A DNA stretch of 64,000 nt from Candidatus Spongiisociaceae bacterium (GTDB taxonomy: Bacteria > Actinomycetota > Acidimicrobiia > Spongiisociales > Spongiisociaceae), in the NCBI GenBank assembly GCA_965202665.1, contig OZ241841.1, forward strand, positions 2,272,001 to 2,336,000, given 5' to 3'. This document shows, piece by piece, positions 1 through 64,000 of this stretch (the first letter of the stretch is position 1; each line of letters opens with the position of its first letter). Position numbers and translations under genes: made by a program. Below the pieces are notes generated by a model. That model did not search any database, had not been told where the DNA came from, and saw only the letters and a list, made by a program, of their open reading frames with translations.

Positions 1-2
1 CC

Positions 3-2840
3 ACCGACCCCGACAACGCTTTGAAAGACGACGGCACATGCGACACAGCCAGTGTTGGTCAGGTGGCTGGTATCGGCCGGGCGGCGTGTGAGGTGGATAC
101 GGGGGATGAGACGACTGACGCGGCGGGGGATATCACATCCTTGCAGTTGCAGGTGTCGGATGCTGATGTGACGGTGTGGGCGTGGACCGGGGACCGGGCT
201 GACAAGTTTGATTCCGATGACATCACCGCCGCCCAGCTGACCGTCGGTTTCTCCAAGGCGGCCAGCCAGTTGTTGGTTACTGACAATTTGGAGGAGGGGC
301 AGACTCATTTGCAGTTTGGGGAGACGGCTACGTTGACGGTGCAGGTGGCTAATGAGGATGATGAGCCGGTGGCGGAGAAGGGGGTGCGGGTGAAGGTCGC
401 CCAGGTTACTACTCCGGATGTGAGCAAGGCGACGGAGACCAACTCGTCCACCAACACCTATACCACGGACGCTACCGGCAAGTTTCAGTTGTCGTTCACC
501 CAGACCGATCCCAGTTCCGGCGATGATGAGGACGCAACGGTGGTGGTCACTTTGAGTGAACCGTCCTCCTATTCCCTCCAGGATGAAGACGGCGAGGCAT
601 TCACTGCCAAGACTTTCACCTGGTCGGACGAGGCGGGGATTCCCGCCAAGTTGGTGTTGGAAACCCGGCAGAAGTACGCCGAAGCGTCCGATGAGGGCCG
701 GGGGGCGACGGCGGCGGTTACCGCCACTTTGACCGACCAGTTCGGCAACCCGCTGCGGGGCCAACGAATCCACTTCTGGTCGGATAATCCAGAGGGAGTG
801 GGCGAGAAAGCAGAGGATTCCCTGCTGGACCAGGTGCGGGCCAGCCTCGCCACGATTGAACCTCGGGGAGCTTCTGAAAGCGGAAATGATTTCGCGGCGC
901 GCGTTCGAGCATTCAACCGCCGCGTATGGTCCTTCTCCTACTCGGTGATCGATGATTTGCGGGGCGAGGCGCGGTTTTTCCGTACCACCAACCGGGCGGG
1001 ACAGGCCACTTTGTCTTACAACCGGGATGCGGCCACGGCGGTGGTGGAGACCGTGCGGGCCCGGTTGGTGCGGGGTGAGGATGACGCCCAACGAGTGGAC
1101 GATGACACGGAGGATTTGCTGAGCGAGCGGGTGGCGATCTACTGGATCAGCGAATTGGGCGAAGACGATTCGGCGGCGGGTCGGATTTTATTCAACGACG
1201 CCGACAATCGCCGGGTGGTGTTCGCCGACCGCGACGGTCGGGCGAGGATGATCGACTTTGACGCCAATGATCAGTTTAGTATCGGCGGGGCGCCGGTGCT
1301 TTTCTCCGATTTTGAGAAGTACCTGCGGGACACCGCGGGCCACATCACCGTGCTTTCCTATGCGGAAACTACGAGTGATGTGAGTTCGATCAACTTGGAG
1401 GCCGAGTGGCCGAAGGTGGACTTGTCCGATATTCCGGTCGCCGCACCTAGATGGTCCGAACTGAGTATTGGTCATATCCATTACGCCTCGGATGGGGGAA
1501 CCATCGTGGTCAGCTACTTCGCTCATAACAACTTTGCGGGAGCGGTATGGGTATACGACGGGGTGGACGACGCCGATCCGCAGATGCTGACCGCTCCTAC
1601 GCCGCAACCCTTTTCCGGGCCCGCCAACGGCAGGCCGTGGAGGGATGACGAGTTGCAGAAGGGGACTACCGGCGGATGGTTCGGTTTTGCGGTGGACATT
1701 CGCGGGGGCACTTTGGCGGTGGGCGAACCGGGCCGGCTTGACACCCGCACCGGCCACACCGACAAACCCAATGGCGCGGTTCATATTTTCACCAAAGGGA
1801 GCAACGGCTCGTGGGCCCATGACGCCACTTTGACTACGACCAACACCAGCAGCGGGTTGACCGCTTGGCCGGCGGACCGGGGCATGTTGCTGGGCCGGGC
1901 GGTGGCCGTTTCCAAAAACGAGACGGTGGTGGCGGCTTCCGCCCCGAGGTTCCACGGCGCCGCCCATCGCATTTCCGGGGTGTACCTGTTTACCCGGCCC
2001 GACCAGGCCGGCCGCGCCGCGGGCGACAAATGGGCTGACCAGGACGGTTCCGCTTCCCCCCGGCTGCAGTTGTCCCCTACCGTGTCCAACGCCAATCAGA
2101 ACCGATGGGCCAGGGTGGCCTATGACCGAAATTTGGCGATCTCGGAGGACGGAACCACCGTGGTGGTGGGCGGCGCGGAAGGCAGTTTCGGCAGGGTGGT
2201 AAACGGCATTAAGTACGACGATGCGGGAGCGGCCTTTGTGTTTACCAGGCCCGGCGCGGCGTGGAGCACCGCGGCCGATACCTACCAGGACGCCATGTTC
2301 TACTCACCGGCTCCTTTCACGGCGGAGAAGCTGGGGAGGTCGGTGGCGGTGTCCGCCAACGGGGACACCATCGTGGTCGGGGATAACTACCGGCCCAACC
2401 TCTTGCGGCGCGGCAAGGTGCTGGTGTACGCGCGCCCCGACCAGGCCGGCCGGTCCGCCGGCGACCAGTGGGAGGACGAACCGGAGCCGACCGCCGTCTT
2501 AGCGGGGCCGGATCACCCGGACGCCCCTGACAGTTGCCCGCCGGCCGGGGCGTTTAGGGTTTGCAACTTGGGGGATACGTTCGGGCAGTGGGTGGACATC
2601 ACCGATGACGGGATGACGATTTTGGCTTCCCGTTCTACCCGGGCGGAAGACTATCAGCGGGGTTCGATCCATGTGTTCGCCAAGCCCGCGTCCGGCTGGT
2701 CGTCGTCCGTGACCGGGGTTGAATATCAGGGGAGCGGGCCGGGATCGGAGTTCGGATGGCGCAACCATTTCGATCAGGCCAACGGCAACATCGTGGCGTT
2801 GGAGAGCGAGCCGGTAACCATCTACCAGATAAAGCGGTAG
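3..2840 (+). CDS. Large secreted/surface protein, 5'-truncated: Ig-like (invasin/Big-type) domains followed by an FG-GAP repeat beta-propeller
   Basis: Frame is open to the window start. Ig-like motifs ATLTDQFGNP and TTDATGK; FG-GAP-like repeats FGFAVDI..LAVGEP, LGRAVAVS, LGRSVAVS..IVVG, FGQWVDI. Confidence 0.75.
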   Translation, partial: TDPDNALKDDGTCDTASVGQVAGIGRAACEVDTGDETTDAAGDITSLQLQVSDADVTVWAWTGDRADKFDSDDITAAQLTVGFSKAASQLLVTDNLEEGQTHLQFGETATLTVQVANEDDEPVAEKGVRVKVAQVTTPDVSKATETNSSTNTYTTDATGKFQLSFTQTDPSSGDDEDATVVVTLSEPSSYSLQDEDGEAFTAKTFTWSDEAGIPAKLVLETRQKYAEASDEGRGATAAVTATLTDQFGNPLRGQRIHFWSDNPEGVGEKAEDSLLDQVRASLATIEPRGASESGNDFAARVRAFNRRVWSFSYSVIDDLRGEARFFRTTNRAGQATLSYNRDAATAVVETVRARLVRGEDDAQRVDDDTEDLLSERVAIYWISELGEDDSAAGRILFNDADNRRVVFADRDGRARMIDFDANDQFSIGGAPVLFSDFEKYLRDTAGHITVLSYAETTSDVSSINLEAEWPKVDLSDIPVAAPRWSELSIGHIHYASDGGTIVVSYFAHNNFAGAVWVYDGVDDADPQMLTAPTPQPFSGPANGRPWRDDELQKGTTGGWFGFAVDIRGGTLAVGEPGRLDTRTGHTDKPNGAVHIFTKGSNGSWAHDATLTTTNTSSGLTAWPADRGMLLGRAVAVSKNETVVAASAPRFHGAAHRISGVYLFTRPDQAGRAAGDKWADQDGSASPRLQLSPTVSNANQNRWARVAYDRNLAISEDGTTVVVGGAEGSFGRVVNGIKYDDAGAAFVFTRPGAAWSTAADTYQDAMFYSPAPFTAEKLGRSVAVSANGDTIVVGDNYRPNLLRRGKVLVYARPDQAGRSAGDQWEDEPEPTAVLAGPDHPDAPDSCPPAGAFRVCNLGDTFGQWVDITDDGMTILASRSTRAEDYQRGSIHVFAKPASGWSSSVTGVEYQGSGPGSEFGWRNHFDQANGNIVALESEPVTIYQIKR

Positions 2841-2890
2841 GGGCGGCGATAGGGGCATAGAAGCGTTTCACTCAACCCGACCCTCGGATA

Positions 2891-2916
2891 GGGGCTCCCG
2901 CTACGGCGGGGGCCTC
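2891..2916 (+). terminator. GC-rich hairpin (11 bp including G-U pairs, TACG loop) downstream of the surface protein gene; possible terminator without a U-tract
   Basis: GGGGCTCCCGC-TACG-GCGGGGGCCTC. Confidence 0.35.
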
Positions 2917-3135
2917 CGTCCGGTTTGGGCCATCCCGCCCCCGCGCCCCGCTGAGCCCCAGTTGATTGCTTTTCGCGACCTAGATTTGGTTTTCGCGTTC
3001 TGAAAATTGGGGGGACCCGCCCGCCCCCCGCCCACCCACCCATAACATACGGTGGTTTTGTTGAAAATTCAAGGGGGGCGATAGAGATATTTTTCGCGTT
3101 CCGGTTTCGGCTCACCGGTCAGCGGGCCCACTGAG

Positions 3136-3337
3136 AATTGTCAAAAGGCGCTGAATGCCGAGAAGATTATGCGTCCTTGACCGAAAGGAACTGATGACGG
3201 AAGGAAAATTGCCGAAAAGCCGCCGAATCGCCGGGAAGATAATGCCGGGTTCCATCTTCCGACAGCCAACACTGCGCTGGTGAACGGTGCTAGTTGGAGC
3301 GGCGGGAAGATAATGGCCGGGTTCCATCTTTCGACAG
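3136..3337. repeat. Three degenerate copies of a ~35-nt hairpin-forming repeat at ~72-nt period
   Basis: CGGGAAGATAATGCCGGGTTCCATCTTCCGACAG (3232-3265), CGGGAAGATAATGGCCGGGTTCCATCTTTCGACAG (3303-3337), degenerate CGAGAAGATTATGC.. at 3159. Confidence 0.7.
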
Positions 3338-3503
3338 GGCTTCCCCTGCCGGTTGGACTCTTTCGCTGCGGTGCGCCAATCGCAACCTGGCTCCGCTTCC
3401 GCCGCCGTCCATCCCCTTCGGTTCACCTGCCAAGTCGCCCAACTAACCCAACTAGCCGTCCGCGTAGTCAGGGTCGTTGGTTTCCGGTAGACTGCGGGAG
3501 AGC

Positions 3504-3577
<74 letters not shown>

Positions 3578-3597
3578 CCGCCGTCGCCGTTCCTTGG

Positions 3598-4248
3598 TCA
3601 AATGTCCCCCAATTGGGGAATCTGGTTCAGCCACGCCCCGCGGGGGTGGCGGCGGGCGGCTTCCAAATCGGCGGGGGAATCCATGTCCAGCAGAAACCCG
3701 AACCGGGCCAGCGCCAGGGGGGGAGGGCCGGCGCGCAGATGGCGGTGGAAACTGCCGGGGCCGTAGGCGAAGCGGCCGGGGCCGGTTCCGCCCAGGGCGG
3801 AAGTGCCGCCGTCGTAGGAGGGGGCCAGGACCCTTTTCCCTTCCCGCACCGCCCGGATCGCCTCGGCCGCTTCTTCCGCGGTCAGGCAGGGCAGGTCTGA
3901 ATGCAGGATCAGCCAGGGCCGTCCCCGCCGGGCGGCGAATTCGGCTACCGCCCGCGCCGCCCCGTTCAAACCGCCCTCCTCTGGCTCCGGAATGGCCCGC
4001 CGTCCGCCGTCCGCCGCCCACTGCAGCACCTCCGGGTCGGAGGAAACCACCAGCAACCGCCCGCCCGCCTCCTCCGCCGTCCGCGCGGTGCGGGAGGCCA
4101 TGGCCTCCGCCAGGGCGCGGCGGGCGGCCGGGTTCAGCCGTTGCGCCAGCCGTTGATTGGCCCCCCGCCAGGAGCGGATCGGCAATCCGACTACCGGGTC
4201 CGCCCCCCGTCGGTCAGTTGTCGGTGATGATCCGCCCGGCCAGCACAT
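3598..4248 (-). CDS. cofC: 2-phospho-L-lactate/PEP guanylyltransferase (F420 biosynthesis); start uncertain
   Basis: PIRS...ANQRL, GGLN, HSDLP, DGGTSAL, FAYGPGSFHRH and DMDSPADL motifs. Confidence 0.85.
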   Translation of the reverse strand: MCWPGGSSPTTDRRGADPVVGLPIRSWRGANQRLAQRLNPAARRALAEAMASRTARTAEEAGGRLLVVSSDPEVLQWAADGGRRAIPEPEEGGLNGAARAVAEFAARRGRPWLILHSDLPCLTAEEAAEAIRAVREGKRVLAPSYDGGTSALGGTGPGRFAYGPGSFHRHLRAGPPPLALARFGFLLDMDSPADLEAARRHPRGAWLNQIPQLGDI

Positions 4249-4735
4249 CTTCCAAAGAGCCCTCCGGCAGTTGCAATTCGCCCCACTCCGCCAGCTGGAC
4301 GACGACGCCGTGGGCGGTGGCCGGATGCAGGAAACATTCGCTCCAACCGCCCGGCTCCCCGGCCAGCCGCAACCCGGTCACTTTCCGGTTCGCTTCCTCC
4401 GCCCGCCGGGCCGCTTCGGCCACCGACGACACCCGGAAAGTCAAATGGTGCACGCCTTCGCCCCGGCGGTTCAGGAAATCCCACAGGAAACAGTCCCCGG
4501 CCACCGGGGACAAAGCCTCTATTTTGGACTTTCCGGAACCCCCGGATTCGCCGAACAGAAACTGCACCCATCGGAAACCGCCCCGCGGGTTGTCGCCCCC
4601 GCGCAGGAACTCCCCGCCCAGCATTTGCAGGAAACCGGCCGCCGCCGCCAGGTCCCGCACCGCCAAGGCCACATGGTCGAAGCCCAGAATCAGATCGCCC
4701 AAAGCGGGCGGCAGGGAATCGTTCCGGTCGGTCAT
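4214..4735 (-). CDS. VOC family protein (methylmalonyl-CoA epimerase-like)
   Basis: DHVALAVRDL, IEALSP, GEGVHHLTF, FLHP...GVVVQLAE; C-terminal part of the 4214..6280 ORF. Confidence 0.85.
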   Translation of the reverse strand: MTDRNDSLPPALGDLILGFDHVALAVRDLAAAAGFLQMLGGEFLRGGDNPRGGFRWVQFLFGESGGSGKSKIEALSPVAGDCFLWDFLNRRGEGVHHLTFRVSSVAEAARRAEEANRKVTGLRLAGEPGGWSECFLHPATAHGVVVQLAEWGELQLPEGSLEDVLAGRIITDN

Positions 4736-4879
4736 AGGGGGACAACGATACCGGCCGCGCCCGCCGATCGCCGCTTTGGGAATTTTCCAACCGGACGGGG
4801 CCGCGCCGCCCCCCGAAATTCGCCGTGAACCCCTTATATGCCGTGAAACGGGCTCCGGGGCGGCTACCGTTGGAAAATT

Positions 4880-6331
4880 ATGACGCGCCGCACCAAGATT
4901 ATCGCCACCATGGGTCCGGCCGCGGCCGCCCCCGGGACGGTGGAGAAGATGGTGCGGGCCGGAATGGACGTGGCCCGGCTCAACTTCAGCCACGGCGACC
5001 ACAGTTTCCACAGTCATATGGCCGAACGGGTGCGGGAGGCGGCCCGCTCCGCCGACCGTCCGGTGGCCCTGTTGCAGGACATCCAAGGCCCCAAAATCCG
5101 GGTGGGGAACTTCCCCGGCGGGTCCGTCCTGCTCGAAGAAGGCGACCGGGTGCGGCTGGCCTGCGGGGAAGGGGAGTCCCCGCCCGGAACCCTGCACATC
5201 GGATACCCCCGGCTGGCCGCCGACCTGAAACCCGGCGACCGGGTGATACTGGCCGACGGGTTGATACAGGGAAGGGTGGACGACTCCCCCGGGGAGGACC
5301 CCGTTTTGGAGATTCATCAAGGAGGGGAGTTGTCCGACCGCAAAGGGGCGGCTTTCCCCGACAGCCAGCTCACCATGGCCGCCCTCACCGAACAAGACCG
5401 GGAAGACCTGTGTTTCGGACGCACGCTGGGGGTGGATTACGTAGCGGCCTCCTTCGTGCGCACCGGGGAGGATGTGGCGACGGTGGCCGAACTGGCCGGC
5501 GGGGACACCCCGGTGATCGCCAAAGTGGAGCTGGCCGTCGCCTACGAAAACCTGGATTCCATCCTGAAGGCCGCCTACGGGGTGATGGTGGCCCGGGGCG
5601 ACCTGGGTGTGCAACTCCCGTTGGAGACCATCCCCCATGTCCAAGCCGACATTCTGCGCCGCACCAACCAAGCCGGGCTGGTGTCCATCACCGCCACCGA
5701 AATGCTGGAGTCGATGGTGGCCGCCCTGCGCCCCAGCCGGGCGGAAGTGACCGATGTGGCCACCGCGGTGGCCTCCTACACCGATGCGGTCATGCTGTCC
5801 GCGGAAACGGCCATCGGGGACAACCCGGTGCTGGCCATCGAGGCGATGTCCTCCATCTGCCGGGAGGCGGAACGGCACCGGGAACTGCATCCGGCCCCGC
5901 AGGAAGTGGGGTTTTTGGAAAGGGGGCAAAATTTCGCCTCCGCCATGGCCAAAGCGGCCACCGAAGCGGCCCGCAACCTGGGGTTTCAGACGATTGTGGC
6001 TTTTACCGAATCGGGTGGAACCGCCGAACTGCTGTCCAAATACCGGCCTTCGGCCCAAATCATGGCCTTCGCCGCCGACCCGCGCATCCGCCGCCGTATG
6101 GCCCTGTTCTGGGGGGTGGCGCCCATCGAGTACGAGCCGCGGCCTTCCACCGACCTGATGTTCGCCGCCGCCGAAAAATACCTGGAAAAGGAGGGGATCT
6201 GCCGGCGGGGGGAGGGGGTGGTGATGGTGGCCGGGTCGCCGCCCAACGTGGGGGCCTTCACCAACTTGATTAAACTGCACGTGGTGGGCGAACGCCTCCG
6301 TTCCGTCCGCACCCCCGGCGCCCGCACCTGA
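4880..6331 (+). CDS. pyk: Pyruvate kinase
   Basis: RRTKIIATMGP, ARLNFSHG, DIQGPKIR, MVARGDLG, DAVMLSAET. Confidence 0.98.
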   Translation: MTRRTKIIATMGPAAAAPGTVEKMVRAGMDVARLNFSHGDHSFHSHMAERVREAARSADRPVALLQDIQGPKIRVGNFPGGSVLLEEGDRVRLACGEGESPPGTLHIGYPRLAADLKPGDRVILADGLIQGRVDDSPGEDPVLEIHQGGELSDRKGAAFPDSQLTMAALTEQDREDLCFGRTLGVDYVAASFVRTGEDVATVAELAGGDTPVIAKVELAVAYENLDSILKAAYGVMVARGDLGVQLPLETIPHVQADILRRTNQAGLVSITATEMLESMVAALRPSRAEVTDVATAVASYTDAVMLSAETAIGDNPVLAIEAMSSICREAERHRELHPAPQEVGFLERGQNFASAMAKAATEAARNLGFQTIVAFTESGGTAELLSKYRPSAQIMAFAADPRIRRRMALFWGVAPIEYEPRPSTDLMFAAAEKYLEKEGICRRGEGVVMVAGSPPNVGAFTNLIKLHVVGERLRSVRTPGART

Positions 6332-6342
6332 AAGGAGGGGAA

Positions 6343-7095
6343 GTGACTGAAGGAGTGTTTGCGGCCATCGATGTGGAGACCGCCGCCAAGCAGGCGGGTT
6401 CCATCTGCCAAGTGGGGGCCGTCGTGTTCGATGAAGCCGGCCGTCCGGTGGAGGGGCGAAGGCGGGAATTGTTAGTGCGTCCGCCGGGCAATCGTTACAG
6501 CCCCGACTTTTCCAAATATCACGGGATAAAGCCGGCGGACACCAAAGAAGCTCCGGCTTGGGCGGACGCCGCCGCTGTGATAGCGGAAATCGTCAAAGGG
6601 TTGCCTTTGGTGGCGCACAACGTCGAATACGAGTTGGAGCAGTTCGCCGCCGCTGAGGGCACCCCTCCTGAATTGCTGTCCGCCTCTTTCTATTGTTCGT
6701 TGCGCCTGTCCCGTTACGTTGACTGCCGGGAGGGAAAACATACTTTGGAGGAGTGCGTACGTCGCAACGGGGTGCGAAGGGCGGGGAATAAAAGTGCGTT
6801 GTCCGATGCCCTGCTCGCCGGGCAACTTTGGGTGAAACTGGCCGCCAAAGAAGGGTGGGGCGTCCCCAATTCTTTTGCCGAAATGGACGCGTTGCCCGCC
6901 GAAGTGGGCTCCTGGGAATGGTTGCAGGAGTGTTTACCGCCTACTGAACGGCAGATTGACTTCCTGGTTTCCCTGATAGAAGAAAGCAGAGCGAAAGTGA
7001 AACTGGGTGGAAAAAAGGTGCGCAAACGAAGGGATTTATACCAACTGTCCCGCGCCTCGGCATCGGATCTGATAGATCGCCTCAAGACGCGATGA
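6343..7095 (+). CDS. DEDD (DnaQ-like) 3'-5' exonuclease domain protein with C-terminal helical extension
   Basis: AIDVET (Exo I), VAHN (Exo II), ALSDA (Exo III); SD AAGGAGG. Confidence 0.8.
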   Translation: MTEGVFAAIDVETAAKQAGSICQVGAVVFDEAGRPVEGRRRELLVRPPGNRYSPDFSKYHGIKPADTKEAPAWADAAAVIAEIVKGLPLVAHNVEYELEQFAAAEGTPPELLSASFYCSLRLSRYVDCREGKHTLEECVRRNGVRRAGNKSALSDALLAGQLWVKLAAKEGWGVPNSFAEMDALPAEVGSWEWLQECLPPTERQIDFLVSLIEESRAKVKLGGKKVRKRRDLYQLSRASASDLIDRLKTR

Positions 7096-7195
7096 GAAGC
7101 AAGGCCGGCAAAGGCGACGGCGGTTTGCTAACCTGCCGGGGGTGAGCGGCGTCCGGGGAGCCGGCGCCGGTCCGGGAATTCGAGTAGGGAGAAAG

Positions 7196-7501
7196 ATGGG
7201 GCAGACGGTACAGGTGGAACATGTCCTGCTGGACGAGGTGGTCATATTCGACACCGACCGCAGCCTGTCCGGTCAGGAAGGGGAAACTTTCTCCGATGCG
7301 GAAGCAGCGGCCAAAGCCGACACTTTCCCGGCCCGGTTGGCCGCCGGCCTGTTCGCCGTACGCCCGGAGATCAGGTCGGTGTACGTCTATTCCAACACGG
7401 CTTCGGTGCTGGGGCCGGGGGGATGGAGCGAAGAGCAGGCCCGCCAAATGGAGGACGTGATACGCAATAGCCTGGTCTACTACGACCAGAACCGGAGCTG
7501 A
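7196..7501 (+). CDS. Small conserved hypothetical protein, possibly Nfu N-terminal-like
   Basis: FDTDRSLSG..E.F, LA..LF....IRSVYVYSN pattern; purine-rich SD before ATG. Confidence 0.6.
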   Translation: MGQTVQVEHVLLDEVVIFDTDRSLSGQEGETFSDAEAAAKADTFPARLAAGLFAVRPEIRSVYVYSNTASVLGPGGWSEEQARQMEDVIRNSLVYYDQNRS

Positions 7502-9769
7502 TCAGGAACCTTCCCCGGCCTCGTCTTCCGGTTCCGCCCCGGCCTCCCCGTCCCCGGCATCCGCATCCCCCGTATCATCTTGCCCGGCGCTGGTGGTACT
7601 GGTGGCACTGGTGGCGCTGGTGGTAGTAGTTCCCGGCTCGGTAGGTTCCCCGTCGGTGTTGTCGGTTGGTGACTCGCTTTCCGGTTCGGTGGTGGCGACG
7701 GGGACGGTATCCTCCGTTTCCCCCTCCGGTTCCGAAGTGGTCGTCGGGGCGGTTTGCTCCGTTTCCCCCTCTGGTTCCCCTTCCGGTTCCGAGGTGGTAG
7801 AGGCGGTCGCGGCGGTAGTAGTGGTAGTGGCAGGGGCGGTGGTCGTGGTGGTTTCCTCGGGCGGGCATTCCTCTTCGGTGTATTCCTCGTGGCCTTCCGG
7901 CAACCGGCAGGGATGCACCTCCACTTCCCTGGGCCGGGCCCGGTAGCGAACCGGCCATCTTTCTTCTTTTTCGGCGCCGTCCGCATAGGTGATCACCCGT
8001 CCCACCGTAACCGACCAGCCGCCCCGCCCTTCCACCACCACATGCTCCTCGGAGTAGGGATCCCGCTCCGGATTGGCTATGTACTCCACCGGCGGTTCGG
8101 TGGGGGAGTAGCGTCCCGACAACCAGCGCCGCACCTGCCGTCCCCCGTTGTCGCCGAAGAATTTGACCGTGATGGAAGTGTCGGTGTATTGGGTGCGAAT
8201 CAGCACCGCCGCCTCCGTGTCGTTGCGGAAAATCAGATCCGGGTCCCGCCAGCTGATGGTGGCCTCGTTGCCTTCCGGGTAGCGGCTGAAATAGTAGCTG
8301 TGGGGGTGGTGCTCGATGTCCTCCAACCCGGCGTAGAACACCGCGTTGTAGAAGGTGGTGGCGAACTGGCTAACCCCTCCTCCCACCGTGTCCTCCAGTT
8401 TGCCCCGGATAATGGTGGGGGCGGGCTTGAAGCCCCTCTCCGTGGTGCGCTCCCCCACCGCGTCGTTCAAGGACAGGGTGTCGCCGGGCATCACTATGGC
8501 GCCGTCGATTATGTCGGCGAACAGGTGGATGTTGGTCACCCGCGGCTGGCAGCAGGAATGCCTGGTGGTGAACTCGGAGATTTTCCCCTTGATGCCCAAG
8601 GCCAGGATGTCCTCGGTGGTCACTTCCGGCGGCGCCCCGTCCAAGACGGTCATCTGGGCGGTCCGGTCCGCCCGTTGCGCCGCTTCGGCGGCGGCGACGG
8701 CAGCCAACTCCGGGTCCAGCAGGGTGCCGGGGAGTCCGGGGTTTACCACCACGTTGTCGTCCCGGTCGGTGGTGATGGAGGCGTTGACCGGCGGGTCCTC
8801 GAATTCGCCGCGCAAAGTTTCCAACGGAACCACGAACAACGCCGAGTCGAAACCCACCGCCATCCGGGGGGCGGGCTCCCGCTCCACCCGGCTGTAGAAG
8901 GCGCTTACCAGCAGATCCCGCTCCAGCGTTATCCGCCGGGCCGGATTGTCCGGATCTTCCGGTTGTTCCGCCCCCGTTCCGTTGTCCGTTTCCGAATCGG
9001 TTGCGCCCGGTTCGGCGGAGGCGGCGTCCGCGCGGCGCAGGACGAGGGTCACCGGTCCGGCCAGTAGGGCTTCGGCTTCGTCCACCGCCCTGGATACGGC
9101 CGAAACGGTGAGCAGGGGGGCCCGGTCGACGACGTCCAAAACGACCGTGCCGGTGCGGGGAAAGGCGAGCAGGGCTTCGGTCAGGGCGGGGATGGCGGCG
9201 TCCCGGTCGATTTTTTCCCCCGGCCGGGGGTATTCGGCTACCGGGGTGGTTCCCTCCAACCGGATGGAACCTTCGAACGGAACATCCAACACTTCGCTTT
9301 CATAGTCGTTCAACAGGCTGTTCATGGCCCGTTCGTTTATGGAGGCCGCCGGTTCCAACTCCGCCGGCCAACCCGCCTCTCCGTCCGTCATCGCCTGCAA
9401 GCGGAGGACGAGGGCCTCCGGGTCGGCGCTGTCCGCCGCCTGCTCCGCCAAAGCCGCTTCGTCCAGGTCGAAGCCGACATCCGACGGGTTCAGGGCGAAT
9501 TCGGCTCCGGCCACCCGCACCGTCACCGGTTGGGAGGACATGGCGTCCTCCAGAGCCAGCAACGTCCGGTATATAGCGTCTTGGTCCGGATCGGGGGTTC
9601 CGTCCGGCTGGGAGCCGACCGCGATGGACCCCGGCGACGGGTCGGGGCCGGAACGCAGGTTGCCGGTGATCCAATACACCGCGCCCGCGATGACGGCCAC
9701 CCCGATCAGCGCCACCGAGGTGTAAAGAACGTTGCGGCCGGTTTCTGTTTTGCGTCTGTGCTTTGCCAT
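7502..9769 (-). CDS. VanW family membrane-anchored protein with peptidoglycan-binding region and Thr/Glu-rich C-terminal tail
   Basis: N-terminal TM helix; RVTNI, SLNDAVGERT, GGGVSQFATT, HHPHSYYFSRYP, DLIFRNDT. Confidence 0.9.
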   Translation of the reverse strand: MAKHRRKTETGRNVLYTSVALIGVAVIAGAVYWITGNLRSGPDPSPGSIAVGSQPDGTPDPDQDAIYRTLLALEDAMSSQPVTVRVAGAEFALNPSDVGFDLDEAALAEQAADSADPEALVLRLQAMTDGEAGWPAELEPAASINERAMNSLLNDYESEVLDVPFEGSIRLEGTTPVAEYPRPGEKIDRDAAIPALTEALLAFPRTGTVVLDVVDRAPLLTVSAVSRAVDEAEALLAGPVTLVLRRADAASAEPGATDSETDNGTGAEQPEDPDNPARRITLERDLLVSAFYSRVEREPAPRMAVGFDSALFVVPLETLRGEFEDPPVNASITTDRDDNVVVNPGLPGTLLDPELAAVAAAEAAQRADRTAQMTVLDGAPPEVTTEDILALGIKGKISEFTTRHSCCQPRVTNIHLFADIIDGAIVMPGDTLSLNDAVGERTTERGFKPAPTIIRGKLEDTVGGGVSQFATTFYNAVFYAGLEDIEHHPHSYYFSRYPEGNEATISWRDPDLIFRNDTEAAVLIRTQYTDTSITVKFFGDNGGRQVRRWLSGRYSPTEPPVEYIANPERDPYSEEHVVVEGRGGWSVTVGRVITYADGAEKEERWPVRYRARPREVEVHPCRLPEGHEEYTEEECPPEETTTTTAPATTTTTAATASTTSEPEGEPEGETEQTAPTTTSEPEGETEDTVPVATTEPESESPTDNTDGEPTEPGTTTTSATSATSTTSAGQDDTGDADAGDGEAGAEPEDEAGEGS

Positions 9770-9946
9770 TTTCGTAGTGTTCGGGGGATCGCGGACGGCT
9801 GATCCGCGGATGGGGCAGTACCAAAAGGGGATGTTACCCATCCCCGGCGACAAAACCGCACATATGCGGTCAAGCGGTCCGCATTCGCCTAACCCGATAC
9901 AGGGGCGGGTGTCCGACGTCGGCGGAGAGTCTGCCACAATAGGGTC

Positions 9947-10738
9947 ATGTTTTCATTCCCGGAGATGACGCCAGGCGAGTTCCTGGCAGTGTCGGCTACG
10001 CTTTACAACCTTTACCTGCAGTGCCCCGACCGGGCCCTGGCCCATACGGAGGGAGTATACGGCCCGCCCTCGCCCGCCTCCTTTAAAGGGTCGCTGGCCC
10101 ACCGGATGTTCGCCCGGCGCCTGACCGAAGGGCCGATCGGGGCCGGGGAGTTCCAGCAGGCGGCCCGGAGCGAAGTGGGATCCAATTCCTTCCTCAACCG
10201 GGATTTGGGCAAACTCACCCGCGAGGGGAAGATGCGGATGGAGGATTTGAACAACGTCATTTCGGAGGTGGAAGTTTTATACCAGCGGTTCGACAAATAC
10301 CCGACCGAAGGGTTTCAGGAGGCCGAGATATTTTTGGACTACCAGTTGCCCGGCGAGGTGGTTTTGCGGGGGCGGGTGGACGCCTGCTTCGACGACGGGG
10401 AGGGGGTGCGGCTGGTGGATTGGAAAACCGGAGGGCTGGGGGAGTGGCGCGCCCAGTTGCGCTTCTATTCGCTGGTGTGGGCCATGGAGCGGGGCGCCGT
10501 CCCCCATCGGGTGGAGGCGATTTCGCTGCACACCGGGGAGAGGGAAGGGGAGTCCCCCACCGTCGACATGTTGCAGGAGACGGCCGAGCGGGTGGGGGAA
10601 CTGGTCAACAATATACGGGCCGTCGTCCCCGGAGTTGAACGGCTTCCCCGCCGCCCGGGACCGTTGTGCGAGTACTGCCCGATCCTTGACTCCTGCGATG
10701 AAGGCCAAGGGGCCATGGCAACCCTGCAGTCGGTCTAG
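9947..10738 (+). CDS. PD-(D/E)xK nuclease, RecB/Cas4-like, with putative 4Fe-4S ligands
   Basis: QCP, GRVD, VDWKTG, QLRFY, CEYCPILDSC. Confidence 0.85.
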   Translation: MFSFPEMTPGEFLAVSATLYNLYLQCPDRALAHTEGVYGPPSPASFKGSLAHRMFARRLTEGPIGAGEFQQAARSEVGSNSFLNRDLGKLTREGKMRMEDLNNVISEVEVLYQRFDKYPTEGFQEAEIFLDYQLPGEVVLRGRVDACFDDGEGVRLVDWKTGGLGEWRAQLRFYSLVWAMERGAVPHRVEAISLHTGEREGESPTVDMLQETAERVGELVNNIRAVVPGVERLPRRPGPLCEYCPILDSCDEGQGAMATLQSV

Positions 10739-10841
10739 GAATCTTGGGAAGCCAACCAGCCAAGTATTTTTTCGCGTTCTTAGTATTTTGGGGAATTTCA
10801 AGGGGGTTGGTTTAGCCGGGGCGGGGGCCGGGCGGCTTTCG

Positions 10842-11798
10842 TTACCGAGGGGGGCGGATCACCCGCAGGTAATCGGGTTGGACGGCCAAGGAGAACTTGC
10901 GGGGCGTCCCCAGCAACTCGCCGTCGGCTTGGGCGGGCACCGGCGGGGCCGGGTTTTCGGCGGCCTCCGGTTCGGCCAGGGGGGCGATGGTCAGCGAGGT
11001 CACCCCTTCCCAAATGTCCACCCCCTCCATTCGATCCAGGTCCATGCCGGCCGCCGCCCGTGCCATCACCGACCCGATTTTGCGTCGGGGAAGGGAGCGG
11101 AACACGGCCGCGGTGGCGGTGTCCGGCAGGCGGTTTCCCAGACGCAACGGCATTCTCCCGAAGAACGTGTAGCGGTCCTGCAACTGCACCAGCGCCGCCA
11201 CCGCCTCCGCCGTTCTCTCCCCGGAGCGCACCCGGAGGCGGGGCGGTTGTCCGGCGTATCCGTTCCAGACCGCCCCCAGCGCCGCCCGGGCGTAGTGCAA
11301 CTGCCCGAATCGGTTTTTGCGGTAGGGCTCCCGTTCGGCCCGTTGCATGGCTTCGGCGTCGAACCCCATCCCGGCCGCGAAGGCGGCCACCCGGCTTTCC
11401 ACCAGGCCCGGGGCGTGATCCAAAGTGAGCGCCCCGGCTGACATCGGCCTGGGCCCGGGTTGGGAGCAGATCAACTCCACCGCTTTTTGCGGACGGGCGG
11501 GGATGCCCAGCAGCCGGGCGAACACGTTGCTGGTGCCGGCCGGAATTACCGCCAGCGCGGTGGGGGTGCCTCCCACCCCCTGGGCTGCGTGATGCACCAC
11601 CCCGTCGCCGCCCATGGCCGCCACCAAGTCGTACCCTTCGGCGGCTGCCGCCGCGGCAGCCGCCCGGGTGTCGGCGGCCGTTTCCGGCCACTCGTCCGCC
11701 ACTTCAAAATGACGGCTCAGCCCGCTCATCACCGCCCGATGCATGCCCCCGGTGAAACCGGAAGCGGAAGGGTTGGCGCACAACAGAAGTCTTTTCAC
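10842..11798 (-). CDS. Diacylglycerol/lipid kinase family protein (YegS/BmrU-like)
   Basis: ANPSAS, GGDG, IPAGTSN, GMGFDA, QADGE. Confidence 0.9.
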   Translation of the reverse strand: MKRLLLCANPSASGFTGGMHRAVMSGLSRHFEVADEWPETAADTRAAAAAAAAEGYDLVAAMGGDGVVHHAAQGVGGTPTALAVIPAGTSNVFARLLGIPARPQKAVELICSQPGPRPMSAGALTLDHAPGLVESRVAAFAAGMGFDAEAMQRAEREPYRKNRFGQLHYARAALGAVWNGYAGQPPRLRVRSGERTAEAVAALVQLQDRYTFFGRMPLRLGNRLPDTATAAVFRSLPRRKIGSVMARAAAGMDLDRMEGVDIWEGVTSLTIAPLAEPEAAENPAPPVPAQADGELLGTPRKFSLAVQPDYLRVIRPPR

Positions 11799-11872
11799 GC
11801 CGGTCAGGCTAGGGGTTCAGTAGAATTCGCCGGTGTTTTTAGCAAAGTTGGAAAGGTAGTTGCAAAATTCAA

Positions 11873-13270
11873 ATGCCCGCCCCGCCCGCCGTCGTTCTCA
11901 ACAACATCTCGGTTTTGGCGACCTTGGACGACCGGGGACGGGAGTTCAGTCCGGGTGCCGTCCGTTTCCGGGACGGGTGGATCGAGGCGGTGGGATCCCC
12001 GGAGGAGGCGGCGCCGGACGACGGGGAAACGCAAGTGATCGACCTGTCCGGTTACGCGGTTCTGCCCGGCCTGGTCAACACCCATCATCATCTTTACCAG
12101 ACGTTGACCCGGGCCCTGCCCGCGGTGCAAAACGCCCCCCTGTTCGACTGGTTGCGGGGGCTGTATCCCATCTGGGCCCGCCTGGACGCGGAGGCGGTTC
12201 ACACGGCCACCATGACCGGTTTGGCCGAGTTGGCCCGCAGCGGATGCACCACCGCATTCGACCATCAGTATCTGTTTCCCAACGATTCTTCCATCGACGA
12301 TCAGTTCCGGGCCGCGGAGCGGGTGGGCATCCGCTTCCACGCTTCCCGCGGCTCCATGAGCCTGGGGGAGTCGGACGGCGGCCTCCCCCCCGATTCGGTG
12401 GTGGAGACGGAGGAGGCGATTCTGGAGGACTGCCGGCGGGCGGCCTCCCTTTTCCACGACCCGCGACCGGGCGCGATGCGACGGGTGGTCATCGCCCCCT
12501 GCTCGCCTTTTTCGGTTACCCCCGATCTGATGCGGGAAGCGGCCGGGTTGGCCCGCAGCCTGGGCCTGCGTCTGCACACCCATTTGGCGGAAACCAAAGA
12601 CGAGGAGGAGTTCTGCCGGGAGCGGTTCGGCGCCCGCCCGGTGCAGTTCGCCGAAGATCTGGGATGGGCCGGCCCCGACGTGTGGTTCGCGCATGCGGTG
12701 CACGCCTCCCCGGACGAGGCGGAGCGCATGGGCCGGGCGGGCACCGGCGTGGCCCACTGCCCCACCTCCAATATGCGGTTGGCGTCGGGCATCGCCCCGG
12801 TGGCCGCCTACCGGGCGGCGGGGGTTCCGGTGGGGCTGGGGGTGGACGGGTCGGCCTCCAACGATTCAAGCCATATGCTGGCCGAAGCCCGGGCCGCCCT
12901 GATGCTGGGGCGGTTGGCGACGGCGCCGGGGGTGGGGCCGGGGCAACCTGGGCGGATGATGACGGCCCGCGAGGCGCTGTGGATGGCCACCCGCGGGGGA
13001 GCGCGGGCGCTGGGGCGGGAGGACATCGGTTCGCTGGAGGCGGGCAAGGCGGCGGACATTATCGCCGTCTCCCTGGACCGTATTGAATACGCCGGGGCCC
13101 TGCACGATCCGGTGGCGGCGTTGCTGATGTGCTCGCCGGCGAACGTGGATTATTCCTGGGTGCACGGACGCCCGGTGGTGTCAGAGGGCCGCCTGACCGG
13201 TTTGGACGAGGAAGATCTGGTCGCGCAACACAACCGGGTCGCCCGTCGCCTAGTGGGGGACGGGGACTGA
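11873..13270 (+). CDS. 8-oxoguanine deaminase (amidohydrolase)
   Basis: PGLVNTHHHLYQTLTR, RGSMSLG, IAPCSPFSV, HTHLAET, GVDGSASND. Confidence 0.9.
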   Translation: MPAPPAVVLNNISVLATLDDRGREFSPGAVRFRDGWIEAVGSPEEAAPDDGETQVIDLSGYAVLPGLVNTHHHLYQTLTRALPAVQNAPLFDWLRGLYPIWARLDAEAVHTATMTGLAELARSGCTTAFDHQYLFPNDSSIDDQFRAAERVGIRFHASRGSMSLGESDGGLPPDSVVETEEAILEDCRRAASLFHDPRPGAMRRVVIAPCSPFSVTPDLMREAAGLARSLGLRLHTHLAETKDEEEFCRERFGARPVQFAEDLGWAGPDVWFAHAVHASPDEAERMGRAGTGVAHCPTSNMRLASGIAPVAAYRAAGVPVGLGVDGSASNDSSHMLAEARAALMLGRLATAPGVGPGQPGRMMTAREALWMATRGGARALGREDIGSLEAGKAADIIAVSLDRIEYAGALHDPVAALLMCSPANVDYSWVHGRPVVSEGRLTGLDEEDLVAQHNRVARRLVGDGD

Positions 13271-13409
13271 TGAGGGGGTTGCGGGGGCGGACTTTTACGG
13301 GCGGTTCGCGGGCGGGAGGGGGCGGGGCGTAGTAACATGGGGCGATGGTTTTGCTTATCAGCGGGCGGTTGTCCGCCGCGCCGTCGGTTCCCGGGGGGGC
13401 GGGTTTGCG

Positions 13410-14255
13410 ATGTTGGAGGTGATCCGCCCGGACAGCGTGCGGGAGGCGGTGGAGGCTTTGGCCGCCCACCCGGACGCGGCTCTGTTGGCGGGGGGGACGG
13501 ATCTGATGGTGGAAGTCAACTTTGGCCGCCTGCGGCCCGCCAAAGTGATTACCTTGCGGCGGCTGGGGGAGTTGCGTGAAAACTCGCCCCGCCGCATCGG
13601 GGCCGGAGTGACCTTCCGCTCCTTGGAGACCGGCCATCACAACGCCTTGGCCCAAATTGCCCGCACCATCGGCTCCCCCCAGATCCGGGAAGCCGCCACT
13701 TTGGGGGGAAACATCGGGACCGCCAGCCCGGCCGGGGACGCCCTTCCTTTCCTGGCCGGTTTGGACGCCCGCATCGAACTGCGCTCCGCCTCCGGCGCCC
13801 GCCTGCTCCCCTGGGACGAGTTTTTCACCGGCGTCAAACAGACCCGCCGCCGCCCGGATGAGCTGATTACGGCCGCCGAGTTGCCCGCCGACCTCCCCGA
13901 CCGTTCCGAATTCGCCAAAATCGGCCAGCGCAGCGCCATGGTCATATCCATCGTCTCCGCCTGCGTGTTTCGCTGGTCGGACGGACGCACCCGGGTAGCC
14001 CTCGGTTCGGTCGGCCCCACCCCGGTGCGGGCTCGCCGGGCGGAGGAGATGATCTCCGCCGAAGGCCCCGCTCCGGGAGCGGAGGCGTTGCGGGAATTCT
14101 CCAGATTGGCGGCTGAAGAGGCGGCCCCCATCACCGACCACCGGGGAACCGCTGAATACCGCCGCCGGGCGGCGGGCGTTCTGGCCCGGCGCCTGCTGGA
14201 AAGGTGCCTGGCCGGCGTCCCCGGTCCCGCCGCCGACGGAGGGGGGGCGGGCTGA
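13410..14255 (+). CDS. Xanthine dehydrogenase family FAD-binding subunit
   Basis: AGGTDL, IGSPQIR, TLGGNIGTASPAGD. Confidence 0.92.
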   Translation: MLEVIRPDSVREAVEALAAHPDAALLAGGTDLMVEVNFGRLRPAKVITLRRLGELRENSPRRIGAGVTFRSLETGHHNALAQIARTIGSPQIREAATLGGNIGTASPAGDALPFLAGLDARIELRSASGARLLPWDEFFTGVKQTRRRPDELITAAELPADLPDRSEFAKIGQRSAMVISIVSACVFRWSDGRTRVALGSVGPTPVRARRAEEMISAEGPAPGAEALREFSRLAAEEAAPITDHRGTAEYRRRAAGVLARRLLERCLAGVPGPAADGGGAG

Positions 14256-14712
14256 TGATGGTCACCGCCCAGATCAACGGCCGCTCCCGCACCTGGGAGG
14301 TGAAAGGCTCCGAAAGCCTGCTGTTCTCGTTGCGGGAGGAACTGGGGCTGTGGGGCTCCAAAGGGGCCTGCGAGCAGGGGGAATGCGGTTCCTGTTCCAT
14401 AATGCTGGACGGGAAGCTGGTGTGCGCCTGCCTGGTGATGGCGGTCGACGCCCACCAATCGGAGGTGGTGACCATCGAAGGGTTGCGCGAGTCCGGTTCG
14501 CTCCATCCCGTCCAGAAGGCGATCGTGGAGGCGGGGGGCGTGCAATGCGGGTTCTGCACCCCCGGGTTCGTGGTGGCGGCCGCCGCCCTCTTCGAGGAAA
14601 ACCCGGCCCCCCTCCGGGACGACATCCGGGAGGCCCTGTCCGGCAACATCTGCCGATGCACCGGCTACGGGGCCATCCTGCGCGGCCTGGAAGAGCTGGC
14701 GGAGGAAAACCG

Positions 14713-14716
<4 letters not shown>
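14255..14716 (+). CDS. Xanthine dehydrogenase family 2Fe-2S subunit
   Basis: CEQGECGSC, QCGFCTPG, GNICRCTGY; start overlaps the upstream stop. Confidence 0.93.
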
Positions 14717-16965
<2,249 letters not shown>

Positions 16966-17015
16966 GGGCGGGAGACTCGCAATACTCCGGGGCGGGGCGG
17001 GAGGCGCTCCTGCGT

Positions 17016-18227
17016 TTACCCGGCCAGGAAGTCGCCTAGGCGGGTCAGTCCCTCTTCCAAGTCCCGGTCGCCGAGGGCGTAGGAAAACCGGCTGTAGCCG
17101 GGGGCCCCGAAGGCCTCGCCGGGCACGAAAGCCACCTCCGCCTGCTCCAGGCAGACGGCCGCCAACTCCAGGGCGGTGGCCGCCCGGAAGCGCCCGCCGG
17201 GGCCGAGCGGCCGGTTCAACGCCCCCTCCATGGACGGAAAACAGTAAAAGGCCCCCTCCGGCTCCCGGCAGGACACCCCCTCCATCGCCTGCAACAGGCC
17301 GTGCATGGCCCGCCGCCGCCGGTCGAAAGCCTCCCGCATGGCCTCCACTTCGTCCAACGGGCCGGACACCGCCGCCAAAGCCGCCGCCTGCGCCACGTTG
17401 CATACATTGGAGGTGAGATGCCCCTGCAGGCGGACGGCCCCGGCCATCACCTGCGGCGGGCCGATCATCCACCCCACCCGCCATCCGGTCATGGCGAAGG
17501 TTTTAGCCACCCCGCTCACCACCACGCACCGTTCCGCCGCCTCCGGGGCCTGCGCCGGAAGGGACGAAAACCCGGCCCCCCCGTACACCAGGTGCTCGTA
17601 AATCTCATCGGTCAAAACCCATATCCCGTTGGCGGCCGCCCACCGTCCGATCTCGGCCACCTCATCCGGGGCGTAGACGGCCCCGGTGGGGTTGGAGGGG
17701 GAAACGAAGATCATCGCCTTGGTACGGGCGGTGCGGGCCGCCTCCAGTTGGTCGACGGTCACTTTGAAACCGCCCGCGGAGTCGGTGGGGATGGGGACCG
17801 CCTTCCCCCCCGCCAAACTGATCGCCTCCGGGTAGGTGACCCAGTAGGGGGCCGGCAACAGCACCTCGTCGCCCTCCTCCACCAGGCACTGCACCCCGGT
17901 GTAGACCGCCTGCTTGCCCCCGTTGGTGATCAGCACTTGAGACGGCTCCGCCGCCAGTCCGGTATGGCGCCGGGTCTTCTCCGCCACCGCCTCCCGCAAC
18001 TCCGGCAATCCGGCGGCCGGAGTGTATTTGTGCATGGCCGGGTTGCGGGCCGCCTCCACCGCCGCTTCCACGATGGCGGACGGAGTGGGAAAATCCGGCT
18101 CCCCCGCCCCGAACCCGATCACCGGCCGCCCTTGGGCCCGCATCTCCCGGGCTTGGGCGGTGATGGCCATGGTGGCCGACTCGGCGATGTTGGATATCCG
18201 TTGCGAAACGCCCCGCGCGTTGGTCAT
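17016..18227 (-). CDS. PLP-dependent aminotransferase class I/II (aspartate aminotransferase)
   Basis: [27 protein letters not shown]. Confidence 0.95.
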
Positions 18228-18349
18228 TGGCTAGCCTCCCGGCCTCTTTCCGCCTACTCTTGACGAATGAAAGCATACCCGTCCCGCCCGCCCCCGCAGG
18301 TCCCCGGGGCCGGAGCGTTGAAACAGCGAACATTCAAGAGGCCGCGCAT

Positions 18350-19471
18350 ATGACGCAAACCCCCGTTATCATCCCCGCCGACCTGTTGCCCGCCGACGGG
18401 CGGTTCGGCTCCGGTCCCTCCCGGGTGCGGCAAAGCTCCCTGGACGGGCTGGCCGCCGCCGGGCCCAACTACATGGGTTGCTCCCACCGCCGGGAGGGGG
18501 TGCGTTCGGTGGTGGCCCGGATACGGGAGGGGATGGCGGAAATGTTCGGCCTCCCCGCCGGTTGCGAGACGGTGCTGGGCAACGGCGGGGCCACCGCCTT
18601 CTGGGACGCGGCCGCCTTCGGCCTGATCGAACGATCCAGCCAGCATCTGGCCTTCGGGGAGTTTTCCGCCAAGTTCGCCCGGGCGGTGGCCGGGGCGCCC
18701 CATCTGGAGGAGCCGACGGTCATCTCCTCCGAGTTCGGGACGCATCCGGTTCCCGAACCCGACGACCGATTCGACCTGTACGCCCTCACCCACAACGAAA
18801 CCTCCACCGGGGTGCGCATGCCGGTCCGGCGCGTCCCGGGACGGGGGCTGACCGCGGTGGACGCCACTTCCGCGGCGGGCGGCCTGCCGTTGGACCCGGA
18901 CGGTTTCGACGTCTATTACTTCTCCCCGCAAAAGGCTTTCGCCGGGGACGGCGGGCTGTACGTCGCCCTGTGCTCGCCGGCCGCCGCGGAACGGGTGGAG
19001 TCGGTGGCCGCCTCCGGCCGCTGGATACCGCCTTTCCTGTCCCTGCGCGCCGCTTTGGAGAATTCCCGCAAAAACCAGACCTACAACACCCCCGCCCTGG
19101 CCACCCTTTTCCTGTTGATGGATTCGGTGGAATGGATCAACCGCCGCGGCGGGCTGGCCTGGTCGGCGGGCCGTTGCGCCGAGAACGCCGCCGCCCTCTA
19201 CGGATGGGCGGAACGCCATCCGCTGGTTTATCCTTTCGTGTCCGACCCGGCCATGCGCTCCCCGGTCACCGCCGTCGTCGATTTCCAACCGGAGGTTTCC
19301 GCCTCCGCTTTGGCGGCCGCCTTGCGGGACAACGGGGTGGTGGATGTGGAACCCTACCGTCTGCTGGGCCGCAACCAGTTACGCATCGGATTGTGGCCCG
19401 CCGTTCCCCTCTCCGACGTCCAGGCCCTCCTGGCCTGCCTCGAATACCTGATGGAACGGCTCGCCGCCTAG
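18350..19471 (+). CDS. serC: Phosphoserine aminotransferase, actinobacterial type
   Basis: PADGRFGSGPS, HNETSTG, DATS, FSPQK, QTYNTP, LGRNQLR. Confidence 0.95.
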   Translation: MTQTPVIIPADLLPADGRFGSGPSRVRQSSLDGLAAAGPNYMGCSHRREGVRSVVARIREGMAEMFGLPAGCETVLGNGGATAFWDAAAFGLIERSSQHLAFGEFSAKFARAVAGAPHLEEPTVISSEFGTHPVPEPDDRFDLYALTHNETSTGVRMPVRRVPGRGLTAVDATSAAGGLPLDPDGFDVYYFSPQKAFAGDGGLYVALCSPAAAERVESVAASGRWIPPFLSLRAALENSRKNQTYNTPALATLFLLMDSVEWINRRGGLAWSAGRCAENAAALYGWAERHPLVYPFVSDPAMRSPVTAVVDFQPEVSASALAAALRDNGVVDVEPYRLLGRNQLRIGLWPAVPLSDVQALLACLEYLMERLAA

Positions 19472-19497
19472 CGGCCCGGCCGGTTCGCCCAACGGTT

Positions 19498-20085
19498 ATG
19501 CCCGATACGCCCCATCCGCCGGACAAGGTGGACAAGCGGGACACGCGGGATGCGCCGGGCGGCGACTCCCCCTTCCTGGTCCTGGCCTCCGACCTGCTGA
19601 ACGCGCCGGGCGCCCGCCGCCGAATAAAGATAGAGGGGGAGTTGGAGGGGATTCTGGATATAGACCTCCCGCAGGTGGAGTCGTGCGGCCCGGTGACCGC
19701 GGATTTGGAACTGGAGGCGGCCTCCGGCGGGGTGGTGGCCCGGGGGCGGGCCCGCTCTCTGGTCACGGTGCTGTGCAACCGGTGCCTGGGGGCGGTGAAC
19801 CGGCCGGTGGAAGCGGAGATTACCCAGCTGTTCGCGGTTGCCCGCGCCGAACCCGGTCAACCGGTAGGATACGATTCGGTAAAATCAGACGGCTGGATCG
19901 ACTTCGGGCCGTTGTTGCGCGACGAGATCTCCTTGTCCGTTCCGCTGGTTTCCCTCTGCCGGGAGGAATGCCGGGGAATGTGCGCAACGTGCGGAGCCGA
20001 TTTGAACGCCGGCGAATGCGGCGGGCACGACGACAAGCCCGCCTCCCCGTTCGCCGAACTGCAAAACTTGTTAGACCGGATGTAA
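19498..20085 (+). CDS. yceD: YceD/DUF177 family protein
   Basis: CNRCL, LCREECRGMCATCG, FAEL; immediately upstream of rpmF. Confidence 0.9.
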   Translation: MPDTPHPPDKVDKRDTRDAPGGDSPFLVLASDLLNAPGARRRIKIEGELEGILDIDLPQVESCGPVTADLELEAASGGVVARGRARSLVTVLCNRCLGAVNRPVEAEITQLFAVARAEPGQPVGYDSVKSDGWIDFGPLLRDEISLSVPLVSLCREECRGMCATCGADLNAGECGGHDDKPASPFAELQNLLDRM

Positions 20086-20117
20086 ACCGGTGCCGGCCAC
20101 AACGGAAGGGATGCGCC

Positions 20118-20309
20118 ATGGCGGTGCCCAAAAAGAAAATGTCGCGGTCCCGCACGCGGAGCCGCAAAGCCCGCAACATGCGGGTCCCCCAGTCGTCGAC
20201 GGTGGACTGTCCCCGGTGCGGCTCCCCCAAGCTGCCCCACCGGGCATGTTCCGGTGCCGACGGTTGCGGAACTTACCGGGATAGGACGGTCGTCCCGGAC
20301 GCCGGGTAA
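20118..20309 (+). CDS. rpmF: 50S ribosomal protein L32
   Basis: MAVPKKKMSRSR..., CPRCG..KLPHRAC. Confidence 0.97.
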   Translation: MAVPKKKMSRSRTRSRKARNMRVPQSSTVDCPRCGSPKLPHRACSGADGCGTYRDRTVVPDAG

Positions 20310-20327
20310 CCGCGCCGGGCGGGTTCA

Positions 20328-21302
20328 GTGGCGCGGGTTGCGCTCGATGTGATGGGCACCGACCGGGGCCCGGCCGAAATGGTGGCCGGGGCCCGGTTGG
20401 CCGCCGAGGCGGGCCGGGAAGTGGCCCTGGTGGGGGACCGGGAAGTGGTCGCCCCCCTGTTGAAGGACGGCGGGGCCGGCCTGGAGCTGGTGCACGCCGG
20501 CGAAGTGGTCGACATGCACGACGACCCGGCCAAAGCCCTGCGCATGAAACCCGACGCCTCGGTGATGACCGCCGCCCGCCTGGTGGCCTCCGGCCGGGCC
20601 GACGCCCTGGTCTCCGCCGGGTCCACCGGGGCCGCCCTGGCGGCCGCGGTGGTGGCCCTGGGCCGCATCGAGGGGGTGCTCCGTCCGGCGATCGCCACCG
20701 CCATCCCCGCCCCCAACCACCCGGCCCTGTTGCTGGATTCGGGGGCCAACCCGGAGGTGCGGCCCGAACATTTAGCGCAGTTCGGAGTGATGGGTTCGCT
20801 GGCTTCGGAAATAATCTACGGGGTGTCCAACCCCCGGGTGGGCCTGCTCAACATCGGCGAAGAACCGTCCAAAGGGCGGGGCTTGGAACGGACCGCCCAC
20901 GCCCTTCTGTCCAAATCCCCGGTCAACTTCGTGGGCAACGTGGAAGGGGGCGACTTGGCGGCCGACGCGGTGGACGTGATCGTCACCGACGGGTTCACCG
21001 GCAACATTTCCCTCAAGTTCATCGAAGGCACCGCCCGCTTCACCGCCGGGGTGATCTCCCGGGCCTTGACCCGGGTTCCGGAGGAGGCGGCCCCCCATCT
21101 GGAGGCGCCCCTGGCCGAGTTGCGGATGGCGGCCGAACCGGATGAGTACGGAGGGGCCCATCTGCTGGGAGTGCGGGGCGGGGTGGTGATCGGGCACGGC
21201 TCCTCCACCAGCTTGGCGATTTCCAACGCCATCCGCATGGCGGTGGAAGGCGTGAAAGGGGGGTTGGTGGAACGACTGCAACAGGGCTTGTCCGTTCTAT
21301 GA
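20328..21302 (+). CDS. plsX: Phosphate acyltransferase PlsX
   Basis: ALDVMG, SAGSTGA, LDSGAN, NIGEEPSKG, TDGFTGN, IGHGSS. Confidence 0.96.
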   Translation: MARVALDVMGTDRGPAEMVAGARLAAEAGREVALVGDREVVAPLLKDGGAGLELVHAGEVVDMHDDPAKALRMKPDASVMTAARLVASGRADALVSAGSTGAALAAAVVALGRIEGVLRPAIATAIPAPNHPALLLDSGANPEVRPEHLAQFGVMGSLASEIIYGVSNPRVGLLNIGEEPSKGRGLERTAHALLSKSPVNFVGNVEGGDLAADAVDVIVTDGFTGNISLKFIEGTARFTAGVISRALTRVPEEAAPHLEAPLAELRMAAEPDEYGGAHLLGVRGGVVIGHGSSTSLAISNAIRMAVEGVKGGLVERLQQGLSVL

Positions 21303-22039
21303 CCGCGGCGGAGGAATACGTCCGGGACGGCCTCCGGCATGATTTCCCGAATACGGACGGCCTGGAAACGGCCCTCGGTTACCGGTTCGCCGACCGGAGG
21401 CTGTTGCGGCAGTCGCTGCAGCATCGTTCCTATGTGGGGGAAAACGACGACCGGGAGTCAAACGAGCGGATGGAGTTTCTGGGGGACGCCATTCTGCAAC
21501 TGGTGGTAACCGATTACATATACGACCGCTACCCCTATCTGTCGGAGGGGGGCATGGCCCGCATCCGGGCCCGGGCGGTCAGCGGGGCCGCCTTGTACGA
21601 GGTGGCCCGGGAAATGAGTTTGGGGAGGTACATGTTGCTGGGCCGGGGGGAGGATCTGCAGGGGGGGCGGGACAAGGTTTCCATCCTGGCCGACGCCATG
21701 GAGGCCCTGCTGGCCGCCGTTTACCTGGACGGGGGCTTGGAGAAGGCCCGCCGGGTAATCATGTCCCGATGGGTGTCCCGCATTTCCCGGCTGGCGGAAA
21801 CCCCCGAATACCGGGACCCGAAAAGCAACCTCTACGAAAAAATGGCCGTATGGGGCAACAAGCCCGAATATCATCTTTCCTCCGTCGGGCCCGACCATGA
21901 GAAAGTGTTCCGGGCGGCGGTGACGGTGGAAGGCGAGATCATGGGCCGGGGGGAGGGCGGCACCAAAAAAGAGGCCCAGCAACGGGCCGCCCGCCAGGCC
22001 CTGCTGGCGATGGAAGCCTGGGCGGACGCACCGGACTGA
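21299..22039 (+). CDS. rnc: Ribonuclease III
   Basis: NERMEFLGDA, ADAMEA, dsRBD GPDH..F. Confidence 0.97.
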   Translation: MTAAEEYVRDGLRHDFPNTDGLETALGYRFADRRLLRQSLQHRSYVGENDDRESNERMEFLGDAILQLVVTDYIYDRYPYLSEGGMARIRARAVSGAALYEVAREMSLGRYMLLGRGEDLQGGRDKVSILADAMEALLAAVYLDGGLEKARRVIMSRWVSRISRLAETPEYRDPKSNLYEKMAVWGNKPEYHLSSVGPDHEKVFRAAVTVEGEIMGRGEGGTKKEAQQRAARQALLAMEAWADAPD

Positions 22040-22045
22040 ACCCGG

Positions 22046-22876
22046 GTGCCGGAACTACCCGAGGTTGAAACCACCCGCCGCGGACTGGAGCCGGCCCTGC
22101 TCGGCCGGCGCCTGGCGGAAATCCGGACGGGCCATCCCCGGTTGCTCCGCCGCCAGCCCCACCCGCCCGACTTCGCGGCCCGGCTGCGAAACCGGAAGGT
22201 GCTCCGGCTGGGCCGGAAGGGCAAATTCCTGATGTTCGAAACGGACCTCGGCCTGACGTGGGTCATCCACCTGGGAATGTCGGGCCGCATGTCGGTGCGC
22301 CCGGCCGGAGCACCGGAGGAGAAGCACACCCGCCTGGCGGTGCGCACCGACCGGGGGGAGGAGATACGAATGGTGGATCCCCGCACCTTCGGATGGAGCG
22401 CCGCTTACGCCCCCGAAGAGTTGGCCGCCTCCAGCCTGGCCCGGCTGGGACCCGACGCCTTGGACGAGTTGCCCCCGGCCCGTTCCCTGGCGGAGACCGC
22501 CGCCTCCCGCAGCATCGCCGTCAAAACTTTGCTGATGGATCAGCGCTTTTTGGCCGGGCTGGGCAACATCTACGCCGACGAGTCGCTGCACCGGGCCCGC
22601 ATCGCCCCGGCCCGCCCCGCCCGCCGGGTTTCCCCCGCCGAATGGGGCGCCCTGCGCCGGGGGGTGGGGGCCGCCTTGCGGGACGGCCTGAAATACGGGG
22701 GAACTTCCCTGTCCGACCTGGCCTACCTGCTGCCCGACGGCCGGGCCGGGGAAAACCTGAAACGCCTCCGGGCCTACGGCCGGACCGGCCTGCCCTGCCC
22801 CCGGTGCGGGGAACCGATAACCCGCCTGCGGTTGGCGGCCCGCTCCGCCCATTACTGCCGGGCCTGCCAGAAGTGA
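22046..22876 (+). CDS. mutM: Formamidopyrimidine-DNA glycosylase
   Basis: MPELPEVE, HLGMSG, GLGNIYADE, C-terminal zinc finger. Confidence 0.97.
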   Translation: MPELPEVETTRRGLEPALLGRRLAEIRTGHPRLLRRQPHPPDFAARLRNRKVLRLGRKGKFLMFETDLGLTWVIHLGMSGRMSVRPAGAPEEKHTRLAVRTDRGEEIRMVDPRTFGWSAAYAPEELAASSLARLGPDALDELPPARSLAETAASRSIAVKTLLMDQRFLAGLGNIYADESLHRARIAPARPARRVSPAEWGALRRGVGAALRDGLKYGGTSLSDLAYLLPDGRAGENLKRLRAYGRTGLPCPRCGEPITRLRLAARSAHYCRACQK

Positions 22877-22979
22877 CCGGCCCGCCGCCGGAGCCGGGTT
22901 GTCGCGTCGAGGCCGGGGAGCGCGCTAACCTGGAAACCTAATCACATAGGTGTAAGAACCCCGAGCGCAGGCGGTCAAG

Positions 22980-25900
22980 TTGCATCTCAAATCTTTAAGC
23001 ATGGCGGGCTTCAAGTCCTTCGCCGACCGCACCCGGCTGGAGTTCGAGCCGGGGGTGTCGGTGGTGGTCGGACCCAACGGCTCCGGCAAGTCCAACATCG
23101 TGGACGCGGTGGCCTGGGCGCTGGGCGCGCAGACCACCCGCGGGTTGCGTACCGACAAGATGGAGGAGGTCATCTTCGCGGGCGCCGCCGCCCGCCGCCC
23201 GCTGGGACGGGCCGAGGCGACGGTCTTGCTGGACAACGCCGACCGGGCCCTGCCCCTGGATTTGGAGGAGGTGTCCATCACCCGCCGCCTCTACCGGGAC
23301 GGGGAGGCCGAATACGAGATAAACGGGGTGGGTTGCCGGTTGCTGGACGTCCAGGAACTGCTGTCCGATGGGGGGATTGGCCGTCAGCAGCATCTGATCG
23401 TCGGCCAGGGCCGCCTGGATTTGATTTTGGAGGGACGGGGGGAGCAGCGCCGTCAGATAATCGAGGAGGCGGCCGGCATCCGCAAACACCGGATGCGCAA
23501 AGCCAAAGCCGAACGCCGCCTGGAACGCACCGGCGCCGACATCCTCCGTTTGCACGACCTTCTGACGGAAATGAAACGCCGCCGCCGGCCTTTGCGCCGC
23601 CAGGCGGAGGCCGCCCGCCGTTACGACGAAGTACGCGACCGCCTCCGGGCCGTCCGAATGTGGGAGGGCGGCCGGGAACTGCGCCGGCTGCGGGAGCGGG
23701 CCGGGCAGCTGGCCGAGGAGCGGGAAACCCTGCAGGAGCAAACCGCCGAGGGGACGGACCGCTTGGCCGCCTTGGAGTCCGAAGCGGAAGAGCGGGCCGC
23801 GGAACGGGAGGAGCTGTCCGGGCGGCTGGAGCGGGCCGGGGGAGCGGCCGCCCGGCTGGAGGCGGCGACCGGGCGGTTGCAAACCGTCGCCTCGGTGGCC
23901 CGCGAACGGTCGGGGGCGATCGCGGCCCGCATCGCCGGAGAGGGGGAGCGGCGCACCATGTTGGAGGAGGAAAAGTCCCGTCTGCGGGAAGATTTGGAAC
24001 GGGCCGCCGCTGAGGAAACCGAGGCCCGCAAGCAGGCGGAAATCAGCGAAACCGTCTTGCGGTCCTTGGAGGGGGAACTCAGCTCCCTGGCCGAGCAGGA
24101 GGCGATGCCGGCCGCGGGGGCGATGGCCATGGCCTACGGCGACCTCCGTTCCTTGGAAGGGGAGGAAGCCCGCGACTTGCGGGAGTTCGAAGACGTGCGC
24201 CGCCGCGTGGAAATGCTGGAAGCCGGACGGGAAAGGGAAACCGAAGAACGGGAAAGGGTGTCCGGCCAGATACGTTCCACGGACGAGCTGGCCACCGCCG
24301 CCGGCCGGGTGTATCGGGAGAAGGCCGCCGCCCGCGCCGCGGTGCAGGCCGACTGGGAGGGGGCGGAGGGGCGCCTGCGCGCCGCGGAGGCGGCCTACGC
24401 CGGGGCGGAGGCGAAAGCGGAGGCCCTGCGGGCCGGCGCGGTGGGTTTGGCCAACCCGCAGGCGGCGGAAGCGGCCGCCGCCTCCGCACAGGTGATGGGA
24501 AACCTCCTCGACCGGCTGGACATCCCCCAAGAAATGTCCGCCGCCTGCGCCGCCGCCTTGGGCGGATGGGCGGAGGCCCGGCTGGTTTCCGACCGGGCGG
24601 CCCTCGGCCAAGTGGCGGCCTCCCTGAAATCCTCCGCCCTGGGGGGGCTGGCCTTGCTGGTCGCCTCCCGCCCCGGGGCGAAGCCTTCTTTTCCGGCCCG
24701 GGAGGCGGCCCAACGATGGGGGGCGGAGCCGCTGGCGGACCGGCTCGGCCCCAACGCCGACCCCGTTTTGGCGGCCGCCCTGCTCGGGGATGTGGCGTTG
24801 GTGGAAGGATGGGCGGGGGGCTGGGATCTGGTGGGACGCGAGCCGGGGGTGCGGGCGGTCACCCCGGAGGGCGATTTGATCACCCCCTTCGGAATTCACT
24901 TGGCCGACCCGCAGGGCGACGCCCCGGCCGCCCTGCGCGCCGCCCGCCGGGAGCGGGAAGCGGCCGAAGCGGATCGGGACCGGGCCCGCGCCGCCGAAGC
25001 CGACGCCCGGGAGAAGTTCGAAGAAGCCCGCCGCCGGGAACGGGCCGCTTTGGAGGACCTGGAGGCCTTGGAAGCCGCCTTGGCCGGGGCCGCCGATTCC
25101 CTGGATCGGATCACCCGCGCCGGGGAGGCCTCCGCCCGCGAACTGGAGCGCCTGCAGGGGCGAATGCAGGTGCTGACGCAAGCCTCGGAGGGCCGCCGCG
25201 AACGGCTGGGGAACCTGCGGGGCCGCATCGCCGGCTGGGAGAAGCCGGAAGGCGGCGAAACAGACGACGGCCAAACCGACCCGGCCGTCCGCCGCCGGGA
25301 GGTGGCCGAACGTTGCGAAGAAGCCCGCCGTCTGCGCGACCGGTCGCTGGCGGGGGAGGCGGCCGCCGCGGAACGGAGGCGCATGCTGGAATCCCGGCTG
25401 GGGGAGGCCCGCCGGGCCCCGGAGGGAGAACCGGCCGCGGAGGGGTCCCGGGAGCGGATGCGGGTTCTGCTGGACATCGAAAATCTGGCCCGCCGCGCCC
25501 TGGAGACGGTGGGCGGGCATGTGCGGTCGTTGCGGACCGGCCAAATTCAGGCCCGGGCCGGGCTGGAGGAGGCCGACGCCCGTCTGGAGGAGGCCCGCCG
25601 GGAGATTTCCCGGTTGCGGGAGGAGACCGGGCAAGCCAAGGAGCGCCTGGCGGAGACGGCGGTGGAAGCCGCCGAAATCCGGCTGCGGATGGAAACCGCG
25701 GCCGAAAACCTCAGGCGGGACGCCGACGCCTCCGAGGAGGAGGCCCTGGCCGCCCCCCGCCCCCGGCTGTCCGCCGGAGACGAGGCCCCCGGGGAGGAGC
25801 CGTCGGATGAGGAGCTGGCCGAAGAAGCCCGCTCGCTGGCCGCCCAGCTGGCCCGCATGGGCCCCGTCAACCCGCTGGCGGAACAGGAGTTCCAAGAACT

Positions 25901-26468
25901 GGAGGAACGTTACCGGTTGATAACCGGGCAACTGTCCGACCTGGAGACTTCCAAAGCGGACTTGCGCAAAGTGGTCAAAGCCCTGGACCAAGAAATGGAA
26001 TCCCTGTTCCTTCAAGCTTTCGAAGACGCCGCCCGCTTCTACCAGCGCTTTTTCACGACGCTGTTTCCGGGCGGCGCGGGGCGCCTGTCCCTCACCGACC
26101 CTTCCCAGCCGCTGGAGGGGGGAGTGGAGGTGCGGGCCCAGCCGCTGGGCAAAAAGGTAGGCAAGTTGTCGCTTTTGTCGGGAGGCGAACGCTCCCTGGC
26201 CGCGCTGGCTTTCCTGTTCGCGGTGTTCGCCGCCCGCCCCGCCCCCTTCCACATTCTGGACGAGGTGGACGCCGCCTTGGACGACGCCAACCTGCGCCGC
26301 TTCCTGCGCCTGCTCGACGAGTTCCGGGGCAACGCCCAGCTGGTGGTGGTCACCCATCAGCAACCGACCGTGCAAGCGGCCGATGTCCTGTACGGGGTGA
26401 CGATGGAACCGGGCGGCTCCTCCCAGGCGGTGGTCAAACGGATGAGCGACATGGCCCTGAAAGTTTGA
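22980..26468 (+). CDS. smc: Chromosome segregation protein SMC
   Basis: GFKSF, GPNGSGKSN, coiled coils, LSGGE, ILDEVDAALD. Confidence 0.97.
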   Translation: MHLKSLSMAGFKSFADRTRLEFEPGVSVVVGPNGSGKSNIVDAVAWALGAQTTRGLRTDKMEEVIFAGAAARRPLGRAEATVLLDNADRALPLDLEEVSITRRLYRDGEAEYEINGVGCRLLDVQELLSDGGIGRQQHLIVGQGRLDLILEGRGEQRRQIIEEAAGIRKHRMRKAKAERRLERTGADILRLHDLLTEMKRRRRPLRRQAEAARRYDEVRDRLRAVRMWEGGRELRRLRERAGQLAEERETLQEQTAEGTDRLAALESEAEERAAEREELSGRLERAGGAAARLEAATGRLQTVASVARERSGAIAARIAGEGERRTMLEEEKSRLREDLERAAAEETEARKQAEISETVLRSLEGELSSLAEQEAMPAAGAMAMAYGDLRSLEGEEARDLREFEDVRRRVEMLEAGRERETEERERVSGQIRSTDELATAAGRVYREKAAARAAVQADWEGAEGRLRAAEAAYAGAEAKAEALRAGAVGLANPQAAEAAAASAQVMGNLLDRLDIPQEMSAACAAALGGWAEARLVSDRAALGQVAASLKSSALGGLALLVASRPGAKPSFPAREAAQRWGAEPLADRLGPNADPVLAAALLGDVALVEGWAGGWDLVGREPGVRAVTPEGDLITPFGIHLADPQGDAPAALRAARREREAAEADRDRARAAEADAREKFEEARRRERAALEDLEALEAALAGAADSLDRITRAGEASARELERLQGRMQVLTQASEGRRERLGNLRGRIAGWEKPEGGETDDGQTDPAVRRREVAERCEEARRLRDRSLAGEAAAAERRRMLESRLGEARRAPEGEPAAEGSRERMRVLLDIENLARRALETVGGHVRSLRTGQIQARAGLEEADARLEEARREISRLREETGQAKERLAETAVEAAEIRLRMETAAENLRRDADASEEEALAAPRPRLSAGDEAPGEEPSDEELAEEARSLAAQLARMGPVNPLAEQEFQELEERYRLITGQLSDLETSKADLRKVVKALDQEMESLFLQAFEDAARFYQRFFTTLFPGGAGRLSLTDPSQPLEGGVEVRAQPLGKKVGKLSLLSGGERSLAALAFLFAVFAARPAPFHILDEVDAALDDANLRRFLRLLDEFRGNAQLVVVTHQQPTVQAADVLYGVTMEPGGSSQAVVKRMSDMALKV

Positions 26469-26495
26469 CGGGAAAGTTCGGCTCAAGGAGAGAAG

Positions 26496-27473
26496 TTGGA
26501 ATTCTGGATTTGGGCGACGGCGATCGTAGCGGCGCTGGCGGCGGCGGCCGCCGTCTGGCGGTGGGCCGCCCGCCGTTCCCGGCGCGGCCCCGGTAAGAAC
26601 CCCCGGGGGGCCGCCGAACGCCGCCCGGGATGGAGCCTCGGACTGGGGAGGTTGCTGTCCCGCTTCCGCGGCGTCGACGAAGAATATATGCGGGAGATGG
26701 AACGAACGTTGCTGGGGGCCGACCTGGGCCCGGCGATGACCTCCCGCATCCTGGACCGGGTGCGGGAAGCCGCTCCCCGCGGCCCCGACGAGTTGCGCAA
26801 CCTGGTGGGACGGGAGTTGGTCGGGGCCCTGTCGGAACGGGAGAGGGGGCTGCGTCTTTCGGGATCGCCTGCGACGGTGGTGCTGGTGGGGGTGAACGGG
26901 TCGGGCAAAACCACCACCGCCGCCAAACTGGCCGCCCGATTGACCGGGGAGGGATGGAGCTGCCTGCTGGCGGCCGCCGACACCTTCCGGGCGGCGGCGG
27001 GCGACCAGCTGCGAACCTGGGGCGGGCGGCTGGGAGTGGAAGTGGTAACCGGCGCGGCGGGGGGCGATCCGGCGGCGGTGGCCTACGACGCCTTGGCGGC
27101 CGGGAGGGCCCGGGGCGCGGAGGCGGTGCTGGTGGACACCGCCGGACGGCTCCACGAAAGCCGCAATTTGATGCAGGAGCTGGCCAAGATCGTACGGGTG
27201 CTGGAGCGGGACGGGCAACCGGTGTCGGAGGTGCTGTTGGTCATCGACGCCTCCACCGGCCGTAACGGCCTGGCCCAAGCCCGGGTTTTCACCGAACAGG
27301 CGGGGGTGACCGGTATCGTTCTAACCAAAATGGACGGAACGGCCAAAGGAGGGACGGTAGTGGCGGTGGAACACGATCTGGGAATCCCCGTGAAGTTCAT
27401 AGGAGTGGGGGAGGGCCCCGAAGACCTGCTCCCCTTCCAAGCCGACTTCTTCGCCGAGGGACTGCTGGAATGA
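26496..27473 (+). CDS. ftsY: Signal recognition particle receptor FtsY
   Basis: GVNGSGKTT, DTFRAAA, DTAGR, TKMDGTAKGG. Confidence 0.97.
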   Translation: MEFWIWATAIVAALAAAAAVWRWAARRSRRGPGKNPRGAAERRPGWSLGLGRLLSRFRGVDEEYMREMERTLLGADLGPAMTSRILDRVREAAPRGPDELRNLVGRELVGALSERERGLRLSGSPATVVLVGVNGSGKTTTAAKLAARLTGEGWSCLLAAADTFRAAAGDQLRTWGGRLGVEVVTGAAGGDPAAVAYDALAAGRARGAEAVLVDTAGRLHESRNLMQELAKIVRVLERDGQPVSEVLLVIDASTGRNGLAQARVFTEQAGVTGIVLTKMDGTAKGGTVVAVEHDLGIPVKFIGVGEGPEDLLPFQADFFAEGLLE

Positions 27474-27886
27474 CCGACAGATGGGACGGCGCCTCCCGAA
27501 CCGCGGAGGAGCTGGCGGCCGAGGCCCGCCGGGCCGCCCAAGACGCCTACGCCCCCTATTCCAACTTTCGCGTGGGGGCGGTCCTGGTGGACGAAGACGG
27601 CGGAATCCACTCCGGTGCCAACGTGGAAAACGCCGCCTACGGCTCCTGCATCTGCGCCGAAGCCACCGCCATTTCCGGGGCGGTCGCCCGGGGGGTGCGC
27701 CGGATAGAAAGAGTGGCGGTGGCCTGCATCGACGCCGCCGATGCGGATGGGGCCTATCCGTGCGGCAACTGCCGGCAGATAATGAACGAGTTCGGGGTGA
27801 AACGGGTAATCGTGACCGCCGGCGAAGGCGCGGAGGTCCGCTCCCACCTCTTCGGCGAGTTGCACCCGCACGGGTTTTTCCTGTAG
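27470..27886 (+). CDS. cdd: Cytidine deaminase
   Basis: YAPYSNF, GANVENAAY, CAE, PCGNCRQ. Confidence 0.95.
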   Translation: MTDRWDGASRTAEELAAEARRAAQDAYAPYSNFRVGAVLVDEDGGIHSGANVENAAYGSCICAEATAISGAVARGVRRIERVAVACIDAADADGAYPCGNCRQIMNEFGVKRVIVTAGEGAEVRSHLFGELHPHGFFL

Positions 27887-27898
27887 GGGGGCGGTTTT

Positions 27899-28984
27899 TT
27901 GCATCAGCCTTTCGAACTGCCCTTAAGTCCCATGAAAGCCCGGGCGCGGGAGACCCCGCCCGCCGGGGAAGGATGGGCCTATGAGCCGAAATGGGACGGG
28001 TTCCGGGTGATAGCCGCCGGGGCTGGGGATGGGGAAGAGGCGCGGATGTTTTCCCGCAACGGCCGCGACCTGTTGCGCTATTTCCCGGAACTGCGCCCCG
28101 CTTTGGCCGGTTTGCCGCCGGGGACGGTGGTGGACGGCGAAGCCCTGGCGGTGGTGGAGGACGCCACCAGCTTCGATTCCCTGCAACTGCGCATCCACCC
28201 CGCCCGTTCCCGGATAGACCGGCTGGCCTCCGAGATTCCGGCTTCGCTGGTCGTCTTCGACCTGCTGGCCCGCAACGGGGAGGACATCACCGGGGCCCCC
28301 TACCGGGAACGCCGGGCCCGGCTGGAGGAACTGTTCCCTTCCCTGGAAAGCCCCCCCTGGCATCTCACCCCGGTCACCTACGACCTGGAAGAAGCCACCC
28401 GGTGGTTTAGCGACTTCGAAGCGGCGGGATGCGATGGAATCATCGCCAAACGCGCCGACGGGCCCTACCGGCGGGACAAGCGGGAATGGATCAAATGGAA
28501 GCACCGCCGGGACGCCGACTGCGTAGTGGGCGGCTACCGGGTGCACAAAGACGGCGACAAACTGGGTTCCATCCTGCTCGGCTTGTACGACGACTCCGGC
28601 GACCTGCATTTCGTCGGCCATTGTTCGGGCTTCCCCGACTCCGACCGGACGGAGCTGCTGCGCCAGTTCGAAAAAATACGCTCCGGGCAAAGCTTCGGCG
28701 GGGAGGAGGGCGTCCGCCGCCCGGGTGCGCCAAGCCGCTGGGCGACGGAACGCGCCGCGCAGTGGACGCCGGTGGAACCGGAGGTGGTGGCGGCGGTCAG
28801 CTACGACCAGCTGGAGGGAAACCGCTTCCGGCACGCCACCCGCTTCCAACGTTGGCGCCCCGACAAACCGGCCGCCGAATGCACCTTGGATCAGTTGATC
28901 CGCCCCGCGGGCATCGGCTTCTCCCAGGTGACGGGCGGGGCCGCCCCGTCAGGCCCGGCCGTAGACGGGGATGGCGGCCCCTGA
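27899..28984 (+). CDS. ligC: ATP-dependent DNA ligase (LigC type)
   Basis: YEPKWDGFR, RYFPEL, DCVVGGYR, RFRH...RWRPDK. Confidence 0.9.
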   Translation: MHQPFELPLSPMKARARETPPAGEGWAYEPKWDGFRVIAAGAGDGEEARMFSRNGRDLLRYFPELRPALAGLPPGTVVDGEALAVVEDATSFDSLQLRIHPARSRIDRLASEIPASLVVFDLLARNGEDITGAPYRERRARLEELFPSLESPPWHLTPVTYDLEEATRWFSDFEAAGCDGIIAKRADGPYRRDKREWIKWKHRRDADCVVGGYRVHKDGDKLGSILLGLYDDSGDLHFVGHCSGFPDSDRTELLRQFEKIRSGQSFGGEEGVRRPGAPSRWATERAAQWTPVEPEVVAAVSYDQLEGNRFRHATRFQRWRPDKPAAECTLDQLIRPAGIGFSQVTGGAAPSGPAVDGDGGP

Positions 28985-29656
28985 AATAACCCCCGATTCG
29001 CCGGCGAGCACGAAGTCGGCCACCGCCGCTATCTCCTCGGGGGAGGGCCAGTTCACGTAGTCGGCGTAGGGGAGGGCGGCGCGGGTGGTGGGGGTGTCGA
29101 TCACCGACGGCATTATCACGTTGACGGTGATGTCGGACTCTTCCAGTTCCAAAGCAGCGGTCTGCGCCAAAGCCGTCACTCCCGCTTTGGCCGCGTTGAA
29201 AGCCGCCTGCCCGGGAGGGGTGTCGACCGCGCCCCGGCTCCCCACCAGCAGAATGCGCCCCCCGCCGGAGGCGGCCAGGCCGGGAATGGCCGCCCGCAAC
29301 GAGACGAAGGCCGAACGCAGGTTCAAATCCATCATCCGCTCCCACCGCAGGTCGTCGGTGTCGGCCAGGTCCCGCCCGCCCGCCCAGCCCCCCACCAGGC
29401 AGGCCAGGGAGTCCATCCGCCCGAACTTTTCCATAACCTCCGCCATGAAACCCCCCACCTCGTCCGTTTCCACCGTGTTCACCCGCCGCAGAAGAAGGCG
29501 ATCCTCCTCCAACGGATAACGTTGCTCGTACTCGGCCGCCTCGTCGGGGATCAGATAGGTGGCGGCGATGCGATGCCCCCGGGCGGCCAGCCGCTCGGTC
29601 AGGGCCGTTCCCATTGAACCGGTGGCCCCGGTCACCACCGCCACCGGATCGCTCAT
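28949..29656 (-). CDS. Short-chain dehydrogenase/reductase
   Basis: TGATGSMG, FNAAK (Tyr of YxxxK replaced by Phe), PSVIDTP. Confidence 0.88.
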   Translation of the reverse strand: MSDPVAVVTGATGSMGTALTERLAARGHRIAATYLIPDEAAEYEQRYPLEEDRLLLRRVNTVETDEVGGFMAEVMEKFGRMDSLACLVGGWAGGRDLADTDDLRWERMMDLNLRSAFVSLRAAIPGLAASGGGRILLVGSRGAVDTPPGQAAFNAAKAGVTALAQTAALELEESDITVNVIMPSVIDTPTTRAALPYADYVNWPSPEEIAAVADFVLAGESGVISGAAIPVYGRA

Positions 29657-29752
29657 CGCCCGCCCGCCCCGCCGGGGGAAAATTCTCTCATAAGCCGATA
29701 TTACACACGGGGCGCATATGGGCTGAACGGCAAAGCAAGCGCGCTTCTCCCG

Positions 29753-31078
29753 TTACCGGCCGGTTTTGTCCGCAATCCACAGGTCGGCCACATTGGCCCC
29801 GGTGCGCCCCGGTTTCAGCAAAGCCCCGGCTTTTTCCAGGAATGTATAGGCGTCGCACCGTTCCAGATGACGGCGGGCCGCCTCCGCTCCCGCCCCCGCG
29901 CCGCCCGCCGTCGCCCCGTCCACCACCGCCCCGGCGGCGTCGGTGGGGCCGTCCACGCCGTCCGTCCCCACCGCCAGGAAACGATAAGGGGTTCCGGCCA
30001 GCCGGATGGCCGCGGCCAGGGCGGCCTGCTGGTTGCGCCCTCCCCGCCCCCCGCCCGTCACCTGCAAAGTGGTTTCGCCCCGGAACACCCGCGCCTGCCC
30101 CGCCGGGGTGGCCTTCAGCGCCTCCTCCGCGGCCCGCATCGTATTCCCCGTCCAGCGGTCGGGATGCAACCGGGCATCCAACCCGGCCCCGTTCAGGAAA
30201 TCAGCCGCCGCCCGCCCTGCGTCCTCCCCGTCGGCCAACACCGCCGTCACGTCCTCCCCCCAGGAACGAACCCGGCCGAGAGGGCCGTCCTCCCGCCGGG
30301 CGGCGACCTTCCGGATCAGGTCGTCCAAAGCTCGGTCGATCCCGTATTCAAGTAACAAAGATTCCAAAGAGGACCCCGCTTCCCCCGGCGGCGGGGGGAG
30401 GACGGTGGGGCCGGAGGACACGGTCGCCGGGTCGCCTTCCACATCGGAGATGACGAGGGTGATTATCCGCCCCCGGCACCGGCGGGCCAGCCGGCCCCCT
30501 TTCACATCGGACAACGCCGTCCGCAGGCGGTTGATGGCTTCGATGGGGGCCCGGGAGCGCAACAGGGACCGATTCAGGGCGCGGATATCCTCCAACCCGA
30601 CCCCCGCCCGGGGGAACTCCAACAACGCCGACCCGCCCCCCGAAATCAGGGCCAGCAGAACCTCGTCCTTCTGGACGGTTTCCACCAGGTCCACGGCCGC
30701 CCGCCCCGCCCCGGCGCTCCCCGCCCCGGGAAGCGGATGATCCCCCACCGCCAAACGCGCCCATCGCGGAACCGGCCCCGGTTCGTCGGCCACCGCCAAA
30801 CCCCGGGAAATGACATCCCCCAACGCCCGATCGGCCCCCTCCGCCATCCCCCGGGCCGCCTTCCCCACCGCCAAAACCGCCATTCCCCGGCACTTCACCA
30901 GCCGCCCGCCCGCCCGCACTCCGCCCGGCTCCCGGACCAGGGCCTCTTCCACCAACCCCGCCGGCCGCACCGCCGCCAACCCCGCGTCGGCCGCCCCCAG
31001 CAATCGCCGGGTCGCCCCCCGGTCGGACGCGGCCAGTTTGGGCAACAGGTCGGTCAAGGCGGTCGTAAGGGGGGTCAT
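29753..31078 (-). CDS. Glycerate kinase type 2 / MOFRL family (DUF4147)
   Basis: GKAA..M, GDHP, ISGGGSAL, VKGGRL, GGRNQ, TDGVDG, TGANVAD. Confidence 0.92.
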   Translation of the reverse strand: MTPLTTALTDLLPKLAASDRGATRRLLGAADAGLAAVRPAGLVEEALVREPGGVRAGGRLVKCRGMAVLAVGKAARGMAEGADRALGDVISRGLAVADEPGPVPRWARLAVGDHPLPGAGSAGAGRAAVDLVETVQKDEVLLALISGGGSALLEFPRAGVGLEDIRALNRSLLRSRAPIEAINRLRTALSDVKGGRLARRCRGRIITLVISDVEGDPATVSSGPTVLPPPPGEAGSSLESLLLEYGIDRALDDLIRKVAARREDGPLGRVRSWGEDVTAVLADGEDAGRAAADFLNGAGLDARLHPDRWTGNTMRAAEEALKATPAGQARVFRGETTLQVTGGGRGGRNQQAALAAAIRLAGTPYRFLAVGTDGVDGPTDAAGAVVDGATAGGAGAGAEAARRHLERCDAYTFLEKAGALLKPGRTGANVADLWIADKTGR

Positions 31079-31097
31079 AAGGGTGTCAAGGGGGCCG

Positions 31098-31850
31098 TCA
31101 GGGAGTTAATCTCTTGAAGGCCTCCGCCTCCTCCCATCCGTCCGGGGCCGCCTCCCGGGCCCGCCGCCGGATTTCCCGCCGAAACCGGTCGGCCCCGGCC
31201 GCCGAATCCCCGGCCCCCTCCATGGTGGTGGCCGACTGGCTGGAATGGGCCAGCAACGCCTCCGCCTTCCGCCCCGCAAACCCGGCTATGTCCTCCCAAT
31301 GGTCGGGTTCATCGGCGGCCCACAGCAACAGGGCCGCCGGCCGGTGCGGCTGCAAACCGCCTTTCAGTTGTTCGGGGAAAAACAGGGGATCGCGGGCGGC
31401 CACCACGCCGTCCACCACCGCCCAGCCGGTAATCCGATGATCGGGATGCATCATGTAACGCCGCCACGGGTCGTGGGTGAGCACCACCTCCGGACGCTGC
31501 AACCGTATCTGCTCGCACACCAGCGCCCGCAGTTCCAAAGAATATTCCAATTCGCCGTCCACCAACCCCAGGTTTATCACCCCGGCCGCCCCCAGCCGCC
31601 GGGCGGCCTCCACCTGTTCCCCGGCCCGCGTCATCTTCAAATCCGACGGCTTCACGGAAGGATCCCAGGTTCCTTTGGACCCGTCGCTCAAAACCATGAT
31701 GTTCACGTGCGTCCCGCCCGCCGCCCATTTGGCCAAGACGCCCCCCGCCCCGAATTCGGCGTCGTCCGGATGCGCCCCCACCGCCAGCGCCCGCTCCGGC
31801 CGGTCCAAATTGACCCCCGGGGATAGATGGGACGTGCGGTAATCAACCAT
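31098..31850 (-). CDS. PIG-L/LmbE family deacetylase
   Basis: AHPDDAE, HPDH, AHSSQ. Confidence 0.92.
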   Translation of the reverse strand: MVDYRTSHLSPGVNLDRPERALAVGAHPDDAEFGAGGVLAKWAAGGTHVNIMVLSDGSKGTWDPSVKPSDLKMTRAGEQVEAARRLGAAGVINLGLVDGELEYSLELRALVCEQIRLQRPEVVLTHDPWRRYMMHPDHRITGWAVVDGVVAARDPLFFPEQLKGGLQPHRPAALLLWAADEPDHWEDIAGFAGRKAEALLAHSSQSATTMEGAGDSAAGADRFRREIRRRAREAAPDGWEEAEAFKRLTP

Positions 31851-31983
31851 GCCCCCAGCCTACGCTTTCCCCGGGAAATTCGCCCCCGCGCCGCTCCGCC
31901 GAAAAATTCCCGCTTTTTCCGGCAGGCGGACGATAAAGCTGTTATACAAGATGGAACAGGAGCGAACGGAGGAGGTGCGGGTC

Positions 31984-32859
31984 GTGTATCCATCCGCCTT
32001 TGAGTATTCAGCGCCCGCCACCCTGGGCGAGGCTTTGACCGCCTTGGGGGAGGCGGGGAACGAAGGACGGGTTCTCGCCGGAGGGCAGAGCCTGATACCC
32101 ATGATGAAACTGCGGCTGGCCGCCCCCGGCCACCTAGTCGACATCAACAACCTGGCCGAGTTGGACTACATTCGGGAATCCAACGGGCATCTGGCGGTGG
32201 GGGCCCTGACCCGGCACGCCGCGGTGGCCGCCTCCGACCTGGTGCGCCGCTCCAACGACGCCATGGCCGCCGCCGCCCCCTGGATCTCCGACCCGCTGGT
32301 GCGCAACCGGGGCACTTTGTGCGGTTCGGTCGCCCACTGCGACCCGGAAGGCGACTGGAATTCGGTGATGCTGGCCGTGGGCGCCTCGGTGGCGGCCCGT
32401 TCCATCGCCGGGGAGCGGATCATCCCGGCCGCCGATTTCATAACCGGGCCGTTCACCAACTCCCTGGCCCCGGGGGAAATGATCACCGAAGTGCGCATCC
32501 CCCGTTACCAGGGGCAAACCGGCGGAACCTATCTGAAGCTGGAACGCAAAATAGGCGACTACGCCACGGTGGGGGTGGCCGCCCATCTCCGCCTAGACGG
32601 CGCCGGCCGGGTGGCCGAAGCCGGCCTGGCCCTCACCTCGGTGCACCAGTGCAACCTGAAAGTAACCGAAGCGGAACGGATGATGGCCGGCCAGGAGCCG
32701 GGGCCGGAATTGTTCGCGGAAGCGGCGCGCATCGCCGCCCGCTCCTGCCAACCGGACAGCGACGTCCGCGGCCCCGCCGAATACAAGCGGGCGGTGGTAG
32801 CCGAATACACCCGACGGGGATTCGCCCAAGCGCTATCCCAGGCACGAGGGGAGGTCTGA
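31984..32859 (+). CDS. coxM: Aerobic CO dehydrogenase medium (FAD) subunit
   Basis: YPSAFEY, AGGQSLIPMMKLR, VRNRGT, KLERKIGD; SD GGAGGAGG. Confidence 0.92.
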   Translation: MYPSAFEYSAPATLGEALTALGEAGNEGRVLAGGQSLIPMMKLRLAAPGHLVDINNLAELDYIRESNGHLAVGALTRHAAVAASDLVRRSNDAMAAAAPWISDPLVRNRGTLCGSVAHCDPEGDWNSVMLAVGASVAARSIAGERIIPAADFITGPFTNSLAPGEMITEVRIPRYQGQTGGTYLKLERKIGDYATVGVAAHLRLDGAGRVAEAGLALTSVHQCNLKVTEAERMMAGQEPGPELFAEAARIAARSCQPDSDVRGPAEYKRAVVAEYTRRGFAQALSQARGEV

Positions 32860-33353
32860 TGCAGGTAACGGTAACTATCAACGGCGCCGGGGAAACCCGG
32901 GAGGTGGAACCCCGGAGGCTGCTGGTCGATTTCATCCGCACCGACCTGGGGCTGACCGGCACCCACATCGGATGCGACACCACCTCCTGCGGCGCCTGCA
33001 CGGTGCTGGTGGACGGCAAACCGATTAAGTCCTGCACCATGTTCGCCGTCCAAACCGACGGCCGGGAAGTGACCACCGTGGAGGGCCTGAAGCAAAACGG
33101 GGCGCTGCATCCCGTCCAGGAAGCCTTCAAAGAAGAACACGGCCTGCAGTGCGGCTTCTGCACTCCGGGGATGATGCTGGTCGGGGCCTCCCTGCTGGAG
33201 GAAAACCCCAGCCCCTCCGACGACGAGGTGCGCTGGGCCATCTCCGGCAACATCTGCCGGTGCACCGGATACCTGAACATCGTGTCGGCCATTCAGGCCG
33301 CAGGCCAAGCCCAAGCCGCCGCAGGCGAAGCGGGCGACACAGGAGGGAGCTGA
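32859..33353 (+). CDS. coxS: Aerobic CO dehydrogenase small (2Fe-2S) subunit
   Basis: TGTHIGCDTTSCGACT, QCGFCTPG, CRCTGY. Confidence 0.93.
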   Translation: MQVTVTINGAGETREVEPRRLLVDFIRTDLGLTGTHIGCDTTSCGACTVLVDGKPIKSCTMFAVQTDGREVTTVEGLKQNGALHPVQEAFKEEHGLQCGFCTPGMMLVGASLLEENPSPSDDEVRWAISGNICRCTGYLNIVSAIQAAGQAQAAAGEAGDTGGS

Positions 33354-33355
33354 CC

Positions 33356-35731
<2,376 letters not shown>

Positions 35732-35740
35732 GCCGCACCG

Positions 35741-36640
35741 GTGGACGTCCTGGCCCGGGCGGCCCGTCTCCGGGAGGAGGGCCGGGCCTTCGTCTTGGCC
35801 ACGGTGGTTTGGACGCGGGGGCCGTCCTCCGGCAAAGGCGGTTGCAAGGCCGTCATCCACCCGGACGGCCGGGTGGAAGGATGGCTGGGCGGGGCCTGCG
35901 CCGTCCCCACCGTGGTGCGGCAAGCGCTGCAGGCCTTGGGGGACGGACGGGCCCGGGTGCTGTCCCTGGGGCGGCCCGACGAACGGACGGGGGTGACGGA
36001 GGCTCCGATGGCCTGCGACAGCGAAGGGGAAATGGAGGTTTTCGTGGAACCGATGGCGCCCGCCCCCCGCCTGGTGATCGTAGGTTCATCGCCGATGACC
36101 GCCGCCCTGGCGGAAATAGCCCGGGCGGTGGGCTGGAGGACATGGACGGCCGCCGAAGCCTCGCAAGTGGGGGAAATCGAACGGCAGGCGGAGGGCTCCT
36201 ACGCGGTGGTGGCCACCCAGGGGGTGTTCGACGAACCGGCCCTGGCGGCTGTTTTGTCCACTTCGGCGGTCTACGTGGGCCTGGTCGCGTCGGAAAAACG
36301 GGCGTCGGCGGCCCTGGCCTGGTTGCGCGGCAACGGAGTTTCCGAAGAGGACCTGGCCCGGGTGCGCGCCCCGGCCGGGATGGATCTGGGTTCCACCACC
36401 CACGAGGAGATGGCGGTGTCCATAATGGCCGGCCTGGTGGCTTTCAAATCTTCCGCCCCGGGAGTCGCCGCCCCCCCGGTGGAACTACCGGAACAAGCGG
36501 TTGACCCGGTGTGCGGAATGTCAGTGGACGTTTCCTCCGCCGCCTTCACCGCCCGCCACGCCGGTGAAACCTTCTATTTCTGCGCCGCCGGTTGCCAAAC
36601 AACCTTCCAAAAAAACCCCACCCAGCACCAACCCGCGTAA
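35741..36640 (+). CDS. XdhC/CoxF-family accessory protein fused to a C-terminal YHS domain
   Basis: GWLGGAC, YVGLVAS, APAGMDLG; VDPVCGM...FYFCAAGC. Confidence 0.88.
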   Translation: MDVLARAARLREEGRAFVLATVVWTRGPSSGKGGCKAVIHPDGRVEGWLGGACAVPTVVRQALQALGDGRARVLSLGRPDERTGVTEAPMACDSEGEMEVFVEPMAPAPRLVIVGSSPMTAALAEIARAVGWRTWTAAEASQVGEIERQAEGSYAVVATQGVFDEPALAAVLSTSAVYVGLVASEKRASAALAWLRGNGVSEEDLARVRAPAGMDLGSTTHEEMAVSIMAGLVAFKSSAPGVAAPPVELPEQAVDPVCGMSVDVSSAAFTARHAGETFYFCAAGCQTTFQKNPTQHQPA

Positions 36641-36662
36641 CCCCCCAAAAAAGACGCCTCGG

Positions 36663-36845
36663 TCACGCCTCCGCAGAAACCCCAGCACCCGGTTCGGCGA
36701 GTGGGACATCGGCGGCAGCCGATGGAGCTTCGGGAGCCGGACGGCCCGCCAAGTAATCCCTGGCCATCTGTACCAGATGCTCTTGCACCTCAGGCGAAAC
36801 CCCCAGTTCATCAGGGTTGCCAATAACATGACCCCTCTTAGGCAT
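36663..36845 (-). CDS. Small hypothetical protein (60 aa)
   Basis: Strong SD AAGGAG 6 nt before ATG; fills the gap between convergent genes. Confidence 0.6.
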   Translation of the reverse strand: MPKRGHVIGNPDELGVSPEVQEHLVQMARDYLAGRPAPEAPSAAADVPLAEPGAGVSAEA

Positions 36846-36935
36846 ATCAGTCTCCTTTCGTATCCCCGGGCGCCACTTTACCGGGATATGTCAACATAAT
36901 GCCTCACGCTCTGGTTTCTGGCCAAAAAACGGGTT

Positions 36936-37841
36936 TTACAGTAGATTCTTTATCTCTTGCAGTAGATCCGTGACCCGTTGAGCGACGGCTTCGTTGTCTG
37001 TTTCTGCGATGCGCCGGTACTTTTTACAGATCAGTTCTCTTATTTCGGCGGGGTCTCTTGATTCGGAGAAGACCCTGAAGAATTTTATCCAGTGCTCGGC
37101 TGGTATGCCCGCTATCAAGGACTCCAAGCTGGTCTGCAGGAAAAAATCCATTATTCCGGTTCGGGCCAAGCGGCCAAAGTTGCCACCAGGGTCAGACACT
37201 GGTTTGTCGGCTACCATGTCGGGTTTTGCCGGATATGGGCCTACATTTTCAATGGGCGCGACGATGGCGGAGTCGGATTTTGTCGTCCGTATTTCTTGCC
37301 ACCAATGGTTGCGATACTGAGCGGCGTATCGAACTGACTCCACCCACGGTACGGCAACCACCGGCTTACCCGACAGTACATTGGACAGGTACCAGGGGAT
37401 GACCGCGATCAGGTCATGCTCAGCGCAGGCGGATGGGGTGGTGGTCAATCTTAGGCTGGGCTCGCCTTCCTTGGACAGCAGGTACCAGCCTTTTAGTTCA
37501 ATGCCAAGGGCGATGGTTTTGGAGTCATTGTTACGAGCAACTAGTCGAACATCCGGGAAGGTCTGCGCTTGGCGCTCGAATACGTAAGTCGACCATTCAC
37601 CGTTGGGATCCCACACAGATCGCATGTTGTTGAGGGTTTTAACCACCTGTATCTCTATGGCGGCGGCCAGAACGGTATTGAGAGAGAACAAATCGGTGGC
37701 CTGAATTCCGGCAATGTGGGTATCAGATTCAAAATAGCCCGGCAACGAACGCAATGCATCGGCTATTCTTTGCCGCAACGCCGTTTTCGGGTCGGCGGCG
37801 GCCAGTACCGGCGGTACCGGAGGGCGGCGGGACGCTGTCAT
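36936..37841 (-). CDS. Putative type II restriction endonuclease (PD-(D/E)xK)
   Basis: FPDVRL...GIELKGW motif; ATGA overlap with the methyltransferase stop; AT-richer than flanks. Confidence 0.7.
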   Translation of the reverse strand: MTASRRPPVPPVLAAADPKTALRQRIADALRSLPGYFESDTHIAGIQATDLFSLNTVLAAAIEIQVVKTLNNMRSVWDPNGEWSTYVFERQAQTFPDVRLVARNNDSKTIALGIELKGWYLLSKEGEPSLRLTTTPSACAEHDLIAVIPWYLSNVLSGKPVVAVPWVESVRYAAQYRNHWWQEIRTTKSDSAIVAPIENVGPYPAKPDMVADKPVSDPGGNFGRLARTGIMDFFLQTSLESLIAGIPAEHWIKFFRVFSESRDPAEIRELICKKYRRIAETDNEAVAQRVTDLLQEIKNLL

Positions 37842-38920
37842 CTTGGATTGGAGGCTTGTATCAGTCGTTCTTCGGCGATGTCGGCGAAGGCCGTCACTTT
37901 TTCCGCGGCGTATGCCCGGCGTTTGAGTTCTACGGCGGCCGCCGACCCGGTGCATAGGCCGCCGAAGGGTTCCCAGATGACATCGCCCGCATCGGTGCAG
38001 GCCCTTATTATCCGTCGCATAAGAGCCAGGGGTTTCTGGTTGAGATGGGCGGCGGCGTTGCGCCCCGGATTGTGGACGCGGGGCGCGGAACGCAGACCGT
38101 TGCCCCGGTAACGTTCCTTGCCGTTGACCGGTGGATGACTCCACACATTGGTGATCCCGTGCTCGAAATTCCATTTGTATCTGAGTTTGCGCCAATCAGC
38201 GGCGGATGGCGGCCTCTCGCCGTCGAGGGAGAAGTAGGGGCGGTTGGTCGGGCGGCCGTGCTGGTTGGCGTAGCGCGCCATCTTCTCCAACATTTCCGGC
38301 GGCGGGAAATACCAATGCCGGTCACAGGTCAGATATTTACGGGTGGCGGCGTTGCGCACCCCGCATGCCTCATTGGCCAGGTTGAGCGGCAGGCCGGATC
38401 TCCGCCATTCGTGCCTCAACCACTCTTGCGCGGGCAACAGACCCCGACCGGTCGGCAGTTCCAGTTTGCGGGAGTAAAGCACGCACACCTCTGTAACGAC
38501 CGGAAACCGGCGCAGGGTTCGGCCATTGGAGTTGCCGGCCACATGGCCCAACCCTTTGTCCCAGACGATGGTTTGCTCATAAATCCATCCCAGTTCCGCC
38601 AATAGGGGGTGCATGGAAGCCCATCCCCGTTCCGTGTTCCAGAACCACAATGCGGTGGAGGGAAGGGCGCGCGCGGACCAGGCTCGCGCGTGTCCGGCGT
38701 ACCATTGGGGCAGAAGGCCGACTTCCAACGGATCTCCGGGGAATCCCCCCAATCCATAGGCGCCGTCGGATATGATGGCGTTGGGGCGGGGCCAGCCGGG
38801 ATAGGCGTCCAATGCATCGCCCCGGTACAGCGAAAAACGGGCGCTGGCGGGGGACGGCTGAGCCGGGTCGCCCTCCGACAGGAGAGTGCCCGAAGTGGGA
38901 TTACAAGTATGTAGTTTCAT
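37838..38920 (-). CDS. N4-C/N6-A DNA methyltransferase, beta-class motif order
   Basis: SDGAY (motif IV-like), IVWDK, HLNQKP, WEPFGG (motif I); SD GGAG before ATG 38920. Confidence 0.88.
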   Translation of the reverse strand: MKLHTCNPTSGTLLSEGDPAQPSPASARFSLYRGDALDAYPGWPRPNAIISDGAYGLGGFPGDPLEVGLLPQWYAGHARAWSARALPSTALWFWNTERGWASMHPLLAELGWIYEQTIVWDKGLGHVAGNSNGRTLRRFPVVTEVCVLYSRKLELPTGRGLLPAQEWLRHEWRRSGLPLNLANEACGVRNAATRKYLTCDRHWYFPPPEMLEKMARYANQHGRPTNRPYFSLDGERPPSAADWRKLRYKWNFEHGITNVWSHPPVNGKERYRGNGLRSAPRVHNPGRNAAAHLNQKPLALMRRIIRACTDAGDVIWEPFGGLCTGSAAAVELKRRAYAAEKVTAFADIAEERLIQASNPR

Positions 38921-39004
38921 AGCAGTCTCCATCATAGCCGCTTTTGATTCATTAGTAGCGGGCGGGTGGGACAAACTGCGGCCGGGGTTTACCCCCGGGT
39001 GGGG

Positions 39005-39829
39005 TCAGCCGAGGATTATTAGGGATAGGGAGACGGCCGCTAGGGCGAATCCGGCCAGCTGGGAGCGGGAGGTTCTTTCCCCGGCGAAAATAATTTGGAA
39101 GATGAGGGTGAATCCGTACAACATTTGGAAGAGCAGGCCGGCGATGGCCAGGTTGCGCTGGGCGGCCAGCAGATAGGAGCCCATACCCACCGCCCCCATG
39201 GCCCCGATGAACGCCAAACCGGGCATTATGGAACGCTCCGGCTTCAAAGAATGCCCGCCGGCCAGCAAAAATATCCCGATGAAGACGAAACTGGTCACCC
39301 GTCCGCCCAGCAACGGCCACAGACCGGAGCCTTCGGCGGTCAAACCGAGCAGGGTGGTCATCCCCCCGATGGCCGCCCCCGCCCGCAGGCCGTGCCGGAG
39401 GGCCACCGGATCCCATTCCCCGGCGGCGTTGTGATGGCCGATCAGCCACAGGGCCGCCAACCCCACCAGAATGCCGATGGCGACGGCCGCGGTGGGAAGC
39501 CCGGTGGTGATGATTCCCGCCGCCACCGGCATAATCGCCCCCAGCACCGCCGACACCGGCCCCACGATCCCCACCCCGCGGGTGGTGTAACCGCGAAACA
39601 ACTCCATCAGCCCCCAAGCCCCGAACAGGCCGGAAGCCGCCCCGTAGGCCATGTCCGCCAAGCTGGGATCCCCTCCCACCAGGAACGAAAACACCGTCAC
39701 GACCGACATCGTGTAAAAGAAAATCCACCACACCATGGTCGGCAGGTGGGTTTTCCGTCCGATGCCGATGGCGACATGGTCGCCGAAGCCTATGGCCAGC
39801 GGCCCCAGCAGGGCCAGGAAAATGGTCAC
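39005..39829 (-). CDS. EamA/DMT family membrane transporter
   Basis: About 10 hydrophobic helices in two repeats, C-terminal IFAGER. Confidence 0.8.
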   Translation of the reverse strand: MTIFLALLGPLAIGFGDHVAIGIGRKTHLPTMVWWIFFYTMSVVTVFSFLVGGDPSLADMAYGAASGLFGAWGLMELFRGYTTRGVGIVGPVSAVLGAIMPVAAGIITTGLPTAAVAIGILVGLAALWLIGHHNAAGEWDPVALRHGLRAGAAIGGMTTLLGLTAEGSGLWPLLGGRVTSFVFIGIFLLAGGHSLKPERSIMPGLAFIGAMGAVGMGSYLLAAQRNLAIAGLLFQMLYGFTLIFQIIFAGERTSRSQLAGFALAAVSLSLIILG

Positions 39830-39868
39830 GTTCCCCCCCCGGCGCGAAGGATGCGGGGGGAGGGGTTT

Positions 39869-41062
39869 TCAGCGGAAAGCATCGAACCCGGTGATGGCTT
39901 GGCCGAGGATCAGGGCGTGTATTTCGTTGGTGCCCTCGTAGGTGAAAACCGTTTCCAGGTTGTTCATATGGCGGATGACCGGATATTCCAAGGTGATCCC
40001 GTTGGCCCCCAGGATGGAACGGGCCTGCCGGGCCACCGCCAAAGCGGACCGCACGTTGTCGAATTTGCCGAATGAGATATGTTCGGGGGAGACCCGCCCC
40101 TCATCTTTCATCCGCCCTATGTGCAAGGCCACCAAAAGCCCCCGGTTGACGGCCACCATCATGTCCGTCAGTTTGGCCTGGGTGAGCTGAAAGGAGGCGA
40201 TGGGCCGTTCGAAGGCGCGGCGCTCAACGGCGTATTCCAAAGCCGTTTCGTAGCAGGTGCGGGCCGCCCCCATCGCCCCCCAGATGATCCCGTAGCGGGC
40301 TTCGGTCAGGCAGGACAGCGGCCCCCGCATGGAGGACGTCCCGGGCAGGGCCAGGCCGTCGGGGATCCGCACCTCGTCCAAGAACAGGGCCGAAGTGTGG
40401 GAGGCCCGCAACGACATTTTGCCGGTGATGTCGCGGGCGGAGAACCCGGGGGAGTCGGCGGGGACGATGAACCCCCGCACTTCCCGCCCGGGTGTTCCGG
40501 AGTCTTCCACCCGGGCCCATATGACGGCTACGTCGGCCACCGACCCGTTGGAAATCCACATTTTGGAGCCGTTGACGATCCAGTCGCCCCCGTCCCGGCG
40601 GGCGGAGGTGCGCATCGCCGCCGGGTCGGAACCGGCGTCGGGTTCGGTGAGGCCGAAGCATCCCAGGACTTCGCCCGTCGCCAGGCGGGGCAGCCATTCC
40701 CGCTTCTGCTCCTCCGAACCGTATTTCCAGATGGGGAACATGACCAGCGACCCCTGCACCGACACCATGCTCCGCACCCCCGAATCCCCCGCCTCCAATT
40801 CCAGGCAGGCCAGCCCGTAGTCCACCGCCGACGCCCCGGCGCAACCGTACCCCTCCAGGTGCATTCCCAACAACCCCAGTTTTCCCAACTCCGGGGCCAG
40901 TTCCCGGGGCAGAATCCCCTCCTGGAACCATCCGGTTATTTCCGGAGCCACCCGGTCGGCCACGAAACGGCGGACCGTGTCCCGGCCCAGCCGCTCCTCG
41001 GCGGTCAGCAAATGCTCCAGCCCCAGAAAATCCCGGGGGTCGGGGGGCGAGTGCGATGTCAT
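39869..41062 (-). CDS. Acyl-CoA dehydrogenase (glutaryl-CoA dehydrogenase-like)
   Basis: DSGVRS..SVQGSL, FGLTEPDAGSDP, GSKMWI, TYEGT. Confidence 0.93.
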   Translation of the reverse strand: MTSHSPPDPRDFLGLEHLLTAEERLGRDTVRRFVADRVAPEITGWFQEGILPRELAPELGKLGLLGMHLEGYGCAGASAVDYGLACLELEAGDSGVRSMVSVQGSLVMFPIWKYGSEEQKREWLPRLATGEVLGCFGLTEPDAGSDPAAMRTSARRDGGDWIVNGSKMWISNGSVADVAVIWARVEDSGTPGREVRGFIVPADSPGFSARDITGKMSLRASHTSALFLDEVRIPDGLALPGTSSMRGPLSCLTEARYGIIWGAMGAARTCYETALEYAVERRAFERPIASFQLTQAKLTDMMVAVNRGLLVALHIGRMKDEGRVSPEHISFGKFDNVRSALAVARQARSILGANGITLEYPVIRHMNNLETVFTYEGTNEIHALILGQAITGFDAFR

Positions 41063-41089
41063 AGGCCCCTTTCCAGTAGCGTCGCGGCC

Positions 41090-41828
41090 CGGCGGCGCGG
41101 CCGTTTGAATATGTAGCGTACAACGGAGCGGGCGCAACGGCAACGGAAGCGCGCCCCGCAGGCGCCCCGCCAAAAGATTAGAGGGGTATGATGGGCAACC
41201 CGCGCAACCCGCCAGTGTTCCGTTTCCCGCTCTGACATAGGAGGCACCACTATGAAACCTGTGAAGCGAATATGGGCGGCCGTGTTGCTGGCGGCCATGT
41301 TGGGCGGGGCGACGGCGGTTGCCCTGACCTCGTTCGATGATGTGCCCGACGACCATCCGCACGCCGAGGGCATACGAAATGTCGCGGAGCGGGGATGGTT
41401 CCAAGGCTACCCCGACGGGTCGTTCCGGCCCGATCGGAAAATCACCGCCGAGCAGTTGGCCACGGTGCTGTTGCGGGCCTATCCGGACGGTTTGACCCGC
41501 GGGGAGGCGGCTACTTTTCTGACCGGCGGGCAAACCCATCTGCAATCAGTGGCGCCTTCCGCCCAGGTGTCCGGTTCCTCAACCGATCCAACCACCACCA
41601 CGGGGGCCGCCGCCGCGACCACCACCACCTTCGTCTGCGAAGACGACCAGGAATACCATGACGGCGAATGCGACGATTACGCCTACGACTACGACGATTA
41701 CTGCCAAGAGGACGACGACGACGGCGAATGCGACGGCTATGACGACGAATACGACGAAGACTGACGGCCAACGCCGCTTCCGGTTTCGGCGGCGCGGCCC
41801 GTTTGAAATCCTGTAGCGTTAGCGGAGC
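41090..41828. repeat. ~40-bp imperfect direct repeats (41090-41129 and 41787-41828) flanking the SLH gene
   Basis: CGGCGGCGCGGCCGTTTGAATATGTAGCGTACAACGGAGC vs CGGCGGCGCGGCCCGTTTGAAATCCTGTAGCGTTAGCGGAGC. Confidence 0.8.
41252..41764 (+). CDS. Secreted S-layer homology (SLH) domain protein with Thr linker and acidic Tyr/Cys tail
   Basis: Signal peptide; FDDVP..HP, GYPDGSFRPD..IT, TRGEAA; SD AGGAGG. Confidence 0.88.
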   Translation: MKPVKRIWAAVLLAAMLGGATAVALTSFDDVPDDHPHAEGIRNVAERGWFQGYPDGSFRPDRKITAEQLATVLLRAYPDGLTRGEAATFLTGGQTHLQSVAPSAQVSGSSTDPTTTTGAAAATTTTFVCEDDQEYHDGECDDYAYDYDDYCQEDDDDGECDGYDDEYDED

Positions 41829-41890
41829 AAAGGCGTACGGGAGACGCATCCCGTCAGGCGCCCCGTCCCCTGGAAAATTTAAGGAGCGTG

Positions 41891-43255
41891 ATGAGCGAAC
41901 CCACCAAGATCCTGCTCAACGAGTCGGAGTTGCCGACCCACTGGTACAACATCATCCCCGACCTGCCCGCCCCGCCCCCGCCGGTGTTGCATCCGGGGAC
42001 TTTGCAGCCGGTCGGCCCGGACGACCTGGCCCCGCTGTTCCCCATGGACCTGATCATGCAAGAGGTGTCCGGGGACAGTTACGTGGAAATCCCGGAGCCG
42101 GTGCGGGACGCCTACCGGATGTGGCGGCCCACCCCCCTGCACCGGGCCCGCAATTTGGAGCGGGAACTGGGCACCCCGGCCCGCATCTACTACAAGTACG
42201 AGGGCGGCAGCCCGGCCGGGTCTCACAAGCCCAACACCGCCATCGCCCAAGCCTATTACAACGCCCAGGCGGGGGTGCGCAAACTGACCACCGAAACGGG
42301 GGCCGGGCAGTGGGGGAGCGCCCTGGCTTTGGCCTGCCAAATGTTCGGCCTGGAATGCGAAGTGTGGCAGGTGGCCGCCTCCTACCGGCAGAAGCCCTAC
42401 CGGAGCCTGATGATGCAGACCTGGGGGGCGGTGGTTCATTCCAGCCCGTCGCCGGTCACCAACGCCGGGCGGGCCGTCCTGGAATCCGACCCGGACAGTC
42501 CGGGCAGCCTGGGCCTCGCCATCTCGGAGGCGGTGGAAGCGGCGGCCCCCAACCCGGACGTCAACTATTCGCTGGGGTCGGTGCTCAACCATGTGCTGAT
42601 GCATCAGACGGTCATCGGCCAGGAGGCCCTCACCCAACTGGGCAAGGCGGGGGAGACCCCCGATGTGCTGATCGGCTGCACCGGCGGCGGTTCCAACTTC
42701 GCCGGCCTGTCGTTTCCTTTCATTCGGGAGAAACTGGCCGGCAATATGAACCCGGTCATCCGGGCGGTGGAACCGGCCGCCTGCCCGTCCCTGACTAAAG
42801 GCGAATACCGCTACGACTTCGGCGACGCGGCCGGGACGACCCCGTTGATCAAGATGCACACCCTGGGGCACTCGTTCATCCCCGACCCGATTCACGCCGG
42901 CGGCCTGCGCTACCACGGGATGTCCCCGCTCATCTCCCACTTGAAAGAGCTGGGGGTTTTGGAAGCGGAAGCCATCGCCCAGACCGAATGTTTCCAGGGA
43001 GCGGTGCGGTTCGCCCGCAGCGAAGGGATCATCCCCGCCCCGGAGCCCACCCACGCCATAGCCGGGGCCATCCGGGAGGCCGACCGGTGCCGGGAAACCG
43101 GGGAGGAAAAAGTGATCCTGATCGCCCTGTGCGGCCACGGCCACTTCGACATGCCCGCCTACGAAACCTACCTAGCCGACGGGATGAAGGACTACGCCTA
43201 CCCGCAGGAGAAAATAGCAGCCGCCCTGGAAAAAGTCCCGGTAGTAACCGGCTGA
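41891..43255 (+). CDS. trpB2: Tryptophan synthase beta chain-like enzyme, TrpB2 type
   Basis: [38 protein letters not shown]; no adjacent trpA. Confidence 0.95.
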
Positions 43256-43271
43256 AGCCCTTTCGCAATCT

Positions 43272-43308
43272 ATTCACCCTTTGAATGATTATCATTCAAA
43301 GGGTGAAT
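43272..43308. promoter_or_regulatory. Perfect 18-1-18 inverted repeat overlapping the -10 element and start of the DUF4143 ATPase gene; putative operator
   Basis: ATTCACCCTTTGAATGAT-T-ATCATTCAAAGGGTGAAT. Confidence 0.75.
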
Positions 43309-44523
43309 GATAAAGCACTGCCTCGGTTGGTGGTTCCCAGTCTGGTGGAAAGGCTGGGGGTGATGCCGGCGGTGGTGGTCACCGGCGCCCGCCAGACGGG
43401 TAAAAGCACCCTGGTGCAGGAACTGATCCCCGGCCGTCGACGCTTCTTCTCGCTGGACGACCTGGACGCCCTCGATTTGGCTCGCCGCAACCCCGGGGAA
43501 CTTCTGGCGGGCGTCGGGCCGGTCACCATCGACGAAGTGCAGAAGGCCCCCGACCTGTTGCAGGAGGTCAAGCGGGCCGTGGATCAGGACCTGCGTCCGG
43601 GGCGGTTTCTGCTCACCGGCTCCGCCAACCTGTTGCTGATGGGCCAAATTTCGGAGTCGTTGGCGGGCCGGGCCAGCTACCTGACTTTGTGGCCGATGAC
43701 CCACCGTGAGCAACAGGGCGCCGGCCGGGGCGGCATCTGGGAGGAGTTGTTGCAATCCGACAGCGAAGATTGGCCGGATTTGCTGGCCGCCGGGCCTGAT
43801 GAGCCGCAGGACTGGCGGCAGTTGGCCCGCCGGGGCGGATTCCCCCATCCCGCCCTGCGCCTGGGCGCCGCCTCGGAGCAGGACATCTGGTTCGACGGCT
43901 ATGTGCGAACCTACCTGGAGCGGGACCTGTCCGATATTTCATCCGTCGCCGCTCTGCACGACTTCCGGCGTCTGATGCGGATGACCTGCCTGCGCATCGG
44001 CCAACTGGTCAATCAGACCGAACTGGGTCGGGACGCGGCCCTCTCCCAGCCCACCGTCCACCGCTACCTCAACCTACTGGAAACCTCCTATATGCTGGTG
44101 CGCGTCCCCGCCTACACCGTCAACCGCACCAAGCGGCTGATCAAGTCCCCCAAGTTGTACTGGGGGGACACCGGATTGGCGTTGTTTTTAGCCGGGGGGC
44201 AACCCCAGGGGGCGCACTTGGAGAACATTGTGCTGAACAGTTTGCTGGCCTGGCGGGACGCCCGTCCCGGACCCGTGGATATTTTCCACTGGCGCACCGC
44301 GTCCGGCGAAGAAGTGGATTTCGTGATCGAGGCGGGCAATGACCTGTTGCCGGTGGAAGTGAAATCCTCCGCCCGGCCCCGGTTGCGGGATGGGGAGCGC
44401 ATCAGAGCCTTCCGTTCCGAATACGGGGAGCAGGCTCGGGCCGGGCTGGTGCTACACGACGGCCGAGAGGTGAAATGGCTGACGCCCAACGTGCTAGCCG
44501 CCCCCTGGTGGAAGGTGCTATAA
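43303..44523 (+). CDS. AAA_14 ATPase with DUF4143 (wHTH plus PD-(D/E)xK-like C-terminus)
   Basis: GARQTGKST, IDEVQ, LTGS, GGFP, KSPKLYWGDTG, EVDF...VEVK. Confidence 0.93.
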   Translation: MNDKALPRLVVPSLVERLGVMPAVVVTGARQTGKSTLVQELIPGRRRFFSLDDLDALDLARRNPGELLAGVGPVTIDEVQKAPDLLQEVKRAVDQDLRPGRFLLTGSANLLLMGQISESLAGRASYLTLWPMTHREQQGAGRGGIWEELLQSDSEDWPDLLAAGPDEPQDWRQLARRGGFPHPALRLGAASEQDIWFDGYVRTYLERDLSDISSVAALHDFRRLMRMTCLRIGQLVNQTELGRDAALSQPTVHRYLNLLETSYMLVRVPAYTVNRTKRLIKSPKLYWGDTGLALFLAGGQPQGAHLENIVLNSLLAWRDARPGPVDIFHWRTASGEEVDFVIEAGNDLLPVEVKSSARPRLRDGERIRAFRSEYGEQARAGLVLHDGREVKWLTPNVLAAPWWKVL

Positions 44524-44823
44524 TCCGGCTTTAGACGAACAGTTCACTTTGGAAAGCGTCAGCGGCGCGAAACCCCATCTGACCAGGCGATTTGATAACT
44601 TGCAAAACTTACAGTAAATTTAGTAAATCATGTGCATTTGAGTCAGAGGTGAAATGGTTGACGCCCAATGTGCTAGCCGCCCCCTGGTGGAAGGTGCTAT
44701 ATCCAGCTTTAGGCGAGGGGTTCGCTTTGGAAGCGTCAGCGACACGAAAACCCTCTTTGACCAGGCGATTTGACAACTTGCTAAACTTACAGTAAATTTA
44801 GTAAATAATGTTACATTTGAGTC
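44466..44823. repeat. 179-bp imperfect tandem duplication (44466-44644 / 44645-44823)
   Basis: Both copies carry EVKWLTPNVLAAPWWKVL coding sequence, the intergenic region and the promoter; AGAGG recurs at 44466, 44645 and 44824. Confidence 0.92.
44770..44804 (+). promoter_or_regulatory. Sigma70-type promoter with overlapping imperfect palindrome (putative operator)
   Basis: TTGACA(44770)-N17-TAAATT(44793); TTGCTAAACTTAC-A-GTAAATTTAGTAA, 11/13 complementary. Confidence 0.7.
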
Positions 44824-45815
44824 AGAGGCCGTTGACCGGTTCCAAAGCCGATGGAAGGCTGTTCGTTGGCCGAGACGCTGAACTCCGTCGCCTGGAACGA
44901 GCCGCCCAACTGGACTTCAACGTGTTGGCCTTGGGCGAACGCGGCATCGGGCTGACGTCTCTGATACGTCAGCATCAACGGCGAATGGAGGAAGCGGGCC
45001 GCCCTTGCTTCTACCTGAGCGGTACCAAGATAAAAAGTTCCGAGCAGGTGTTTGAGGCGATACAGACACGCGGCATGGGCCGTGTCGATCCTTTTTCTCC
45101 GATGCGGAGAGTGTTGGGTTTTACCCAACCGGATTCCCCATTCCATGAACTGATTCAGAAGATTAACCGGGAAGCGGACAATGTGCCCTTGGTGTTTCTG
45201 GATGACATGCATGACCCAAAGTTGACGCACCAGATGTTCGGGCGTTACCGGGATGAAATATGGGGGTTGTCCTGTCGCTGGGTGGTGTGCGGTCTCACTC
45301 GTCATCGCTCCGAATATTTGACCTCGCCTGCCGATGCTTTTTTTGAGACGGAGATCGCCATCGGAACTATGGATGATTCCGTTGCGGGCGACCTGTTGGA
45401 GGCGCGGTTGGCGACGGCCAGAGGCGAGGATGCCCGGTCGGTGGAACTGATCCGCTCCAATTACGAACAAATCATCAGAGAGGGCGGAGGCAATCCCCGG
45501 CAGATTTTGGCTTCGGCGCGAGACACACTCCTCCGCGATGTTGATGAAAGTGCCAGTTTGGAGCGTCTCCGACAGGAGGCGGCGAAGTTGGGCGAAGCAG
45601 AAGGCCGCGTTTGGCAATATCTACTAACTCACGGCCCGGCCAGTGCCTCCGACGAGGAACTTCTGGAAAACTACGGGATAACCCGCGCCCGCGCCGCCCA
45701 AGTACTCGGACGTCTCGAAGAAGCCGGATTGGTAGTGGTTCATTACGAGAAGCAAGGAGTGGGCCGCCCTCGCAAGTTCTACCGGGCGGGTATCCCTCAC
45801 CAGGAGGTCGCATGA
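44808..45815 (+). CDS. STAND/AAA-like P-loop protein with degenerate Walker A and C-terminal winged HTH
   Basis: FVGRDAEL, GERGIGLTS (Lys replaced by Leu), VFLDD, GGNPR, GITRARAAQVLGRLEEAGLV...GRPRKFY. Confidence 0.85.
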   Translation: MLHLSQRPLTGSKADGRLFVGRDAELRRLERAAQLDFNVLALGERGIGLTSLIRQHQRRMEEAGRPCFYLSGTKIKSSEQVFEAIQTRGMGRVDPFSPMRRVLGFTQPDSPFHELIQKINREADNVPLVFLDDMHDPKLTHQMFGRYRDEIWGLSCRWVVCGLTRHRSEYLTSPADAFFETEIAIGTMDDSVAGDLLEARLATARGEDARSVELIRSNYEQIIREGGGNPRQILASARDTLLRDVDESASLERLRQEAAKLGEAEGRVWQYLLTHGPASASDEELLENYGITRARAAQVLGRLEEAGLVVVHYEKQGVGRPRKFYRAGIPHQEVA

Positions 45816-46864
45816 GTCTAGAATTGTTGCGACGGCTTCAAGAAGAGCGCGCTTTTGACTCTTCCCCGCTTCGTCATGATTTGGGTGTATATCATGTTCC
45901 CTTCAGCGAGCTGGGTTCAATCAGGCCGCTGGAGCAGACACTGTATGATGCGGCGAAACGGGCGGAACGCCTGATGGTTATCGGTTGCTCTGGTTCGGGT
46001 AAGTCGAGCCTCATTGAGCACACGCTGGGACCGCTCGCCCAAGGGGTGGCTCCCATCCATATTCCTGTTTTTGCGGAGTCGGCTAATATTGTTACCAATG
46101 TGCAAGCAGTGGCTGGGATGATAATCCAGCAACTAGTGCAACATGCAGGGATGTCCGAAGCCGAACGTAAGCACGCTCTGCAGTGGGCATCCTCACAACG
46201 CCCCTTAGATTATAGGGCTAGTATAACTAGTTTTAAGGCAGATGCTTCTTGGACGGGTGCAGGGTTGGGAGCTGAAATCAAAAGGCAGGCTCCTAGCAAC
46301 ATGACTCTGCCCAACACTGCTTCGGGCACATTAGAAATAGTTGATCATTTGCTAAATGCAATAAAGGAAGATAAGTTGATGCCGGTGCTGGTGTTTGATG
46401 ATACTGACAGATGGTTTCGCGAAATAGAATCTGAAAATACCGAATATTATGATATAGCGATCAGATTTTTTGGTTCGGTCCTCACAGAGATACGTCAACT
46501 TAGCACAGGACTTGTTTTGGCCGTTCATCCCCGCTACCTAGAGAACGAACAACTCAACGATCACATAGGCAACACTATAGAGAGCCCGATTGATATTCCT
46601 TTGTTAACTTCCGTTAGCGCATTAGGTAAAGTGCTTTATTCGCGCGTCGTGAAACACTCCTCTCCTACCGGTACTGATAATGTGCCGTCACTAGACGAAG
46701 TTCTGTCGCCGGAGGCACTGGATAGGCTGTACGATCTGTACCAGTGCTATTTTTCCGGATCATTAAGGGAAGCAATTCGCAAAGTTCACATAGCCTTAAC
46801 CGATGCCTGCAATGGTGGATTTGAGGTTATCACGCCGGAGCTGATTACTCAGGCCGTTTGGTAA
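45812..46864 (+). CDS. P-loop (AAA/STAND-like) ATPase
   Basis: GCSGSGKSS, VLVFDDTD, GSLR; SD GGAGG and ATGA overlap with the upstream gene. Confidence 0.85.
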   Translation: MSLELLRRLQEERAFDSSPLRHDLGVYHVPFSELGSIRPLEQTLYDAAKRAERLMVIGCSGSGKSSLIEHTLGPLAQGVAPIHIPVFAESANIVTNVQAVAGMIIQQLVQHAGMSEAERKHALQWASSQRPLDYRASITSFKADASWTGAGLGAEIKRQAPSNMTLPNTASGTLEIVDHLLNAIKEDKLMPVLVFDDTDRWFREIESENTEYYDIAIRFFGSVLTEIRQLSTGLVLAVHPRYLENEQLNDHIGNTIESPIDIPLLTSVSALGKVLYSRVVKHSSPTGTDNVPSLDEVLSPEALDRLYDLYQCYFSGSLREAIRKVHIALTDACNGGFEVITPELITQAVW

Positions 46865-46877
46865 CCCGGGGCGGGAC

Positions 46878-47891
46878 TTAGATGGGTAAGGGGGTTTGGG
46901 TGGGGGATGCGGGGGCGGGGGGTGGGGAGGGTTGGGGGGTTTTGCGGGGGCGGGGGCCGAAGTGTTTTCTTATTATGCCGTTTACCATTATTCCCAGCCG
47001 TTTGCCGGCGGGGCGGGGGGCGTAGGCACCTTTGCGGTAGAAGCGGTGATAGCGGTGCAACAGGTCCGGGTATTTCTCGCCCACCCACTCGTAATAGTGT
47101 TGCTTCAGCGGACCCCGCAGGTGCAGGTAGGAACCGGTGATGAAGCGGGCCCCCGCCTCCGCCGCCCCGGCCACCACCTCCTCGATCTGTTCCGGCCGGT
47201 CGGACAGGCCGGGCAGGATGGGCATCATCAACACCCCGGACGGCACCCCCGCTTCGTTTAGGCGGGCCACCGCGTCCAGCCGTTTGCGGGGATGGGCGGT
47301 GCCCGGTTCGGAAGCGGCCCACACCTCCCGGTCCAGTGTGGGAACGGACAGGTTGATGGTCACTTCGGTGCGGGAAGCCGCCTCCCGCAACAAATCCAAA
47401 TCCCGCAACACCAGGGGCGATTTGGTGAGAACGGAAAACGGGTTGCCCCGCTCCGTCAACGTTTCCACGATCCGCCGGGTCAGTTTGTATTTGCCCTCGG
47501 CCGGCTGATAAGGGTCGGTGTTGGTGCCCATCGCAATCGGATGCCCCGGCCAGCGGCGGGGTTCGGTTTCCCGCCGGATCAGCTCCGGCGCGTTGATTTT
47601 CACCACGATCCGGCTGTCAAAGTCTTTGCCTATGCCCATCCCCAAAAAGTCGTGGGTGGGACGGGCGAAGCAGTAGGTGCAGGCGTGGCTGCACCCCCGG
47701 TAGGCGTTGATGGTGTATCCGAAAGGAAACATGCCGTTGTCGGGAACCCGGTTGATCAGGGTTTTGGCCTCCACATGCAGAAATTCCAGACCCCGGTAGG
47801 CGCCCCGCCCGATGTGACGCTCCACCGCCTGCTCAAACAAAGCGGGCGGGTCTTCCCTCCGGTCGGCGATGGGCCAACGAATTTCGCTCAT
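46878..47891 (-). CDS. Rv2578c-family radical SAM protein (spore photoproduct lyase-like)
   Basis: NAYRGCSHACTYCFAR, GTNTDPYQPAE, LTKS, PILPGL. Confidence 0.93.
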   Translation of the reverse strand: MSEIRWPIADRREDPPALFEQAVERHIGRGAYRGLEFLHVEAKTLINRVPDNGMFPFGYTINAYRGCSHACTYCFARPTHDFLGMGIGKDFDSRIVVKINAPELIRRETEPRRWPGHPIAMGTNTDPYQPAEGKYKLTRRIVETLTERGNPFSVLTKSPLVLRDLDLLREAASRTEVTINLSVPTLDREVWAASEPGTAHPRKRLDAVARLNEAGVPSGVLMMPILPGLSDRPEQIEEVVAGAAEAGARFITGSYLHLRGPLKQHYYEWVGEKYPDLLHRYHRFYRKGAYAPRPAGKRLGIMVNGIIRKHFGPRPRKTPQPSPPPAPASPTQTPLPI

Positions 47892-47897
47892 TCCCCC

Positions 47898-47926
47898 ATA
47901 ATACCGAACATATGTTCGGGTGTCAA
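47898..47926 (-). promoter_or_regulatory. Leaderless sigma70 promoter with a LexA (SOS) box in the spacer
   Basis: Minus strand TTGACA-N17-TATTAT-N6-ATG; spacer contains perfect palindrome CCGAACATATGTTCGG (47904-47919). Confidence 0.9.
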
Positions 47927-48004
47927 ACAAGAATCAGGGGATGCCTCCGCCTTCCAAAGGGTAGGGTTGTCCCGACACCGAAGGTAGAAACCCGGAGGAA
48001 GGCA

Positions 48005-48754
48005 ATGGAGGGGTTGGACGGACAAACGGTGATAGTAACGGGGGCCGCCCGCGGCATCGGGGCGGCCATCGCCGAATATCTGGCCGGGCGCCGGGCGACG
48101 GTGATCGGCTGGGACAAAGAAGCGGTCGAAGACGCAACCCCGGCTCCCGGGCGGCCGGCGATGCGGCGGGTCGACATCAGGGACGGGGAGGCGGCGGAGG
48201 CCGCGGTTGACAGGATCGGCAACGACTACGGGGGGCTGTACGGCCTGGTCAACAACGCGGCGGTGTCGCTGGGGCAGCCCCTGCAGCAAACGTCCGCCGA
48301 AGTGTGGGAGGAAACCTTGGAGGTGAACCTGACCGGGGGTTTCCGGCTGATGCGCGCCGCCGCCCGGGTGATGATCGCCGGAGGCGGAGGGGGGCGGATA
48401 GTGAACATCGCCTCGGTTAATTCCTTCGCCGCCCAAGCCGGCGCCGCCTCCTATGTGGCCTCCAAAGGAGGGGTGGCCGCCCTGACCAGGGCCGCCGCTG
48501 TCGACCTGGCCCGCTACGGCATTTTGGTGAACGCGGTCGCCCCCGGCCCTATCGCCACCGAAGCCTACCGGGCGGTGTACGACGAACCGGCGGCCGACGC
48601 CGCCATTTGCCGCAACGTCCCCCTCGGACGCCCCGGACAACCGGAGGAAGTGGCGGCGGCGGTCGCCTTTCTGCTGTCGCCGGCCGCCTCCTACATCACC
48701 GGCTCCACCATCTCGGTCGACGGCGGTTTTCTGGCTTACGCCAGAGTGGACTGA
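48005..48754 (+). CDS. Short-chain dehydrogenase/reductase
   Basis: TGAARGIG, NNAA, YVASK, VNAVAPG, VDGG. Confidence 0.93.
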   Translation: MEGLDGQTVIVTGAARGIGAAIAEYLAGRRATVIGWDKEAVEDATPAPGRPAMRRVDIRDGEAAEAAVDRIGNDYGGLYGLVNNAAVSLGQPLQQTSAEVWEETLEVNLTGGFRLMRAAARVMIAGGGGGRIVNIASVNSFAAQAGAASYVASKGGVAALTRAAAVDLARYGILVNAVAPGPIATEAYRAVYDEPAADAAICRNVPLGRPGQPEEVAAAVAFLLSPAASYITGSTISVDGGFLAYARVD

Positions 48755-48845
48755 CCCGCCGCTCCCCGCTCCCGCCGCAACAGGCCCCGCTATTCTTAAG
48801 GGCGACATCTGGATACCATCCGGGAAAAATCCGGGGAGGAACGGC

Positions 48846-49595
48846 ATGCGGCTAGCGGAGGATCTGTTTCTGGTGGGGGGCGGTTCGTTCAACGGGTTCG
48901 GGCTTTCCACCGCCGCCGACAGCCACGTTTACGCCTTCGTCTCCGGCGATGAAATTCTGCTGGTGGACTGCGGCATGGACCACCAGGGGGGTTTGGACGC
49001 CATTTGGCGGAACCTGCGGGCGGACGGGTTGCGCCCGCAAAACATCACCCACATTGCGCTCACCCACTACCACGTAGACCACTGCGGGGGACTGCTGTCG
49101 CTGCTGGAGCGGGTGGAGGCCCGCGTAATAGCCGGGGCGGAGACGCTGGCCGCATTAGCTACTGGGGACGTCCACGCCACCGGATTCGCCCTCGCCCAAG
49201 CGGGCGGCCTTTACCCGGAGGACTATCGCCTGCGGCCGGTTCCGGGCTTGGACGCCGCGCCCGGATACGGAAACTTCCGGGTGGGCGACGCCGTCGTGGA
49301 GGCGGTTGCCGCGCCCGGCCACTGCGCCGGCCACGCCGTGTTCGCTGTGCGCGGCGCGGCCGGAAACTACCTTTTCACCGGCGACTGCGTTTTCCACGGC
49401 GGGCGGATCGCCTTGCTCAACACCCCGGACTGCTCGTTGGACGAATACCGTTCCACGATTGCCGCCCTGGCCGAACGGCCGGTGGACGCCCTGTTGCCCG
49501 GGCACGGGGCGCTGGCGATGAGCGGAGGGGCCGAACACATCCAAGCGGCGGCGCAGGCCTTTGAGTCCCTGATCCTGCCGGAAAGCATAACGTAG
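48846..49595 (+). CDS. MBL-fold metallo-hydrolase
   Basis: THYHVDH, PGHCAGH, TGD, PGHG. Confidence 0.92.
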   Translation: MRLAEDLFLVGGGSFNGFGLSTAADSHVYAFVSGDEILLVDCGMDHQGGLDAIWRNLRADGLRPQNITHIALTHYHVDHCGGLLSLLERVEARVIAGAETLAALATGDVHATGFALAQAGGLYPEDYRLRPVPGLDAAPGYGNFRVGDAVVEAVAAPGHCAGHAVFAVRGAAGNYLFTGDCVFHGGRIALLNTPDCSLDEYRSTIAALAERPVDALLPGHGALAMSGGAEHIQAAAQAFESLILPESIT

Positions 49596-49759
49596 CCGCC
49601 CCGGCGCCCAAAGCATCCAACCGCCCGGGGCGCCCATCGCGGGATTTTTCCGCATTGCGCCCCCCGGTCGCACAGCGGCGGGGTAGGCTGACCCCAAGGC
49701 CGTCGCAGACGCGAAGCCGGCGGCGGCTTGTTCACATGTCGATGAGAGGAGATTTGACG

Positions 49760-51022
49760 ATGAACAGGTTGAAAAAATGGAGCGCCGTTTTGGCGGCGCT
49801 GGCCTTGGCGGCGGCCGCCTGCGGCAGCGACGGTTTTGAGGGGCAGGAGATCGTGGTCAGCTACATGCAGTCGGGCACCTACGACAACGCGGCCCGCGAT
49901 CTGGTGGATTCCTTCCAGGAGGAGACCGGGGCCACCGTTGAGGTGGTGGCGCAGCCCTTCGAGGTGCTGACCCAGACCTATGTGACCGACCTTGCCACCG
50001 GCACCGGCCAGTTCGACCTGATTTCCTCCACCTCCTGGATCGCCGATCAGTTCCCGCAGTTGCGCTCCCTGGGGGACTTGTACAACGAAGAGGACTTCCC
50101 CGGCTTCATCCCCGAGTTGCTGCAACCGGGCCGGGCGGCCTACAACGGGAGCGACATCGTGGGCATCCCTTACGCGGTGGACGCCTACGGGCTGTTCTAC
50201 CGCACCGATATTTTCCAAGAGGCGGGCGTCAGCGCCGACTGGTCCAACTGGGAGGAGTTCTTCGCCGCTTTGGACGCCTTGCAACCTTCCCTGCCGGAGG
50301 GGATGAGCCCCTTCGTGTTCTCCTACGGGGCGGTGGAGCAGACCCCGGCCATCTGGCTGGCCGCCTACGACAGTTGGATGGTGGACTCCGCCGGCCGCTA
50401 CGGGGTGGACCGGGAACCGGCCATCCGCGCTTTGGACATCCTGGCGCGCACCTTGGACTACGCCCCGGAGGGGGCGGTGGCTTTGAGCATCGACGAAGCC
50501 AACGCGGTGTTCAACTCGGGCGGCGCGGCCGTGCTGATCTGCTGGCCCAGCTTCAACCGGGCGGCAGCCAACGAGTCGCTCCCCGGCCAATGGGCCCTCG
50601 GTTCCCTGCCCGGCCCGGGCCGTCCGTGGCTGAGCCTGTGGAACGCCTCCATCGCCTCCACCTCCGACAACCCGGAGTTGGTGTATGAATGGATCAAGTC
50701 GTACATAAACCCGGCGAATTCCACCGCCAACATGGCCGAGTACGGGATCGGTTCGCCCTTCGGCAGCACCTATTCCGACCCGGAGTTGCTGGCGGCCAAC
50801 GCCCACGACTATCCGACGCAGGCCGCCAACTTGGCGCAGGCCATCAACGTCCCATGGACTTTCCCCGCCTTCGAGGTGGCTTTCCGGGCGGTGGGGGAGA
50901 TGCTTACCGGCTCTCTCACCTCCGGGCAGGTGGTGGACGCTTGGCACGAAGGCTGGGGCCCCCTGGATCCCCCGGCCGCCGCCGTGGACGAGGCGGCCGC
51001 CTTGGGCATGCAGCAAACCTGA
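49760..51022 (+). CDS. Carbohydrate ABC transporter substrate-binding lipoprotein
   Basis: Lipobox AAAC, GIPY...LFYRTDIF, SD GAGGAG. Confidence 0.9.
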   Translation: MNRLKKWSAVLAALALAAAACGSDGFEGQEIVVSYMQSGTYDNAARDLVDSFQEETGATVEVVAQPFEVLTQTYVTDLATGTGQFDLISSTSWIADQFPQLRSLGDLYNEEDFPGFIPELLQPGRAAYNGSDIVGIPYAVDAYGLFYRTDIFQEAGVSADWSNWEEFFAALDALQPSLPEGMSPFVFSYGAVEQTPAIWLAAYDSWMVDSAGRYGVDREPAIRALDILARTLDYAPEGAVALSIDEANAVFNSGGAAVLICWPSFNRAAANESLPGQWALGSLPGPGRPWLSLWNASIASTSDNPELVYEWIKSYINPANSTANMAEYGIGSPFGSTYSDPELLAANAHDYPTQAANLAQAINVPWTFPAFEVAFRAVGEMLTGSLTSGQVVDAWHEGWGPLDPPAAAVDEAAALGMQQT

Positions 51023-51071
51023 CCGGCCCCGCCCCCGGGTTGGAGTCGGCTGACCGGAGCCGGTGGCCGCA

Positions 51072-51998
51072 ATGACGACGAAGACGGCTCCCGGGAGATT
51101 CAAACTTCCGGGGCCGTCCCGTCTGTCCGCCCGCCGCCAACCGCAGACCGGGCTGTGGCTGTTCCTGGCCCCGGTCATCGCGATAGTGGCCGCCCAGCTG
51201 GCCCTGCTGGTGTGGACGGCCCTTTTGGCCGGCCAGGATTGGGTGCTCACCCAAAGCCAGCAGTCCGAAGGCTGGACGGGGGCGGACAATTTCCGGGCCG
51301 TGCTGTCCGACCCCATTTTTTGGAGGTCGGTGCGCAACACGGTCATCATCACCGGGGCGTCGGTGCCCGCGCAGCTGATCATCGGCGTGGGCCTGGCCTA
51401 CGCCACTTTGGAGGTGGCCGCTTCCCGCTGGCTCCGCACCGCTTTGCTGGCCCCGATGGTGATCGCGCCGGTGGCGGTGGGGATCGTGTGGCGGCTGATG
51501 CTGAACGTGCAGGCCGGGCCGATAAACAATTTCCTGCTGGAACCGCTGGGCGTCCAAGGCCCGGTTTGGCTGGGCGACCCCGGCTGGGCCCTGGTTTCGG
51601 TGATCGCGGTGGAAATATGGGAGTGGACGCCGTTTGTAATGTTGCTGACCGCGGCCGGTTTGACCGGCATCCCGGACGACATTCGGGAAGCGGCCAAAGT
51701 GGACGGGGCGGGCCCTTGGCAACGGGTGCGGCGGGTGGAGTTCCCCATCATGAAATCGGTGTTTCTGCTCATCGTGCTGTTCCGCACCTTGGAGTCCCTG
51801 ATCAGCCTGGACGTGATCATTTCCCTGACCAGGGGCGGTCCCGGCTGGGCCACGTTCACCCTGCCCTATTACATCTATTCCCTGGGCCTCCGCAACTTTG
51901 ACCTGGGGAGGGCCTCCGCCGCTTCCCTGCTGTTCATGCTGGCGGCGGCGGCGGTGTCGGCGGCCATGGTGCGGGCGCAGACCAAGGCCCGGCTGTGA
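51072..51998 (+). CDS. Carbohydrate ABC transporter permease
   Basis: WEWTPF, EAAKVDGA, TRGGPG. Confidence 0.93.
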   Translation: MTTKTAPGRFKLPGPSRLSARRQPQTGLWLFLAPVIAIVAAQLALLVWTALLAGQDWVLTQSQQSEGWTGADNFRAVLSDPIFWRSVRNTVIITGASVPAQLIIGVGLAYATLEVAASRWLRTALLAPMVIAPVAVGIVWRLMLNVQAGPINNFLLEPLGVQGPVWLGDPGWALVSVIAVEIWEWTPFVMLLTAAGLTGIPDDIREAAKVDGAGPWQRVRRVEFPIMKSVFLLIVLFRTLESLISLDVIISLTRGGPGWATFTLPYYIYSLGLRNFDLGRASAASLLFMLAAAAVSAAMVRAQTKARL

Positions 51999-52852
51999 CC
52001 GCCCGCCCGGAGACCCCGCTCCGCCGCCCGATGCGCACCCGGTGGATACGCTGGACGATCATCGCCGCCGGCCTGGCCTGGGCCCTGGCCCCCCTCTTGT
52101 TCCTGCTGCTGACCAGCCTGAAACCGGCCAACGCCTTCCTGGAAATCCCGCCGCGGCTGTTGCCCAGCTCGGTGACTTTGGACAATTTCCGCACCGCCTT
52201 CAACGACTTCGACGCGTGGCGGGTGGCCGTCAACAGCCTGACGGTGACCACCGCGGTGATCGGGCTGTCCCTGTTGTTCGGCATTCCCGGCGGGTACGCC
52301 TTGCACCGCCTGTCCATTTCCCCGCGGGTGGTTATTTTCTTCGTGGGGGTTTTGCTGTTCGTCCGCTTCTACCCGCGCATCGCCACCATCGTCCCCTGGT
52401 TTTTGGCCATGCGGGAGTTGGACCTGCTGGACACCCGCCTGGCCGTCATTCTCGGGCATCTGGGTTTGACTTTGCCTTTGGCCACCTGGCTCATGCACAC
52501 CACCTTCCGGCAGGTGCCGCCCGACTTCGACGAGGCGGCCATCGTGGACGGGGCGGGCCTTTGGCAACGGCTGGTCCGGGTGCAGATCCCGCTGGCCGCC
52601 CCCGGTATCGCCGCCGCGGCCATCCTCAGCGCCTTCCTGTCCTGGAACGAGTTTCTGGTGGCGGCCAGCACCACCCGGGAGGGGGCGAAGGTGCTGTCGG
52701 TGACGGTGGCCGCTTTCATAACCGACAAAGGGGTGCTCTGGGGGCCGATGGCGGCCATCGCCGCCCTGATAATCATCCCGCCCCTGGTGTTCGCGTTGTT
52801 CGCCCAGCGGAATCTGATACGGGGCCTGACCGGGGGCGGGGTGAAAGGATGA
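51995..52852 (+). CDS. Carbohydrate ABC transporter permease
   Basis: EAAIVDGA, SWNEF, GLTGGGVKG. Confidence 0.93.
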   Translation: MTARPETPLRRPMRTRWIRWTIIAAGLAWALAPLLFLLLTSLKPANAFLEIPPRLLPSSVTLDNFRTAFNDFDAWRVAVNSLTVTTAVIGLSLLFGIPGGYALHRLSISPRVVIFFVGVLLFVRFYPRIATIVPWFLAMRELDLLDTRLAVILGHLGLTLPLATWLMHTTFRQVPPDFDEAAIVDGAGLWQRLVRVQIPLAAPGIAAAAILSAFLSWNEFLVAASTTREGAKVLSVTVAAFITDKGVLWGPMAAIAALIIIPPLVFALFAQRNLIRGLTGGGVKG

Positions 52853-54096
52853 CCGCCCCTCTCTTCCGGGCCTTCTGCCGGGGATGTTCGGCTGAAATCC
52901 CCCCTTCGGAGCGCATCTGCCGGGAATGCGGGGCCACCCCCCGCTTTGAGTTCGCGGCGGACGCCCCGCTGGCGGCGGAAGGGGCCTTCGGCATGGACCG
53001 CTACCGCAATCTTTTGCCGTTGCCGCCCCCCGGCGAAGATCTGGTGGACCTCCCCGCCGGGGGCACCCCGTTGCTGTCGGTTCCGGGCAATACGTCCCCG
53101 GAACGGCTGTGGGTGAAAGATGAAACCCGCAACGGAACCGGTTCCCACAAAGACCGCCAGCTGGCCATCGCCCTGCGCCACGCCCACCGGGCGGGGGCGG
53201 CCGCTTCCCTGATCGTTTCGGCGGGGAGCACCGGCATCTCCCATTCCGCTTTGGCGGCCCGGTGCGGGATGCGGAGCATCGTGTTGATGAGCGGAACCCA
53301 GCCCCGCTACCGGCTGGTTCCGCTGCTGTTGCACGGCTCGGCGGTGGTGGCGGTCGACGAACAGATCGACCGCCTGCTGGAACGCGTCGAAGTTTTAGCC
53401 CAAAAACTGGGCCTCTACCACGCCAGCACCGCCGTCCCCCACAATTCCCATCAGGCGGAGGGGCCGAAAACCATCGCTTTTGAAATATACGAGCGCCTGG
53501 GCCGGGTTCCGGAGGCGGTGATCGCGGCGGTGGGCGGCGGCGGCACCCTGCGGGGAATGCACGACGGGTTCGCCGCGTTGCGGGAGCGGGGGTTGACGGA
53601 GCGAATCCCCCGCATGGTAGGGGTGGTGCCCCGGGAATGGAATTCGCTGGAGGTCGCCTTCCGCGAAGGGGCGGTCGAGCAACGGGACATTCCGTTCATC
53701 GACCGGGGCGGCCAACAGGGGGAGGCGGTGCTTTCCAAGTTGGCCCACGCCCGCCCCCCGGACGGAGCGGCCGCCTTGCAGGCGATAAGGGAGTCGGGGG
53801 GGACGGTGGTCAGCGTAACCGACGGGGAGGCGGTGCGGGGGGCCCGCTGGCTGGCTTCCCGCGCCGGGGTGATCGTGGAACCGGCCAGCGGCGCGGTGGC
53901 GGCCGCCCTGCCCCGCCTGCGGGAAGATTTCCCCGATCTGGGGGAGGCGGCGCTGCTCGCCTCCGGCTCCGGCTACCGGGAACTGCCGCTGCTGATGGAT
54001 CTGGTCCCGGAACCGGCCCCGCCCCTGGCCCCCTCCCAGTTGGAAAAAACCCTGGAAAACATCATTTCCGACCAACCCGAAAACCGGGAAAAATAA
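52849..54096 (+). CDS. Threonine synthase-like PLP enzyme (fold type II) with N-terminal Zn-ribbon
   Basis: CRGC...CREC, GGTPL, KDETRNGTGSHKDR, KTIAFE, VGGGGT, EPAS; ATGA overlap. Confidence 0.85.
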   Translation: MTAPLFRAFCRGCSAEIPPSERICRECGATPRFEFAADAPLAAEGAFGMDRYRNLLPLPPPGEDLVDLPAGGTPLLSVPGNTSPERLWVKDETRNGTGSHKDRQLAIALRHAHRAGAAASLIVSAGSTGISHSALAARCGMRSIVLMSGTQPRYRLVPLLLHGSAVVAVDEQIDRLLERVEVLAQKLGLYHASTAVPHNSHQAEGPKTIAFEIYERLGRVPEAVIAAVGGGGTLRGMHDGFAALRERGLTERIPRMVGVVPREWNSLEVAFREGAVEQRDIPFIDRGGQQGEAVLSKLAHARPPDGAAALQAIRESGGTVVSVTDGEAVRGARWLASRAGVIVEPASGAVAAALPRLREDFPDLGEAALLASGSGYRELPLLMDLVPEPAPPLAPSQLEKTLENIISDQPENREK

Positions 54097-54117
54097 AGCA
54101 AAGAAGGGAGAAAAACC

Positions 54118-54495
54118 ATGAGCCGCCAGGTTGCCTTTACCAACTCCGCCCCGCCCCCCGCCGGGCCCTACTCCCAGGCGGTCCGCTCCGGGCCGATGCT
54201 GGCCTTGGCCGGCCAGGGAGGGTTCGACCCGGCCACCGGGGAACTGGCCGGCCCCGACTTCGCCGCCGAAGCCCGCCGGACTTTCGCCAACCTCCTCGCC
54301 GTTTTGGAAGCGGCCGGGGCGGGACCGGAAAACGTCATCCGGCTGGGCGTGTTCCTGACCGACCCGGTTCATTTCCAGGAGATGAATTCGGTCCTGCGGG
54401 AGTTTTTCGCCGAACCGTTCCCTGCCCGCACCACCGTCTACGTGACCCTGCCCGGCTCCATGCGCATCGAAGTGGACGCCTTAGCGGTCATATAA
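54118..54495 (+). CDS. RidA/YjgF family protein
   Basis: GPYSQAV, AGQ, FPARTTV, IEVDA. Confidence 0.93.
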   Translation: MSRQVAFTNSAPPPAGPYSQAVRSGPMLALAGQGGFDPATGELAGPDFAAEARRTFANLLAVLEAAGAGPENVIRLGVFLTDPVHFQEMNSVLREFFAEPFPARTTVYVTLPGSMRIEVDALAVI

Positions 54496-54500
54496 GCCGC

Positions 54501-56168
54501 ATGAGCGCAACCGTTTCTTACGCTTTGGCGGACCTGGCCGGGCCGGTAGCCGACCGGTTGCGGGACTGGGAACGGGAGGACTTCGGGCGGCGGCTGTGGG
54601 AGGGCGATCACTCCCTGTGGTCGGCGGAGCCCGTCCCCGAACTAACCGACCGGCTGGGATGGCTGCGGTTGCCCCGAACCGCCGCCGGGGCCTGGCCGGA
54701 GTGGCGGGCCTTCGCCGAAGAGGCCCGCGCCGAATTCGACCAGGTGGCCCTGCTGGGAATGGGCGGTTCCAGCTTGGCCCCGGAAGTGTTTCAAAAAACC
54801 TTCGGCCCCGCCCCCGGGCGCCCCGATTTGCTGGTGGCGGACAGCACCCATCCGGCCGCGGTGCAGGCGGCCCGCTCCCGGCTGAACCCGGAACGCACCC
54901 TGTTTTTGGCCTCCTCCAAATCGGGCGGCACTTTGGAAACCCTCTCCCTCCTCCGCTACTTCTGGGAGCAAACCGCCCGCCTGACCGACGATCCGGGACG
55001 CCGCTTCGCCGCCGTCACCGACTCCGGCTCCAGCCTGGAATCTTTGGCCCGAAAACGGGGGTTCCGCCGCGTGTTCCACGCCCCCCCCGACGTGGGCGGC
55101 CGTTATTCGGCCCTGACCGCCTTCGGGCTGGTTCCGGCCGCCCTGCTCGGAATGGACGTCCCCCGGTTGCTGGCGGGAGCGGAGACGATGATGGGGGAGT
55201 GCGGCCCGGACCGGGCCCCGGCGGACAACCCCGGCTTGAAACTGGGGGCGGCCCTGGGGGAGGCCGCCCGCGCCGGACGGGACAAAATCACTTTCCTGTG
55301 CTCGCCCGCCCTGGCTTCTTTCGGAGCGTGGGCGGAGCAGTTGCTGGCGGAAAGCACCGGCAAACGGGGAACCGGCCTGGTTCCGGTAGCGGACGAACCG
55401 CTGGGCGACTACCGCGCCTACGGCCCCGACCGCTTCTTCATCCACCTGGCGTTGGCCGGCGACGACCCGGCCGGCCTCCCGGCCCTTTTGGAAACCCTGC
55501 AGGCGGCCCGCCATCCCATAGTCAGGATCGCGATGGACGACCTTTGCGACCTGGGCGGGGAAATGTACCGCAGCGAAATGGCGGTGGCCGCGGCCGGGGC
55601 GGCGCTGGGAATCAACCCTTTCGACCAGCCGGACGTCCAAGTGGCCAAAGACCTGGCCAACCGGGACATGTCCGGCGGGGAGGAGGCGGCCCCCCTCCCG
55701 GAGGCGGACGCGGCCGACCCCTCCCAAGCCCCCGCTTTGGCGGCCGCCTGGGAGAACTGGATATCCGGCCTGCGGCCGGGCGACTATCTGGCCGTACAGG
55801 TTTACCTGCCCATGGACGGCCCGGCCGCCCCGCTCATCGACGAACTGCGCCGCGTCCTGCGGGACTCCCGCCGGGCGGCGGCCACGGTCGGCTACGGCCC
55901 CCGCTTTCTGCATTCCACCGGACAGCTGCATAAAGGCGGGGCGGACAACGGGCTGTTTCTGCAGATAGTGGACCGCCCCCGCCCCGAACTGCCCGTCCCC
56001 GAAACCGAATTCACCTTCGGCCAACTGATAACCGCCCAGGCGGCCGGCGACTGCCGGGCCCTCCTCCAACGGGGAAGGAGGACGTTGCGGGTGAACGCCG
56101 GGGACGACCCGGTGGCCGGAGTGCGGGCCCTGCTGGACTTGGCCCGGGACGGAAACTACCGGAACTGA
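54501..56168 (+). CDS. pgi: Glucose-6-phosphate isomerase (type related to the TAL-PGI fusion domain)
   Basis: RLGWL, GMGGSSL, SSKSGGTLE, GGRYS, AESTGK, NPFDQPDV, HSTGQLHKGG. Confidence 0.9.
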   Translation: MSATVSYALADLAGPVADRLRDWEREDFGRRLWEGDHSLWSAEPVPELTDRLGWLRLPRTAAGAWPEWRAFAEEARAEFDQVALLGMGGSSLAPEVFQKTFGPAPGRPDLLVADSTHPAAVQAARSRLNPERTLFLASSKSGGTLETLSLLRYFWEQTARLTDDPGRRFAAVTDSGSSLESLARKRGFRRVFHAPPDVGGRYSALTAFGLVPAALLGMDVPRLLAGAETMMGECGPDRAPADNPGLKLGAALGEAARAGRDKITFLCSPALASFGAWAEQLLAESTGKRGTGLVPVADEPLGDYRAYGPDRFFIHLALAGDDPAGLPALLETLQAARHPIVRIAMDDLCDLGGEMYRSEMAVAAAGAALGINPFDQPDVQVAKDLANRDMSGGEEAAPLPEADAADPSQAPALAAAWENWISGLRPGDYLAVQVYLPMDGPAAPLIDELRRVLRDSRRAAATVGYGPRFLHSTGQLHKGGADNGLFLQIVDRPRPELPVPETEFTFGQLITAQAAGDCRALLQRGRRTLRVNAGDDPVAGVRALLDLARDGNYRN

Positions 56169-57667
56169 TGGAAACGTTTCCGGGGGCGGGCGGCGGACGG
56201 GCGGAACCCCATCTGCTGGTGGTCTTCGGGGCCACCGGCGACCTGTTCCGCCGCAAACTGCTCCCCGCCCTCTACCACCTGGTGCGGGAACTGGGACTGG
56301 GCGACCGGTGCGCGATGCTGGGAGCGGCCCGCACCCCCCTCACCGACCAAGAGTTCCGAGAGCGGTCCCGGGCCGCCCTGGCCGCCGCCCGCCCCGACGA
56401 CTCCGAAGACCCCGACGACCCGGACGACCGGAACCGCTGGTGCGACCGCATGCTCCACTACCAGCCGATAGGGGAGGGGGCCGACTCCTACCGGGGGCTG
56501 GCCGAACGGGTGCGGGCCGTGGAGGCGGAACACGAGCTGGGCGGCAACCGCATTTTCTATCTGGCGGTGCACCCGCAGGTGGTGCCGACCGCGGTGCGGG
56601 CCCTCGGCCAATGGGATTTGTCCCGCAGCCCCGGCTGGACCCGGCTGGTGGTGGAAAAACCGTTCGGCTCCGACCTGGACTCCGCCCGGGATTTGAACCG
56701 CCTGCTGCATAGTCATTTCCCCGAAAACCGGATTTTCCGCATCGACCATTATCTGGGCAAGTCCACCGTCCAGAACCTGCTGGTGTTCCGCTTCGCCAAC
56801 CCGGTGTTCGAATCAATCTGGAACCGGGACCGCATCGACAACATCCAGATCACGATGGCCGAACGGGACGGCATCGGCGACCGGGCCGGTTATTACGACC
56901 GGGCGGGGGCGGTGCGGGACGTCGTCCAAAACCACGTGACGCAGGCGCTGAGCCTGGTGGCGATGGAACCCCCCGCCTCTTTCGCCGCCGAAGCCATCCG
57001 GGACGAGAAGGTCAAAGTGCTGCAGTCCCTGCGCCCGTTGCGGGCGGAGGACGCGGTCCTCGGCCAGTACGCCCCGGGCCGCATCGGCGGCGCCCCGGCG
57101 GCCGGCTACTTGGAGGAGCCGGGGGTGGCGGCGGGGTCGGCCACCGAAACCTTCGCCGCCCTGCGGGTGTTCGTGGACAGCTGGCGATGGCAGGGGGTGC
57201 CTTTCTACCTGCGCAGCGGCAAACGGCTCCCCGCCCGCCTCACCCAGGTGGCGGTGACTTTCCGGGAGCCGCCGGTGGCTTTGTTCAAAAGTTACGACCG
57301 GGGCCACCTGAAAGGCAACGTTTTGTATTTCCGCCTGCAACCCGACGAAGGCTTCGACCTGCTGTTCGACGTGCAGGTTCCCACCGGCGATCTGCGCCTG
57401 GCCACCTTGCCGTTCACCTTCAACTACGAGGACACGTTCGGCCGTTTCCCGGACGCCTACGAAACCCTCCTCTACGACGTGATGTGCGACGACCGGACCC
57501 TATTCGTGCGGTCGGACGAGGTGGAGGAGTCGTGGCGATTCTTCGAGCCGCTGTTGAAAAACGGGCCCCGCCCGGAACCCTATCCGGCCGGGTCGTGGGG
57601 GCCGGAGTCGGCCCATCGGCTGGTGGCCGCCAACCCCCCCGGTTGGACTTTGGCCCCCGGCTGGTAA
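56168..57667 (+). CDS. zwf: Glucose-6-phosphate dehydrogenase
   Basis: FGATGDL, EKPFG, RIDHYLGK, WQGVPFYLRSGK. Confidence 0.97.
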   Translation: METFPGAGGGRAEPHLLVVFGATGDLFRRKLLPALYHLVRELGLGDRCAMLGAARTPLTDQEFRERSRAALAAARPDDSEDPDDPDDRNRWCDRMLHYQPIGEGADSYRGLAERVRAVEAEHELGGNRIFYLAVHPQVVPTAVRALGQWDLSRSPGWTRLVVEKPFGSDLDSARDLNRLLHSHFPENRIFRIDHYLGKSTVQNLLVFRFANPVFESIWNRDRIDNIQITMAERDGIGDRAGYYDRAGAVRDVVQNHVTQALSLVAMEPPASFAAEAIRDEKVKVLQSLRPLRAEDAVLGQYAPGRIGGAPAAGYLEEPGVAAGSATETFAALRVFVDSWRWQGVPFYLRSGKRLPARLTQVAVTFREPPVALFKSYDRGHLKGNVLYFRLQPDEGFDLLFDVQVPTGDLRLATLPFTFNYEDTFGRFPDAYETLLYDVMCDDRTLFVRSDEVEESWRFFEPLLKNGPRPEPYPAGSWGPESAHRLVAANPPGWTLAPGW

Positions 57668-57669
57668 GT

Positions 57670-57924
57670 TCAGGTGCGCAGGTAGTGGGCCATGGCCGGA
57701 TGGCGCAACTTGGCCAAAGCCTGGGCCTCCACCTCCAAGGTTTCGGCGGGGGTGAGCCCGTGATGCCCGGCGACGTCCTCCAAAGGCTGGGGGGGTTGGT
57801 CGTCTAAGCCGTGGCGGGCGGTGAGGATTTCCCGTTCCAGCGGCTTCAGCAACATAAGCGCGGTGCGGAGCCGTTCCAAAAAAAACTGTTCGGGAACGTC
57901 GCCGTATTGAATTTGGTCGGTCAT
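57670..57924 (-). CDS. Stand-alone sigma70 region-4-like protein (84 aa)
   Basis: EREIL..RHGLDD...LEDVA...GLT......E.QALAKLRHP; SD GAGG. Confidence 0.8.
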   Translation of the reverse strand: MTDQIQYGDVPEQFFLERLRTALMLLKPLEREILTARHGLDDQPPQPLEDVAGHHGLTPAETLEVEAQALAKLRHPAMAHYLRT

Positions 57925-57996
57925 GGGGGGGATCCTCGTTCTTGGGGAAGTAAGAACGCTCCACCCTACGACCGCCCCGCGCTCCCTTGGGGTATT

Positions 57997-58434
57997 TCAC
58001 CTATGTAGTTCAAAACCCGCCCCGGCGGCCGCCGACCAGGAGGCGACCCGTTCCGCGGTTATTTCCAGCACCGGGCCGGGCGGGGGGGCGGCCGCGTAAA
58101 CCGGGTATTTTTCCAGCAGGGCTTGCCGGGCCCCGGCCGGGGTTTCCGTCCATTCCAGGATGCGGGCCCGCCCGTCCACCCGTATCCACCACAGGCGGGT
58201 CCAGTCGTCGCGGTAGCAATCCACCAACGCCGAAACCGCCGGATTGGCCCGGATGTTTTCCAAGCGGCGCAGGCGGAGGGTGGTCTTCGGTTTGCGGTCC
58301 ACCGCGCTGTACAGCCGGCCTTCCCAGTAGGCGAACACGATGGGAACCAGATGCGGCCGCCCGTCCCGCCCGGCGGTGCCCAGCACGGCCCGGCGGGCCT
58401 CCCGCAGGCGCCGGTCGATTTCCTCCCGCTCCAC
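57997..58434 (-). CDS. PPOX-class F420-dependent oxidoreductase
   Basis: GRPHLVP, VDRKPK, LRRLENI, YRDDW..LWW.RVDG. Confidence 0.9.
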   Translation of the reverse strand: MEREEIDRRLREARRAVLGTAGRDGRPHLVPIVFAYWEGRLYSAVDRKPKTTLRLRRLENIRANPAVSALVDCYRDDWTRLWWIRVDGRARILEWTETPAGARQALLEKYPVYAAAPPPGPVLEITAERVASWSAAAGAGFELHR

Positions 58435-58483
58435 CCCGGCGCCCCTTTCCGTTCCCGTCGTCTCTCGTTGCCCGGTGCGGAAA

Positions 58484-59434
58484 CTAGCCCAGCCCGGCCG
58501 CCCGTCCTTTGTCCACCAGCTTCGCCGCCATCTTGCGGGAGGCCTCGTCGATCAACTTCCCGTCCAAGCTGGCCGCCCCCCGCCCGGCGGCGATCGCCTC
58601 CGCGTAGGCCTCCAGCACCCGTTGCGCCGCCGCGTATTCGCCGACGGTGGGAGTGAACATTTCGTTGGCCAAGGCGATCTGCGAAGGATGGATGCACCAT
58701 TTGCCGTCCACCCCCAGCAGTTTGGCCCGCCGGGCCGACTCCCGGAAACCGTCCGCATCCCCGTAATCCCCGAACGGCCCGTCGATGGCGTCGCATCCCA
58801 CCGCCCGGGCGTTGTTGACGATCTGGGCCAAAATGTAATGCCACTGATGGCCCGGATAGTCCGGCTCCACCATTCCCACCGAATCCTGCCACACCCCCTG
58901 GTTGGCCGAATAGTCCCCCGGCCCGAAAATAAGCGTTTCGATGCGGTCGGTCACCGCCGCAATTTCGGCCATGTTGACGCTGCCGGAGCCGGTTTCGATC
59001 TGCACTTCCAAGCCGATTCTTTTCCCGACGCCCAAGTCTTCTTCCATCTGGGTGAGCAAATTTTCCACAAACCACATTTGCCCGGCGTCCTGCACTTTGG
59101 GGATCATCAGGCAGTCCAACCCCTCCCACCCGCCGGACACCACTTCCATGATGTCCCCGTACTGCCAGCGGGTGGTGGCGTCGTTCACCCGCACCGTCAC
59201 CACCTTGCCCCGGTAGTCGTGGGAGCCCAGGGCGTCGACCACCTGCCGCCGGGCCTTCACCTTCTCGGCGGGGGCCACCGCGTCCTCCAAATCCAGAAAA
59301 ATCTGGTCGGCTTCGGTGGCGGCCGCTTTTTCCATCATGCGGGGATTGGAACCGGGCACCGCCAGGCAGGAACGGCGCAACCGGGCCGGACGGCCGGGAA
59401 CGGAGCCGGTGGAAAGGAAAGGATTGACGGGCAT
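58484..59434 (-). CDS. CitE/malyl-CoA lyase family (HpcH/HpaI aldolase-citrate lyase)
   Basis: RRSCLAVPGS, FLDLEDAV, VRVN, QIET, GPGD, GKWCIHPSQI. Confidence 0.93.
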   Translation of the reverse strand: MPVNPFLSTGSVPGRPARLRRSCLAVPGSNPRMMEKAAATEADQIFLDLEDAVAPAEKVKARRQVVDALGSHDYRGKVVTVRVNDATTRWQYGDIMEVVSGGWEGLDCLMIPKVQDAGQMWFVENLLTQMEEDLGVGKRIGLEVQIETGSGSVNMAEIAAVTDRIETLIFGPGDYSANQGVWQDSVGMVEPDYPGHQWHYILAQIVNNARAVGCDAIDGPFGDYGDADGFRESARRAKLLGVDGKWCIHPSQIALANEMFTPTVGEYAAAQRVLEAYAEAIAAGRGAASLDGKLIDEASRKMAAKLVDKGRAAGLG

Positions 59435-59502
59435 GGGACGGGCCCCCTTTCTTGCTAGCCCCTAAACCTGAACCTGAAACCGGGTGGGGACTGAAACCCG
59501 GG

Positions 59503-59576
59503 TGGGCGTTGACGGGTTCGAACCGCCGACCTCTTCCTTGTAAGGGAAGCGCTCTCCCAGACTGAGCTAAACGCCC
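59503..59576 (-). tRNA. tRNA-Val(TAC); CCA not encoded
   Basis: Reverse complement GGGCGTTTAGCTCAG...CTTCC-CTTACAA-GGAAG...GGTTCGAACCC...AACGCCCA. Confidence 0.95.
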
Positions 59577-59601
59577 CGCCCTTACTCTAGCCGCCCCCGC
59601 C

Positions 59602-59620
59602 GGGGGGGGGGGGGGGGGGG
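59602..59620. repeat. G19 homopolymer between divergent tRNA-Val and MFS genes
   Basis: 19 consecutive G. Confidence 0.85.
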
Positions 59621-59642
59621 ACGCCCGTATAGGATGAAAACA

Positions 59643-60794
59643 ATGACCGCCGCCCAACGTCGCCTCGGACGGGTCGTGTTGCTGTTGCTGGCCGCCGTCC
59701 TGGGAATGGGGATTGGGGCCATACTGGCTTTGCTGGCCGACATTCAGGACCGGTTCGGCTACCCCACTTGGGCTTTGGGAGTGATCGCCGGGGTCACGTT
59801 TCTGACCACCTTCGCCACCCATTTGCTAATGTCCCCCCTGGCCGACCGGGGCTGGGAACGGCGGGTGATCGCATTGGGAACCGCCGTCATGATCGCCGCC
59901 CTGCTGTGGATGGTTTACGCCTCCCTGCTGTGGCATTGGGTGGCCGCCCGTGCCCTGCTCGGTTTCGCGGAAGGGGCGGTGGTAAGTTCCGGCCGCCGGG
60001 TGATGCTCAGCTGGGACCAGGACCACCAGGGCCGGGCCCTGAGTTTGCTCACCTCCGCCCTCCTCGCCGGGTTCCTGCTGGGACCGCCCCTGGGCGGGGC
60101 GTTGAACGAAGTAAACACCGCCCTCCCGTTCCTGGTTCCGGCGGCGATGGGGGCCCTCATGCTCCCGCTGATCATTTTCGCCAAACCGGACGCCTACGCC
60201 CGGCCCGCCGCCCGCCTCAGCCGCCTCCGGATCGCCGCCATCCCGGGGATGACTTCGGGGCTGATCGTAGCCGGGATAGCCTGGTTCATCATTGGGGTGA
60301 TGGACGCGGTCTGGTCCCGCTACGCCTCCGACCTGGGGGCCGGCACCCTGCTCATCGGCTTCAGTTACCTGTCCATCGCCCTGCCCAGCGTGGCCCTCAG
60401 CCCGGTGGGGGGTTCCATCGCCGACCGGACCAACCCGGTGCGGCTGGCCATGCTGGCTACTTTCGCCACCGTTCCGGTGGTGTTCCTCCTCGGCTGGGCG
60501 CCGGGGATGGCGGCTTTGATGGGGCTGGCGGCCGTTTATTCCAGCCTGTGGGCTTTTCAGCTCCCCACCGCCCAGGCGGCCGCCGCCAAAGTGGTCCCGC
60601 CCGGCCAGTCCGCCGAAGGCCAGGCCATCATGGAGGGCGTGGGCCTGCTGTGCGCCGGTGCGGGGGCCTTCGCCGCCGCCCCCCTCTACGGCTCGGCGGG
60701 CCCGCGGGCGGTGTTCGGCTTAGCGGCCGCCCTTTCCCTAACAGCCGCCCTCGGCATCTTCCGGCTCCGCCCCCGCTGGCGGAAACTATTCTGA
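59643..60794 (+). CDS. MFS transporter
   Basis: About 12 TM helices; LADRG and IADRT motif-A-like loops, GPPLGG. Confidence 0.9.
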   Translation: MTAAQRRLGRVVLLLLAAVLGMGIGAILALLADIQDRFGYPTWALGVIAGVTFLTTFATHLLMSPLADRGWERRVIALGTAVMIAALLWMVYASLLWHWVAARALLGFAEGAVVSSGRRVMLSWDQDHQGRALSLLTSALLAGFLLGPPLGGALNEVNTALPFLVPAAMGALMLPLIIFAKPDAYARPAARLSRLRIAAIPGMTSGLIVAGIAWFIIGVMDAVWSRYASDLGAGTLLIGFSYLSIALPSVALSPVGGSIADRTNPVRLAMLATFATVPVVFLLGWAPGMAALMGLAAVYSSLWAFQLPTAQAAAAKVVPPGQSAEGQAIMEGVGLLCAGAGAFAAAPLYGSAGPRAVFGLAAALSLTAALGIFRLRPRWRKLF

Positions 60795-60909
60795 AAAAGC
60801 CCCCGCCGGGAAAGTTTGCGGTTACGATTCTTGAACCGGCGCCTAATATCAAAGCGGGCCGGCCGGGCGGCTGGGCGCAACGGGAAGCAACCAGGAACGG
60901 GAGGGCGCG

Positions 60910-61893
60910 CTGAGCACGTTGTTCGGATTCGGGGCTTATGTGCCGGAGCGGGTGGTAACTAACCGGGATTGGGAAAAACGGTTGGACACCAGCGACGAGT
61001 GGATCACGCAACGCACCGGCATCAAAAAACGCCGGTTCGCCGCCCCCGGGGAAACCACTCTCACCATGTCGGCCAACGCCTCCCGGGCGGCCATCGCCGA
61101 CGCCGGGATGTCCCCCGCCGACATCGACGAGATCATCGTCGCCACCGACACCCCGGAGGCGAAAACCCCCGACACGGCCGCCTACCTGCAGGACGAGCTG
61201 GGATGCCGGGAAGTCCCCGGCTACGACCTGGCCGGCAGCGGATGCGCCGGGTTCATCCAAGCCTTGGACGTGGCCCGGGCCCGCATCGCCTTCCATTCCA
61301 AAAACGTGCTGGTGGTGGGGGTGGAGTTGATAACCCGCCTGATCGACCTGACCGACCGCAACACGGCCGTGCTGTTCGGGGACGGGGCGGGGGCCCTGGT
61401 GATGGGCCCGGCGGGCCGGGGCGGTAAGGCCCGCATGGTGGAGGGGCTGTCCGGCACCGACGGCTCCCTGACCGGCATCCTCCACGTTTTAGCGGGCGGC
61501 ACCCGCCGCCCCTTCAACCGCGACCTGTTGGAGTCGGGCGAACATCTGCGCCTGGTGATGAACGGCCCGGAAGTGTTTCGCAACGCAGTGGCCCGCATGT
61601 CGGCCACCGTCAAAGAACTTCTGCGGCGAATGGGCAAAACCGCCGCCGACGTGGATCTGGTAATACCCCATCAGGCCAACAGCCGGATAATCGACGCGGT
61701 AGGCAAAAACCTGGGGCTGGGGCGGGACCACGTGTACGTAAACATCCGGGAATACGGCAACACCGGTTCCGCCTCGGTGCCGCTGGCCCTGTGCGAAGCC
61801 CAAGCCAACGGACGCATCAAACGGGGCGACCTGGTATTGCTCACCGCCTTCGGGGCCGGTCTGCACTGGGCGGGGGCGGCCCTCCAGTTCTAA
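60910..61893 (+). CDS. fabH: 3-oxoacyl-ACP synthase III; start CTG 60910 or TTG 60919
   Basis: DTSDEWI..RTGI, GCAGF, LFGDGAGA, PHQAN, YGNTGSAS, FGAG. Confidence 0.95.
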   Translation: MSTLFGFGAYVPERVVTNRDWEKRLDTSDEWITQRTGIKKRRFAAPGETTLTMSANASRAAIADAGMSPADIDEIIVATDTPEAKTPDTAAYLQDELGCREVPGYDLAGSGCAGFIQALDVARARIAFHSKNVLVVGVELITRLIDLTDRNTAVLFGDGAGALVMGPAGRGGKARMVEGLSGTDGSLTGILHVLAGGTRRPFNRDLLESGEHLRLVMNGPEVFRNAVARMSATVKELLRRMGKTAADVDLVIPHQANSRIIDAVGKNLGLGRDHVYVNIREYGNTGSASVPLALCEAQANGRIKRGDLVLLTAFGAGLHWAGAALQF

Positions 61894-61980
61894 CCCGGTC
61901 CGGGGCGGCGCACGCCAACCGCCTAAAACCTGTATTAACTGAATTTCGGGTATCCTGGGGGCGTCTACGAGAGGAGGCGG

Positions 61981-62715
61981 ATGGCCGAATCGTTTCTTTG
62001 GAAAGGCCGTCTGGGCCCCATGGGACTCCACATTTCCGACACCACTTTCACCCCGTCCACTTTGTCGGCTTTGCTGGCCGGGGAGATGCGCATCGAGGAG
62101 GGGGACGTGGTGATCGACGTAGGTTGCGGCTCCGGGATTCTGGCCATCATCGCCGCCAAACTGGGGGCCCGCCACGTGCACGCGGTGGACAAAAACCCGG
62201 ATGTGGTGGAGGTGGGCGGAGCCAACGCCGCCGCCAACGGGGTGGCCGGGCGAATCACCTTCTACCAAGGCGACCTGTTCGAACCGCTGGACGAAAAAGT
62301 GTCCGCGGACGTGATCATCGGGGACGTGTCCGGCATCCCCGACGATTTAGCCGACGAAAGCGGCTGGTTCCCCACCCGGGGCGGCGGCGGACGGCGGGGA
62401 AGCGAACTTCCCATCCGCATGCTGACCGAGGCCCGGCGCCGCCTGGCCGCGGGCGGGCGGATGTTTCTGCCCACCGGATCCATCCAGGACGAAGAGTCCA
62501 TCCTGGAAGCCGCCCGGCGCATGTATTCCAAAGTGCGCAAACTGGCGGAACGCACCATCCCGCTCCCCGCCGCTTTGGCGGCCAGCCGGGTGACGGCCGC
62601 CCTGTCGGAGATGGGCATCGTCCGGCTGGCCACCCGCGGCTCCCGCAGTTTGTGGGAAGCCCGGGTGTGGGAGGTTTCCGGGGTCGCGCCGCCCGCCGCC
62701 GCTTTTCCCGTTTGA
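61981..62715 (+). CDS. Class I SAM-dependent methyltransferase
   Basis: VIDVGCGSG, AVD, GDLFEP; SD GAGGAGG. Confidence 0.88.
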   Translation: MAESFLWKGRLGPMGLHISDTTFTPSTLSALLAGEMRIEEGDVVIDVGCGSGILAIIAAKLGARHVHAVDKNPDVVEVGGANAAANGVAGRITFYQGDLFEPLDEKVSADVIIGDVSGIPDDLADESGWFPTRGGGGRRGSELPIRMLTEARRRLAAGGRMFLPTGSIQDEESILEAARRMYSKVRKLAERTIPLPAALAASRVTAALSEMGIVRLATRGSRSLWEARVWEVSGVAPPAAAFPV

Positions 62716-62755
62716 GGGCCGTCGGGCTCCGCAGCCAGGGTACGATGGGGGGCGA

Positions 62756-63562
62756 ATGGTTTTTCAGGTAAGCCGCCTGCTGAAGGCGATCGACCGCCGG
62801 GCGCCCTTCGCCGCCGCCGTCGCATGGGACGCGGTGGGCCTGCAAATCGGCGGCCCGCAACGGCCGATAGAACGGGCGGCGGTCGCGCACGAAATCACCA
62901 CCGACGTCGCCGAACGCCTTTGCGAAGGAGGGTACGACACGGCGGTCACCTACCACCCGTTGCTGTTTCAGCCTTTGACGGAGGTTCTGGACCGGCCCGG
63001 ACCGCAACGCCGGGTGATGGCCCTGTTGAAACGGGGGGTGAGCGTCATCGCCGTTCACACCAGCTGGGACGCGGCGCCCGGCGGATGCTCCGACGCCTTA
63101 GCCGAAACCTTGGGCGTCAACCCCGGAGGATGGTTCGCCCAAATGGAGACCGAAGGGGAGGAGGGCTGGCTGGGCCGGGTGGGGATGTGCCAGGGAAGCG
63201 CCGCCCAGTTGCTTTCCCGGGTAGAGGAAAAACTGGGTTCCTCGCCCCGCCTGGTCGGCATGAAAGAGCGGCTGCAGAAGCGCGCCCGGGCGGGGATGGT
63301 GGCGGTCCTGCCCGGTTCCGGCGGCTCTTTCGTAGAAGAAGCCGCCTACTGCGGGGCCGACATCTACGTAACCGGCGACGTCTCCCATCATGAGGCCCGC
63401 CTGGCGCTTGATTTGGAGTTGGCGGTAATCGACGCCGGGCATATACCTACCGAGCGGCCGGGGGTGCGCAGGCTGTATGATTTCGTGGCTGAAACGTTGG
63501 GGCGGACGGCCGCGGTGGATGATTTGAGCAGCCCGCAAGATCACCCCTGGGAGGAGGCATGA
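62756..63562 (+). CDS. Nif3-like (YbgI/DUF34) dinuclear metal-centre protein
   Basis: WDAVGLQIG, TYHPL, HTSWD, GSG, TGD..HH, DAGH..TE. Confidence 0.92.
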   Translation: MVFQVSRLLKAIDRRAPFAAAVAWDAVGLQIGGPQRPIERAAVAHEITTDVAERLCEGGYDTAVTYHPLLFQPLTEVLDRPGPQRRVMALLKRGVSVIAVHTSWDAAPGGCSDALAETLGVNPGGWFAQMETEGEEGWLGRVGMCQGSAAQLLSRVEEKLGSSPRLVGMKERLQKRARAGMVAVLPGSGGSFVEEAAYCGADIYVTGDVSHHEARLALDLELAVIDAGHIPTERPGVRRLYDFVAETLGRTAAVDDLSSPQDHPWEEA

Positions 63563-64000
63563 ACGAGTCGCCCGGTTTGCCCGGTTTGGCCGACCTGCTG
63601 GATGTGCAGGCCGTGGATTCGGCGTCCGACAAGTTGCTGGCCGACCGGGAGGGGATGCCCGAGTTGGCCGAACACGCCGCCGCCGCCCAATCCGCCGCCG
63701 AAGCGGCCGCCGCCCGGGACCAGGCGGAAGCCCTCCTGCAAGAAGTGGACGGCGAGACGAAGCGGGTGGATGATGAGTTGCAGTTGGCCGAGCAGACCCT
63801 GAGTGAACGGGAGGACCGTCTGTACGCCGGGGGGATGAGCGCCCGGGAGGCGGACACCATGCGGATAGACGTGGAAAACCTGGGCAAACAGAATTCCGCC
63901 ATGGAGGACGAACTGCTGGAACTGTTGGAGAAGCGGGAGAAGGCGGCCGCCGCCGCGCAGGAAGCGAATCAGGCGGCGGAGGAAACGGAAAAGGTCAAAC
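63559..64000 (+). CDS. Coiled-coil/zinc-ribbon (DUF164-like) protein, 3'-truncated
   Basis: ATG overlapping the Nif3 stop, SD GGAGG; LLDVQAVD...RLYAG...EDELLELLE; usual actinobacterial neighbour of Nif3. Confidence 0.8.
   Translation, partial: MNESPGLPGLADLLDVQAVDSASDKLLADREGMPELAEHAAAAQSAAEAAAARDQAEALLQEVDGETKRVDDELQLAEQTLSEREDRLYAGGMSAREADTMRIDVENLGKQNSAMEDELLELLEKREKAAAAAQEANQAAEETEKVK

Follow-up and report, generated by a model that had tools for sequence, protein, structure and literature searches.

What does a degenerate ATPase bearing a winged helix-turn-helix (wHTH) do beside an intact sister ATPase, in an operon that encodes no recognisable effector? This question is raised by positions 44808–46864 of the window, the whole 64,000-nucleotide stretch of DNA that was analysed. 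The two genes stand in a set order, are translationally coupled and paralogous, differ in their catalytic motifs, have one operator per genome and lack a third gene. Our tentative answer, held at a little short of an even chance, is that they form a self-contained two-gene cassette, an autorepressed ATPase pair of toxin–antitoxin-like or abortive-infection-like character. The features of the locus, in window coordinates, are:

43272..44523, plus strand: AAA_14/DUF4143 neighbour gene, PADLOC candidate PDC-S01, outside the pair
44466..44649, plus strand: tandem duplication, copy 1, holding the DUF4143 3' end, a promoter/operator (44592-44627) and a truncated gene-1 start; strain-level
44770..44798, plus strand: sigma-70-type promoter, TTGACA-17-TAAATT, positioned for leaderless transcription that begins at the gene-1 ATG or just ahead of it
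44777..44805, no strand: predicted 29-bp palindromic operator, covering the spacer, -10 box and start
44808..45815, plus strand: gene 1, 335 aa, degenerate Orc1/Cdc6/STAND-like ATPase with C-terminal wHTH; likely autorepressor
45588..45788, plus strand: wHTH of gene 1, residues 261-327, TrmB/ArsR-like (Pfam TrmB E 3.3e-7)
45802..45815, plus strand: coupling element, AGGAGG (45802-45807) and ATGA stop-start overlap (45812-45815)
45812..46864, plus strand: gene 2, 350 aa, intact AAA+/STAND-like ATPase, paralogue of gene 1, no wHTH or effector

The first-pass annotation had described most of this architecture correctly: the ATGA overlap with its Shine–Dalgarno (SD) element, a promoter and operator belonging to the block itself, a C-terminal wHTH in gene 1 (the Pfam TrmB match is above cut-off), and intact Walker A and B motifs in gene 2 (GCSGSGKSS and VFDDTD) with no further domain are all present. 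Its AT-rich block (26/60 G+C at 46381-46440) is also real, with a G+C content of 57.5% in gene 1, 48.5% in gene 2 and 64.1% in the genome. Low G+C as a trait of the gene-2 family was considered and rejected, GC3 being below that of gene 1 in just 19/75 loci. A stop/start overlap joins the two genes in 74/87 loci, 58 of them of the ATGA type; such a translationally coupled bicistron with the regulator first is one of the features by which toxin–antitoxin operons are recognised.

In gene 1 the Walker A motif is GERGIGLTS, where the CTG codon at 44952-44954 puts Leu instead of Lys at residue 49, as had been noted. The loss of Lys is no sequence error, as the annotation had argued, because an independent sequencing run spanning 44672-46841 has two differences, none of those listed falling at this codon, and because Lys is absent in 66/66 gene-1 homologues at ≥42% identity. 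The annotation would have counted mostly Lys-retaining homologues as a refutation, and this partly holds: 174/312 gene-1 proteins family-wide keep the Lys, so that K-to-L characterises a single clade. Catalytic decay in the broader sense still stands, because just 75/312 combine the Lys with an acidic second Walker B residue. The degenerate ATPase domain is under purifying selection (dN/dS 0.13-0.30 in 15 pairs), and conservation within it peaks at F-G-x-x-R-D-x-x-W and P-A-D-x-F-F rather than at the P-loop Lys. The helix and wing residues of the wHTH are 92-99% conserved among 316 gene-1 homologues, and the model resolves its elements as H263-275, H283-289, H293-305, E309-314 and E322-327. 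The best structural match is Orc1/Cdc6 (Z 16.1, rmsd 3.0, 208 aligned), and gene 1 alone of the two has the corresponding layout of AAA+ core, helical lid and C-terminal wHTH. An N-terminal hhGRExE-like motif and a GxP in the helical domain, which mark the MNS clade of STAND NTPases, are both present in gene 1, where R22 is conserved at 93%, E25 at 82% and the lid Pro at 98%. Gene 1 ends with its wHTH and contains neither TPRs nor a HEPN or GT4 effector; these families are likewise absent among the 25 of 26 families listed for 67 members and in nine long homologues.

Gene 2 is the catalytically intact sister. Its Walker A Lys is found in 177/177 proteins and its Walker B DD in 174/179, and its paralogy with gene 1 is supported by hhalign (96.6%, E 6.6e-10). 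In fold it comes nearest to Cdc6/Orc1 (Z 17.3, rmsd 3.4, 247 aligned), followed by TnsC and MuB (Z ~14.7); the model has a flexible insert at residues 133-161 and stops in the helical lid, with no wHTH, and no known toxin domain was found. By language-model features, gene 2 resembles BrxC/BrxD-type clusters (0.95). Neither family has an Arg more than 75% conserved just before strand 5, the arginine-finger position as placed by eye. Two gene-2 homologues bear a C-terminal CAP12/Pycsar TIR domain; the search for longer gene-2 proteins returned only P0354, which is weak evidence. P0354 and P0319, apparent natural fusions of gene 1 to gene 2, were left out of use as frameshift artefacts, since the wHTH end is lost and off-frame-looking sequence is run through. 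A sequence search of solved structures gave only P-loop-level matches. The annotation recognised no named system in the pair, and neither protein matches a PADLOC-DB 2.0 profile full-length, the lowest E-values being 0.0014 (gene 1) and 0.019 (gene 2); 82 gene-2 members gave only weak matches to the same database (best E 1.3e-6).

A conserved 29-bp palindrome of four subsites, lying on a leaderless promoter and occurring once per genome, is new in this analysis. Its consensus is TWAC-N5-TTAC-W-GTAA-N5-GTWA, with the subsites recurring every 9 bp. Palindromes with ≥10/14 matches precede gene 1 in 69/91 loci vs 7/91 upstream controls and 1.7% of shuffles. The stretch 16-5 nt upstream of the gene-1 start contains a TANNNT hexamer in 79/91 homologous loci vs 6/91 for the control window, and 0/91 show an SD-like motif. 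Scored with a matrix built from 47 distinct operators, only the site at 44777-44805 (39.3) and its duplicate (41.4) stand out in the genome; an overlapping frame scores 22.3 and the next site 16.7, which falls within the range of 20 column-permuted matrices. The exact operator is found beside gene 1 in 5/5 carrier genomes and in 0/5 non-carriers; one genome, G015, has an additional one-mismatch site, and its second gene-1 copy is without a matching site. Because the operator is found once per genome, the gene-1 wHTH likely regulates its own operon only, through this predicted site. The idea that the pair is a transcriptional switch for other genes is disfavoured, since the operator occurs solely at its own promoter, and a regulon of further genes was rejected on the same matrix scan, which recovers only the two duplicated sites. 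An inverted repeat at the operon promoter, here conserved and unique, is a further mark of toxin–antitoxin operons. Wherever the four subsites are of the TWGC type (six loci, one of them GAGC), the recognition helix has S-R-Q-R; since the tree permits just 1-2 independent pairs (p = 1), this co-variation is a lead only.

Whether the genes are always paired was among the checks proposed, and pairing is common rather than universal: gene 2 or a remnant follows gene 1 in 73/79 genome loci and is absent in 6/79, while 19/20 gene-2-led metagenome loci with sufficient upstream DNA hold gene 1 or parts of it. The central claim of the annotation, a conserved, coupled and unnamed pair of a degenerate and an intact ATPase with its own promoter and operator, is borne out. 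The family comprises 507 clusters at 50% identity (E up to 1e-30), yet its distribution is patchy: both genes occur in the same 8/401 genomes of the phylum (~2%; including G196 and G267, flagged as unpublished) and gene 1 in 11/151 relatives (~7%). Cultured carriers of the pair are Nakamurella lactea DSM 19367, with the proteins WP_029137171 and WP_029137170, and Rhodococcus sp. WS4. The pair occupies many unrelated sites, and some lineages keep one chromosomal site, with constant flanking genes in some Acidimicrobiales and soil Actinomycetes. It was found on 2/72,556 plasmid records, both of the same plasmid; viral contigs searched for gene 1 and phage records searched for gene 2 gave no match. 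No third conserved gene accompanies it across loci and no cargo is apparent: of the downstream genes at 72 loci, 35 point the same way as the pair and 37 the opposite way. Loss among the relatives runs one way, gene 1 being intact and gene 2 not in four places and the reverse in none. Gene 2 is lost or broken in 18/75 loci with intact gene 1, an asymmetry (18/75 vs 1/11) that has a p of 0.44 once the mode of locus discovery is allowed for, and a broken gene 1 accompanies an intact gene 2 at two loci, L074 and L101. A joint skipping gene 2 in sequencing run X5 is weak, with only 20 letters on one side.

To our knowledge, the active-inactive STAND pairs described to date have visible effectors; Npun2340/2341 are reportedly adjacent paralogous STAND ATPases. 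The accessible part of Kaur et al. 2021 (PMC8195603) names the Npun2340/2341 family within the MNS clade and describes nSTAND2, a mobile two-gene operon in which both proteins are STAND-like, one has eroded NTP-binding motifs and a hetero-multimer is proposed. Our pair shares the adjacency of two STAND-like NTPase genes and the erosion of motifs in one of them. In nSTAND2, however, both proteins carry a wHTH, the inactive one has TPRs plus a HEPN or GT4 effector, and the first members listed are gammaproteobacterial (PMC8195603), whereas here the wHTH is confined to the degenerate protein, TPRs and effector are absent and the self-operator is conserved. Five accessions of the present family were absent from 12 of the 13 supplement files of that paper. 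In AbiE (AbiEi-AbiEii), as the available portion of PMC3985639 describes it, a wHTH protein autorepresses its bicistron through inverted repeats; the likeness, to it and to other autoregulated toxin–antitoxin bicistrons, extends to a leading wHTH regulator, promoter inverted repeats and a coupled second gene with intact catalytic motifs, but there is no sequence relation, and both partners here are paralogous ATPases, putative in their roles of toxin and neutraliser. Archaeal and eukaryotic Orc1/Cdc6 proteins (PDB 2qby, 2v1u, 7jgr) are the best structural matches for both proteins and share the AAA+ plus wHTH layout of gene 1, and ORC mixes active with inactive subunits (PMC8195603, as far as accessible). 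Yet identity is only 12-19%, gene 2 is without a wHTH, and the pair is accessory and patchy, with a single site that belongs to a promoter rather than an origin; of an Orc1/Cdc6 system one would expect the protein with the wHTH to have an intact Walker A/B and several origin boxes to lie close by, and neither is the case here. BREX also places an inactive and an active ORC/Cdc6-like ATPase, BrxB (iSTAND) and BrxC, in one operon, but BrxB is fast-evolving and is without the helical bundle and wHTH, and BREX requires PglX, PglZ and BrxA (PMC12839542, in the part available); here the degenerate partner bears a wHTH and the pair stands alone. No description of the pair was found in the papers searched; it may stand as an unnamed clade among the 589 STAND clades of PMC12803255, in supplements of PMC8195603 or PMC12839542, or in the 2004 STAND paper.

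Under the autorepressed toxin–antitoxin-like reading, the degenerate gene-1 protein likely binds the palindrome at its own promoter and represses the operon, four wHTH domains perhaps reading the four subsites at 9-bp spacing. It probably also binds the intact gene-2 ATPase and keeps it in check; a gene-1 surface made of the PADAFF segment and the invariant helix that follows Walker B may pack on the gene-2 nucleotide site. Stress or infection would release gene 2, which may then oligomerise and burn ATP or coat DNA, slowing growth in a toxin–antitoxin or abortive-infection manner. In favour of this reading are the pairing, paralogy, asymmetric catalysis, purifying selection on the dead ATPase domain, operator, leaderless promoter, lack of cargo and patchy spread, together with the one-way loss among relatives, the AbiE-like logic, the TIR fusions, single loci within or next to operons of BREX, DISARM and type I restriction, and the context on plasmid pFiD188, where a Phd-RelE pair and a RES gene with an upstream partner are followed by the ATPase pair. 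Against it stand the lack of defence enrichment, the housekeeping neighbours, some fixed chromosomal sites, the lack of a toxin domain, a loss asymmetry that is not significant, the two loci with a broken gene 1, the single plasmid, the lack of viral or phage matches and the 75/312 homologues that look catalytically complete; at 335 aa, gene 1 is also large for an antitoxin. We know of no toxin–antitoxin pair built from two sister AAA+ ATPases. The bolder form of this reading is somewhat unlikely: a new toxin–antitoxin or abortive-infection class derived from one duplicated Orc1/Cdc6-like ATPase, with the dead copy as autorepressor and inhibitor and the live copy itself as effector, and no nuclease or NADase.

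The neighbourhood bears on the rivals. An anti-phage role had been suggested, with a location in defence islands as one check, yet PADLOC matches show no measurable enrichment among immediate neighbours (21/147) over distal genes (17/147) and a random set (19/147; fixed positions in seven carrier genomes), and after housekeeping cross-hits were removed by hand the counts are 14, 11 and 9 of 147 (Fisher p 0.39-0.87). The neighbour genes, from a rough gene caller of our own with proteins cut to 500 aa, omit 14 near-duplicate loci including the window; most are housekeeping genes. This setting suits a harmless nucleotide-gated machine for signalling or remodelling, in which gene 2 would target a host protein or metabolite encoded elsewhere and autorepression would set the dose; that some Acidimicrobiales and soil Actinomycetes stably keep the pair between the same genes, and that an effector domain is missing, agrees with it. 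We consider it unlikely, as carriers make up only ~2% of the sampled phylum and 7% of the relatives, the pair is often lost, its operator is absent at other genes and no partner gene is conserved.

Operator-bound gene 1 might instead nucleate a gene-2 ring or filament on DNA, as in TnsD-TnsC or ORC-Cdc6, making the pair a DNA-targeting or mobility helper or its relic. The fold ranking of gene 2, the four subsites in 9-bp repeat and the many unrelated sites of the pair point this way, but a shared fold proves no function, no conserved transposase, integrase or helicase-loader gene adjoins the pair, IS genes make up 2/147 neighbours, and a single short site overlapping the promoter is a better fit to a repressor than to an origin; we judge this improbable. 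Equally improbable is that the pair serves phage-defence operons as a regulator or backup and works only with BREX, DISARM or restriction neighbours. The pair does lie between pglX and brxC at L082 and L084, directly before drmD (DISARM) at L053 and after hsdR (type I restriction) at L023, and two homologues have TIR fusions. Such loci are, however, a small minority whose rate the controls reach, half of the downstream genes are convergent, in the window too, and BREX genes adjoin the pair at one locus (L082) among the 147 neighbours scanned, with no fixed linkage to pglX, pglZ or brxA.

The upstream AAA_14/DUF4143 gene (43285-44523) is present as annotated, with weak PD-(D/E)XK-type profile matches at its C-terminus and its own perfect palindrome of 18-bp arms (43272-43308), unlike the operator of the pair. 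That it works with the pair as a three-gene system is very improbable and was rejected: it adjoins gene 1 in the window and, of 79 genome loci, only at the syntenic L009 (within 10 kb in three more), where the order is the other way round, DUF4143 following gene 1, with gene 2 absent, it is not adjoining in the other 78, at least four more paralogues exist in its own genome, several copies per genome are usual and DUF4143 also appears in the control sets. The DUF4143 gene is an incidental neighbour. Separately, a 179-bp tandem duplication (44466-44649 / 44645-44828), unmentioned by the first-pass annotation, repeats the 3' end of the DUF4143 gene together with the promoter, operator and start of gene 1; a contig of run X5 omits one copy (joint 44629 to 44808).

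An unnamed, effector-less family thus still keeps a dead ATPase domain under purifying selection together with a sharply defined operator. Should gene 2 prove harmless, the value of the locus would fall to that of a well-mapped orphan regulator. The role of a bare, self-repressed ATPase pair becomes testable in the cultured hosts, and the range from Lys-retaining to Lys-less P-loops offers a natural series for studying the origin of pseudo-ATPases.

All sequence features listed in the first-pass annotation are present in the window, and independent sequencing runs contain the same sequence. An imperfect tandem duplication that the annotation had overlooked is listed with the two genes:

44466-44828: tandem duplication of 179 bp, imperfect, copying the promoter and operator and giving gene 1 two of each
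44808-45815: gene 1, an ATPase of 335 residues in which Leu (CTG) replaces the Walker A Lys and a winged helix-turn-helix (wHTH) forms the C-terminal end
45812-46864: gene 2, a paralogous ATPase of 350 residues with intact Walker A and Walker B motifs, joined to gene 1 by an ATGA overlap and preceded by AGGAGG

The duplication is absent from a contig of run X5, an independent sequencing run showing the single-copy form, and is therefore regarded as a strain-level event. A low-complexity G-rich run at 46878-46960, between gene 2 and a convergent radical SAM gene, is also found in a syntenic homologous locus, L009. Judged from translations only, a lower-G+C stretch at 36936-38974 (minus strand) holds a DNA methyltransferase-like gene with a restriction-endonuclease-like gene behind it.

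Both Walker motifs could be aligned in 312 gene-1 homologues. Of these, 174 have Lys at the Walker A position, 56 have Arg and 82 some other residue; 160 carry an acidic second Walker B residue, and only 75 combine it with the Lys. Gene 1 had been proposed as the inactive member of an active/inactive pair, a claim that would suffer if its homologues mostly kept the Lys. Most distant homologues do keep it, but 66 of 66 at ≥42% identity lack it (replaced by Val, Leu, Ser, Ile, Thr, Met or Ala), and the 20 Lys-less sequences from loci at this identity share one branch (support 94, unstarred). The objection therefore holds by half; the site is, on alignment evidence, unconstrained and the family catalytically degenerate. 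The Lys of gene 2 is present in 177 of 177 aligned sequences, including all 58 retrieved through gene 1, which are hence free of motif bias. The gene-1 ATPase domain is maintained, with dN/dS of 0.13-0.30 (15 pairs) and P-loop glycines conserved at 94-100%. The helix after Walker B and a PADAFF segment hardly vary (Arg in 316/316; these motifs doubled as retrieval patterns for genome loci, and most of the 316 come from protein searches not requiring them), and we infer that this conserved surface faces the partner.

A search with gene 1 gave 79 genome loci, in 73 of which gene 2 comes directly after gene 1. Gene 1 is intact in 77 loci: 57 of these have a whole gene 2, 12 a broken one (counting L004 and L034) and six none, and in two a contig end truncates it. 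In the remaining two of the 79, both genes (L027) or only gene 1 (L074) are broken. Metagenome loci found with gene 2 number 35: the upstream sequence is too short in 15, and 19 of the 20 others carry gene 1 or parts of it, the last being a gene-2 fragment. The gene-1 stop overlaps the gene-2 start in 74 of 87 loci. A whole-genome survey placed both genes in the same eight of 401 phylum genomes (two of them, G196 and G267, unpublished), adjacent in seven and on two contigs in one; among 151 relatives surveyed, 11 carry gene 1 and 10 carry gene 2, the locus and survey sets being overlapping draws from one collection. Almost every named host belongs to the Actinomycetota, and six sponge-type Acidobacteriota are nested among these; the family comprises 507 clusters (E up to 1e-30). 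Three of the four Ca. Multivorans genomes (L010-L013) have internal deletions of differing sizes in gene 2.

The putative operator upstream of gene 1 is a 29-bp palindrome built from four subsites, with the consensus TWAC-N5-TTAC-W-GTAA-N5-GTWA. At least 10 of its 14 positions pair in 69 of 91 loci; control windows reach this level in 7 of 91 cases and shuffles in 1.7%. The palindrome overlaps a -10 hexamer positioned for leaderless translation (79/91 loci against 6/91 controls), and an SD-like motif precedes gene 1 in none of the 91. Within its own genome the operator occurs at the gene-1 promoter only; it stands beside gene 1 exactly once in five of five carrier genomes, is found in none of five non-carriers, and also accompanies a plasmid copy of the pair. 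Repressors bind at sites covering the -10 box and start; because the operator covers both, the gene-1 wHTH probably autorepresses the operon through it. In L010-L013, a second operator copy lies ~70 nt upstream of gene 1, upstream of the first. Variants with TAGC or TTGC subsites co-occur with Gln in the recognition helix, a co-variation dropped as evidence because independent branches are too few.

If gene 1 regulates only its own operon, output is needed in gene 2. The wHTH regulator comes first, an inverted repeat lies at the promoter, the coupled partner has intact catalytic motifs, the spread is patchy and the partner is lost more often than the regulator. This layout matches bicistrons of the toxin-antitoxin and abortive-infection kinds, AbiE for example (PMC3985639); for this reason gene 1 is the favoured candidate for both repressor and inhibitor, with gene 2 doing the work. 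At slightly under even chances, gene 1 would repress the operon at its own promoter and also inhibit gene 2, which a signal would release to oligomerise and consume ATP or coat DNA. Against this reading, gene 2 contains no known toxic domain, the pair is rare on mobile elements, and the asymmetry in loss is not significant (18/75 against 1/11, p 0.44). A benign signalling or remodelling ATPase is somewhat unlikely. Two gene-2 homologues, P0106 and P0123, are fused to a CAP12/Pycsar TIR domain, with a hydrophobic helix at the C-terminus; these fusions, possibly one event, fit an oligomerising conflict protein.

Predicted models are confident (pLDDT 85.9 for gene 1, 86.3 for gene 2), and both best match Cdc6/Orc1, with Foldseek in agreement: Z 16.1, rmsd 3.0 over 208 aligned residues for gene 1, and Z 17.3, rmsd 3.4 over 247 for gene 2, tied with Drosophila Cdc6 at Z 16.9. 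Identity to these matches is 12-19%, and a DNA-nucleated assembly, TnsC- or ORC-like, is given a small chance. The two families are homologous (hhalign 96.6%, E 6.6e-10), so the pair probably goes back to a duplication. Neither protein is matched over its full length by a Pfam, NCBIfam or PADLOC family; homologues are publicly named 'hypothetical', 'helix-turn-helix', 'ATPase AAA' or 'ATP-binding protein'. Some gene-1 homologues bear C-terminal additions, possibly read-through artefacts: an EAL domain (P0285), DUF2188 (P0271) and a weak DUF6416 (P0300).

A role as helper of defence operons is as improbable as the DNA-nucleated assembly. Individual loci do sit within a BREX operon, ahead of drmD, behind hsdR or next to a Cap17-like gene. 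However, PADLOC matches 21 of 147 immediate neighbours, against 17 of 147 distal genes and 19 of 147 fixed-position controls, with no significant difference in this small test with defence-rich control genomes; this absence of enrichment also stands against the toxin-antitoxin reading, and the neighbourhood lends the anti-phage role, one of those first proposed, no support beyond the controls. In L082 (5375-12602) and L084, pglX and brxC/pglY of a BREX operon flank the pair, which has the same orientation. On plasmid pFiD188 (L155, 9287-14090), the pair is immediately preceded by Phd-RelE genes plus a RES gene and the latter's upstream partner, with an Lsr2 gene nearby.

A trio with the protein of the upstream DUF4143 gene (PADLOC candidate PDC-S01), also raised in the first-pass annotation, is very improbable: beyond the window, this gene adjoins gene 1 in only one of the 79 genome loci, L009, where gene 2 is missing (trpB2, two S-layer-homology genes, gene 1, DUF4143, radical SAM). 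In another homologous locus, L007, trpB2 adjoins the radical SAM gene and the pair lies ~4 kb away; the trpB2-radical SAM interval is a variable slot where two independent cassettes meet. No conserved third gene family was found near the pair across loci; most of the surrounding genes have housekeeping functions. In 35 of 72 loci the downstream gene runs in the same direction as the pair and in 37 in the opposite one, so the cassette does not drive cargo. A perfect palindrome with 18-bp arms spans the DUF4143 gene start (43272-43308). A diverged version is kept in L009, none is found in three own-genome paralogues, and this subfamily may be autoregulated through it.

A 2004 STAND classification reportedly names Npun2340/2341. 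The gene family may be listed as an unnamed clade there or in the clade tables of PMC12803255; in the literature searched, no published description of the pair was found, and 12 of the 13 supplement files of PMC8195603 contain none of five family accessions. Active and inactive STAND partners are a known theme, in nSTAND2 (PMC8195603, section 15) and in BrxB-BrxC (PMC12839542). The pair lacks the defining features of both as described there: the TPR/effector of nSTAND2 is missing, with the wHTH here on the degenerate partner only, and so is the BREX core of BrxB-BrxC. Gene 1 and gene 2 form a real, conserved and unnamed ATPase pair that, as predicted from its sequence, is autoregulated.
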